Source: Octopus sinensis | Lineage: Eukaryota | DNA length: 64,000 nt | Assembly (NCBI RefSeq): GCF_006345805.1 | Contig: NC_043001.1 | Span: 7,936,001-8,000,000, forward strand | Reading direction: 5' to 3' | Part shown: piece after piece, positions 1 through 64,000 of the stretch | Layout: every line of letters starts with the position of its first letter | Numbering within the stretch: position 1 is the stretch's first letter | Made by a program: the position numbers and the translations under genes | Notes under the pieces: model-generated | The model's database searches: none | What the model was told of the DNA's origin: nothing | What the model saw: only the letters and a program-made list of their open reading frames with translations

Positions 1-208
1 TTATTTCTAACGATTTGTTCCATGGTTTTGGTGAAAGGTGAAATTAAAGTGATGAGCCGATAGCTTTTAGCTTCTATTCTGCTCACACGTGTTATAGATA
101 AGGCATATATTGCAATAAGTCTTTTAAAAACATTACACTTCTAAAGGCACTCTTTTTCTTACTTATTTTTTTAAATAATTAACGTTCTCTTCCTTACTGA
201 CAGTGAGA

Positions 209-252
<44 letters not shown>

Positions 253-521
253 AACATCATTGTTTTCAATATATTTTAAAGCACGTGTCATGAATTTGTT
301 TTAAATATTTTCTAAATAACGCAATGCGGAATATTATTAGATCTTATCTTATGATAATCAATCCATTAATTAAATCCTGCGCATTTTGATAAGCATTGTG
401 ATTGAATAGCATATTTTAAAAGATAATATTTACAATACCGAATATTTATAAACTGTCTATATGTATATCAATTGAAACTAAATCTATCTAACTATCTATC
501 TATATATAAACATGTATATAT

Positions 522-580
<59 letters not shown>

Positions 581-635
581 ATCCATACACTCATAAACAC
601 ACATATTGATATATGTACAGATAGATAGATATACA

Positions 636-678
<43 letters not shown>

Positions 679-1969
679 TATTTAAATATAGAGAAAGAGT
701 AACTCACACACGCACACACACACAGCAACAGATATATACAGATGGACAGACGAATAGATAAATATATAAATATAGATATGCGTGAAAATAAATTCCAAGA
801 CACATCCAAATTAATAACTTTACGAACAGAATAATTTCCATTAAACTTGAAAATATCTCACATAGTTACATATTCACATACATTTCGCAGGTATTTTATT
901 TCAATTCGTATTTTTCTTTGTTAATATTAAATAACTATCGATGTTTAGTTTGAATATGATGTTCTCATTGAAATATCACATAGAGTAAAGAAAGTTCATT
1001 TCGTTCAACAACTTTTAAATATATCCAACATTTCACAAATAAACAATATTTCTCTGATAAACAATAGTTATACCACATAGAATATATCTTTGATCTCTGC
1101 TGAATAGGAACATCTCTGTCGCCATACTGCGTGCGCGTTACATATATTAGTAGTAAATTCTAAATATTCTTAGAATATTTCTGAATATTTTGGTTACTGA
1201 ATATATTTGAGGAAATATGCTTTGAAATAATATTATGTCCCATTCTTGAAAATTCTATTCAGAATATATTTCCTTTCCGTTTTATTTGTATGCGTCGCAA
1301 TAAAATGTTGCATATAGAACAATTCTATCATTCCAGTTATTTTTAAATGCTGAATAGCAACATCACTAGTGTTGCAGTCCATAACGAGAATAGATATTTA
1401 GCTCGATTTTATCATTACACATTTTGTATTTTTGCTCTTTAAACGCTCAAGTTGAAATAATTGTTTTCTGATTGGCCATACGTAACAAAAAACAGAAAAA
1501 ACGAGTACCAAGATTATTGTGGGATTCGATCGATGCGCTAAAACAAACGTAACAGGGGAAGCCATATACTGACCTTAGGATATATTTTTGTACAGCTTCC
1601 CGGTGTATTCATCTAAAATCAAACCATTCTTCAATTAAATCAAATAATAAAAATATATGTGATATTAAACATATTCTGTCCAAATCGATTACACAAAGTG
1701 TTAAGTCATCAATTGCTTCTTTAAATAGCTACTTGTGTTCTATCTGCAATCAAACTTGCAAGCAAATCACTTTCGGGCTCGGCTACATAATCTATTATTA
1801 ATTCTTCTGACATATTCTGTTGCTATAATCATAGGAATAGCAATACCAATAAATTCATAAAATGATAGGAAATTGTGTATAAACATTTTAAATATATTTA
1901 TTTACTGCTCAAATCAAATGATGATTTACACATATTCAAATCTATATTCCTGTGCTATATAAAAAAACT

Positions 1970-2271
1970 GGAGACGCATGGCCTAGTGGTTAGTGAAGCG
2001 GACTCGCGGTCGATGGATCGTGGGTTCTAATTTCAGACCTGGCGATGTGCATGTTTATGAGCGAAAGACCTAAGCTTCATGCGCGTCCTGCCAAAGTTAA
2101 TGGCGAATTCGCACTGTCTCCTTCGTCAAAACTTTATCTCACTCTTTCCTCCTGCATGTAGCATGTCACCCGAAAGGGACTGGCGTTCCGCCAAGGCGGG
2201 GAACCTATACACTAATGAAACCAGGAAACCGGCCCTTATTAGCCAGGCATGGCTCGAGAAGAAACAAACAA
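1970..2271 (+). mobile_element. tRNA-derived SINE (head A, tail alpha)
   Basis: A-box TGGCCTAGTGG and degenerate B-box GGGTTCTAATT; head matches copies at 17304, 21375 and 46258; ends GAAACAAACA. Confidence 0.85.
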
Positions 2272-5200
2272 TATAAACTACTAATCGTCTAACTCAAATG
2301 TATTCAATCTTATTTCAAAAGGCGCAACGACGGTTGACGCTTTCCCCTGATGTTACAGCTCGTAGATATGAGTTTGAGAAGGGAAGGAATAGCCGGTTTA
2401 GGAAAAGAAAACCATATGACGGCTATAATCTTTACAAGAATCAAGAAAGCTGAGTTCTTTGTTTTCACGTTTTCATTATAGGGAACGAGTCACTTCTCTT
2501 TCTCTTTCAGTAACGTGCATACATACATTCAAAACACGAAAGCGTTGTTAGTCGCTTAAAACCAGTAAGGTTTAGCCCTATTAACATCAAATTTCGTGGA
2601 AATCATCAGGCTCCGTCGCTCTGCCGTGTTATTTTTTTATTTCGAATAATGTTATGATATATCCGAAATAAATACTTATATTCATTATTGTATTTCTGCA
2701 AACAGACATTGTGCTGTGCGATGCATTTTCAGCATATTGAAGATGATGTGAAGCCATTCACCCAGTTGGTATATAGGCCTAACTCTTCTACACGACCAAT
2801 GGCGCGGCTTCCACAAAGCTGCGATAGTCTGACAAATGTATATAGAATGGGCTGAGTCATTCTTTGTTGTTCAGAAGTTTACAACAATAAAGCTACTTGG
2901 ATACTAGTTTCCACTTTGTTTGTCGGATTGGTTATTCTAGAATTTATTGTTTGAGAAAAGAAGTGTTAACGAATAACTCTAGTAGATAAAGCACTGAACT
3001 TTCGTCCAGTGTAGCGAAAGAAAAGACTTGTAAGAGATAAACATTTTTTATTTTCAAACCTCATTCGCTCTCACCTGTTTCTATGAAGCAATAGGCTGCC
3101 AGACATATTCCGTGTCTAAAATGTGGGGCTCCCAGCATCCAACTACGTTTGAACGCCCAACATTCTAGTCACAGTATGCTATTTTGTTTCAAGCATTCTT
3201 TAGATACAATAATTTAGTGGTAGGATGGATTGACTATTACAGAGGAAATCATGATGGGAAAACAATAGAATATTTGAGATAAATAAAGAAAAGTTTTCCT
3301 TGGCGTATTTCTGTTTGTAAAAATGTCGCCAATTTAGTGGATTGGTAAAATAGCTGAGAATTTTAAGGCACAGAAAATAAGTTAAAATTTATAATACCAG
3401 TCATATAATACATATTAAAATGTATGTTTGTTGTGAATCATAATTTCTGAGCAATGTAATGATTCCACGTAAAACAGCAGATGGATGCACATGCGTCTTC
3501 TTTACATTAATATATTCACATAAAAGATTAATGTAAATTGAAATTTAAAAATTTGTCATGGCGATCGTTGAGGCTGCTGTGTTCGTCTTTCGATGGTTGT
3601 TTATTAGAAAACATATAAAATAAGTAAATAATGAGAATTATTTATTTGTTTACTAATGGATAATATGAAAATCATGATTCTTCAACATAGGTAAAAAACT
3701 TTTCTTTTTTTCCGGAAACAAATTTATTTCGAACAATCTCCGTCTAAGCAAAACAAGATAATTTCCCAGACAGAAATTATTATTTCCCGCTTTTTTTAAT
3801 GGAGACATCGTGCGAATTAAACATGACACACTTATCTGCTGTACATGTTTTTTTTTATTAGAAAGCTCTGAATAATACAATGGCACTACACATAATAGTT
3901 TAGTGACAAAGACTTTGATATACTATATAATATATTTACTGAAAGCCGTATCATGCAAACAACAGTTACGAGGAAAATACTTTACGAATTTAATAAGGAG
4001 TCTTTCAATAAATTAAGGCTTAAGGAAATGTAATCCATTTCTCATTACAAGAAGCTTTCAATTGAATCCTCAATAACGTGTCAATATTCAGAAGTTACTT
4101 ACAAACTGATATAGTTTTCAGAAAATACATCAAGAATTCGCACATGAAGTCATCGTGAAGTCCGCTTGTGTCTAAGTCTTCCAAAAGTTTTATTACTATT
4201 GAATCTCAAATCCAAACTACATATCTAACGAAAAACAAATTGCTAGGGAGAAACGTCAACCGGAAATCATATGAACCTACCTTCAAGATAATAATGTACT
4301 CTAGAGGAAGAGTGACAAGCAAAACCAATAGAGAACGAACATAAATGTGAAGTCGATTAAGTTTCAAATTTAGGGTTGGTTAGAACGCTTACACACAGCA
4401 TAATATTAAGTGTTTCAAATGACAAGAAATCTGCAATAAAGGAATTATAATCGATTTTTCAAAAAGTAGAGCTTGTAATAAAGAGATGTGCCTTGTATCT
4501 AAGCATATTTATGTGCAAGAGGTGTAGTGATCTCAAAACATTCAACAACGCGGGTTAATTTTTTCTCATTAAATGAATTATCTGAACTTGAAATAAATAA
4601 CTGTCAGAGAATTCCACTGACATCAGACAAATTTAGGGTTTTTCTAAGAATCTGAATGACAACGAATACGGCAATGATTTCCCAGTTAAATCTGACCAAC
4701 TGGATGGATTTCTATACAATTTCAACCGACGAAATTCCCCTCTTAACTAATGGGTTGACAAGTGGTGAAGGTAAATGACATTTGTGTAAGATGCAGCGCA
4801 GCTTCATAAAAGCTGGGAGATGCATGAGAATTAAAATTACTCAGCAGTTTGGTCATTCTCTACCAACACACTCCTGCACACAGACGAATGCACGCTTGCA
4901 AGCACACACAGGCGTCCACGCACACAACTGCAAACAAACACAAGTGCGCACTCACACATGTATGCAGTCCCACATGCGCACAAGCAACACACCTATATTT
5001 TTTTTCTTTAATCATGAATGTACTTCTTTAGATATAACAATTACAGATGAATGCATTTGCGTTTTCTTCAGATTAATACTCGCAGGAAATAGATTAACGA
5101 GAAATGAAATTTAAAATCGTATCTTAGTAATCGTTAAACGTATTGTGTACGTTATTTGGAGGTTTATTATAAAAGCAAATGAACTATGGAAATTATAAGA

Positions 5201-5896
5201 ATTATTAATTAGCGTACGAGTTTTCAACGCCACTCAGTAGAAATATTGAGTTTGTTCTAACACAGCTTCAGTTTTACGCTCATTCTCTCTGCCTGTCTCT
5301 TTCTCCTTTTCTCTCCCTCTTTCTTCCTCTCCTTGTCCTTTTCTCTCTCTCTCTCTCACACATTTTTTCTCTGCATTTGATTCTACCAATGAAATTTAAT
5401 GTTCTGTAGGTACGGCACTAGATACTCGCACGTCAGTTTCAGGCAACCGAATGTGGAAAGAAACGAAGTACCAGATGGCTTCTTGGAACGTGGCTGCTAC
5501 TGTTCAAAGCAGGTCACATATTGTTTTTTAAAAGGGTACTGAAAAATCAGTGAGATGACATGCATCAACAGCCTGCATTGCTTGTGCAAAGTGCCTGGAC
5601 AGGATGTTGGTGGTGCATCGGAGTCTGGAAAATATTTGTGAGGGACGTACGTGAGAGGTGCCTGCTTTATGGATGAGTGGATATGTGTGCCTATATGTGG
5701 GGGTTCCATGTGGTTGTATCAGCTGTATGTGTATATCAACTATACGTATGTGCTAAAGTGTTATGACTACGAAACATTTTTGTGTGTGTACCCACCCCTT
5801 GTATAAAAGAAATAAAATGCACAGACTCTATATGGTTTAAATATATTTTAAAATATTTTTTAAATATTGTATTTTAAATATTGTGTTTGCCTTTAA

Positions 5897-6007
5897 GCTT
5901 CCGTCTACCAAATCCACTCACAAGGCTTTGGTCAGCGCGATGTTATAGTAGACAAGGTGCCACTAAGTGGGACTGAACCTGGAATCATGTGATTGAGAAG
6001 CAACTAC
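5897..6007 (-). mobile_element. SINE fragment (family B head, CORE-like)
   Basis: ttccgtctaccaaatccactcacaaggc...gggactgaacc is the reverse complement of the 5' part of the full copy at 34741. Confidence 0.75.
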
Positions 6008-6117
6008 GGTTGTTAATTACTTTGTATTCTATGTACCAATTTGCTTCCTCAAGTTTTCTTTTATAAGATAATAGTCTGTACACAGACATGTATATTGTCC
6101 TATTTACATCTGTAGAG

Positions 6118-6406
6118 CAGATGTTCTCAAACTCTCTGCGCCACGGACCCCGTCATGGCTACATGAAAACATCAGCGACCCACCCCTATGTTTATGCATA
6201 AATAAATATTTTATATTTTACTACTTTATACTATGAATCATTTGATATTTCATATATTACATAATTTGTATACAATGCTATAATAATATTATAATAAATT
6301 CAAAGTGTCCCCCAATCGACTGCTTTCCTTCCGATTCCTCCTTTTTTCTACCTGGACCGCCCCAACACCGACCGGAGGGAGGTAGCACTCACTTTGAGTA
6401 CCTATG
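6118..6406. mobile_element. hAT-family MITE (289 bp)
   Basis: Imperfect TIRs CAGATGTTCTCAAACT / rc CATAGGTACTCAAAGT (12/16); 8-bp TSD ctgtagag (6110-6117) / atgtagag (6407-6414). An 8-bp TSD is the hAT hallmark. Confidence 0.8.
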
Positions 6407-7271
6407 ATGTAGAGTATTAAATGTAAGAGAAGCAACTTTATTGTTTTTTATTTCATTTGTGACGAAATATCGCATTCAGATATTCTTTTAGCTAATTTTG
6501 TAATACTATTGAGCAATCTGTTCAAAGTGTTATTCTCTTCAATTCTTTAAGCTGTGTACGTTCATCTCTAAAATTCGCAAAGTATTTTGTAGACGCTTAT
6601 TAATTTTATATCTTCCAGGATTCTATAGAGCCTATTCTGGAAAAATTCACCGCAAATTTAAGCGCATATTCAGTGTCTTACTGTTATTTGTAGTTTAAAA
6701 TGTAATAAATTTTTGGTGAAGATTTCATGGACATCTTCTAAACTGTTTTACCAAACAGAAGTATTGCAATGATTAAAATTGACTTAATATTTTTTAGATT
6801 ATGTAAAGGAAAACTAAAACAAATAATGTATTCTTCACGTGAAGTATTATTAGAACTTTTTAGAAACTCTTCATTTTATGGCAATTATTGAAGATACCGC
6901 AAACATTCAGGTAAAAACAAAATCAGTGCATATAATTAACAACCTGAAAGCGAAATAGCTGGAAGGATTCAAACTTTAAAAGAAGCAACATAGCAATGAC
7001 TAAATTTTAAGAATAAATTCGCAGGCACAATTTCTTAAAATATCAAATCAATAGCAGAGAAACCCCACCAAAAGATATAATCAAATTGTATTTTATATAA
7101 AGATTCCTCTCTGTGGGCATGGAGCTAAACGTGTTTCATTCCATTTGTACTAACTCAAAGTTAGATTGCGTGAATTAATATAATTAGCAAGGACAATTCA
7201 CTCTCAAACATCATTTGCGAAATTACAATCCTGTACTAATGAAAACCATCTGTGTTAGTAAGAGACGTCGG

Positions 7272-7350
<79 letters not shown>
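7272..7350. repeat. (AAT)n microsatellite, ~26 units
   Basis: Directly visible; produces the poly-Ile ORFs on both strands. Confidence 0.99.
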
Positions 7351-7351
<1 letters not shown>

Positions 7352-7620
7352 TAAAACAGCAGCAACAACAACAATGTTAAGACGCCCGACAACTGAAGGC
7401 ATACTTTTCGAAAACAGTGACAACTGCTAAAACAGTTTTTCTTTTCAGTTAAATAGCTAAGAACATTTGGGGTGGGGAGGACTACACGATTAAAGGAAAT
7501 GCATTACACCCAGGTTTCAGTAGCATTGGGAAGGCTACGCGAAACAAACAAAAATAAACAGCCGTATATAATATTTTCCAAACAGATTTCTAAGGCCAAA
7601 ATAATCAGTGTCCCAAGAAG

Positions 7621-7910
7621 ATTATATTAAATACAGGTTTATTCATCTTACAAGTTTTCCCGATTAAAATTCAGTCATATTTGGGCTACACACTGGAAGG
7701 GTTTTGGTTGTATTAATTTCACAAAGTACCGAATTTTAACGCAGGTATATAATCTGATAAATTTAGTTTGAATTGTTATATTTCGAAATACTGCTAATGG
7801 GCATACATCATATGTTTTCGGTGAATCATATATTTTGCACTGTGTTGTTACACATCTCGGCAATTTTAAAAGTAAAGATATTATATTCACTTTGGATGAG
7901 ATTAAGTTTA
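7621..7910. repeat. Left arm of 290-bp inverted repeat (partner 10151-10440)
   Basis: Ungapped reverse-complement match, about 18 mismatches in 290 bp by manual count. Confidence 0.95.
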
Positions 7911-9253
7911 TCCCTCCTGATAATTTCTCTCACTGCAAACACGAATCCATGCAAGAGACGAACAGCATATTCTCGACATATAAATGCGCTCAATTATTTA
8001 AATTAGTGTCTGCAGAGTATTTATGTATTTTCCAGCATGACAAACTGAGTACACAGAATTTTTCCAAAAGCACCAGGTTGAAATAGCAAATATGGAGGTA
8101 TCGGCTTTTTCTACGGTCAACTTCACTGTGACTGCTGTAATGTAAGATATGAAGGAAGCGTTTTACACCTTAGTATCGCTTGCAGGAGATGTAATATCAA
8201 TTGATTTAAGTGGAGGCTATTGGTTCCAAGACTTGTGTCTGAATTTCTCAGAACTAAAATTGTATTAAAAAGTAAGGAGGAGAAACCTTTTCGGCCCAAT
8301 AGAGTTGTGGGAAGATTTCTGGACACATATTAATAACATCTTTAATTAGCAAGCATGCAAATTTTGAATTAAAACCGAAGATTAGCTTCAACTAAGACGA
8401 ATAATATCTCAACTGAAAACGATTCTGATTGAAACGTTTCCTATGAGCTTGTGTTTGTTTTGTAGCGTTGGACAGATGCGGCCTACAAAAGTATTAAGAT
8501 ATTACACAATAACGCGGCAAAACATTATATTTAACGAAAAATGCAATGCAATAAGCAACACAGAAATTTACGTTTCATACGTACTCAGACGCTCCTCCAC
8601 ACAAACAAACGCACACAAATATATATTTTTTGAGCCAATAAATACTGGACCCGCTGGATTTTGAATAGCAGTTTATGAATGCTTATGCATGTATTAAATG
8701 AAGTACTGCATTGTATGTTTATAAGAAAATTGTTAAAATGTGTCTACATCACGTATCTTTCAATATCATGACACGAGTTGGGAGAGTTCTTAGAAAATTC
8801 AGTTAGGTTTCTATATATGCACGGTATTTTTTTCATATTAATGCATATCATAAATGGAAATCGTGAATATAACCATGTTTTATTCAAATACACAGTAATT
8901 TTCTTCGTATTATATATAATAGAAAATATAATTACCATAATTTCCATCATATATAAATCTTAATTTCATAAATATAGTAAGCCAGCCGCAAAACAAGTTA
9001 TTTGAGCTAAATCTGAAAAAAAGATGTCTGGATGTGGGATAGTGGTAAATGCTGTTTATTGGCCCAGTAAACTCGTATTAAGGAAGGAAAGAAATGTATT
9101 TAGCTTCTGGCTGTAAAAAAGTTTGATATCATAAATACACTATTTTCGTTTTTCAAATTGAATCTCTACGACAAATATATACATATTTATTTTTAAATTC
9201 TTACCATACATATAGATATGAGTGCGTATGGGTGTGAATTCAAGATATATGCG

Positions 9254-9295
<42 letters not shown>

Positions 9296-9606
9296 TGTAT
9301 TCATGTCTATATACACATCTATATGTGTATGTATATATATGTATATATATATATAGACAGACAGATTGATAGATAGATAGATATATAGATAGATAGATAT
9401 ACATATACAGGTGTACCCGTACACAGATATCTATATATAATTATATGTGCGTATGCTAGCGTGTACGTAGCGTATGTGCCTGCTTAACTCCGTTTGTGAG
9501 CGTGATTGAAATCGTGCGTACGGCTACTTACGATGTTGTCTATAATTTGGCACGTTGTCATAGAAGAGAATAACTAGATATTATAAGTATATATATATAT
9601 ATATAT

Positions 9607-9655
<49 letters not shown>

Positions 9656-10150
9656 CAGAGCGAAAGGGAGAGAGATTGAGAGATATATGTATAGATAGAA
9701 AGAGACCGAGTAAATCCCTCTCATAAAGTGTATGTGTGCTTGTGTGTGTGCGCGCGCATGTGTGTATGTACATATGTACATGATAAGTTGCAATGTTTGC
9801 CTGACAGGTATTTGCATAGGACCGCCCTGCTGGTACAGACGACTTATTTCATAATATATTAAATTATATTTGGGTAAACATATTTTTACTCATTTTTGAC
9901 ACAGATTTCTGTTTAAATATACAAGAACAAGACATGTCTGTCATCAGCGCCAATATCATTATCTGCATTTTTCTGCGATTATTATCATCAATCTGCTACT
10001 ATAACAGTGAAAATGATTGGAAACAGGCACCATAGATTAGGGAATGATTTAAATATATTTTTAAGGGAATTATATGTTTCCAGATAAAAACATTATCCGG
10101 TATCTCATATAGTGATACATCTCTTGACCACAAGATTAAATATTTGCAGA

Positions 10151-10440
10151 GAAAATTAACCTCGCCCAAAGTGAATATAATACCTTTACATTTAAAATTA
10201 TCGAGATGTGTAACAACACAGTGCAAAATATATGATTCACCGAAAACATATGATGTATGCCCATTAGCAGTATTTCGAAATATAACAATTCAGACTAAAA
10301 TTATCAGATTATATACCTGCGTTAAAATTAGATACTTTGTGAACTTAATACAACCAAAACCCTTCCAGTGTGTAGCCCAAACATGACTGAATTTTAATCG
10401 GGAAAACTTGTAAGATGAAGGAAGCTGTATTTAATATAAT
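10151..10440. repeat. Right arm of 290-bp inverted repeat (partner 7621-7910)
   Basis: The same peptide string (RCVTTQCKIYDSPKTYDVCPLAVFRNIT) appears on opposite strands in the ORF track. Confidence 0.95.
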
Positions 10441-10782
10441 GTGGTTTGCATCAGAAGAAACACAGAAAGAAAAAACGACAATTCCTGAATATAAAATAGC
10501 ACAGACACGCAGCTATAATATTTTCAGCATCATTTATAACAATTTTGGGAAATAATTAAATAACTGAACTGAAATTAATTCATGTGATAAATCCAAAGAT
10601 GTTTTGCATGAGCCTCAGCAAGAATAACTTTCAGTGATCGCCATGCTAAAATAATTATTCCTATTTTGTGCTCAAAGAAGCAGTGCATCAGTTATAAGCT
10701 AATTTATGTGGTCAATCAAACAACATATTAGTGCTCGGAATATCTCGGTCGAAATCACCAGAACACCTGGATTCATCCAGCA

Positions 10783-10957
10783 TGGATAATGTAGATCACG
10801 GCATGATACTTCATATGCTAAAGGACTTTGGTATTGTTGCGAAACTGGGTGAGTGGCTGCATATCTTCCTTAAAGACAGAAATCAGGTCGTCGTAGCCAA
10901 TGGTTCCCTTTCTGAGGAAAGTCATATCTTATGGGGCATCCCACAGGGAACTGCTCT
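10783..10957 (+). mobile_element. CR1/L2-clade LINE reverse transcriptase fragment
   Basis: DNVDHGMILHMLKDFGIVAKLGEWLHIFLKDRNQVVVANGSLSEESHILWGIPQGTAL matches the FDKVDH...RxQxV.NG..S.....GVPQG RT motif run. Confidence 0.85.
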
Positions 10958-11732
10958 GTATGATGAGGGAAGATCAATTTGTTAGGAAAAGTAAAAGAAA
11001 ATCATTACATCAGATATAAATGACTCTTAAACAGCAGAAGGTTTGATTTGGTTTTTCTCAAACGAGAAAAACTTCAACTAAGATCACAGAGGAAATGACA
11101 GATGTTTATGTGCAAACCCTTCTGAAGTTCCAAGTGTTATGCATACAAAGCTCCCTGTATCTGTCATGGTTTTAGATGTTATCACCAATGAATGGCATTT
11201 GATGCCTCCTCACTTCTTTCCACAAGCCTTTACGGTAAATTCTAGCCGCCCACATTGAGGTGCTGGATATAACTGTTAAGCCCTGGATAGAGTTTGCATA
11301 CAAAGGGAGGCCATATGTGTTTCAATAAGGCTCTACACTATCACACATGACTCCGATTGAAAATGTTTCCCGATCAAATAATCCCTAAAATTTGGCCTCC
11401 TAATTCCCCAAATCTCAATCAACTGTATTATCAAATCTGGAGTGTTTTTGAGAGACAGGTCAATAAAAACGCACATAACCGCAAAGATTCTTTGAAATCT
11501 TCTATAGCCAGAGTAATATCCCAAATGAACCAGGACCACTTGATTAGAGCTTTTAGATGGTTTCAAACTCATATAGAAGCAGTTGTTGATGCTGAAGGTG
11601 GCTTTATTGAATAACATTATAGAAAAGAATGTTTATTTGTACCATGACAGCTTTTTGATAAAAAAAGTTATAATCTGTTATTATATATCTATTTTCTATA
11701 AACATAAACCCTCAATTATCTCACGCACCCTG
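10958..11732 (+). pseudogene. Tc1/mariner DD37D (maT-like) transposase remnant with 3' TIR end
   Basis: Frameshifted translation WFFSNEKNF...MPPHFFPQ...KPWIE...RPYVFQ*...WPPNSPNLNQLYYQIWSVFERQVN...EAVVDAEGGFIE*. All three catalytic Asp positions are altered (SDEK>SNEK, QQD>Q*G, PLDY>QLYY). Ends ...CACCCTG at 11732. Confidence 0.9.
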
Positions 11733-11997
11733 TTAATATATAAGAATCAGAGAAAAAAATCGGAAATATAAGTTGTGCGCAGATACATACACACTTTTAA
11801 CTATGTCCACACATGCAAATATAAACAAACATTTGTACTTTATCATGGGTATGTTATAATAAAGTCTCCTAGATTTAAGTAACTAGAAAGTCTATATTTC
11901 TCCTTCAGAACATTAATAACTTATAAGAGATGGGTTAATACGTAAAGGTATCAAAATAAGAAAACGCACGCACACATATATATATATAAATCTCTCT

Positions 11998-12087
<90 letters not shown>

Positions 12088-12165
12088 TACACATATAAAT
12101 ACACATATATGTATGTATACATATGTATATTTATATTTATGTATGTATGTGTATATATATGTATG

Positions 12166-12248
<83 letters not shown>

Positions 12249-12253
12249 GTATG

Positions 12254-12307
<54 letters not shown>

Positions 12308-12389
12308 TATATTTGTGTATATGTAAGTGCGTGTATGTGTGTGCGTGTGCGAGATTATGCGTTTGCGCGCGCGTTGTTGATAACACTTA

Positions 12390-13045
12390 GAATGGTGTAT
12401 TGACCAGTAGGATGTCAATAGACGGTATCCAATGAGCATCAGGAGTTTTTGACCCTGAAACATGCCAACCTCTTGTTGGTGCATCCGCAGAAATGACCAA
12501 ATCAGAAGTTGTGATTTCTTTGTGGCTTCCGGCTCAACTCCTCCGTCTTGCTCCACTTCCTACACGGTGCTCTTCCATCACATTTCACTTTTTCCTCTCA
12601 TTGCAACAGCTGTAAGCATCCTCAATAGTGAAAGAGCAGAGAATCTCATACATATAATCTCTACTGGGAAAAAGTCATCAATGTCCTCTTCTCCACGTTA
12701 CCCTGTCGAAACCCACTCCATGACGCATTTGTACTCGTAAGATTGACCAAACCATTGTTGCATGTGAATATTGGGAGCAGTCATTTTCGGTAGAACCGTG
12801 CCTTTTATTTCCCAAGAAGCCCTGATCTTCCACTCCTGGGCAGCCACCTCTCAGCCTGCTTCTCAGCATAAATGTCATTCGATAGGCCAGAAAGGAAATT
12901 GTAAAAACTCTTTGCAAGGCATTTGAGTGCATTTCCCTGTATTGACGGATTATTTTCTCCTTGCTGTTGCAGCACGATTTTGTTTGTCTACTTGCTTCCC
13001 CAGATCCCGGTAGACCTGGATTTCTTGGACTCAAACTTCATTCTA
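12390..13045 (-). mobile_element. Decayed non-LTR retrotransposon fragment (RLE-type, Hero-like RT C-terminal region)
   Basis: Minus frame RMKFESKKSRSTGIWGSK*TNKIVLQQQGENNPSIQGNALKCLAKSF...EKQAERWL..SGRSGLLGK*KARFY resembles, from memory, the RMKFKPKKSRSL...IPSIQ..PIKCLGK...SGLPGKFKAW segment of Hero-type elements. Similarity is recognisable only over ~12770-13040; clade call unverified. Confidence 0.6.
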
Positions 13046-13168
13046 TCTCATGGTTTCATGTGTTCAAGTGTACTCAGCGTTTGTTCCGCCTCTAGACTGG
13101 GTGTGTGCATACTCTGTCTACGTGTATCTATGTGTCTTCATATATGTATCTATCCATATACATATATA

Positions 13169-13543
13169 GGATCAGGAGTGGCTGTGTGGTAAGTAGCTTG
13201 CTTACAAACCACATGGTTCCTGGTTCAGTCCACTGCGTGGCATCTTGGGCAAGTGTCTTCTGCTATAGCCCCGGGCCGACCAATGCCTTCTGAGTGGATT
13301 TGGTAGACGGAAACTGAGAGAAGCTTGTTGTATATATGTATATATATATGTATATGTGTGTTTGTGTGTCTGTGTTTGTCCCCCTAGCATTGCTTGACAA
13401 CCGATGCTGGTTCGGCAAAAGAGACCGATAGAATAAGTACTAGGCTTACAAAGAATGAGTCCCAGGATCGATTTCCTCGACTAATGGCGGTGCTCCAGCA
13501 TGGCCGCAGTCAAATGACTTAAACACGTAAAAGAGTAAAGAGT
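13169..13543 (+). mobile_element. SINE family B (tRNA head, CORE-like middle), internal deletion
   Basis: aggagtggctgtgtggtaag...ggcatcttgggcaagtgtctt...aaatgact; lacks the gtgtttacgtccccgtcac segment present in the copy at 34741. Confidence 0.9.
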
Positions 13544-13583
13544 ATGTATATATATATATATAAATATACACATACATACATAC

Positions 13584-13660
<77 letters not shown>

Positions 13661-13669
13661 ATATATATA

Positions 13670-13870
13670 GGGATATTTTACGAAAAAACAAAAGACGAAG
13701 ACATGTGGTGTACAAAACAAACATATATATTTGTATAACGCTCAGGAATAGAAAAGGTATTTTACGTTTCGAGCCTACGCTCTTCTACAGAAAGGGACAC
13801 AAAAAAAATAAGGAGAGAAACAAGGAGAGAAAAAAATCTGTGTAGTAGCTAACGATCTATCATGGCGACT
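13670..13870 (-). mobile_element. Short (TA)n-flanked Penelope-like repeat (family P4)
   Basis: Homologous to 33473-33636 and 59981-60091; carries a minimal hammerhead-like motif; no ORF. Confidence 0.7.
13760..13793 (-). ncRNA. Minimal type I hammerhead-like motif, CUGUAGA core variant
   Basis: Minus strand UUU-CUGUAGA-A-GAGC(GUAG)GCUC-GAAA-CG-UA-AAA: 3-bp stem I, 4-bp stem II, near-palindromic (A)ACGU(A) stem III region; A6 replaced by U. Confidence 0.6.
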
Positions 13871-15486
13871 ATATATATATATATTTATATATATATAAGT
13901 GTGTGTTTATGTTTATGCATGTATGCATGTATTCATATTCATCTAATACTGATTGATTATACCCTGGCTACTTAACATTCCCGCTAACAATGTCACCTAA
14001 AGAAATGCCCGATCTCTTACGCACACACAAAATTATGTGGATACATACAGCATCTGAGCTCGTTCCACCGTCAGGTATCCATGCATAGCAACAGCATATG
14101 TGTTTGTGCGCTCTTATGTATGTGCATGCGTATATGAGTGAGTGATTATTTATATAACCAATATCTATTATATATTTATTTAAATATGAATTATATATTG
14201 CCACAGTGCCATTAGCATCAGACTACTTTAAATCAGAAGTTTTGCTCCACGTGACTATGTAACGATGTATTTATCATTATATTTTATTACTTACATGTCC
14301 ATAGTTAATAACTATTCATTATTGAACTGTATTAACGAGACGAAAGGAACCCGAAGGGAATACAGCATATGGGGTTTAACATAAAAACTAACAGATGTAC
14401 CTAAATACATCTTAGGTTATACTAAGAAGCCTTCCATTATAAATAACGTTTTCCAGGATACCGATTCAATTACGTGTTTATCGCATTTTTAAGGCATTTC
14501 ATTCTTTATCCAATTTTAACTCATATTAGTGAATAATGTAATTAAAAATAAATGTGTTATCTCCCTCTTCTTCACTTGCAATTTTGTTATTTTTTTATTT
14601 CATTATATTAAATGAAAAAATAGAGAAATTCATAAAAAAATCAGTTATGATTATTCTAATCTGTTTGAGGTTTACAAAATCGATGACAAAGTGTATAGAG
14701 CATGCATAATAAATGAAACAGAACTTAATCAGTGGAATATTTCTCATCATTTATTCCATAGCGTTATATTTCATATTATAATTAATCTTCATTTATTAAT
14801 GATCAAAACCATCTGTTTGAAGAGGCACGTTTTAATTTCTCTTACAAACGCGTTCATATGTACACACACACACACATGCAAGCAAGCACAATCGCACAAA
14901 CACATATACAGCATACATATATGTGGATATATACGCATCAGTATATGTATCCATCGGAACACACACAAGTATTTGTGTCTGTATGTGTGTTGAAGATCCA
15001 TGTTAGTGTCATAAGGATAGATGAATAAAGGAAACAGTGAAATAAATATTGTATTTACTGCTCTTAATTAAATCATATATAAATGAATTGACCGATATTT
15101 TAAGTCAATTATACATAGCAAATATATAAGAAATGATTTTGAAAAAATTTCATTAACTTTAATATTTAATTTCTACTGCAATTTAATTGCTTTTTCGTAA
15201 TTTCCTATTAGTCCGTAACTTATAATTAACAGTGAAAGGTGCACTTCGGTATAATTATATTTTTAGTTACAATAATAATATTTATTGTATTATACATAAT
15301 TGTAATTTTATTTCATATGAAAAGAAATTATAATATTAGTTTTGGAATCAAATTAAGTTTTAAACAATTGCCTCCCTTGATTCTAGGATTCAAAGAGCTG
15401 TCTATGCTTGTCGTTTTACAGGCATCCCAAAATTTGATGTATGCATACATACGCACATGCATACATATATTCACACACACACACAC

Positions 15487-15534
<48 letters not shown>

Positions 15535-15607
15535 TCGCACACATATATATATATAAATACACACGCACATAGACACAGACATGTATGTATATATATATAT
15601 ATAATAT

Positions 15608-15677
<70 letters not shown>

Positions 15678-15754
15678 CATATATACATATATCTATATAT
15701 ATGTATACATATATACATATATATTATATATTTATATGTATATATGTATATGTC

Positions 15755-16022
15755 TGTGTGGAGCGAGACCTCCACCATGATCCTTCCGATTTCCTTTGTC
15801 TGGAGTGTTTAACATCACCACTCCTGTATGTGACACTCTTCCAGTTGTTGACCCATTTGGTGCATGAGGGGAATTTGTTTCAGTTACCCTCATCTGCTCC
15901 TTATGTCGGGTTTTTGTTTCAGGTGATGAGGATGTCTAGTTTCCTTTTGAAGATAACTACTACCACCTGATATAGATTTCTTAGGTGACAAAGAATTGAA
16001 GAGCTGTGGGCTTCTGAACACT
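15755..16022 (-). mobile_element. CR1/L2-clade LINE 3' end fragment
   Basis: Frameshifted FRSPQLFN...LRNLYQVVVVIFKRKLDIL...QMRVTETNS aligns with FQGPQLFN...LRDLQGVDADVFKTKLDLF...QMRAAASNS of the 32533-33455 element. Confidence 0.7.
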
Positions 16023-16664
16023 AAACTATTTACAGTGCCTGTTCCTGAATTTCGATGGCGTCGATGGTAGCTTTGGTATAATAAAAGGGCTTCTAGTTCA
16101 ATGCCGATATGAGGTACTGGACCTTCTAGAATTTAACATATTTATAGTATTACATATTTCTCACGTATTCGCTACAGAGAGTAAAGCTATACATATATAT
16201 TTACATATATATACATCAAAGCTTATCAAAATTTCAAACTTGTACTGAATTGGATATTTTTATAATTGTACAGTTCTTCATATAGTAATAATTAGTTGTT
16301 GAAAATGAGCGACACGTGTTTCTGATGCACATTATATGTACACTAGCTTATGAAACCCAGCATTATTTTATGTGCACCTTCATTCAGTATCTTTTAACAA
16401 GCGGGCTTCGACATCTACACTCCTGATGATATTCATAATCAAGATCTCTGAAGCTAGATTTATCGATTCGAGGAATTACAGCGGGATTTCTAACGCTAAT
16501 TGATTATTATATTGACGCATATTACTGCTTGATACGGTTAGACGTATACGGGATTACACCTGGTGAGGGCTACCACTGTAACCGCTTAGATAATTTATTC
16601 CTATATTCTTATATACTCTCCTTATATATATACATATGCTTATATCTATCTATCTATATATATA

Positions 16665-16736
<72 letters not shown>

Positions 16737-16742
16737 AGAGAG

Positions 16743-16795
<53 letters not shown>

Positions 16796-17303
16796 CGATG
16801 TTAAAGCGTAACCTATGGCCTTTCGTTGTATGGAATCTCAGTGTTTACCACCCGATGGGTAGATCCTAGTTTTACATCTTGGATAACAAACAGTTTTCTG
16901 AATTGATATCCAAGAGAATAAAAAGAAATCCGGATAAAATTACGTCTACACCACTTTCATTCTTACAGAGAACTATACACCGCCTTTGAATTAATTCTTC
17001 TCCGACATATTTCTTTCTTCCATTCATGTCTCCCAATGTGGTTTACAGTTGCATCCAGGTTATGCTTCTGGTTAAGCCTGTCTGGAGCTTTTATCAAAGT
17101 GCTGCTACTATTATTGTTTGATGTGAACTGAAGTTGAATTATTTAGATAGTACTAGATTTGGTAGGAGACGATTGATTTTGAGAGAAGAGAATGAGAAAA
17201 TAACATACAGAGACGTGATACGGCAATAAGATCGGTCGTCATATTCACTTTATGATGACACTAAAGTTTAAAATTCAAATCATGATTTTTTAAAATTATT
17301 TTT

Positions 17304-17565
17304 ATGCGCCCTTTTAAAGCCTAGCCAAGCTCATGGGCCCGGTTTCTCTAGCGTATATGTTCCCCCAGCTGGACGGGACGCCAGTCCATCCCAGCGTCAC
17401 TCAAGAAACAGGAAGAAAGAGTGAGAGAAATTTGGGGTGAACGGAGCCTCGCGGAGCTTTAGGTGTTTTCGATCAATAAACACACACAACGCCCGGTCTG
17501 GAAATCGAAACCGCAATCTTCTGACCGCGAGTCTGCTACCTTAAACACTGGGCCATTGCGCTTCC
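17304..17565 (-). mobile_element. tRNA-derived SINE (head A, tail alpha-like)
   Basis: rc of ggaagcgcaatggcccagtg...gcagactcgcggtc...gtttcgatttccagaccgggcgttg. Confidence 0.85.
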
Positions 17566-17894
17566 TTAAAATTCTAATCATAAATGCTATATTCTTAATA
17601 AAGACAGAATACAGATCAACCAGTAGCCTTAAGCGAAATACAACGGGAAAAATATCGATGATAGATGTGTACACATACGGGTTAGTAAATCAAATAATTT
17701 AGAAGCATAGCATTTACGTCTGAAGTGAAATTCGAAAATTTAGCTATACACACCATCCTGAAATTTACATGTAGAGAACATTCTCCTAGGCATAGAATAA
17801 ATTATTCGGTTTGTGAAGAATTTACGAAAAACAGTTGCAAGAGAATGATATCGGCAAACTAGATACTGCACTAATCATTACTATATAAACTCTG

Positions 17895-18006
17895 GGTTTA
17901 AGTCCCCGTAACGTAGCGGTTCGGCATAAGATACAAAAAGAATAAGTACCAGGTTTACAAAGAATAAGTCCTAGGGTCGATTTGATCGAATAAAGGCGGT
18001 GCTCCC
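17895..18006 (+). mobile_element. SINE family B 3' fragment
   Basis: gtccccgtaacgtagcggttcggc...aagaataagtcctagggtcgatttg...aaaggcggtgctcc matches the 3' half of 34741. Confidence 0.75.
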
Positions 18007-20547
18007 TGAAAAATGTAAATGAATAAAATAATATTATATTTTTAAAATACATACATAAAGCATGACAGGAATATCTATTTTTTGGGACTACTTAATATTT
18101 ATTTCGGTCTACATTGAACGACACAAATAAGTGAATGAAATGATTCCTGCGGCAAAAGAACTTCCTCGTAAAATTCCTAAACATTCCTTTTACATCTTGG
18201 GGAATGAGTAGGGGAAAATCCACAGTCTGATAGGAAATATGTAGCACTTCCACCTATAAATGGTCATTTTGTTTCTGAAGAATGGATATTTTATAGATGC
18301 CTATTAACAGTTCCATACGCTATCGAATTGCTAAAGTATACGGATAGTGTGTTTATAGAAATGTTTTTAAATCGCCTGAATTGCCGAATATACATTTCAT
18401 AAGTATTGTTGGTCTATTTTCATTATTAGTTCATAATGTTTTAGATGATGTAAACCACTCGTGTCTTTCGTAAGTATTGCAACACGATTGGATGATATTG
18501 CACACGTCATTCAGTAGGATATTTCCTGAGAAACCACTAAGGATTGCAATAGGCATTCTGTGATTCCAATCAGTATAACCGTAACAAAGAATACTTCAAG
18601 TTGACGAGTAAACATTAGCAGGTAATCGATCATGTGTGAGTGGAGATTCCTTGATTATTTTGCTACTAACATCAAGACTGAAGTGAACCTATGGATAGCA
18701 GCATATTGCGCCACTTCCTGGAATTACAACCATTTTGCCAGCTATATAAAATACTTAGTTGCTATTCATAAATAGATTTTCTTTGCTAGAATATCACAGA
18801 ATAATTTGCAAATTTCAGTATAATTTCATCAGAAATTAGTTTGAGGTCGAATATAATTGATTGTATTTTTGTCGATCCTTGTTGGCCAGGGGCTAAACTA
18901 TAATACTTATTTACTAAATTGTATATCATTATCTACCACATTCAACATGTCCATCTTTTAAATTAACACTCCGACGGAAATTCACACAACCAAACATACT
19001 AAAGAAATATTAAACATATATTAGTTTGAGATATTCATATCATAGTGCAGGAACATATGCGAATTACTATATATAGCATAATGGCAGCCATTATTCATAA
19101 AATTATTCCCCACAACATTAAATGAAAAGCTTAATATAAAATTAAATTATTCATTATGTGGAATATTTTATGATTCATGAAACATCCAAATATTAAATTA
19201 GCAGTTTCTATATTTGTGTTTGCTCTATACAGAAGTCAAAATAGTTGTTTAAATTCTGCCGCTTATGATGGGAAGTAAAACTTAAGAATGGAACATATAC
19301 ATAACATGAAAAGAAACTGTATGTAATGTAAATAGATAGTAAATGACATTCAAATTTCTTAAATGTTTTGCATCATGCATGTAACATGTATTTACGAGGT
19401 TATTTCCTTTTGAACTGGAAACACCTTATTTATGAAATAAGCGAAATATAAACAAATTTATTCATTGCAATAAATTTGTATTAATACAAATACAAACGCC
19501 CAAAGCTATCTGACATGTCTCTAGGCAACATATATGATGAGAGATGCATACATAAGCAAGATTTGGTAGGGAAAATGTGCCGTGTGTTTATGTACGCATA
19601 AATGTATATATGCATGAATAAATGTTAGATATTTAATCAAATTCACGAAACTATTTATTCTGTGAGATATTAAAACACGAAATTTATGCTGAGCTACAAT
19701 ATTGACAGGTGAATTAAAACCAGTTCTCGGTTTCTTTCATACATTATTATTTACAAATATCTTTCCTTCAATGAACTTTAGCATAGTTTCGTTTATAATT
19801 TCACATTTACTGGCAAAACAAACATTGGAAGCGCTATGTCTTGGATAGAAAATCTCCCCGAGATATTCATATATGTTTACACAAAGACACGCACACACAT
19901 GTGTCTAAGTGGAAATATATTTATACACATACGTGTGTGTGTTTGGGTACATGTGTGTATGTGTGTGTGCACGCGCAAGTGCATGTATATACACATATAA
20001 ACAAATATTTCTGAGCGATTTGTGTTTGAAAAGTGAGAATTAATATTTCTTAAAATTGTTGAGGGTATGCAGGGAAGTTAATGATGAAAAATACGAAATA
20101 TTATATTTTGAAATGCATGAATATTTGCTTATGTAAGAACAGATCAAACACGTACACTCTCTCACGCACGCAGGGATTTAAACGCGCATATATATATACA
20201 TACATACATACATGAATACATACGTTCGCCAATATATATATATAAATTTGAGCGCTACAAAATGTATTCTATATTGAGATTTTCTCCCTTTCTATATATA
20301 TTCTGCATCTCTCTATTCTCTCTTCCTCTATTCTATCTCTCTCTTCTTTCTCTCTTTTTCTCTCTGTCTATGAATGTGCGTGTGTGTATATATGCTCACA
20401 TATATACCCGAGTGTGTGTGTTTGAACGTATATGTATATACGTATATATACGCAGTCACACATATATACACACATATCTATATGTCAACATACATATTTT
20501 CATAGAGACAAGAATACATGTATATATATATATAAAGGATATACATA

Positions 20548-20598
<51 letters not shown>

Positions 20599-20616
20599 TA
20601 TATATATAAGGATATA

Positions 20617-20662
<46 letters not shown>

Positions 20663-20677
20663 ATGTATATATATATG

Positions 20678-20709
<32 letters not shown>

Positions 20710-21374
20710 TATTTATATGTATATATATAGAGAATAATATATTCATGTGTACATTCTTGAGTGAAAGCTTTAAATATGTGTGTAAATGTGTGTCTTTGCA
20801 TGTGTGCGTTTGCGTGCACGATTTCGTGTGTTTGTGTATATGTAACTATTTGCAAGTATATCTTAGTGTATTCGAATCCGATTGTTGTAGAAGACAACCT
20901 AACTTAATAATTTTGTATATGTAAATGTCATTACAAACATTGATAGTTATTTTGGTGCAGTAAATTTAAATTTTACAAATCTGCTATCATTTTTATCTCC
21001 TTAAAGTTAATTATATCCATGTATTATTCAGATTGGACAGGAATTAATCGGTGCAGGGCAATGCTTTCTTTTTATCTAATATGACTTTCACTCCATTGTA
21101 ATGTTTATTCTGCAGATTCTCTCGACCAAATCTCTAAAGTACATTTCGAACTTGAAGTTAATGGATTGTGAGAGGAATTTCTCGAGCAATTATCTACCAA
21201 CAATTTGCTCTTATATATACGTACTTACTACAGTAAATACGGATTTGTCATTCCACTTTCGCATAGATCCACAAATACAGACTGAATACACGACGTGTTA
21301 TCAAAGTGATACTTGGCGTGATCAACGAACGTATTGAACTGTCGGCTATAGACGGCAGATCCAATCGTATTATT

Positions 21375-21761
21375 GTGGAAACACTCCGTCGGTTACGACG
21401 ATGAGGGTTCCGGTTGATCCGAATCAAGGGAACAGCCTGCTCGTGAAATTGATGTGTAAGTGGCTGAGCACTCCACAGACACGTGCACACTTAACGTAGT
21501 TCTCGGGGATATTCAGCGTGACGCAGAGAGTGACAAGGTCGGCCCCTTGAAATACAGGTACAACAGAAACAGGAAGTAAGAGTGAGAGAAAGTTGTGGTG
21601 AAAGAATACAGCAGGTATTACTACCATCCCCTGCCGGAGCCTCGTGGAGCTTTTTAGGTGTTTTCGCTCAATAAACACTCACAACGCCCGGTCTGGAATC
21701 GAAACCACGATCCTATGACCGCGAGTCCGCTGCCCTAACCACTGGGCCATTGCGCCTCCAT
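21375..21761 (-). mobile_element. Full-length tRNA-derived SINE (head A, tail beta) with 12-bp TSD
   Basis: TSD aatcgtattatt at 21363-21374 and 21762-21773; intact A and B boxes on the minus strand. Confidence 0.95.
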
Positions 21762-21966
21762 AATCGTATTATTTGGTGAAGTGTAAAACAAAGGCATTGA
21801 TGTGTTGCTATTTCAGATGTGTTCTTTATTGATGAACAAAAGTGATACAGGTCTAGTTACATTGATATGGGTATGGGGTGCATACGTATATAGAGGGAAA
21901 TGCAAATATGCGCGTATCTGAGTATGTGTGAGTGTGAGTGTTTGTATGAACATATGTATGTATGTA

Positions 21967-22029
<63 letters not shown>

Positions 22030-22032
22030 ATT

Positions 22033-22241
22033 GTTAATCCAAACATGAAAACTCAAAGAGAAAAAACGAAACAACGCGAGAACGTGGAACAAGTATAGTG
22101 TTATTGGACGCTCAAGAAAGGAAATAAAAGTTGGAATTAATGTTTCGAGCGGAGCTCTTCGTCAGAAACATGGGAAAAGGGAAGATCCAAGGAAGGGAAG
22201 ACGGAGGCGAAAAAATCGCCAACGATACACACGCGGTCACA
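22033..22241 (-). mobile_element. Short Penelope-like repeat next to (TA)n (family P3)
   Basis: Reverse-complement homologue of 59543-59739; contains a minimal HHR motif. Confidence 0.7.
22135..22169 (-). ncRNA. Minimal type I hammerhead motif (family P3)
   Basis: Minus strand GUUU-CUGACGA-A-GAGC(UCC)GCUC-GAAA-CA-UU-AAUU: intact core and stem II. The AACGUU palindrome seen in the 59614 copy is broken (G>A) and stem I is weak. Confidence 0.65.
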
Positions 22242-22575
22242 TTTTGAATATATATATACAGATATAAATATATAAACACATACACACACCTATATACATA
22301 TATATATACACTTGGCTTTGTTGTCTCATTTTATTTCATATATATATGCACACACTGCACCCACGTTTGATTCCTCTCTCGTATCACAATGGAACCGAGA
22401 GTGTAGCTACGGTCCTTCCGTAGCACTTACATAGCCTTACCTGCCATCCTGTGTCTAGTAAATACCACTTATATATAGGAAAGAGGATTTGAAAATGCAG
22501 AGATCATTTAAACCGGTTTATTGACTTTAAATAACACGTCGGAAACAACCGTAGAGTACTGCAATCAATCTACGT

Positions 22576-22605
<30 letters not shown>

Positions 22606-22610
<5 letters not shown>

Positions 22611-23252
22611 TCAATTTAGGGTAGCAAAAATTCAGTAAAAATTTATCGCTACCAGCGGCCTAATGGAAAAGAGAAAATAGTCAAAGACTAAATATGTATA
22701 AATATAACAATTTAGGAATGGCCTAAACAGGCCATTCGTGGACGAATGGCCTGTTTAGGCCATTCCTAAATTGTTATATTTATACATATTTAGTCTTTGA
22801 CTATTTTCTCTTTTCCATTAGGCCGCTGGTAGCGATAAATTTTTACTGAATTTTTTGCTACCCTAAATTGATTAATTGATAATTTTCTGACTAATTCTGA
22901 GATTGAATCGGCAGTTATATTTGCTGCCGATACGTTTGGCGCGAATGCGTTGGTCTTGAAATTTTAAGACAGATATTCCCGAGGCATTGATACAGTCGCC
23001 TCGTGTATATCCGTCTCTCCCAGGTTTCTTTTACTGATGAAGTGTGACCTATGGTAGACTAGCTTAATTTAATTTAATTAAGCTGGTCTATCATTAAAGA
23101 CACTGAAACGATGCATCGTATAAAAGATGAATTAGGGTAAATGTTTTTAATTTTCACCTTATTTCCGAATTACACTACTTGGCGGTTGGAGTTATGGCTG
23201 CTCTTTCTGGTGGACGAATGGCCTGTTTAGGCCATTCCTAAATTGTTATATT

Positions 23253-23256
<4 letters not shown>
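22606..23256 (+). mobile_element. Non-coding HHR retroelement, copy 1: inverted 134-bp head + 472-nt unit + 47-nt terminal redundancy
   Basis: 22606-22739 is the rc of 22742-22876 (one homopolymer indel); 22738-22784 recurs at 23210-23256; flanked by (TA)n; no ORF. Confidence 0.85.
23019..23137 (+). ncRNA. Type I hammerhead ribozyme with extended stem II (copy 1)
   Basis: Stem I UCUUUUA (23027-33)/UAAAAGA (23121-27); CUGAUGA 23034-40; stem II AGUGU/ACACU, 5x5 internal loop, 19-bp helix with two G-U pairs; GAAA 23105-08; stem III CGAUGCAUCG; GUA cleavage triplet, predicted cut after 23120. Confidence 0.9.
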
Positions 23257-23335
<79 letters not shown>

Positions 23336-23383
23336 TTGTATATATATACATATATATATATATAATATATATATTATATATAT

Positions 23384-24036
23384 ATTAATCAATTTAGGGT
23401 AGCAAAAAATTCAGTAAAAATTTATCGCTACCAGCGGCCTAATGGAAAAGAGAAAATAGTCAAAGACTAAATATGTATAAATATAACAATTTAGGAATGG
23501 CCTAAACAGGCCATTCGTGGACGAATGGCCTGTTTAGGCCATTCCTAAATTGTTATATTTATACATATTTAGTCTTTGACTATTTTCTCTTTTCCATTAG
23601 GCCGCTGGTAGCGATAAATTTTTACTGAATTTTTTGCTACCCTAAATTGATTAATTGATAATTTTCTGACTAATTCTGAGATTGAATCGGCAGTTTATAT
23701 TTGCTGCCGATACGTTTGGCGCGAATGCGTTGGTCTTGAAATTTTAAGACAGATATTCCCGAGGCATTGATACAGTCGCCTCGTGTATATCCGTCTCTCC
23801 CAGGTTTCTTTTACTGATGAAGTGTGACCTATGGTAGACTAGCTTAATTTAATTTAATTAAGCTGGTCTATCATTAAAGACACTGAAACGATGCATCGTA
23901 TAAAAGATGAATTAGGGTAAATGTTTTTAAATTTTCACCTTATTTCCGAATTACACTACTTGGCGGTTGGAGTTATGGCTGCTCTTTCTGGTGGACGAAT
24001 GGCCTGTTTAGGCCATTCCTAAATGTTATATTTATA
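23384..24036 (+). mobile_element. Non-coding HHR retroelement, copy 2 (tandem duplicate)
   Basis: Near-identical to 22606-23256; perfect 135-bp arms 23384-23518 / 23521-23655 with a GG loop. Confidence 0.85.
23799..23917 (+). ncRNA. Type I hammerhead ribozyme with extended stem II (copy 2)
   Basis: Identical to copy 1 at +780; predicted cut after 23900. Confidence 0.9.
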
Positions 24037-24052
24037 TATATATATATATATC

Positions 24053-24093
<41 letters not shown>

Positions 24094-24134
24094 TTGTATA
24101 TATATACATATATATATATATAAGTGTGTATATA

Positions 24135-24177
<43 letters not shown>

Positions 24178-24178
<1 letters not shown>

Positions 24179-24511
24179 GATATGGGACCCCCTTCGGTCA
24201 CGACACTGACCATGGGATTGCACCTAGAAAGTTACCTTCCTAAGCACAAGTCCGGGCAACGTTGTTTATGGAAGACAACCATACCGGCCTCCCCTCTCCA
24301 CGCCATCAGAGTTATCCAAGGGAAAGGCAAAGGGGCCGATACAGCTTGGCACCTGTGACGTCGCAACTCATTTCTACAGTTGAGTTAACTGGAGCAACGG
24401 GAAATAAAGTCTCTTGCTCAAGAACACAACACGCAGCCCGGTCCATGATTCGAGATCACAACTTCACGATCGTAAGCTCGACGCTCTAACCCCTGAGCCA
24501 TGCGCCTTCAC
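24178..24511 (-). mobile_element. SINE (head 2, CORE-like, tail delta)
   Basis: rc of gtgaaggcgcatggctcagggg...cttgagcaagagactttatttc; distinct 3' tail ending gaccgaagggggtccc. Confidence 0.85.
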
Positions 24512-24551
24512 TACATACATATATTTAGATAGATACATGTATATATATATA

Positions 24552-24671
24552 TCACCGTGATCACCATGACCGACCAGGCTATCAGATGTTGCTACACATC
24601 GCTGGTCACAATGCGTCTTGGCATTGTTTTAGCCTTCGAATGATGCCACCCCGCTGGCTAAGCGAGCAGGC

Positions 24672-24675
<4 letters not shown>
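24552..24675 (-). mobile_element. SINE tail-gamma fragment
   Basis: rc matches 46755-46875. Confidence 0.85.
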
Positions 24676-24712
<37 letters not shown>

Positions 24713-24714
<2 letters not shown>

Positions 24715-25031
24715 GACTCCGCCGGTTACGACGACGAGGGTCCCACCTGATACGATCAACGGAACAGCTTGCTCGTGAAATTAACGTGCAAATGGCTGAG
24801 CATTCCACAGACACGTTTACCCTTAACGTAGTTCTCAGGGATAATCAGCGTGACACAGAGAGTGACAAGGCTGCCCCTTTGAAATACAAGTACAACTCAT
24901 TTTTGCCAGCTGTGTGGACTGGAGCAACGTGAAATAAAGTGTCTTGCTCAAGGATACAACGCGTCGGCGGGAATCGGACTCACAACCTTACGATCATGAG
25001 CCGAATGCCCTAACCACTAAGCCACGCGCCC

Positions 25032-25035
<4 letters not shown>
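24713..25035 (-). mobile_element. SINE (head 2, tail beta)
   Basis: Head shared with 24178; tail shared with 21375. Confidence 0.9.
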
Positions 25036-25082
<47 letters not shown>

Positions 25083-26302
25083 TATATACACGAAGAAAGA
25101 GGGAGAAGAGAGAGTAGAAGCAATAGATAGATAGATAGATAGATAGATAGATGTACAATGAGAATCTACGCATATTTTTTATATATAGACAAAAATATAT
25201 CTACAAATTTCTACGAATGCACACATTCACAATATATTACACACATACCAACTCGTACGTCCATGCACTAATATGTATAATATCTATTTTACGCTCCAAA
25301 AATTATGTGAGTGATGTCTGTGGATGTTAAACCTCTAGCAACATTCTTGTCCAATAATTTACAATCTAAATTTTATCTGAAATGCTATTTCAGGCTCTCA
25401 GAATGGTGGACATAAAATATCTTTTTTAATCTCAGTCGACAAAGGTTAAAACAAATGTGATTCACAATGACACGAATCAAGATTAAATTCCCTGCTCCAC
25501 AGGTATTTTTAAACGTAATAGAAACAGTTTGAGTTTTCTTCATGTCGTACCATGGTCATATAAATAGACATTCAGTAAACTAACCGATTAAGATAAAATT
25601 GCCTCAATAAAACCATTTATAAAATTTCATTTCAGATAATCAAATATTTACTTCTTTATCTGTCAAAACAGAATATATACGTTATTTATATAGAAATCAA
25701 TATTTGTGCAACTTACATATATACTTAATAGTATTATTTCTGATAGTTTAGTTTGTTTTGCATACAGTTGTGAAGTAGAAAATATTGCAATAAGATTTAA
25801 CCTACAAAATCTTCAATGCTGTCTTCGAATTATTGTTGGACACATAGTGAACTGTTTCTTAAAAACTGATCAATAAGAAATATACACGATATTGTCGGCT
25901 GGGAGGCGTATTTATTTAGCGTACTGGTGGTATTTTTATCATTTATCTTAACAACAGCAACTATAAATGGATGTTTGGCACAAAGTTTAACGAAGTCTAT
26001 TTCATTGTCGCCAACTTCGAAACACTCTATAAAAACAAGATACGGCGCAATGACCACCATTGTCACACAATATAAAAAGAATAATATCAACACAGAGCCC
26101 TATTAATTTGCTGAAACTCTAAAAAGTTGCCACTGCATGCATAGTACCATATATGAGTAGTGATATACAAAGGCGAGGTTGCCCACAAGGCTTCCTTCGA
26201 TATCAGCACGCAACGTGAAATAAATTTCAATTGAACAAAAAAATTAATTAACTGCGCCGCTGCTTTCACACAAATCTAACGAGAAGTGTTGCATAGGTGA
26301 AC

Positions 26303-26498
26303 GTGAAAGCGCATGCCTTAGTGAACAGAATTCAGCTGAAGTTTGTGAGTTCGACTAACTGAAAGGGCCAGACTCCTGCGTCACACTGAATCTCCCCGAG
26401 ACCTACGTTACATGTACTCATGTTTGTGGAGTGCTCAACTGCTTGCATATTATTTTCACGAGCAGGCTGTTAGATAGATAGATCAACGGGAACTCTTA
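26303..26498 (+). mobile_element. Degenerate SINE (tail beta)
   Basis: ctgcgtcacactgaatctccccgagacctacgtt...ttcacgagcaggctgtt matches tail beta. Confidence 0.7.
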
Positions 26499-27911
26499 AT
26501 AATGGGAACTGTTACTAACCATGCTCTGTCCATTAGACCTTACAACTTTTACCCGTGACTGTAAAGCACCCTTCTGACTCCTCTCCTCTAATCATATTTT
26601 CTCAGATCTGACCTATTATTTCAAATAAACATCGCAGCCAACCCCTAACGATATTTTGTCTGCTTTTCTTTCATTTAGAATGACCGACAAACCAGCATCC
26701 AAATCTGTGATTTCTACCGTTTATCGTTTAGTTAAGAATTATTATTTTTATATCTGTGTATGTCTTTTCAATCTTTATCTATACTACTTAGAAAAAGAAA
26801 TTTTGTCAAACATGCATACATAATTCTGTATATCTATCTCATATCCATGACATAGAGGGCCATGTAAAAATAGCAAGAATGTCTTGTGAAGTTTTTAAAT
26901 CTATCTTCTATTCTAATATATATTTAGAATGTTAAGTTTTCTGGTTTAACTAAGGGGATTTCAATGAAATAGTTTTAGTTCTGAATTGAAATCTCAAATT
27001 TGCTGATTTCATTGTTTTGCGATTGCATGTATTGATTAAATTCTTAAAAGTATCATTTTTTCTCTCAAATCTGTAAACAAATTCAGATATATATTTTTTA
27101 TATAATACACATATTATTCAATTTTTTGATGTTTTTATTTGGTGGATCATATTGATTTCTGATTTTGATTTCTTTACTCTCATCCAGTGGAGAGCCAAGC
27201 CATGCCACTTTTTTTCACCTATTACATTGATGCTTTCCTTGCTGATCGTTTCATAGACAATTTCAGTAACATCTTTTCCCAATGAGAACAGACTGTTAGC
27301 TATTCATTTAACTGTTCCTCTGTTTGTAAGAGAGTCGGTGTTTTAATTGGACTTTAACGGTAGAACGCATCCAATTTTGAAACAGAAGCAGAATATGTAG
27401 AGCGATAAAGTGAGATACGATTAATGGATTCGATTATTTGACCGGCAATTTATCGTAATTGACTGCATGAAATATAAAGTTGAGTTCTATGAAATTCGAA
27501 GAAATAAGAATAATGCAAGGCATTCTAACAACTCTTCCAAATACGTGCTTTCCTAATCATAATATTAAATAACCTGATCATTAGAGCTGCAGGAAATAAC
27601 AGACATGTTTCTTTCTCATATCACGTTCTAGATGATAACTCTAGCGGCGTTGAAATATATATACGGAGTGGGCAATATCTTCAATGAATGTTGGGGTTGT
27701 CATAGCTGGAAAGCCTATAATGGTTAGTCTGCTATATGAAACACGAAGCGGAGCTAAACATCCAAAGTATTGCAACAGCAGCCACAATAGCTTACATAAA
27801 CCAAGGATTCACTAATATATGATATTGATAAACGTATAATGTTGAACAGGAATCGTTGCAGAATGAAAGAGTGATTAGAAGTCATAAATTTGTTATATAT
27901 ATATATATATA

Positions 27912-28092
27912 TGCTAGCAACCCATGCTAGCATGGGTTGGACGATTTTGACTGATGACTGGCGAGCCAGATGACTGCACCAGGCCCCAATCTTGATCTGG
28001 CAGAATGTCTACAGCTGGATGCCCTTCCTAACGCCAACCACTCCGAGAGTGTAGTGGGTGCTTTTTACTTGCCACCAGCACGGATGCCAGTC
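27912..28092 (+). mobile_element. 5'-truncated retroelement 3' tail (RTE-like LINE/SINE)
   Basis: ggatgcccttcctaacgccaaccac...gggtgctttttacttgccaccagcacgg resembles RTE-type 3' UTRs (recalled, unverified); 22-bp palindrome at the 5' junction. Confidence 0.6.
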
Positions 28093-28118
28093 ATCGAATT
28101 CGTTTTGATTTCGATTAT

Positions 28119-28162
<44 letters not shown>

Positions 28163-30046
28163 TCATCATATCTCTAAACTCACTTTGTAAGAACTCATGA
28201 TAATTCTATGTTGTCTTCTTTAGGATTCTGGAGTGATTTTTAAAAATTATATATTTCTATACCTAGATTAATTTTCCCTCGGGTTGATATGGCACTTCAT
28301 TCCCTGCTGAATGCTACTTCAAACTTCCAAGATTTTCTTCAAATGAAATGCTTCTTTTTAATCTTTTCTTTCGTGTTCGATATTATTCAAAATTTGAGTG
28401 CATCCTACATTCGTTTGTAGTTTTTGTTTAATTATGAATTTTGTCATAATAAGAATTTTTTTTTCAATTTGTAGTTCATTTATTGATTACATTGAAGTTG
28501 TGTTTGATTTTTGTTATTGTGAAATTCATGTCTTTCTTCTATTACACTATTTTCTGTTTTGAATCTATTACAAGTTCAATCGATGTGAATAACCAATTTA
28601 TTCATGTGTCTGAAGCTCGAATATCAATAATATGGTCGCAGTCTTTCTACTGATTTCTCCTATAGAAAAAAGATAACTTCGTAGCAATTTAACTAATGCT
28701 AAAAACAAGATTGAAAACATCACTCACCTATTCCATATTATATTCATCTGTATGTTAAAACTGTAAGTATTCAGGATGCTAATTTTCCAAGTTCTTTATA
28801 ATTTAGGTACAAACAGTACTTAAATTACAGGCAAAACATAAATAATATAGGTCTGAATATTACCTTACATCTTTGTTAACATTCTTCCTGAACCGCTACT
28901 CCTACCTGGATTCATGCATATATGCACTTTTATGAAGAGTACTTTTTAAAACAGTCCATGGTAATATTTGCTCCAAAGGTAACCAATTTCACGTTTAAGC
29001 AGATTGCGTGGAGTTTTGGGTAACCTAGTCATAGCTAAAATCTCACACGTGTGTTTGCACGAACATATTATTGCGCTACCCTCAACATCGGCGATTCCTC
29101 TTTTCACTTCTATACAGAATTTGTACATATGCGTAGCAACACATTATGTCTCATAACTGGATTTAATAGAATACCGTCTGTGGCAGCATTTCTTTTTACA
29201 TCTTCCTTATCCCTTATATTTTACAATCCTGAATTTCGAAGTCTTGACTATTTATCACGACCATGATTATTATCTCATTTGAGAAGACTACAGTAAATTA
29301 TCAAACAATATATTTCTTTTATTTCTTTAATTTGGTAATATTCTGATGATGTTTTCATATGCCGAGCATTTAATATATTATTAAAGGTGTCTTTGTCAAT
29401 AGTTAACATGCATCGTGACTGTATTTTTGTTCTGTTGTGCATCTTGAGAGTATTTTCGTTGTGTTGTATAGTCAATTGCAATTTCTATTGAGAATTTTGC
29501 ACAACACTAAATTATTTAATTTAAAGGAGATAGTAATAACAAATAGATATTCTTTTCAGCTTGGAAATGCGCTGAACATCTCCGCATAGCAGCCAATCAA
29601 ATACAATTTTAGAGAGCAATCAAATTCAATGTTTAAAATATGCCTCAAGAAAATTTAATTAACGATATTGTGATGTTTCGAAAATGTAAGGTGAGTTAAT
29701 TTAAATTAACATCAATAGGTTATTTACGATGAATATATGGAAATATTTTGTTAATATTACAAGTCTTCAATGTTGGATTCTTTAATTAGTGGAGCATTTG
29801 TTTTATATACACAAATAATGTAACAGGAAATATGCTAAAAAAATAGTTTTGCATAACCCTTCCTATTGTCGTAGTTCAGAACATATGGTAATTCATGCCA
29901 AGGCAGGTCGTCAAAGAGATGATTCTACGATTTGTATGTGTTAATTATTAGTGGTAATATCAACTGTTTCCAAGAGCCAAATGCACTTTTGTACATCTTT
30001 GTTATCCTACATCAATTTAAAAAAAATATATTTATATATTTTGTCA

Positions 30047-30675
30047 TTTACTTGTTTCAGTCATTTGACCAAAGACATGCTGGAGCAACGCCTTGGGAAA
30101 CTTTAGTCGAATGAATTGATCCCAGTACATTTTCAGCCAAACCGTTGCGTTATAGAGACGTAAACATACCAACACTGGTTACCAATCAATTGTGAAAAAT
30201 AAACACAAAAAACAGACACACATGCGTGCATACACACGCACATACATACATACGCATATACACATATATACGCAGTTTCCGCCTACCTCATCCAGTGACT
30301 AGGCATTGGTCGGTCCAAGGCTATACTAGAAATCACTATACTAGAAAGGCGGCGAGCTGGCAGAAACGTTAGCACGCCGGGCGAAATGCGAAGCCGTATT
30401 TCGTCTGCCGTTACGTTCTGAGTTCAAATTCCGCCGAGGTCGACTTTTCCTTTCATCCTTTCAGGGTCGATAAATTAAGTACCAGTTACGCACTGGGGTC
30501 GATGGAATCCACTTAATCCCTTTGTCTGTCCTTGTTTGTCCCCTCTGTGTTTAGCCTCTTGTGGGTAGTAAAGAAATATACTAGAAATCACTCTCCCAAG
30601 ACGCCACGCAGTGAAACTGAACTAAAATAAAAACTATGGAAGCAAATTAATTCCAACACTGCCATTCATGTGCCT
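30047..30675 (-). mobile_element. SINE family B interrupted by a family C SINE
   Basis: Family B minus-strand sequence resumes after 30577. Confidence 0.8.
30348..30577 (+). mobile_element. SINE family C (Deu/Nin-like central domain), nested insertion
   Basis: ggcggcgagctggcagaaacg...gagttcaaattcc...gtcgacttttcctttcatcctttcagggtcgataaattaagtacc; target atactagaaatcact duplicated at 30323-37 and 30578-92. Confidence 0.9.
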
Positions 30676-32093
30676 ACACACTTACCCAGTATATTTACCG
30701 TTTAAGTTGAAATCTTCATGGTTGCCGCAGAATTTATTTCTAAATAATTGTTATAAATCATCGTTATATTCAGAGTCAATATATTTCAGCCGGTGCTATA
30801 CTAAGCTGGATATTCAAGTTCGTGGGAAGACTAACACTGGTGGATGTTAATATTGTTATATGTGACATTTAGCAATTCGAATAGTAAAACTATATGTCAA
30901 CTGCAGACAGCGCTATATCATCATATTTGCCAGAAAACAAACTAACCTTACTGTGTGAATAGCAATTATATCACCTATTGCATCTAACAATTGTGTTTTC
31001 TCTTCCATTTGAATACATTTTCTGAACAATAAAATTATATTCAATATACTTATTTAATGCAACGTTTTCACACATTTTAATAGAAATGTAAATTTTATAC
31101 AAATATATCCCTGTCTTACCTTGGGGCTGCATTCGTTGTGTAACCCATTGTAAATAGGAAAGTGAAATTCCATCAGAGTGTTTTTAGCGCAAAATTATAG
31201 TTCGGTTGCGTCTTTAATCGTTTTTATATGTTTCTTTTTCTCATTGAGGAAGCAAGTCACGATTTATTTTTAAATATTTAAACGTTTCCGAAGCTGTCGC
31301 TATACTAAAGTTTGCTTTAGAGAAAAAAAAGGAACACCTCTATATCTGTTAATGATTATTTGACTACCACTCTTTCTAGCGAATGAGCGTGTAGGTTGTC
31401 TCTCTGTTTACTAGAAATAGCTGCTCATTTTGCTTGATTTATAGGTTAATGCTTCGACAAAGGGAATGTTGTTGAATATATCCGACTACATTAAAGCCGT
31501 GTATAAAGATGTACTGCAAAAGTGTAGATGTTATAAATGGGGGCAACGTAATGTCTGTTGACATAAACAATACACGACGTAGTTTGAATTTTAATGCATG
31601 AATAACTCATGGACAATTCAAATTTATTTAAATTTAACATCATCGGAATTCTATGGTTACCTGTGTGAACACTAAGCCATTACAGTTTATACATAGTATA
31701 CGTAGATACTATGTTAATGTGTAATGCATATGATTAAATTTTAGGACGATTTCAAGATTTCGTTATTCAAATCTAGCTTGCAGCTTATGCGTAGATTTGC
31801 GCATATGCTATATAGTTACTAAGTCAAGTGTCTCTTAAGGCTTAGAAGCGATAATTACAGAAATTACTATTATATGCAAGCACACAAACTCACGCACACT
31901 CGTGTCTATACACAAGCAAACATAAGTATGTATCTCTCTCTCCCTGTCTGTCTATCAATGTATCTATCTAATTATCCATCTCTATCTATCTAACTACACG
32001 CACACACACACACACACACATACACATATATAGTTCTGTATTTAAGAGATGAGGAATTGACGGATATTTGTCAATTGTAAATATTTGCCTATG

Positions 32094-32379
32094 GGCTTTT
32101 GGCATAGTGGTTAAGAGCGCGGGCTACTAACCCAAAGATTCCGAGTTCGATTCCAGGAAGTGACCTGTATAATAATAATATAATAATAATAATAATAATA
32201 ATAATATTAATACTGATAATAATAATAACAACAACATCAAAAAATCCTGAGGAATGAGAACACAGGTTCAAAATTTCCCCAAGACACCTGATGAAGGCTG
32301 GAGGGTATATCAGTGGAACGTTATGTTAACTACAAACAAGAAGAGGACAAATATCCCGCAGTTGTAAATGACGTAAATA

Positions 32380-32385
<6 letters not shown>
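32094..32385 (+). mobile_element. tRNA-headed SINE with (AAT)n spacer and hammerhead-like 3' tail
   Basis: A-box TGGCATAGTGG (32100-10), B-box GAGTTCGATTCC (32143-54), 7-nt anticodon-like loop CTACTAA, then (AAT)n, then GACAC-CTGATGA-AGGCTG...CAG. Confidence 0.8.
32283..32327 (+). ncRNA. Degenerate minimal hammerhead-like motif in SINE tail
   Basis: GACAC-CUGAUGA-AGGCUG(GAGGGUAUAU)CAGUG-GAA-CG-UU-AUGUU. The 5' core is intact; GAAA and stems I/II are damaged in this copy. Confidence 0.45.
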
Positions 32386-32444
<59 letters not shown>

Positions 32445-32532
32445 TATATAATATATATATATATACACATAAATATATATATATACATACATATACATAT
32501 ATACATATATATATGTATATATATATATATAT

Positions 32533-33455
32533 GATTGATTCTAGTTTCAGCTCACGAGCTGTGGCCATGATGGGGCATCGCCATTTGGTGTTGCTACATG
32601 GTTTTACTTCACGAATGCTTTTTAGCAACTGCCATTTGGTGCATGAGAGAGTTCGATGCAGCTGCCCTCATCTGTACCTCCTGCCGTGAAGGTGGTTCAT
32701 CTGGGATACCTGACAAGAAGAGATCCAGTTTCGTTTTAAAGACATCTGCATCCACCCCTTGTAGGTCTCTTAGGTTCTTCGGGAGGATATTGAAGAGCTG
32801 TGGGCCTTGGAAGCCCAGGCTATCACAGTATCTTGTCCTACATCTTGATGGCAAATTTGGAGCATTTGGCACCACGCAGTGGCGCCCAATTCTGACATTT
32901 GTGTAACTCTCGATGCCAAAGTTTGGGACAAGTCCTTCTAGGATCTTCCAGATGTATATTATGGCATATCTTTCTCGCCTGCGCTCCAAGGAATAGAGTT
33001 TTAATCTCTTGAGTCTTTCCCAGTAGCTTATATTCTGCACAGAGGCTATCTTCTTCGTGTAGCTACGTTGGATCGCGTCAAGTTCTGTGATCAACTTGAC
33101 ACTGGATGGTGACCATAGCTGAGAGCAATAGTCAAAGTGGCTTAGGACAAGTGTCTTCCAGAGGACCATCATGGTTTCTTATTCTCTTGTTCTAAAGGTT
33201 CTAAGAATCCATCCGGCCAGTCGTCTACATTTCATTGCCAATTTAGCAACATGTACACGAAAGGTTGCGTCATCACTCATGTAAATACCCAGGTCACGCA
33301 CTGATTGTGCCTCTGGGATTGCAATTCCTCCGGGTCCAGTGTATTCATTGGGTATTGCATTTAGTTTTGCATGCTGATAGCATAAAGCTTGAAACTTTTC
33401 AGCATTGAACTGCATGCTATTCTTTTCAGCCCACTTGTATATTTTGTCCAGCTCA
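32533..33455 (-). mobile_element. 5'-truncated CR1/L2-clade LINE (ORF2 C-terminus + 3' UTR)
   Basis: One frame ELDKIYKWAEKNSMQFNAEKFQAL...RTFRTRE*ETMMVLWKTLVLSHFDYCSQLWSP...YWERLKRLKLYSLERRRERY...; a single in-frame TAA at 33181-33179 joins the two track ORFs; flanked by (TA)n. Confidence 0.93.
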
Positions 33456-33472
33456 TATATATATATATATAT

Positions 33473-33636
33473 AGCGAGAGTTTACTAAAAAACAAAACAC
33501 GAAGACAGGTGGTGTACAAAACAGACATATGTATTAGTATAACGCTCAGGAATAGAAAAATTATTTTACGTTTCGAGCCTACGCTCATCTACAAAAAGGG
33601 ACACAGAATAAAACAGGAGAGAAAGGAGAGAAAAAT
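33473..33636 (-). mobile_element. Short (TA)n-flanked Penelope-like repeat (family P4)
   Basis: Homologous to 13670-13870. Confidence 0.7.
33564..33597 (-). ncRNA. Degenerate minimal hammerhead-like motif (family P4)
   Basis: UUU-UUGUAGA-U-GAGC(GUAG)GCUC-GAAA-CG-UA-AAA; shares A6U with 13760 and also has C3U. Confidence 0.5.
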
Positions 33637-33692
33637 ATATACATATACGTATGTATATACATATATATATATATAACATATATTTATATATA

Positions 33693-33737
<45 letters not shown>

Positions 33738-33738
33738 G

Positions 33739-33769
<31 letters not shown>

Positions 33770-33775
33770 CATATG

Positions 33776-33815
<40 letters not shown>

Positions 33816-33822
33816 GTATATA

Positions 33823-33929
<107 letters not shown>

Positions 33930-34339
33930 TCTGGAGAGGGTCATGCTGCGTTAGTATTTAAGACATTCATCAGTTCAATTCCTTCTCATTTTTAAAATTT
34001 ATATTTCTGTCTTTCATTCTCTTGCTACTGTTCATTCTCTCCGTTATCGGGGATGCCTTCCTTTTGTCTACTTCACATGTTGCGTGACTCTGCGCATTTG
34101 TGCTTTTGTATGCAATGTATGCATGCACATATTTAGGTATATATGTTTACATGCGTGTATGTACTATGTATGTATGTATGTATGTATGTATGTTTTTTGC
34201 ATACGCATGTATTCTTGTGTGTGCGTGCTTCTGTATTTGTGAATGTGTGTACCTCTGCATCTTTGCGTGAGCGTGATTCAATGTGTCTATGTATATGAGT
34301 TTGTGCGATTATGTATGTGCATGTGTACATATTGTCATC

Positions 34340-34675
34340 TGTTTCATTCCATAAGTTCTGGGGTCGAACAAACCGACCCCAGTACTTATTCTCTGTAAGC
34401 CTAGTAATTATTCTACTGTTCTTCAGACGAACTTCAGTTACGGCGACATAAACACAGCAACATCGGTTGTCAAGCGATTGGGGTGAGACAAACACAAACA
34501 CACATACATATATACATATATATGACGGGCTTCTTTCAGTTTCCGTCAACCAAATCCACTCACCGAGTTTAGTCAGCCCGAGGCTATAGTAGAAGAAAAT
34601 TCCCAAGGAACTGTACTGTCACTGTACACGGAACCATATGGTTGTGAAGCAAGCGTCTTCCACACAGACATATTT
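34340..34675 (-). mobile_element. SINE family B (older, diverged copy)
   Basis: rc homology to 34741-35192. Confidence 0.8.
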
Positions 34676-34740
34676 ACACGAACACGCTAAATCAAATTTA
34701 AGACACACTCGCACGGAAATAAATATAAACAAAAGAAATA

Positions 34741-34908
34741 GGCGCAGGAGTGGCTGTGTGGTAAGTAGCTTGCTTACCAACCACATGGTTCCGGGTTCAG
34801 TCCCACTGCGTGGCATCTTGGGCAAGTGTCTTCTGCTATAGCCCCGGGCCGACCAATGCCTTGTGAGTGGATTTGGTAGACGGAAACTGAAAGAAACCTG
34901 TCGTTTTA

Positions 34909-34944
<36 letters not shown>

Positions 34945-35192
34945 TTCTGTTTTAATATATATATATATGTGTGTGTGTGTGTGTTTGTGTGTCTGTGCTT
35001 GTCCCCCTAGCATTGTTTGACAACCGATGTTGGTGTGTTTACGTCCCCGTCACCTAGCGGTTCGGCAAAAGAGACCGATAGAATAAGTACTTGGCTTACA
35101 AAAAATAAGTCCTGATTTGCTCGACTAAAGGCGGTGTTCCAGCATGGCCACAGTCAAATGACTGAAACAAGTAAGAGAGAGAGAGTAAAGAG
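34741..35192 (+). mobile_element. SINE family B, full length
   Basis: ggcgcaggagtggctgtgtggtaag, B-box GGGTTCAGTCCC, CORE-like cttgggcaagtgtctt, internal (TA)/(TG) tract duplicated, AG-rich tail. Confidence 0.93.
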
Positions 35193-35506
35193 AATATACA
35201 TATTTAACGGTTTTTTTCAAAATAACAGCATGGACACGCACACACAATACATACACGAATATAAAAATGTTATTCTGTTAATGGTCACCCGATCAATTAT
35301 GATGTAATTTCTTCTGTTTTAATTCTGATCCTGATGAAGTATTTAAATTGCAATTTTGAAAATTAAATTTTAATTTATTAAATTCGTTATAGAGTAAGTT
35401 GAATATGGAAACAATTGTAGGTAGCAGACAATTTTAATAAGGTGTTAATAAATTGATGTTTATCGGATAAATCTTTCCTTTTTCTTAGTATTGAATACTA
35501 TATTCG

Positions 35507-35566
<60 letters not shown>

Positions 35567-35756
35567 ATATCAACAATTGAGGGTAAATTAATTAATTAAT
35601 CAAATGTATTTACCTCCAAACCTTCGTGAGCTGTCTGGAGTAAACGTTATCTGAGAGAAATTTTCTTTTAAGTAGTAGAAATGGCTAAAAAAATTTTTTG
35701 GGCTGCTATTTCTACTAAGTTCAGTATGTGGCAAAGTAATTTATTTTACTAAGCCC

Positions 35757-35795
<39 letters not shown>

Positions 35796-36289
35796 TATAT
35801 ATGTTTGTGTGTGTGTTTATGTGAGTATATGTGTGCGAATGCGCGTGCGTGTATGTGCATATCTATTTATACGTATATATATATATATACATATTAGAGT
35901 GAAGCCACTATGTGGACACCCTTATGCTAGAAATAGATCCGCTATGGTCTTACCACCAAGAAATGTTCTCAAGAAAAAATTAGCAAAGCAATCAAAGCGT
36001 AATCGAGCAAGACAAAAGAAAAAAACAATAAAAATATGGATTATTCGCAGACGTGTTTCACTATTAACATATTACGTAAGTTTACTTACATAAATGTCCG
36101 TAGATCACCGGTGCGACCGTCCAGATTTATATAATCTGTAGGACTGCATACTAGGACGTCCGCACAGAGTCAGACTTGTAAACAGTTCCGACCATATATA
36201 TATATATATATATATATGTTAATAAAATAGAACATATGCATATATATAAACATATATGTACGTACCTACCTCTACATGTACATATACAC

Positions 36290-36570
36290 GCATATATGTG
36301 TACAGGACACCAAAAAGACGTCGAACACATAGAGAGACGAAAAACATAGACACAAACCAAGGAACAAGACAAGCAAAAAAAAAGGGATACAGGACAATAA
36401 GCACAACGAAAAAACCCCCTTCTTCAGTCGCTAAGGTTTCATCTACTAAACGTTTCGAAGGATAAAAGCGAGACGTATACTTCGAAGAAAACTTCCTTCC
36501 TGCGAAAAGCAAATCAATTAAAATTCTGAGATCTTTTCGCAGAGGGGTAAAAAAAGCAAGACGGTAACGA
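36290..36570 (-). mobile_element. Possible Penelope-like remnant with two degenerate HHR half-motifs
   Basis: Minus strand carries ...GAAGTATA...TATCCTTC-GAAA-CG-TT (36505-36460) and CTGAAGA-AGGGGG...CGTTGTG (36427-36400); A-rich plus strand like the P3/P4 repeats. Confidence 0.35.
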
Positions 36571-36856
36571 CAGTACAAACATATAAACAGTAAAAAATAT
36601 ATATATAAACAGTGGAAAAATAAATATATAACAGTGAGAGACAGGACAAGGAGAACAAGATAAGAAGGGCTGTTAAAGGCAGACGAAAAAAGTATTGCAA
36701 ACGCTGGATTATAGTGGACGACGAGAGAGAAAGAATGTCGACCAGTAGCCTTAGAAGGCGGGCGAGAAAGACAGATAGCAGTACAGTATTACGACGGAAG
36801 TATCATCGCAGATGACGACGGGAATGGGGGAGGAGGAGCAAGAGGAAGAGAGGGAA

Positions 36857-36903
<47 letters not shown>

Positions 36904-36912
36904 GAGATAGGG

Positions 36913-36982
36913 AGAGATAGACAGACAGATAAATAGATAGATAGATAGATAGATAAATAGATATATATAGATAGATAGATAT

Positions 36983-37020
<38 letters not shown>

Positions 37021-37072
37021 TGAATGATTGATAGATAAATAGATAGATAGATAGTTATATAGATAGATAGAC

Positions 37073-37144
<72 letters not shown>

Positions 37145-37166
37145 TGATTGATTGATTGATTGATTG

Positions 37167-37199
<33 letters not shown>

Positions 37200-37203
37200 A
37201 TAG
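36913..37203. repeat. Compound (GATA)n/(GATT)n microsatellite
   Basis: Directly visible; explains the SIYL/QSIN ORFs. Confidence 0.98.
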
Positions 37204-38127
37204 ATATCCTACAAACATTGGCCAATATATATAAATATAACATGGCCGATTTCTTGACAGCAAAGTATATTACCCTTATTAATATTCAGTAGACTTTTAT
37301 TGGGGACTTGAGGTGAGAAATATTTTCGCCAGCAAATAAACTAACGGCGCCGTTTGAAATCTCATCTGAAGTGAAAGTATATAACATCATCAATAAAAAT
37401 ATGCCCATATGTGTGCGTTGTTTTTGTTTGTTTTTTTACAGAGATAGCAAAATGTGAATATATTATTATATATTTAGATAATATATATTATACGTGACTG
37501 ATATAAATAATTCAAAACATAAATATCAAGCTTTTCTCTTGCTAGAAATTTAGCAAATACTCACCAAGTAAACAGGCTTATATTTAGTCTGCACTCATTC
37601 AAATATTGTATCTAAATATCCTGTGTTATGTAGGTTTCACGTGTTAGTTGAAGGCCAGCAATTTCTGGGTGGGGGGTGGAAGTAGGTTCCAGTGTTCAAC
37701 TGGCAATGACAATATTGGACCCGAAAGAATGAATAGCGGCATTTGGGAAAGTAAATGAGGACGAAATGCCACTAAGAATTTCGCATGCTGTGCCCTTATC
37801 TGCGTCTTCTCGACGTACTTATACTCGGTTGCAATAAAGCAACAGTCCGTAGAGTTATTGAACATTTTATTTATCTTTAAGTTGTGATTCCTTTCTCAAG
37901 TTTACTTGTTTCAGTTAATAGTGACGCGTTAATTGGCGTTAGTCAGAGAGACACAATTATTTGCTTTTAATTAAGTTTAGTACTTGCATTACCGGCTATT
38001 TTTGTGGACCGTAATCGAACCACATTGTCTGTCAAGTACTTTTCGGTAACTAAATCAGATATTACTGCACTCACACATGAACTAACACATGCGCATACGG
38101 ACACACATCCATATATAATACGTGCTT

Positions 38128-38351
38128 AAGGCGGCGAGCTGGTAGAAACGTTAGCACGCCGGGCGAAATTCGTAGCCGTATTTCGTCTGTCGTTACGTTC
38201 CGAGTTCAAATTCCGCCGAGGTCGACTTTGCCTTTCATCCTTTCGGGGTCGATAAATTAAGTACCAGTTACGCACTGGAGTCGACTTAATCCCTTTGTCT
38301 GTCCTTGTTTGTCCCCTCTGTGTTTAGCCTCTTGTGTGTAGTAAAGAAATA
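38128..38351 (+). mobile_element. SINE family C with 18-bp TSD
   Basis: TSD catatataatacgtgctt (38110-27) / catatataacacgtgctt (38352-69), one mismatch. Confidence 0.95.
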
Positions 38352-39005
38352 CATATATAACACGTGCTTCCAGACAGTCTCCGCGTGACAATCGTTCACA
38401 ACAATAATTGACCAACCCGTGGCAATAGTGTGAGATATTCGAAGAAGGCATCGTGAATGGTGACCGAACACAAAGCAACATCGTTGCAAACCAAGATTTT
38501 TCCCCATGCCTTCACCTAACTTAATATATCTTAATATATTGTAAATTCTTTAGTGAATTACACGCTAATCTGAGACAACGTAACAAAGCATTATATGTTC
38601 ACAGTATGTGTGATTTGTTTTAGAATAATTACATACGCCATTTAAATAGTATTCGTGATACTACACACAATGAGACATCATGATTTGTATTGTAGCCTAA
38701 TTTTACAATTGTATTCCAGGATATGTGTTTTGATAATATTCTACTTCATAAAATACATTTTGATCAGCAGAATAAATTACCGCCAAACTATTCATACAAT
38801 ACAAAGTCTGTAACTATTTCTCTCTCTTTCAAGCTCTATGTCCGTTCTGGAAGACAAATACATGTGATGCTAATATCTCTTTCTGCATTTTAATTTTCAG
38901 CGTTAGCTAATGTATTACAGAAACATGCTTGAGAAAATGGGATATATTTGCCGAAGAATGCAATAATAGCTATATACATACATACATATATATGTATATA
39001 CATAT

Positions 39006-40182
39006 TGCTACGGAACGGACTGGAATCGCCCGTCGTTGCCCGTCCCGAACGGCTCACACAACTAGTTCCGCCACGGAACCCAAAGAGGCGGAGAGAGGAG
39101 ATACAGATAGATACTGCCACAACCTCAACAGCACAGAGATACAGAGGCACAACCCGAGACACAACCCAAAGAGAGGCAACAACTGGCAACACTGGCTTAT
39201 ATTCAAACAACAGTTTATACGACAATTAATTGCTACACATCAAATACATCAAAGCATGCACGTGACTACTCAATACATAATACAACAGATCAATGCATAA
39301 TATAACATCAAGTAACAATATAACAGTGTTCAGTAACGACACAACAAGTCCAGATCAAATAATGTTCACGATACGTCACAGTCCAATCAGAACACTTCGA
39401 TACATTATACAATGTTCGTATCACAACAATTCACGTTACAATTCAACAAGTCCTTTACTCAATTCACAATGTTCTTTATCGACTACATCGACAGAGTCCT
39501 TCTTTTTTAAACACCACAGATTAAGCCACATCAACACATACCTCAATTCCTAACTTAATCGCCAGTGTCCCATTCTGCACTCATCTCTTAATACTGCTAA
39601 ATCCTCTGAATACTCTGCTAATTCCCCTCTGTGCATATTCCAATCGCTTGCTCCTAGGCCTCCTCGCATCTCAGCTCGCTCCCAGGAATTCCAACGCTTG
39701 CTCCTTAAATCCAAGGTTCCATCCACTCGCTCTGACCTCCAGAGTCCGTCTGTGTTCTTCGACGACCGCTCAACGACTGCCCAGAACCTCACTTCCTTGT
39801 CCTGACTTCCACTCCCTCATCTCCCTCTGTCTATATCGCTCCTACCCTTTCTAACTGCTCTCTGATTCCTTGCTCTATCTATATCGCCTCAATCCCTTAG
39901 CCTCTCTATCTGTCCCTTACTGCTTATCCTTTCTATTTGCCCTCTGCTCTTACTCTATCGCTATCGCCTGCCAGACTCTTAGCCTCTCCATCCGTCCCTT
40001 ACTGCTTATACTCTATCTCTATTTGCTCTCAGCCCTTAATCTGTCCCTATTCTTTCACTTCTCACTGACCCTCTTCTCAGCCGCACGAGGTCACAGGTCA
40101 TTCCAAAACCCATTAGTCCTCCATTAGACAAAAGACTGTCACTGGAACCATTATTCCTATGTGGGTCACCAGAAACACTACA
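39006..40182 (-). mobile_element. Candidate solo LTR or LTR-element remnant (~1.18 kb)
   Basis: TG...CA termini (TGCTACGG / CACTACA); strong strand asymmetry; internal ~82-bp duplication at 39896-40030; U5-like minus-strand end ...CCGTTCCGTAGCA. No convincing TSD (catat vs ctaat). Confidence 0.4.
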
Positions 40183-40215
40183 CTAATTAAACCCGAAATG
40201 CACTTAGCCAACCGT

Positions 40216-40312
<97 letters not shown>

Positions 40313-40530
40313 GCGACAGAGAAAGAGTAAGAAATATATATAGTAATAACAAATGGTAAAATAAATTAATGAAGAAGTAATCAGTAATTTCACCAAGTAG
40401 AATTCGGCATGAAAAAGACAATTTCATGGTAAGCTTAAAGTAGAAGGAACAGCTAAGATTTTTTTCACTGCTATTTCTAAACTTCGGTATGTGGTGAAGC
40501 AAATCTTTGCTGAACCCTGATTATACTGTG

Positions 40531-40565
<35 letters not shown>

Positions 40566-42344
40566 ATATATATATATATATAAAGAGAAAAACGACCAGT
40601 TTTGTATCTCTGAGAAAGAAATACAGTAAAGTGTATTTGTCAACGCAAGGTGCCAGACCCTGCTGGAAAAATTGTTTTTTTTTTGGGGGGGGGGCACTAT
40701 TGAATATGTCATTGAATGCACAAACACGTATTTGATAAGAAACATAAGGTCCGTTGTAATTTATAAAACACATCCAGAGAAAATACGCACTTCAGTCGTG
40801 ATAAACTTACTTGATAAATGAACAGATATTAAAAACTTAATCCTGTTTCTACAGATGCATGCACTGAAAAAATTTCAAAGAAAATCATGCGACTTTGTAA
40901 AGCAATATGTGAACATGCGAGTATGTGCAAGAAATATGAAATTAACAAATCCTGACTAAAGTACACATTACCTCAAGCTATATGCATGGATTTTTAACGA
41001 GCATAAATCATGAGTTAGCACTGCATTAAAATATATTCACAAGCATAACAGGTTTTACGTATTTCACTTCATTTCACTTCAGCAATCATGATATTCATCG
41101 CTTATTTTATTTTATTATTTTTTTTTGTAATACTTTATTTATTCACACAATATAAGCAAATCGGTAAAAAAAATCTTCATATTATATACATACAAAATTT
41201 TCGTTATAATTAGGATAATTCATCAGATATATTTTTAATTGGATGAAAGTAACATTTTCTTTGTCATATCTGTATATACTGGGTTATCCCGTAAATAATA
41301 TTTTTGTTTCTTTATACTTCTTTTATTTTTCATGAGAAGCAAATTATTTTTTAAATCTAAAATATACTCTCCTTAATTTTCTACAATGGTCTTCCACATA
41401 ACGGGTAGAATTGCTAGAATTCCAAAAATTAATTTTTCTGTGACCAAATATACTCCTTCAGTATTGTTCTGACTTCGTCTACAGATATCATTCTATGTTC
41501 CGACCAAATGATTTTGATGATTGCGGAATAAAGGACAATCAGATGCGAATATGGCGAATATGGTGGGTGATTTTGGTACTGAATTACAACGACAAGAAAC
41601 AGGAAGCCCAACATGCATTTTTCGGACGGCGTCTTTGAACATGTTGGAAGCACTACGCTTTCTAATTAATGTGTGAGAACCTCTAGCGACACCAGCTGCC
41701 GGCCATAAAATGTGATAGGTATCCCTAATGTATGAATGACCGTGTGCATACCTGTTGCGTATGCATGCGTAAGTGTCCACAGTGTGTTCGTGTGCGTATT
41801 AGCATTATTTGCTTCATGTGGACGTACGTGTACATGTGGGTGAATGTATGTTTGCATGTTGTGTCATGTGTGTATGTACCCATCTCTGGTATTTACGTGT
41901 GCCTGAGCACGTTCGTCGAGTAACCTGGTGTGTGCGCAGATGTGGAAATGTTGACTTAGCATATGTAACGACTAAAGTGCTGTTGTGCTGTGTCAAAGAA
42001 ACTTACACCAGATTTAATGTTGGAGTTAATTTTGGTGGTGCCAAAGCGAAGAAAGTTGGAAAAGGAAGCACACATACACTCACATATATATGATGACACT
42101 CATAGAAGATAGGAGTTTCCACAAACTATGTGAGAAGGGGAGTATAAGCCACCTACTCTTGTTTATGTTGCTCTATATATATATATACATACACATATGA
42201 TACTGCATAGATACTGCAGATTTTTAAGGTAACGCGTGTCTGTGCATTGCTCAACCACTTTTCCTTTAATGATCACGAGTAGGCCGTTCGTTTGACCGGT
42301 GGGTCTATCAATAGATATACAGATACACAGTTACTTATAATCTC

Positions 42345-42521
42345 TCCTACTCTAGACACAAGCCCCTAAATTTTGGGTGTGGGTGCCAGTCAATTAGATC
42401 GACCCTAGAAACCAACTGGTACTTAATTTATCGACCTCGAATGGATGCAAGTCGACCCCAGCGGAATTTGAACTCACAACGTTAAGACAGACGTGCTAAC
42501 GTTTCTCCCAGCTCGCCGCCC
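42345..42521 (-). mobile_element. SINE family C, degenerate
   Basis: actggtacttaatttatcgacc...gtcgaccccagcggaatttgaactc...cagctcgccgcc. Confidence 0.8.
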
Positions 42522-43305
42522 GAAATAGACACTTATTTTGAAGGGGCAAAGGTTTTCGTTAACCACTTTCTCTATCATTTCGTGCCTAAAAAAGACAATA
42601 TACAAGTTGAGCTTATGTGTGAGGATATGGGTCTGCTATTTTTAGCAGGTCTAACTTTGCATAGATAGTCTCATCTCAACTGATCCTACAGAATGTTGAT
42701 GGAAAATAGAATTAGAGTTTACATAGCGAATGCATATGATATTCGTGAATAAAAACATTAAATATATTACAATTATCGCGTTCTCCAATCTCTGCTTTAT
42801 TTAAGAAATACTGCTTTTCAATTAAATTCTTTCTTCACTTCCTCACTCAGGAGTCTTTAGCGTACAATTACCTGTACATTTCCCTTCCTTAAAACACCGT
42901 AATTACACAGGTGTTCTTGGTACGCCTGATCCTAAAGTAAGATTGATTAAATCAACATTAAGTGTAACAATTATATTCTAACAACATGTTTCTCTGAAAT
43001 GATAATGCAATGTGCTTATAACAATGAGAAATAATTAAAGTGCATATCTTACAAACAGTTTGTTATCTTAGCACATGCGCAATTCCTTTATGGTGAGATC
43101 TCATGCCATATGCTAAAGCAACATACAGAAGGGATTTCGATACAAAACTATACCTTTAACGGAAAATAAATACACGTAATAAATACTAATGTTGTTTTTA
43201 TGAATAAGGAACTGCCATAAGATTTCTTGGCTTGTAACAGACAAGAAACACTTGCTTTATTTTAAGTAGCCCTAAACAAAACATCGAAATATCAATATCT
43301 GGGAT

Positions 43306-43369
<64 letters not shown>

Positions 43370-44069
43370 TATTACAATAGAAAGGACGAAAAGGGTTTAT
43401 TTAGAATCTCAGAGTATATGCAGTTTTAAACTCATTCAATTCTGCAACGAACGTAAATGGAGATTATTATCATTATTGAATTATGAATGGAGTTACCTAG
43501 ACTCTCTGTAAATGAATCGATTTCAGCAACGGCAATATAATACGCCAAACAAAACTTCAGCTAATAATTTTCTATTAAACATACATTTGTTCTTCAAATA
43601 ATTCGAATGAAATTTTAAACAAATGGCTTTATTCTTCAATTCCATTTCCAATTATTCTAACGTATGTATTTTATTATATTTGTATGTGTTCCTCTAGACA
43701 TTTCTAATGATGATACATGAATCATTCAATACGAGAACAAATGGACGCCAGTGCAACTAACACCAACACCGACACACAAACATATTTACCTTGTTATAGT
43801 TTTGCTCATATAAGAAATGGCTACAAGCCAGAACATTTCATTCACATCATATCGATCGAATACACACATACACACAAGCACATACATATATAACGCACGC
43901 ATGCATAGACACAGGCACACACTTACACATACACACACACACACACTCACACAATCACACATATAGAGGCACGCATATATACTCACATGTATACACACAC
44001 ACACACACTTTTACATACAAGTGTGTGTTTGTTTGCATATGTGCGTGTACATATATATATATATATATA

Positions 44070-44118
<49 letters not shown>

Positions 44119-44142
44119 GTGTCTATCTATCTATCTTAATTA

Positions 44143-44368
44143 ATTATTGCCCACAAGGAGTTAAACATAGAGGGGACGAACAATGAGAGACAAAGAGATT
44201 AAGTCAATTACATCGACCCCAGTGCGTAACTGGTACTTAATTATCGACCTCCAAAGGATGAAAGGCAAAGTCGACCGCGGCGGAATTTGAACTCAGGACG
44301 TAACGGTAGAGGAAATACCGCTAAGCATTTCGCCCTGTGTGCTAAAGTTTCTGCCAGCTCACTGCCCT
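44143..44368 (-). mobile_element. SINE family C
   Basis: Full-length rc homology to 38128-38351. Confidence 0.9.
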
Positions 44369-44370
44369 AA

Positions 44371-44444
<74 letters not shown>

Positions 44445-44489
44445 ACTATCTATCTATCTATCTATCTATCTATCCCAAAAAAAAAGAAA

Positions 44490-44856
44490 TATAACATGTG
44501 GCTTCATTGACCGAGGTTACCGTGGTCTTTTCCGTAGGCTTTTTTTTCCACGGGTAACCTCACCTGTCCTCCCCTTTACACTTCATATTGACATTTCTGT
44601 GATAACGATCCCTATTGATCATTTTTTTTTCCTCTCCCCCTTTTTTTTTACCCCCCCCCTTTTTTGTCCTCTTTCTCTCCTTTTACGATCCCTTTTGATC
44701 GACCCCCCCCTTTTTATTTTATTTTATTTGTTATTTTATTATTTTATTTTATTTTATTTTAAACCTTCAAAAGAAAAGCTCTACCTTGTAATTTGTTCTA
44801 TATGTGTGCAGCCCTGTGTGGCTAATAAAGAAACATATCTATCTATCTATCTATCT
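44490..44856 (+). mobile_element. Probable LINE 3' UTR end with stem-loop and (ATCT)n tail
   Basis: Hairpin GAGGTTACC-GTGG...CCAC-G-GGTAACCTC, U/C-rich tract, AATAAA then (ATCT)n; family not identified. Confidence 0.5.
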
Positions 44857-45607
44857 ATTTATCTATATATCTCTCTATATCTCTCTCTCTATATATATAT
44901 ACATATACACATATACATATATATATATACATATGAATGTGTATATATATATATATGAATGTATGATATAATTTTTTAATGTTTGCAATCAGGTTAAGAA
45001 TCATTGGTTATTACAAAATATATCCCTGCATTTATTGAAACGAAAATATATTGAAACAATATGGAATTTGATTAGTATTATTTTTTTATTCATTTAACCT
45101 TTTCGATGTGTTGAAGGGGATATTGCCGTATTTGCCTAAGGGAATATATATTCTGATATCATAATGTAAGATTCGATATCATAAATCAAGATTTTTGTAT
45201 TAATAATTTTATTCAATATGTGTATTAATGAACAAACTGGCCGACAAACAGAAGCCTCTCCTGCAATATATCCTGGTTGGTTTGATAATTATATCAACTA
45301 CAAACCATTATACATTTCAGATTATATTCTATCGTTCTTCGCTATGTGTGCAAATCTTACCGAGTTTAATATTGTTTCTCATCACTTTGGGCATCATATG
45401 TGATATAAAATTTCGTTGCTAGAGTAATTTCTCTCTCTCTCCTCTCTTGCTTTCTCTCTTCAGTTGTTTATCTCCTTTTATGGCTGTTTACTCCGCAACA
45501 TATATTGTATAAACAATGGTTTTCTAACCGTTCATATTTCAAATTTTGTAAGAACAATGGTTTTCTAAATGTTGGGAAAATTATTTAGAAAGTGTCACGG
45601 TGGAGTC

Positions 45608-45940
45608 AAGGAGAGTGAAGTTCTCACACATCCTACAATCTAGAAGATAGTTAACGGAGAGGCTGATCAAATATCCTTGCAAAATATAAGTGACTGAATC
45701 ATTTTAGAAGTTCCAATTGCCGAAAAGTCTACGCCCTTGCAGAGAAAGAAAACAAGCAAAGACTGTTGATTTTTCTACACTGATTTTCTACGTCTATTAT
45801 CCAGAAAGTGTACATGTATGATAGCAGAGTTCTGAAGCTTCAGAATTGTGTTTACTAGGGAATAAAAACATCAGCAATGTTATCAGTCTCTGTTGATGAT
45901 CTTATTGACACGGAATATATGATTTAAAATAGTGAAATGT
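45608..45940. repeat. Donor arm of 333-bp near-perfect inverted duplication
   Basis: rc equals 46326-46658 with 3 substitutions by manual count. Confidence 0.97.
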
Positions 45941-46145
45941 TTATTGAGTGGCAAGACATTTACGAACTCGATGTAGAGACATACTTTTCATAGCTATTTA
46001 GTAAAGAACGTTCTGTTACAATTACATTAATAAAATGTTCAGAAAAATGTAAACCTACGAGGTTGTAACATGAAATCAGATATACGTATTTGCTCACACA
46101 AAAATTGAATTGAACAATTTTAGGAAAGCATTGAAGATCAAAATG

Positions 46146-46206
<61 letters not shown>

Positions 46207-46257
46207 TATATATAATATATATATATAATATATATGTATATATATATATATATATGT

Positions 46258-46871
46258 GGAGGCGCAATGGCCAAGTGGTTAGGGCAGCGGACTCGCGGTC
46301 ATAGGATCACGGTTTCGATTCCCAGACATTTCACTATTTTAAATCATATATTCCGTGTCAATAAGATCATCAACAGAGACTGATAACATTGCTGATGTTT
46401 TTATTCCTTAGTAAACACAATTCTGAAGCTTCAGAAATCTGCTATCATACATGTACACTTTCTGGATAATAGACGTAGAAAATCAGTGTAGAAAAATCAA
46501 CAGTCTTTGCTTGTTTTCTTTCTCTGCAAGGGCGTAGACTTTTAGGCAATTGGAACTTCTAAAATGATTCAGTCACTTATATTTTGCAAGGATATTTGAT
46601 CAGCCTCTCCGTTAACTATCTTCTAGATTGTAGGATGTGTGAGAACTTCACTCTCCTTTATTGAGCGAAAACACTCAAAAGGTCCACGACGCTCCGGCAG
46701 GAGGTGGTGATCCCTGCTGTACTCTTTCACCACTCTTTCTCCCACTCTTTCTTCTGTTGGCCTGCTCGCTTAGCCAGCGGAGTGGCGTCATTCAAAGGCT
46801 AAAACAATGCGAACGCATTGTGACCAGCGATGTGAAACAACATCTGAGTGTCTGGTCGGTCATGTGATCAT

Positions 46872-46875
<4 letters not shown>
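46258..46875 (+). mobile_element. SINE (head A, tail gamma) split by a 333-bp inverted genomic insert
   Basis: Head 46258-46325, insert 46326-46658, SINE resumes ttattgagcgaaaacac. Confidence 0.93.
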
Positions 46876-46919
<44 letters not shown>

Positions 46920-47105
46920 CGTATTTGATATATATATATATATATATATAATATATATAAAAGCAATTAAGATTCAAGTCAGTTCTAATGAATTCACTTG
47001 AATATGGTACTTAACTTAGATGCACCAGAAAACTATATGGTGTTAACCAATACAGTAGTGTGGGGTGATTATAAACGAGAAAAGAAGCAACAAGAATGGA
47101 TTAGT

Positions 47106-47196
47106 TTTTAGTACAATTGTTTCATACAAAGACAGGTTTTATTAAAAGTTGCAAATATTGCAGCAGATAAAAGTGTCCCGTACTCTTCAGCTAAAA
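47106..47196 (-). ncRNA. Type I hammerhead ribozyme (family 2, minus-strand arm)
   Basis: UUUUAG-CUGAAGA-GUAC...GUAU-GAAA-CAAUUG-UA-CUAAAA; predicted cut between 47112 and 47111. Confidence 0.85.
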
Positions 47197-47590
47197 TACA
47201 CGTGAGTTCCCTAAACATCTTAGTGGGTAAGGCTACACTCATGAAGTATTGGAGATAATTTCATTAAAAGCAGATTCAGGTTGTAAACAGACTTCCAAAG
47301 TTCTTTAATGATGATGCACAGTCTTATCACAGGTTTTTAAAAAAGGTTATTAGTTTCACAGAGAAGTTTAATCCATCCATAGTGTAGGTGTAAATTTCCA
47401 GAGATATGAGGAGGTATTTCATACTCACAGACGATGAATTTATCCATGGTTAATCCACAATGAGGTGGGTATAATTTCATGCTAAATTATAAGGTATTTG
47501 CCACATTACTGTTCTGCTTTTAATGAAATTATCTCCAATACTTCATGACTGTAATCTCACCCACTAAGATGTTTAGAGAACTCACATGTA

Positions 47591-47681
47591 TTTTAGCTGA
47601 TGAGTACGGGACACTTTTATCTGTTGCAATATTTGCAACTTTTAATAAAGCCTGTCTTTGTATGAAACAATTGTACTAAAA
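47591..47681 (+). ncRNA. Type I hammerhead ribozyme (family 2, plus-strand arm)
   Basis: Stem I UUUUAG/CUAAAA; CUGAUGA 47597-603; 60-nt extended stem II capped by GUUGCAA-UAU-UUGCAAC; GAAA 47664-67; palindromic CAAUUG; GUA, predicted cut after 47675. Confidence 0.87.
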
Positions 47682-47710
47682 ACTAATCCATTCTTGTTGC
47701 TTCTTTTCTC

Positions 47711-47751
<41 letters not shown>

Positions 47752-48387
47752 CAGAGGGAGTGAGAGAAGGAGACAGGCAGAAACACACACAAACATACAC
47801 AAACACACACGCACACAGACACACACGCACACACACACACATATATATATGTATATACACGTATATAATGTATAGATACATGTAGAGAGAGACAGCTACA
47901 ATTTAGTTCTTTGCAATTAACTTTGATAACTTTGATAGGTTTCGGCCCTAACTTAATAGCAACACCTGGTGAAACCTTTTATAGTCGTATATGCGGCATC
48001 CCACAGACAACTTGCACTGATATTCGACAAAATTGTTCCATCACATACTTATTGACACCGCTGTACTGAATATTGGAGTAAGTTACACGGAAGTATACAG
48101 CAGAATGCATACTTACTAAAAACGTCATTTCGGATATATTCAGAGAATAATCAAAATGATAACAATGTATGTATTCTTATATTCTATATCCTGAAATGCA
48201 TCTTCCAGCTCTGAAGTAAGCTAAGTAATCATTCTTTAACAACAACCAAGAAACGTAAGGTATATTTCCCTTTATTCCTTTGAAAATGCGCTTTGGTAAA
48301 TCGATTCTACCGTTGATGTTTGCTTCCAAGTAATCTTCTCAAACAATGTTCAAAAAGAGAAATATATAAGCATATATTATATATATA

Positions 48388-48471
<84 letters not shown>

Positions 48472-48693
48472 ATATATATATATAGATATATATGCATATA
48501 TATATACATACATATATATAATTATACATGCATTTATATATACACATATATATGTATATATGCGTATATATATATATACATATATATATATATGTATATA
48601 TGTATATATATACATATAAAGTGGATACCTATATTACTCATTTCTTCATTTATATATATATGTGTATATATGAGTATAAATACACACCCTCAT

Positions 48694-48725
<32 letters not shown>

Positions 48726-49190
48726 ATATGTATGTATATATATTTATATATGTGTATATATGCATCTGAATGTATGTTTGTATGTATGTATGTATGTATG
48801 TATGTATGTGTGTATGTGTGCATGTATATATGCAGGTATGAATTCTTATTGTCCATTTCTAAGAAATGTTCAATCTGAGATTTAGACATGTTCTTTTGTG
48901 CAAAACGCAACCACCAACATCAAACGTTCATTATTTTGCCATGCAAGCATTAAGTTTGCATTCAAACTAACACTGTTCTTTCCAGAGCTCTGGATTATCT
49001 CTTTGACATTGGCAAATTGAAGCATTTGAAAGACAAGGCCCTGGGTTAGCATAGAGTTTCAAACGTTCATCTTCCCACTGCTTCAGTGGTCTGTCGGTTG
49101 AAAGACATAATTAAAGTGTATAAACTGAGAAACGATTTCTGGCTTTGTTTTGAAGACGCTGGATTTTTCACCATCTTGAATCAATTTGTA

Positions 49191-49266
<76 letters not shown>

Positions 49267-52200
49267 ATGGCAAGAAACTTGTATGTGATTGTGTGTGTGC
49301 TGGTACATATTCTTTTATTTTATGAATACATTTAGTTCCTGTATATACTATTCTCTTATATTCCACTTTCCGTCTCTCGCATTAATCACATATATTGGCC
49401 TTGCAGGAAAGTAATTTCGGTTTTATTAGTGTGAAATGTCATTTTTTTTCTTACAAAGAATGAACTTTGATCAAGTTTCCATTACTTTTCGATGTCCTTT
49501 TGCCATTTTTCCGTGTGTATGCAATTCCAAATAGGTCGGATTTGCACGTTTTATTATTTACAATTTTAAAAATCTTTTAATATTCTTTTCTGCTGAAGTC
49601 ACACGGCCTTGAAATACCTGAGATTATAGTAGAAGACACTCGCCCACGTTGCGACGCAGCGTGATTGAACCCGGAACTATGTTGTTGTGACTGTATAGGA
49701 AAATTTACTGAAGTAGATGCTCTCGTTATAAGTTCAGTGAAATATTAGATACCACTTAATTTTATGATGTGTGATGTTTAGAAATAGCAGAGGATATAAT
49801 ATGGAAGAAATCAATTTTTTTTGTACACACGACTAAGTGTATATCTAACTATGGTATACAATTACAACATACATTTTAAACAGCGGACATTCAACTTGCC
49901 GTGTATATGTGGCCAGAAATAAATGCAATATATTTTGTGTGGCTTGAGATGCATTAGTAAATTATGGTATTCTTACGGTTTGGGTGAACATTAATTTGAT
50001 GTATGAAGTAAAGAACAACGTCAACGAAACAAACCTGTGAGGATGTCACGATTTAATTTATCATAACATTGTGCCTACCATGTAAAGAAAGTATATGCCT
50101 TATGTTATTCATTTTAAACGTATTAAATCAATTGTACGTAGCCTTATTTGCATCATTATACTTGTGTTACTTTACTGAGAATCATAGTATTTGTGTAAGA
50201 CTAAATCGCCATATGGCAATGATAAATTCAATCTTTTGTAATTACATAATATACATATGAATCATGGTTTTCGCAATCTTCGCAAACTCCTGCGTTCTTT
50301 CTTCTCTCGTATTTGTTACAACGAAAATAATGATTAATTTCTTTTTTGCTAGAAAATATTTTAGTTTTATTTGTTCTCGGCAATTGTTTTCTTGTTCATA
50401 TTATAATCATTTTAATCTGCTGCAATTTTTGCGATACTAACATTTCAGTAGTAATTCACTTGTTGACTCTGATATTCTTTTCAGATCTATTCATATTTTT
50501 TATTTGATTTTTCATCATATTAATTGTTAGTTTAGAAAACAGTGTAAAACAAATCACAATTGCTTTTTTTATCACTCTATTAGCAAAGGCAGTTGAAGTT
50601 TGTATATAGAATGCAGTCGCCATTGATCCTCGTATGAGGGCTAATAATATTTGATTGTAAATAGCGTTGCTATTAAATTAATGGTGTTCTTGACTATAAC
50701 GAGGCAGACATAAAACTTGGTAGGCTCCAATATTAATGCTGTGTGTAAGATTTACTAATATATTTAGAAACTCGAAGATTATTATATTTCGTTATTGAAT
50801 TCTCTTTTATTCCTTTTTTTGACACAAGATGTCTAAACCGACTTAAAAACATTCTTCTTATAGAAAGTTGACGATAAAAAACCATATGTAAACTGATTAA
50901 TAACAATAAAATCTAATGAGATGGCAAAATATACATTGAATTTCAAAATGCACATGAAATAGTATTGTTAAGGACTTATCTACAATTTGTAATGCTCTGA
51001 ATAAGTTTTAAGAATTGCACTAACATATTACCTCACACATTTTTCAGATAACTGCCGTTAAGCAGCAGAAGCTTACTCGTTTCTTTGCAGCTGAAGTATA
51101 CTTGTTAACGTTCAAACATGCAATATCGCAACAAATAGAAGAGTGTTTTTGCACTAAATATCGACCTTCTTAACGAGTCCAATATACAGTAACTGATTTG
51201 CAATTGCTGTGTATAATACATCCAACCTCTCTGCAATCTCTCGCACAGTTATATGACAATCAGTTTATTAGACTTTAAATTAATCGAAAATTTCTAAACT
51301 GTAGGCAACTTTGGCAATTATTAACCAGCGATAGTATAAACTACACAGCGAATGTTATTCTATATTTTATAAATATTAGATTGAATTTTCTTTTTTGTTT
51401 TTGTTTTGATTCTGTTACACATCTTTTACGAAACAAGTAACGATTTATCATTGAGCATCTCCAGTGATATCAATTAGCAATTCCTGAAAGCCGTGCTCGC
51501 TCGTTGAAGTTATCCCACTTAAATATTCCGAAGTATATGTACATTAGAATGCATTTCTATTCTAGAAGAGAGTCCAGTCGTATTAGTATTGATAGCTACT
51601 CCTTCGTGATGGCAGTTTGGGGAGTACATTACACGTCAATGACAACTCGAGTATTTGTCGCTTAGATGGATCCAGTTCCAAATTATATTGTTTATATCAA
51701 ATGTGATGTAATCTTCTTTAAGCCATACTGCATTGTATCATTTTCAAATATTCAAATATCTTATAAATCACAGCTTTGTGTGAATATATTGTTCCACACA
51801 TTTGTGCATTATATTATACCGCATCACCAATAACATGTGTAACGCATGTTCATTTAAATAGTTGCATAATCTGTTAGATGAGGATGATGCCAATTCTACA
51901 TAGTCAGCGAATGATTACTGACAACATAATATGCTTTCGTTTGATACAGCCTCTCTCTCTATATATATATATATTTTGGATAAGTCTTCGAGATAAATAT
52001 TTGTTTGATACGGCTTGTAAATATAATTTTTTGTGTGCACACATTAATTAAATCCTTCTAATATGTAATCAATATTACATGATTCTATCTTTTACCATTC
52101 TAGTGTAATTTGCAGAGAAATATGAGTATTCACATAATTAGAATATTTATGGTATCCTAAGCAGCTTCATCGTTAAGATCATTTAAAATTAGTATGCAAA

Positions 52201-52685
52201 AAACATAGTTTGAAAACATCGTCATGTATTTCCATTTTCCCTCAGCATCTCAATTTACATTTCCAAACAGTAATGTGTTTCCAAAATTCCAGTTATCTAT
52301 CTTAAATAACATGTCAGATTTACTTGCTGGAATAAAATATTTTACAATGTTACACTTATCGTAATCCGTGGGAAAATTTTCAATCACGCTACCTTAAGTT
52401 AAATTTCATTAGTTCCCATATGCAGATTAAGATACAGAGAACATACATACATATATTAAGAAGTGCAAATGATGCAGTGATGAACAAATTATTTTCTGAT
52501 TTTCCACTACATCAAATTAACACCATTTCCAAAAATTGCTGTCAACTTTTAGAAGGGAATAAAATGTAGATAAGAAATGCAATAATAGTTTAAAAAATAA
52601 TAGTATATGAACATGTTATAACTATTATTGCAAGTGTTTCATTTTTTACTGTTAGCATTTTTTTTTTGTAAAATATGTTTTTGAT

Positions 52686-53120
52686 TATTAATTGCAATCA
52701 TAATGTTTCAGTGTATATCTTTGTAAGAACATGGTTTGAAAAGTTAATAACTTTTCAAAATTTGCAATTAAAATATCAAATTCCAAAGACTGATTTCTAC
52801 TTTCATTGGAAAATATATTTTACTAAAAGGATTTTTGTAGCATGATCTGAATTTGAGAGAAGAAATATATCGGGTGTTCGAAATCTTAGAATCGAGGATT
52901 AATTAACTATTGAGGCTAAACTTGTTCAGTTTTTGTAGTTGAGACGTTTCAACCTATCACGACTCAAAATATCAACAATGAGAGTTTATTTTTACCGTAT
53001 GTCGCCAAACTCACCGAAACCAAACACCATTATGAAAGAGGGTTCAGTATAATATCAATGTAATTTTGATTTAAAACGCCCCCAAGTCATGTTCAGTCAA
53101 CCGTATTGCAGTCGGTGAGT
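52686..53120. repeat. Donor arm of ~435-bp diverged inverted duplication (partner 55667-56109)
   Basis: rc homology with indels, roughly 80% by eye. Confidence 0.85.
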
Positions 53121-53190
53121 TTTTTCTTAAACATTTGCAAATTTAATTTCAGCGGACAGGATATATTCCGTTAGATTTACCTTCTTAAAT

Positions 53191-53414
53191 ATTGTTGTGA
53201 TTATTAATATTAATCTCTCTTTATTGTTATTTAATGATCACTTTATGAAACAGTCTTATTCTTCAATACGTTGAATAAAAATCTAGCTTCGATTTCGTAT
53301 TAAGGATTATATACGGACCTATATACATGTACGGGCATAAGGGTGTGTGTGTGTGTATTCTTTGCATGTACCACGTCCTAGCGTTGATGTTTTTCTTTTG
53401 TATTTTTCTTCGTT
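53191..53414. repeat. Diverged direct duplication (partner 54492-54710)
   Basis: attgttgtgattattaatattaat...ctttgcatgtaccac...ttcttcgtt shared, roughly 75% by eye. Confidence 0.8.
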
Positions 53415-53753
53415 ATATATATATATATATATATATATACAGAGAGAGAGAGAGAGAAACAGAGAGAGAGAGGAAGAGAGAGAAAGAGAGAGATATATAG
53501 ATATACACACATACATATAAATACATACATACACCCATATACATATGCACACAGTTATAAATATAACCATAAATTCACAATGCATTTCCATTTGGTATGT
53601 GTCATTCTAATGCGGGGGCAATAAAAACTAACTTCTGGTAACTTTAGTACAGACAAGTTTCTAAGCATCACTCTTCCAAAGTCAAAGCAGGAATATTATA
53701 TACGGGGTTTCTAATCAATAAACATGTGACTTTAGCCTAAGTGGAACTATTTT

Positions 53754-53789
<36 letters not shown>

Positions 53790-54271
53790 GCACATTAGTA
53801 ATATTAACAGGAACGAAATAATGAAACTTATACAAGATTCTCAAATTCAGCAAAGATATACGATATCTCCTCCAACTCTCAAATATTGAAATTAAAGCAT
53901 TTCAGTTGTAGATTTTTTCATCGACACAGGAAGAAAGAAATTCAAACATAACATCGGTGAGACATCAGCCTGAACTGCAGGGAGTCGACGCAAAATTCTT
54001 GTAGCGTATTACCTATCATTGTAAACACTTCTACCGTTAACTATAAAATTATAAAGAAAAGAGATTATTATATCTTATTCAATCGACAACAATACGCATA
54101 CACTTTGCTATATAAATGGGCCCAGTAAGAATCTGATGTCTAGAATGCATTTTTAGTAAAATCTTCAAGTGAGGTGGATTTGTTGATAGTCAGAATGAAA
54201 GACATAAATTATTATCAAGTCAATGCGCTGACCTAGTTTTATATATTGTATATATATATATATATATATAT

Positions 54272-54308
<37 letters not shown>

Positions 54309-54436
54309 GCAAGCTAATACTATTGAGCTATTAACGATTGTGTAAAAGTCATGAGCGACATTATTCTCCATTTTCCTGTTCCATATAACAATGCCATTTT
54401 ATGTGTCTTTGAATAAAGAAATTACTACTACTATGT

Positions 54437-54472
<36 letters not shown>

Positions 54473-54718
54473 TTGCGTTTTGACATATCGCATTGTTGTG
54501 ATTATTAATATTAATGCCACATTATTGTTATTCAATGTTCAGTTTATAAAACAGTCGCATTCCCCAATACGTTGACTATGAAGCTAGTTACAATTTCGTA
54601 TGCAACTTTATATACAGCCCTATATGCATGTACGTGCACAAGTGTATGTGTGTACTTTGCATGTACCACATCCTCACGTTGCTGTTTTTTCTTGTGTAGT
54701 ATTCTTCGTTTTGGGGAT

Positions 54719-54750
<32 letters not shown>

Positions 54751-55151
54751 CATGTGTAGACATACATGCACACACACATAAACATATGTAAACAGATATA
54801 CATATAGCCCTAAAATGCACAATGTTTTCACCTATGTCTCTGTATCTCTCGATACTAATAACATGTATAGTCAATTTTCTACCTCGTGATCGTCGTATCA
54901 GACTAATCCTCTCATGTGTGAGATTTATTTTAGTCTTTTGGCCTTTTACTGCAAATATTGCCTATCTATTTCTTTGCTATCATCTGCTCATAATAATTTC
55001 TGTTCATTTTTTAACTCTTCGTCTACTTTTATATCGCAGCATATCACCTATTCAAAGTTCTGCTTTTTCGTTATTATGCACACAGGACCTACTTCTATCA
55101 CAGTCATCATAATCTAACGTTACTAGAGAACGTATCCATATAGATGTAAAA

Positions 55152-55292
55152 TTTTAGCAGAAGGCCAGCAATTTGAGGGAGTGGTTTAAATCGATTGCAT
55201 CGACCCGCATACATAACTGAAACTTATTGTAGTCGACAAAATGCCGCCAACCATTCCGTCTGGCGTGCTAACTATTGTGTCAGCTCGCCGCA
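55152..55292 (-). mobile_element. SINE family C, highly degenerate
   Basis: atcgacccgc...gtcgac...gtgctaac...cagctcgccgc. Confidence 0.55.
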
Positions 55293-55565
55293 TTAGAACG
55301 TAGCAATATGGCAAGTCAATTGTTTATGACATAATTGTTCTTGTAAATGTCGTGAATTTTAATATTATTATCCGTCAACGAAGCAATTCTATGTTTTGCC
55401 ATATATTACACACTAACTTATAATAATGTAAGGATCTTGCTTTCCAACCCTATGGTTCCGGTCTCCGTCAAATTGCCTAGCAAAGCCGCCGATAGACTAA
55501 AGTCGTGTGAGTGGATTTGATAGTTATCGACTGTAACAAGCCCATCGTATATACATGTAGTTTCT

Positions 55566-56109
55566 TTTAAACAACTGCAAGATCTGTTACAAATGTGATT
55601 CCAATTCTACATAGTCTGTGAATGATTATTGACAACGTCATCGGCTTTGATTAGATACGGCGTATCACTTACCGACAGCAATACGGTAGACTGAAAAGGA
55701 TTTGGAGGCGATTTCAGTGACAATTACATTGCTATTAAATTCTCATTGTATTATATTGACTCTTCCTCCTTCATAATGGTTTTTGGTTTCAGTGAGTTTG
55801 ACGACATACAGTAGATATAAATTGTCATTATAAATATATTTCGACTCGTGGTAATTTGAAACGTCTATACTAAAAGAAACAACAAAAAACTGAAAAGGCT
55901 TAGCCTCAATATTTAATTGATCCTCGATTCAAACATTTCGAACACACGATATATTTCTTCTCTGAAATTCAAATCATGGTTCAAATATCCTTTTAGTAAA
56001 ATATATTTGACAATTCTTTGGAATTTGATATTTTAATTGTAAAATTCGAGATGTTAATAACCAGGTTCTTACAAAGATATTCACTGAAACATTATGATTG
56101 TAATTAATA
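55566..56109. repeat. Composite duplicated block (direct copy of 51853-51950 + inverted copy of 52686-53120)
   Basis: Two donor segments abut at ~55661-55667. Confidence 0.8.
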
Positions 56110-56119
56110 TACATATATA

Positions 56120-56325
56120 TAATGTGTGTGTGTGTGTGTGTGTGTGTCTTGTGTTTCTTCTTGTTCACCACCACCGATTGACAACCGTCGCTGCTGTGTT
56201 TACGCCCCCGTAAATAGCAGGCTTAAGATGTTAATAATGCCGTCGATTCATTCGACTACAAATCTTTCAAGGATCTACCGCGGCATGACTGCAGTCTAAT
56301 GACTGAAACGAGTAAACGTAAAAGA
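56120..56325 (+). mobile_element. SINE family B 3' half, degenerate
   Basis: ttgacaaccg...gtgtttacgcccccgta...gcagtctaatgactgaaacgagtaaa. Confidence 0.7.
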
Positions 56326-58124
56326 ATAACGTGACGGAAATTATGTGAAGCAAAAAGATTGCTTATACGAATATAAAAATGGATATAAAAAAATATTTCA
56401 TATCATTAAGGAATAATACACGATGCACGAAATATATCCATCATAATAATATCAGAATCATTTTACGCCAATGTCGTTGAGAAGAGTGTTCAGTTATATG
56501 TAGTTATCACATTTCTTTTCTTATTGCTTGCCATTTTTAGTCTTTATTAACAGAAGGATTGCGTTTACTCGTTCTAGTAGAGATATTTCTTTATTTAGGA
56601 GACAAGGAAACTTGAAGGCTTATATTCAAATATTATACATCATTGATGAGTTTCTTGTTGATAGCAGAGAAAAGCATATGAGCATGATTAACTTCCAGAA
56701 AAAATGTCAAAAATAGAAATCGCTTGTTTTTTTCTCTCGATATTATTGCCTGTAGCTATAAGAGGTTTTGAACACAGCAATACAAACATATATGTAGAAG
56801 AATATGATCACGTTCCAGTTGTTGCTGTTTGTTATCTCCGTGTCAGTTCTAATCAAATGTACCTGTGATACAAACAGAACTGAACCACAGCTCCGTTTAC
56901 ACAACGCACTTACACAAATGGAAAACCAAACAGAAACACAGAGGCGCATGCATAAACACAGGCATATAACCATATATATATATATATATCGCATCATATT
57001 TCGGATCCGATTTTCAAACGTCATTTTCATTTACGACAATAGTCTGTTATTTGAGATAACTCTTGTTTACATTTGCAAGATGGCTAAACGACATTATACC
57101 ACTTTGCATAATGTTTCGCCATTGGGTCGATGGTGCATTTGTAGTTAGTTCCCATATGTTGCATGCGTAAGATGTTTCTTTTGACATTATTTAAACTGAT
57201 ATTGTTTCGGGAAATATTTAAAAAAATAATATTAACATGGCAAAAGTAAAACATATTGTCAATCCGAATATGTTTTCATTGCGTTAATATTAACAAATAA
57301 TATCGAATAAACGAAGAAGACAAAGGAAGAAACGCAACTTAAAATATGATATATTCCCTAAAAGAAGTAAAGAAAATTCGATAAAATGTAAAATTTATTT
57401 CATACGTGACAATTACAGTTTGCTATTAAGAAGTATTGAGGAGGCAGATATCATATCATTCTAAAGTAAAATAATGGAAATGATTAAAATTTGTGGAATG
57501 GAGAAGCAACAGACTTGGGTTTCATATTACACAGTGTAATCAAATATTTGGTTCGGTTGGGGTTCTATGTATTAATGTTAATCCTGGCTCAACGAAGCAA
57601 CCTACGTACTAAAAGCATGCATACATAAGCAATATGCAAGTGTATGTATAAAAACGATACCTTTTGTGACAGATTATCGGTTCGTAAGAGGGATTGTAAA
57701 GCATTGATTCTTAGTTCGGTTTCAACTGTCACATCGCAGGCCATGCTTCAATTAAAATATTATCATTTCCATTTGAACTCATTCAGTTCCTTTTGATCTT
57801 TTTCTAATCTTATTTACATGCAGTTACTGACGGTGTTAGCTTTACAACGAACTATATCTAAGGACGAGATGACAGCATAAATTCCTTTCTGGAATTATAC
57901 TGCACCCGTCTTCTACTTTGGTATTTTGATAACTTTGCCACGAACAAACTCTAGTTAATTTACCTATATGTGCGTATCTACATACACACATACATACATA
58001 CATGCATATATATATATATATGTGTGTGTGTGTGCATAATATACATATATATGTATATCTATATATCTATCTATGCATCTATCTATATATCTATCTATGT
58101 ATCTATCTATATATCTAAATATCG

Positions 58125-58179
<55 letters not shown>

Positions 58180-58788
58180 ATATGTATATATATATGAATT
58201 TTTTGCGTAATGAGATAAAAAACCAAGGCTGTATAGATATTAGAGTATTTATAGATAGAAGGTCTTACAGCTGTTTTTAGAATATTAATTAATAATATCC
58301 CTTCCTCGGAGATGGTGTGAGAGGAAAAATGAAGTCATAGTTAGTTTCCATGTGATATAGAGAGTGAGGTGGAGGAAAGAAAACATATGTAAGATATGTA
58401 TGGTTATTGAGTTCATACATCCGTTTTATAGGCATAATGGTATATATGTGTATTATTCCAATATCCGTTGAGTAAAATCTAAATGTCCCACAGAGTTTAA
58501 TATGAGTCCATCCAAATGTAAAATTTATAAGCAACGTAAGATTCTCTTAAAGTTGGTCATTCCCAGTAGGGAATTTATATAGAATGTAGCAGATTCGAGG
58601 TTTGTGTTTAAACTGACCTAGAAATATGGAGTGTATTAGTTTGGTCAAATTGAAAACAAGAAGAAATGAATGACAAAGAAAAAAAGAGAGAGATAAAAAG
58701 GAGAGAAGGAAAGAATTAAAGAGAAAGAAGAAAGAAGATTAGTAAAAACAAAAATAAAGAATAAAATCCCTGAAGGTAAGATTACAGA

Positions 58789-58926
<138 letters not shown>

Positions 58927-59509
58927 TTTAGTGAAGACATATATGCTTTTATGTGTTACTATTAGTTGCATTTGCTGAGAAAATGCCAGACATTTTCAGA
59001 TCTAGCAACTATAACTTAATGTTGAACACTATATCCGAAATTTTCAGCGATTATACGCATATGTCAAATTTCTGTTCAAGAACTGAGAAGTAACTCACCC
59101 ACCGGATTGAGTAACTCTAGGCTTTTAGCCAGAACATTTTCAGCATTATGATTTATGGTCTACGGATAATGAATTTTATTTCCCTTGTACATCTTTCTGA
59201 TTACTTTTCGTTTTCAGATGCTTCAACCTTCCACTTTTGATATATTGTCCTCCTCGCCTTGTTTCGCTTTTTATCGCATTCCATTCTTAGTTTGTTATGC
59301 CATGTGGGCAGTGACTGATGTGTGCTGGTACACTGGGCGTTTTATAAAACAATGTTTGGCATTTTCTCAGGATATGAAAATAATAGTAGCACATATATTG
59401 TTCTTATAAAATAATATCTATCTCTCACCAGATGTTTTTGATGATTCTACCACTACGGAAGAGAACATTATACATACATAAATTCATACATACATGCATC
59501 TCTCTCTCA

Positions 59510-59878
<369 letters not shown>

Positions 59879-59948
59879 TATATATATATAATATATATAT
59901 ATATATAATATATATATATATATGTATATATATATAATATATATACAC

Positions 59949-59980
<32 letters not shown>

Positions 59981-60091
59981 GGGGAGAATTCACAAAAAGA
60001 AACAGAAGAGGAAGACCTGCGGTGTAGAAAACAAACAGATGTATTAGTATAACGCTCGGGGAGTGAAAAAGTCTTTAAAGTTTCGAGCCTA
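59981..60091 (-). mobile_element. Family P4 repeat truncated inside the HHR
   Basis: Minus strand starts at UAGGCUC-GAAA-CUUU, the 3' half of the motif only. Confidence 0.65.
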
Positions 60092-60202
60092 TACATATGT
60101 ATAAGATTATGTGTTGTGCACATAATATTACTCCCTCCATCAAATCGACATCACCTGTACAGGTGCATCGTGTGTCATATGTCGGAAGATGAAATTATCG
60201 CA

Positions 60203-60305
60203 GAGCAACGTGAAATGAAGTCCTTTGTTTAAGACCACAACGCCAAGCCTGTCTGGGAATCGAACCCACGCTCTTGCAATCATAACTAAAACACACCAAC
60301 CACTT
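60203..60305 (-). mobile_element. SINE head-2 fragment
   Basis: gcaacgtgaaatgaagt...gggaatcgaacccac...aaccacttag. Confidence 0.6.
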
Positions 60306-61932
60306 AGTCAGAAAATATTTCTAATTTTTCCGTTCTACAAACTACATGACACAGGTGAGGTTGGAAGAAAGATAACAGACATACGTTTTACTAAAATGTT
60401 CAAACCTGTTCTGAACGGAAATAATAATAATAAATTAGCAACCAGCTAATGATATGGCTTACAAATACCTTCAATAGATGAATATAAACGAATTACTCAA
60501 GGCTCCCGCCAACTGGAATAAAAACGATCAAAACCAACTAAGTTTGTTCACTTATAAAACCATTAATTATAAACCACAGACTAATTAGTTAAAATAAAGA
60601 CGGGACCTTTGCCTGTTATATCGGTGCTCCCGGTTACCCCGTGACGATTAAGCAGCATGAGGTTGTGTCAAAACCGTATTCGAAAAATTCAGCTTCTTGG
60701 AGTCATGTATGACGTACGAAATGGAAGAAGTCAGTCGTCTTAGTACGGTTTTCAAGAACTCAACTGTCTGTGAAATACATTTTGAAATCTCATGATTACT
60801 ACGAATGTATGAAAGCGCTAATTGAACTCTATGAACATTACAACACATCTTTTTAATGATTAACAGATCGGCAATAAATTACAATGACAACAAGCGTGAT
60901 AAATAGACCGTGTTTTAAATGTATTCATCTGATATATTACGCTACACACATTTACACAAATTCGGAATATATACATTCATTATTCTTTTCATTATTTCTT
61001 GTATCCAATGTGCATTTTCTCTTTTCCTCTATATATTTATATATATATATATAGACAGAGAGAGACAGTTAATGTTTGTTCGTATGTTCAGTTATAATAA
61101 AAACAATTTTACCTTAGTCTGATGGGTTACTGCATACTTTTGTAGAGTACAACCATTTTTTTAATTCTTAAACAAGAATATTATATATCTTAAAAAAGTG
61201 AGAAGATGCGTAGAGAGATAATCATGAGAAACAGAAAAACAATAGGTATTTTTTAAAACTAAGCATCTGTCAGTTTCACACATTGAAATTAGGTTACCGC
61301 AGAATATACTGCATTACATGTCTTTTCGGGAAACTGCTGAAGATTTGGCAAATAATGTCTAAAATGCGTTATGCTTAACTGACAGAATACTCGACAGAAT
61401 AATAACAATAAAAAATACCATCATCAAAAACGAAGTAGGCAGCACCAGAATTATGATCTTGTAACAATTATCCAAAGCTTCCTGTTTATTTTTAGATGTA
61501 TCTTAAATTATCAACTCCAGTGTATATTCGCATCAATATATAGTATATTAGTTTAAATGGCGCATCTGAAAATGGTATGAATCTTTTATTCATTGTTCAG
61601 AATATATTTATTTTACCTGGTTTTACATTTTTATCCGTTTGTTACTTATGTTAAACACAGTAATATTTCAAATAATGTAAAACGAAGAAGCAACGCTGTT
61701 TGAATAACACTCAATAATATGCCAGTCTTTCTGGCGCTATTAACGCAATATTTAGTAGTGTTGTGCATGCGCTCGGACGGACACACAAACACATAAAAGC
61801 ACATATACATACACACATCCGCACATATTTATATATGTATGTGTGTATCCTTTACGTCTATAGACAGATATATAGATATAGATAGACAGATGATAGATAG
61901 ACAGATATATATAGATAGACAGATGATGATAG

Positions 61933-61965
<33 letters not shown>

Positions 61966-62014
61966 TAGAGAGATAGAGAGAGAGAGAGAGATAGAGAGTT
62001 AGATAGATCTATAG

Positions 62015-62136
62015 TTTAATGTTAGCTGCCACGTTTTACTTGACACAATATTATTCCTTAATGATATTTTCCCCTCTTCAGTTAATTTATGTATATCTTG
62101 TTTCTAGTAGGCTTGAGAGATGCACATTGTTGAAGT
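62015..62136. repeat. Diverged direct duplication (partner 63437-63556)
   Basis: ccacgttttacttgacaca...ccttaatgatatttt...ctagtag shared. Confidence 0.85.
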
Positions 62137-62618
62137 AAGATAGATAGATAGACAGATATATATATATAGATAGATAGATAGATTGATAGATAGGAAGATG
62201 GACTGACAGACAGTTACAGAGAGAAGTAAGGAGAAATAGTGAAATAAATAAGAGACATGTATGTATGTATGGTGTAAGGTGCGTGTGACCGTTTGCGTGC
62301 TTCTGTCTTTGACTGCATATAGTTGGAAATGTATATTCACAGCCTTATGTAGGAATATATTTCCAAGTAACATAATTTATAGAAGAAAATATTGCACTTC
62401 CTCGCAGAAATGATAATGTTGCTGGTCATATAGCATCTCATCATTCTGTACTTTATTTGTATCTGCCTTTTATTCATATACTTCATGTTTCATTTAGTTT
62501 CTGTACGTTACTCAATGACAATAGACATTTATTTACATTCTTTCATTTTATATCTCTTATACGATCACACACACAAATGTGTATACACAAACACACACAC
62601 ATGCGCTTCTATTCAATA

Positions 62619-62649
<31 letters not shown>

Positions 62650-62668
62650 ATATAATATATATATATAT

Positions 62669-62717
<49 letters not shown>

Positions 62718-62792
62718 TGTGTGTGTGTGTGTGTGTATGTATAAACAATAATAAATCCCTGACTGAGGTATAAACAGTAGCTGCAACACATC

Positions 62793-62864
62793 GTGAAGTA
62801 TATTTGCCACAGTAGCATCCACCCTTAGGGGTCTAGCCACATTTACGTGGCAAATATACTTCAC
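62793..62864. repeat. Isolated 18-bp perfect inverted repeat with 36-nt loop
   Basis: GTGAAGTATATTTGCCAC ... GTGGCAAATATACTTCAC. Confidence 0.9.
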
Positions 62865-62905
62865 TATATATATATTTTTGTATCTTTATATCTATACATC
62901 TATCT

Positions 62906-62972
<67 letters not shown>

Positions 62973-62975
<3 letters not shown>

Positions 62976-63154
62976 TGTTGGCCAGAAGTTACCTGACAGT
63001 AAATCAAAACTATTTAATACTTAGATTATAGGAAAAGATTATAACTCACAACATTCAATTATGAAACGTTCATAATTGGAATGAATAAATGAAATTAAAT
63101 ATTAAGTATTTATGGAATTTTGATTTACTTTCGGATAACTTTTGGCCAACCATG
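62973..63154. mobile_element. Tc1/mariner-type MITE (182 bp)
   Basis: ~39-bp TIRs CAGTGTTGGCCAGAAGTTACCTGACAGTAAATCAAAACT / rc CATGGTTGGCCAAAAGTTATCCGAAAGTAAATCAAAATT; TA on the left; central palindrome CAATTATGAA-ACG-TTCATAATTG. Confidence 0.8.
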
Positions 63155-64000
63155 TCTATAGGGATTGAGTTAGAGAATCTCTACAAAAGAGGAAACTAGT
63201 AATTATACCGAGAAGTAATATTTCTCGCCACTTTAACATGGCTTTTCCGTAGGAACCGACGTTTCTACTTTCATTAAGTGTGCTAAATGTTTTTCATTTT
63301 TTAATATAGTGTTACTATCAGGTTTTTCTTGGGACATTATGTAGTATAGCGCTGCCTTACCACATGATTTCCGTCGAATACATTCGCGGACGGAGTTTAG
63401 CAAGAACCTCGGTACACAAGCGTTTATGCTACATGGTTTAATATTAGCTTCCACGTTTTACTTGACACAGTATTAATCCTTAATGATATTTTCCTTGTTC
63501 AGTTAGTTTAAGTATAACTTGTTCCTAGTAGACTTGTGACATGAACATTGTGAAGTTAACGACATACTTGTTAGATAAATATAGTGCAGAATATGTTTGA
63601 ATCATATATCTTATGTTGTCCCGGAAGAATTTAATGCCATGAATAAAACTAATATATTTTAAGTAGTGTAAATGTGCTCCGTATATCAGTTATTCTCTGG
63701 TAAATGCTGTCGTTTGTTCTGTGGAAATTATAACTTCATTCAAATGCTTATTTCATAAATTTGTTATACTGGATTCCCTTTAATATTATAAAATTGCTTA
63801 AATCTATGCATTCCGTTATAAATAATGGCTTTGATCGATTGCATAGCCCACGTTTGTACATTCATCTGAATAAATCGTTTAAATACCATAATAACTCTGC
63901 TTTAGATAGCCACAGTTTGTCCACATTTCTCATATAAAAATCCATATCAAAATTCTCTGTTTCTTTGTAGACAAAATTCGTTATGCAAAACACTTTATGT

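What the first reader, a model, noticed from the sequence alone, without database searches (positions are those of the whole stretch)
23019..23917. Tandem pair of complete type I hammerhead ribozymes with an unusually long stem II
Seen: every canonical core element is present (CUGAUGA, GAAA, A15.1-U16.1, GUA site). Stem I has 7 bp, a UG bulge, then further pairing (UU/AA, GG/UU, CCC/GGG). Stem II is a 64-nt arm (5 bp, 5x5 internal loop, 19-bp helix). The two deviations from a DNA palindrome in that helix are both G-U wobbles, which argues for selection on RNA structure. Stem III is self-complementary (CGAUGCAUCG). Established: type I HHRs with palindromic stem III are typical of Penelope-like elements and retrozymes and can cleave as dimers (Cervera and de la Pena 2014; Lunse et al. 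2017); those motifs usually have short stem II. Inference: an intact, probably active ribozyme of a long-stem-II class in which the internal loop replaces loop II as docking partner for the stem I bulge.
Basis: partly seen in the sequence, partly recalled or inferred. Interest (0 to 1): 0.9.

Follow-up and report, generated by a model that had tools for sequence, protein, structure and literature searches.

The report
Hammerhead ribozyme in a duplicated retroelement
Two identical copies of a complete type I hammerhead (self-cutting RNA) motif with an unusually long second arm sit in a small non-coding, retrozyme-like repeat of an animal (probably crustacean) genome; this is a known kind of element with an unusual shape, and cutting activity is untested.

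Summary
At 23019-23137 and 23799-23917 (+) lie two identical type I hammerhead motifs. Each has the full core, a 7-bp helix I, a 64-nt helix II arm and a palindromic helix III (CGAUGCAUCG). A descriptor scan finds five such motifs in the window against 0.03 expected by chance. All five have a helix II arm of 60-70 nt: A1, A2, an inverted pair at 47.1/47.6 kb, and a decayed one at 35.3 kb.

Rfam Hammerhead_1 does not detect the reported copies. It gives 19.3 bits (threshold 34) for the 47.6-kb copy.

The "tandem pair" is secondary. One non-coding insertion lies in a (TA)n microsatellite: a 472-nt monomer, a 45-nt start of a second monomer, and a 132-nt inverted arm. That insertion was later duplicated as a 779-bp block, apparently by unequal exchange within (TA)n.

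The architecture matches Penelope-like-element (PLE) insertions and animal non-LTR retrozymes. No reverse transcriptase or endonuclease gene lies nearby.

The monomer's lowest-energy fold hides the core, and a dimer with a 12-bp helix III is strongly favoured. Cleavage as a dimer is therefore the likeliest mode. Activity, helix I/II docking and covariation could not be tested. Verdict: a real motif, a new structural variant of a known kind, of moderate interest.

The parts
23019..23137 (+). Hammerhead A1, complete type I motif. Helix I 23019-23033 with 23121-23137; core 23034-23040 and 23105-23108; predicted cut between A23120 and U23121.
   Evidence: Sequence; RNAfold; descriptor scans.
23799..23917 (+). 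Hammerhead A2, identical copy. Core 23814-23820; predicted cut after A23900.
23041..23104 (+). Helix II arm of A1 (64 nt): 5 bp, a 5x5 internal loop, a 19-bp helix with two G.U pairs (23054.23091 and 23060.23085), and a 6-nt loop.
23109..23118 (+). Helix III, the palindrome CGAUGCAUCG. As a monomer it forms 3 bp plus a UGCA loop. In a dimer it forms a 10-bp duplex, 12 bp counting the A15.1-U16.1 pairs. Its 3' half can alternatively pair with core U4-G8.
22740..23211 (+). 472-nt non-coding monomer M that carries hammerhead A1. Folded as a circle it gives -140.5 kcal/mol, z = -6.7, 64% paired, 36% GC.
23212..23256 (+). The first 45 nt of M repeated head-to-tail (a partial tandem, or PLE-type 'tail'), running into (TA)n.
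22608..22739 (-). Inverted copy of the first ~133 nt of M. It forms a near-perfect palindrome with 22742-22874, with a 2-nt centre.
   Evidence: I3: 114-nt arms, 100% complementary.
22579..22607 (.). Left (TA)n flank of the insertion.
23247..23385 (.). Middle (TA)n array. Its 5' part matches the right array (68 nt identical, 23298-23365 = 24056-24123). Its 3' end matches the left flank.
24027..24176 (.). Right (TA)n flank.
22626..24183 (+). Two copies of the 779-781-bp block (22626-23404 and 23405-24183). Outside the (TA)n arrays they differ only by single-base homopolymer-length indels.
   Evidence: D4-D6; 99.5% over 639 nt.
47591..47681 (+). Hammerhead B. Core 47597-47603; helix II arm 60 nt; helix III CAAUUG; predicted cut after A47675. 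It lies in the forward arm 47513-47717, which abuts (TA)n at 47714.
   Evidence: Rfam Hammerhead_1 19.3 bits, E = 0.017, full model with a 54-nt insertion in helix II.
47106..47196 (-). Hammerhead B', an inverted copy of B in arm 47070-47274. N7 is A. Two changes weaken helix II.
35319..35430 (+). Hammerhead-like motif C, decayed. The core is intact, helix III is CAAUUG and the arm is 70 nt, but 10.1/11.1 is A.G and no stable helix II forms.

Best explanation
The feature is a genuine type I hammerhead ribozyme motif carried by a small, non-coding, highly structured retroelement with a 472-nt monomer. The element is of the kind called animal non-LTR retrozymes, or non-autonomous derivatives of Penelope-like elements (PLEs).

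How the locus arose (inferred):
- One copy was inserted by a PLE-type mechanism into a (TA)n microsatellite.
- The insertion consists of one full monomer, a 45-nt start of the next monomer (so the template was multimeric or circular), and a 132-nt inverted arm at the 5' end.
- The whole insertion plus its downstream (TA)n was later duplicated once, by unequal exchange or slippage between the flanking (TA)n arrays. This produced the two identical hammerheads 780 nt apart.

How it most likely works (inferred):
- The + strand is transcribed.
- The hammerhead cuts after A17 (23120 and 23900), leaving a 2',3'-cyclic phosphate and a 5'-OH end.
- A single motif is largely self-inhibited, because CAUCG of helix III can pair with core U4-G8.
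- When two motifs meet, in one read-through transcript or in trans, their palindromic helix III halves form a 12-bp helix and both cores become free. This is the classic double-hammerhead.
- The released unit-length RNA could be ligated into a circle and copied by a PLE reverse transcriptase supplied in trans.

The long helix II is a lineage-specific elaboration shared by three unrelated element families in this genome. In copy A its proximal 5 bp plus internal loop occupy the place of the usual 4-5-bp helix II plus loop 2.

What is shown: motif anatomy, statistics, locus architecture, absence of ORFs, and predicted energies. What is inferred: transcription, cleavage, dimer dependence, circularisation and mobilisation by a PLE.
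For: Motif:
- All core nucleotides and three helices are present.
- 5 descriptor hits against 0.01 expected, and 5 with palindromic helix III against 0.03 expected.
- An independent family (B) with the same architecture scores on Rfam Hammerhead_1 over the full model.
- A and B share no helix sequence, yet both keep helices I-III around an identical core.
- Between B and B', the only change in the core region is at N7, the one free position.

RNA-level structure:
- The monomer as a circle has z = -6.7.
- The non-hammerhead part has z = -6.5 on the + strand and -4.45 on the - strand, with 14 against 2 G.U pairs.

Dimer:
- -96.1 kcal/mol against 2 x -40.7.
- The active monomer fold is -39.7 and the core-sequestering lowest-energy fold is -40.7.

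Element type:
- A 472-nt period with 1.1 copies, plus a perfect inverted arm.
- Each of the four loci (counting A1/A2 once) has (TA)n 39-163 nt downstream of its cut site, against a 13% background within 160 nt, so roughly 3e-4 if independent.
- No Pfam domain in any ORF of 55 aa or more within about 4 kb of each locus.
- These features match published PLE insertion traits: partial tandems, an inverted 5' copy, a 30-40-bp tail, and microsatellite bias including (TA)n (PMC8557442).
- They also match dual hammerheads 100-700 bp apart on opposite strands (PMC4209133).
- And they match retrozyme traits: AT-rich, non-coding, self-paired, type I hammerhead; reported in crustaceans (PMC7229834).

Secondary duplication:
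- The middle (TA)n array is a hybrid of the right array (5' part) and the left flank (3' part).
- The blocks differ only by homopolymer indels.
Against: - No cleavage data exist.
- Rfam finds no hammerhead at the A copies even at E<=10.
- 10.1-11.1 is A-U in A and G.U in B, instead of the highly conserved G-C (PMC3088659).
- PLE-type hammerheads cleave poorly in vitro (PMC4209133).
- No diverged copies of family A could be obtained, so there is no within-family covariation.
- B' shows two uncompensated helix II changes.
- No PLE reverse transcriptase or GIY-YIG gene lies in the 64-kb window, so the link to PLEs rests on insertion anatomy only.
- A 472-nt monomer is at or above the upper end of reported animal retrozyme sizes (150-450 bp).
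- An assembly artefact cannot be excluded for the 779-bp duplication.
Confidence: 0.6

Rival explanations
1. Inert relic. The motif descends from a true hammerhead of a retroelement, but these copies are catalytically dead or negligible and do nothing. The long helix II is just a tolerated insertion of a palindromic sequence into loop 2.
For: - Non-canonical 10.1-11.1 pairs in both A and B (PMC3088659).
- A competing fold that hides the core.
- A is not detected by Rfam and B scores below threshold.
- C is clearly decayed and B' carries uncompensated helix II changes.
- PLE hammerheads are poorly active in vitro, and PLE clades without hammerheads proliferate well (PMC4209133, PMC8557442).
Against: - The core is intact in four of five copies.
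- Three unrelated families all keep 60-70-nt arms.
- The two departures from the palindrome are wobbles on the ribozyme strand.
- The + strand excess of structure extends over the whole monomer.
- The A copies are very young: the arms and blocks are identical.
Confidence: 0.25
2. The 779-nt block itself is the mobile retrozyme monomer. The two copies would then arise from rolling-circle reverse transcription of a 779-nt circular RNA that includes the (UA)n tract and the 267-nt hairpin.
For: - Two essentially identical head-to-tail units with one hammerhead each.
- Ribozyme-flanked repeats can be expressed as circles from 150 to over 1000 nt (PMC7229834).
Against: - The array starts and ends in (TA)n, and the middle array is a left/right hybrid, as expected for unequal exchange.
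- Inside the block there is already a 472-nt periodicity of 1.1 copies. This points to a shorter template.
- The (TA)n arrays differ between copies while the unique sequence does not.
Confidence: 0.1
3. Chance resemblance. The region would be AT-rich palindromic DNA, such as a foldback or MITE-like DNA transposon or a microRNA-like hairpin, that happens to contain CUGAUGA and GAAA.
For: - The region is full of palindromes.
- Rfam gives only weak microRNA-precursor-like hits to the helix II hairpin (17-21 bits against thresholds of 47-102).
- The bare sequence pattern occurs by chance in large collections. The one metagenome, 62 viral and one bacterial pattern matches I examined all lacked the full hammerhead helices.
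Against: - Descriptor hits are 100-500 times above shuffles.
- Five motifs share the same unusual architecture, and one matches Rfam over the full model.
- The chance hits elsewhere lack helices I and II, unlike those in the window.
Confidence: 0.03

Closest known systems
Animal non-LTR retrozymes (Cervera and de la Pena 2020, PMC7229834; Li, Clavereau and Pollet 2026 preprint, 10.64898/2026.07.22.740005)
   Same: - Type I hammerhead in a short, AT-rich, non-coding, highly self-paired repeat arranged head-to-tail.
- Reported in crustaceans among many invertebrates.
- Proposed to be PLE-dependent.
- Helix III of 2-3 bp plus a tetraloop, as in invertebrate retrozymes.
   Different: - Only 1.1 monomers per insertion here, not long arrays.
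- The monomer is 472 nt (reported 150-450 bp).
- An inverted arm is attached.
- Helix II is a 64-nt arm instead of about 4 bp plus loop 2.
- No expression or circular RNA evidence.
Hammerheads of Penelope-like element pseudo-LTRs (Cervera and de la Pena 2014, PMC4209133; Lunse et al. 2017, known from citation only)
   Same: - Small palindromic helix III, explicitly reported for shrimps, flies, rotifers and mosquitoes.
- Probable action as dimers.
- Dispersed single motifs, and pairs on opposite strands 100-700 bp apart (as with B and B').
- Helix II larger than usual.
- Insertion anatomy: partial tandem, inverted 5' copy, tail, microsatellite targets (PMC8557442).
   Different: - No RT/GIY-YIG ORF at the locus.
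- Helix I is long (7 bp plus extension), not 2-5 bp.
- Helix III is present, unlike in min-HHRs.
- Helix II has 21-24 bp in a 60-64-nt arm, against 6-8 bp.
Classical satellite-type hammerheads acting as double-hammerheads: newt satellite 2, and the Aedes aegypti repeat-type hammerhead (Forster et al. 1988 via PMC6155905; Perreault et al. 2011, PMC3088659, Fig. S8)
   Same: - The palindromic helix III/loop III can form a 10-bp stem in a dimer.
- The monomer is weak or inactive.
- The motif lies in repetitive DNA.
   Different: - Those have short helix II with a defined loop 2.
- The copies here are 780 nt apart because of a block duplication, not a 330-nt satellite.
Rfam RF00163 Hammerhead_1
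   Same: Same core and topology. Copy B aligns over model positions 1-45.
   Different: A is not reported at any threshold tried. B scores 19.3 bits against a gathering score of 34.

Membership tests
Hammerhead ribozyme, type I | Conserved core: C3 U4 G5 A6 N7 G8 A9, G12 A13 A14, A15.1-U16.1, H17 not G | tested here: met
   CUGAUGA at 23034-23040, GAAA at 23105-23108, U23119, A23120. The same holds in A2, B, B' (N7 = A) and C.
Hammerhead ribozyme, type I | Three helices around the core, with helix I open-ended and helices II and III closed by loops | tested here: met
   Helix I 7 bp plus extension, helix II 5+19 bp, helix III 3 bp plus A15.1-U16.1. The active fold is -39.7 kcal/mol against a lowest-energy fold of -40.7.
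Hammerhead ribozyme, type I | Canonical G10.1-C11.1 closing pair of helix II | tested here: not met
   A-U in A and G.U in B. Variants at this pair are known in active natural hammerheads (PMC3088659), so this lowers the expected activity, not the assignment.
Hammerhead ribozyme, type I | Score at or above the Rfam RF00163 gathering threshold | tested here: not met
   No hit for A at gathering, or at E<=10. B scores 19.3 bits against 34.
Hammerhead ribozyme, type I | Covariation in the helices among homologous copies | tested here: inconclusive
   A1 and A2 are identical. B and B' differ at 3 positions in the motif, none compensatory. Across families A and B all helix sequences differ while pairing is kept, but they are not alignable homologues. 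No external copies were found.
Hammerhead ribozyme, type I | Site-specific Mg2+-dependent self-cleavage | not testable with these tools
   Needs in vitro transcription or RNA end mapping.
Hammerhead ribozyme, type I | Tertiary contact between helix I loop/bulge and loop 2 | not testable with these tools
   The distances to the first irregularity are 7 bp (helix I) and 5 bp (helix II) in A, against a canonical 6 and 4 (PMC4209133). This is suggestive only. B shows 6 and 6.
Animal non-LTR retrozyme | Head-to-tail repeats of a few hundred bp, each with a type I hammerhead | tested here: inconclusive
   A 472-nt period, but only 1.1 copies. The two full hammerheads belong to a 779-bp block duplication.
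Animal non-LTR retrozyme | Non-coding, low GC (<45%), highly self-paired RNA | tested here: met
   No Pfam domain. 36% GC, 64% paired, z = -6.7.
Animal non-LTR retrozyme | Expression as linear and circular unit-length RNA | not testable with these tools
   No transcriptome available.
Penelope-like element (autonomous) | ORF with a PLE reverse transcriptase and GIY-YIG endonuclease between pseudo-LTRs | tested here: not met
   Only 5 ORFs of 150 aa or more in the window, none PLE-like. No Pfam hit in ORFs within about 4 kb of the three loci.
Penelope-like element insertion signature | Partial tandem or tail, an inverted copy adjoining the 5' end, and insertion into microsatellites | tested here: met
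   A 45-nt second-monomer start, a 132-nt inverted arm with a 2-nt centre, and (TA)n on both sides. B/B' are inverted arms between (TA)n arrays. The traits are as described in PMC8557442.

The most novel reading that the evidence does not exclude
This (probably crustacean) lineage may have a distinct structural class of type I hammerhead in which a 60-70-nt, 21-24-bp helix II arm is a selected, functional module. It could be the docking partner for helix I through its internal loop. It could also be a handle recognised by the PLE reverse transcriptase or an RNA ligase, or a Dicer-type substrate. The class is shared by at least three unrelated retroelement families and is invisible to current Rfam and RNAmotif descriptors. 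If so, hammerhead censuses of arthropod genomes systematically under-count these motifs.
Probability: 0.2. Interest if true: 0.6.

Novelty: new variant of a known kind. Interest (0 to 1): 0.4.

Why it matters
Hammerheads in animal repeats, their palindromic helix III and their link to PLEs and retrozymes are all established, so the kind of element is not new.

Three things are useful here.
1. Helix II is about three times longer than anything called "long" in the papers I could read. It recurs in three unrelated families within 64 kb, and the curated Rfam model misses it. Descriptor and covariance-model censuses with short helix II limits would therefore overlook this class.
2. In copy A, the helix III palindrome doubles as an anti-core sequence. 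This gives a simple, testable monomer-off/dimer-on switch.
3. The locus cleanly separates the retro-derived periodicity (472 nt) from a later microsatellite-mediated DNA duplication (779 bp). This is a caution against reading any pair of ribozymes as a retrozyme array.

None of this changes how hammerheads are thought to work.

Tried and rejected
- Rfam at the gathering threshold over the whole window found only a marginal tRNA-like hit. Rfam at E<=10 over 2 kb and over 146 nt found no hammerhead for A, only weak hairpin-type matches.
- External copies for covariation:
  - The metagenome scan with core plus helix III gave one hit, a chance match inside a piggyBac-like coding region.
  - The viral-contig scans gave 0 hits for the A pattern. 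For the B pattern they gave 62 hits, none with both helices I and II, so all are chance or coding-sequence matches.
  - The bacterial/archaeal genome scan gave one chance hit in a coding region.
  - No eukaryotic nucleotide collection was available.
- Self-BLAST of the unit against the window found no further copy of family A, and no similarity to the B or C loci outside the core.
- Organism identification:
  - An exact look-up of the RT-tail ORF found nothing on record.
  - Its homologues include Oratosquilla oratoria and Petrolisthes cinctipes at 45-47% identity. The best hits are unnamed ENA contigs at 66%.
  - This points to a malacostracan crustacean, but the species was not resolved.
Concatenated ORFs were used instead.
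- The supplement of PMC4209133, which shows shrimp hammerheads, and Lunse et al. 2017 are not held. I could not check whether long helix II arms were already drawn there.
- I considered and rejected a second ribozyme of opposite polarity in the unit (none), a microRNA precursor, and a tRNA gene at 24960-25029 (ARAGORN finds none).
- Two further descriptor hits, 2487-2609 (-) and 41194-41226 (-), look like chance. They have weak AT-only or 3-bp helix II and a non-palindromic helix III.
Full report
**1. The observation**

The sequence at 23019-23137 contains, in order:
- the distal and proximal 5' strand of helix I, with UCUUUUA at 23027-23033;
- CUGAUGA at 23034-23040;
- a 64-nt hairpin arm at 23041-23104;
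- GAAA at 23105-23108;
- the self-complementary decamer CGAUGCAUCG at 23109-23118;
- U23119 and A23120;
- the 3' strand of helix I, with UAAAAGA at 23121-23127, a UG bulge, then AAUU, A and GGG.

The arm consists of AGUGU/ACACU, a 5x5 internal loop, a 19-bp helix and a 6-nt loop. The only two departures of that helix from a perfect DNA palindrome are G23054.U23091 and U23060.G23085.

An identical copy lies 780 nt downstream. RNAfold recovers helices I and II without constraints (z = -5.45).

**2. Is it more than chance?**

I wrote a hammerhead descriptor: CUGANGA, helix II closed by at least 3 bp with an arm up to 100 nt, GAAA, a helix III segment of 2-14 nt, U followed by a non-G, and helix I of at least 4 bp.
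- It gives 5 hits in the window against a mean of 0.01 in 100 dinucleotide-preserving shuffles.
- A relaxed version gives 6 hits. Five of them have a palindromic helix III, against 0.03 expected.

The five are:
- A1 and A2;
- B, at 47597-47675 (+);
- B', at 47112-47190 (-);
- C, at 35331-35419 (+).

All five have helix II arms of 60-70 nt, although the descriptor accepted 8-110 nt.

The same sequence patterns found in the collections scanned (62 viral contigs, one metagenome contig and one bacterial genome contig) never come with the helices. This serves as a negative control.

**3. Rfam**

Hammerhead_1 is not reported for A at the gathering score, at E<=10 in 2 kb, or at E<=10 in 146 nt. B is matched over the whole model (positions 1-45). 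It scores 19.3 bits against a gathering score of 34, with E = 0.017 and a 54-nt insertion placed in helix II.

It succeeds sub-threshold for a sister motif of the same architecture.

**4. Anatomy of the locus**

The two hammerheads belong to two copies of a 779-781-bp block, at 22626-23404 and 23405-24183. Outside the (TA)n arrays the blocks differ only by single-base homopolymer-length indels (99.5% over 639 nt).

Each block is composite:
- a 132-nt arm (22608-22739) that is the reverse complement of 22742-22874 (114 nt at 100%, with a 2-nt centre);
- a forward stretch in which 22740-23211 (472 nt) is followed by a repeat of its own first 45 nt (23212-23256);
- a (TA)n array.

The retro-derived periodicity is therefore 472 nt, present as 1.1 copies, with an inverted arm at the 5' end.

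The insertion is bracketed by (TA)n. The middle array shares a 68-nt interrupted segment with the right array and ends like the left flank. That is the footprint expected from unequal exchange or slippage between the flanking microsatellites. I conclude that the "tandem pair" is a recent DNA-level duplication of one insertion. An assembly artefact cannot be excluded.

**5. The sister loci**

B and B' lie in inverted arms (47070-47274 and 47513-47717; 95% complementary) separated by 238 nt. (TA)n arrays lie outside both arms.

The arms differ at 10 of 205 positions. Three of these fall in the motif:
- N7, the one free core position;
- two changes that each break a helix II pair in B'.

C keeps the core and the CAAUUG helix III but has lost helix II closure.

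In each of the four loci (counting A1/A2 once), a (TA)n array of at least 8 units lies 39-163 nt downstream of the predicted cut. This is true of only 13% of positions in the window within 160 nt. If the loci are independent, the joint chance is about 3e-4.

No ORF of 55 aa or more within about 4 kb of any locus has a Pfam domain. The window has only five ORFs of 150 aa or more. Four are microsatellite translations and one is the tail of a non-LTR reverse transcriptase.

**6. What kind of element?**

Published descriptions of PLE insertions list the following (PMC8557442):
- heavy 5' truncation;
- partial tandems forming pseudo-LTRs;
- an inverted truncated copy adjoining the 5' end;
- a 30-40-bp tail;
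- a bias for microsatellites, including (TA)n.

Cervera and de la Pena (PMC4209133) report hammerheads dispersed as single motifs, and as pairs 100-700 bp apart on opposite strands. They also report PLE hammerheads with a small palindromic helix III in shrimps, flies, rotifers and mosquitoes.

Animal non-LTR retrozymes are short, AT-rich, non-coding, self-paired tandem repeats with type I hammerheads. They are found also in crustaceans and are thought to depend on PLEs (PMC7229834, PMC7761336, preprint 10.64898/2026.07.22.740005).

The present loci fit these descriptions. The 472-nt periodicity argues for a short non-autonomous template rather than a truncated 3-4-kb PLE.

The RT-tail ORF at 32609-33172 has its named relatives in Oratosquilla oratoria and Petrolisthes cinctipes. 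The host is therefore probably a malacostracan crustacean, but the species was not resolved.

**7. RNA-level evidence**

Folded as a circle, the 472-nt monomer gives -140.5 kcal/mol (z = -6.7, 64% paired).

| Non-hammerhead part of the monomer (353 nt) | + strand | - strand |
|---|---|---|
| Fold energy (kcal/mol) | -100.9 | -80.0 |
| G.U pairs | 14 | 2 |
| z against dinucleotide shuffles | -6.5 | -4.45 |

The + strand is U-rich, so part of this difference is compositional. About 8 kcal/mol remains beyond the shuffle difference. This is modest support for selection on the + strand RNA. It is stronger than the two-wobble argument alone, for which I estimate a chance of roughly 0.03-0.1.

**8. 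Likely mechanism**

- The monomer's lowest-energy fold (-40.7 kcal/mol) pairs core U4-G8 with CAUCG, the 3' half of helix III.
- The catalytically competent fold is only 1 kcal/mol higher (-39.7).
- Two molecules together reach -96.1, against -81.4 for two monomers. They form a 12-bp intermolecular helix III and leave both cores free.

This is the double-hammerhead known from newt and viroid motifs, and proposed for Aedes repeats (PMC6155905; PMC3088659, Fig. S8). In copy A there is an extra built-in anti-core element. B lacks that complementarity.

In A, the proximal helix II (5 bp) plus internal loop, and helix I (7 bp) plus UG bulge, are each one pair longer than the canonical 4 and 6 bp (PMC4209133).

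Two points count against high activity:
- 10.1-11.1 is A-U in A and G.U in B;
- PLE-type motifs cleave poorly in vitro.

**9. Comparison and novelty**

The class, the topology, the palindromic helix III, the dimer logic and the repeat context are all known.

Helix II is what differs. The papers available give 4-5 bp as usual, and-8 bp "large" or "long" (PMC4209133; bioRxiv 10.1101/2024.05.16.594327). Here there are 21-24 bp in 60-64-nt arms, recurring in three unrelated families.

I could not read the supplementary figures that show the shrimp motifs, nor Lunse et al. 2017. Prior depiction of such arms therefore cannot be excluded. I rate the feature a new variant of a known kind, with interest 0.4.

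**10. Verdict**

- Observation: confirmed.
- Interpretation: partly supported.
- Best explanation (confidence 0.6): a genuine, possibly dimer-dependent hammerhead of a retrozyme-like, PLE-type non-autonomous element. It was inserted into (TA)n and then duplicated as a 779-bp block.
- Main rival (confidence 0.25): the same origin, but with catalytically inert copies.
- Decisive tests: cleavage assays, RNA end and circle mapping, and a genome-wide census with a long-helix-II descriptor.

Noticed in passing
window 47070-47717: A second hammerhead family (B and B') forms an inverted pair. The arms are 205 nt, 95% complementary and 238 nt apart, with (TA)n arrays outside both arms. B is the only motif in the window that Rfam Hammerhead_1 scores (19.3 bits).
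   Followed up: yes
window 35319-35430 (+): A decayed hammerhead-like motif C. Its core is intact, helix III is CAAUUG and the arm is 70 nt, but it has lost helix II closure. (TA)n lies 94 nt downstream.
   Followed up: partly
window 2487-2609 (-) and 41194-41226 (-): Two further weak descriptor hits, with 3-bp or AT-only helix II and a non-palindromic helix III. They are probably chance matches.
   Followed up: partly
window 32612-33481 (-): C-terminal part of a non-LTR retrotransposon reverse transcriptase, broken by a stop at 33179-33181. Its named relatives are in Oratosquilla oratoria and Petrolisthes cinctipes (45-47% identity). The best hits are unnamed ENA contigs at 66%.
   Followed up: partly
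window 24960-25029 (-), with 21500-21564 and 24832-24896: A marginal Rfam tRNA match (30.2 bits against 29) that ARAGORN does not call. It sits next to a 65-nt direct repeat (88% identity, 3.3 kb apart). It may be a tRNA-derived SINE relic.
   Followed up: partly
window 7678-8083 and 10002-10383: Two stretches of 300 bp or more in inverted orientation, about 2 kb apart. They give near-identical translations (IVIFRNTANGHTSYVFGESYILHCVVTHL...). They may be terminal inverted repeats of a DNA transposon or two copies of one repeat. Seen only in the ORF list.
   Followed up: no
window 10698-10982 (+) and 11351-11611 (+): By eye, a reverse-transcriptase fragment and a Tc1/mariner-like transposase C-terminal fragment. 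Neither was searched.
   Followed up: no
window 13096-13480 and 34593-34951: A shared repeat family that translates to ...RSGCVVSSLLTNHMVPGSV... and ...FRLPNPL.RHWSARGYSRRHLPKMPRSG.... Seen only in the ORF list.
   Followed up: no
whole window: Extreme microsatellite load: 61 (TA)n arrays of at least 8 units, plus many ATAG, TATC, CA and GA arrays, in 33% GC DNA. Tandem Repeats Finder reported 92 rows.
   Followed up: partly
L001 (metagenome contig Ga0209985_10068007), 1328-1405: The only metagenome match to the core plus helix III pattern lies inside what looks, by eye, like a piggyBac-like transposase coding region. It is not a ribozyme.
   Followed up: partly
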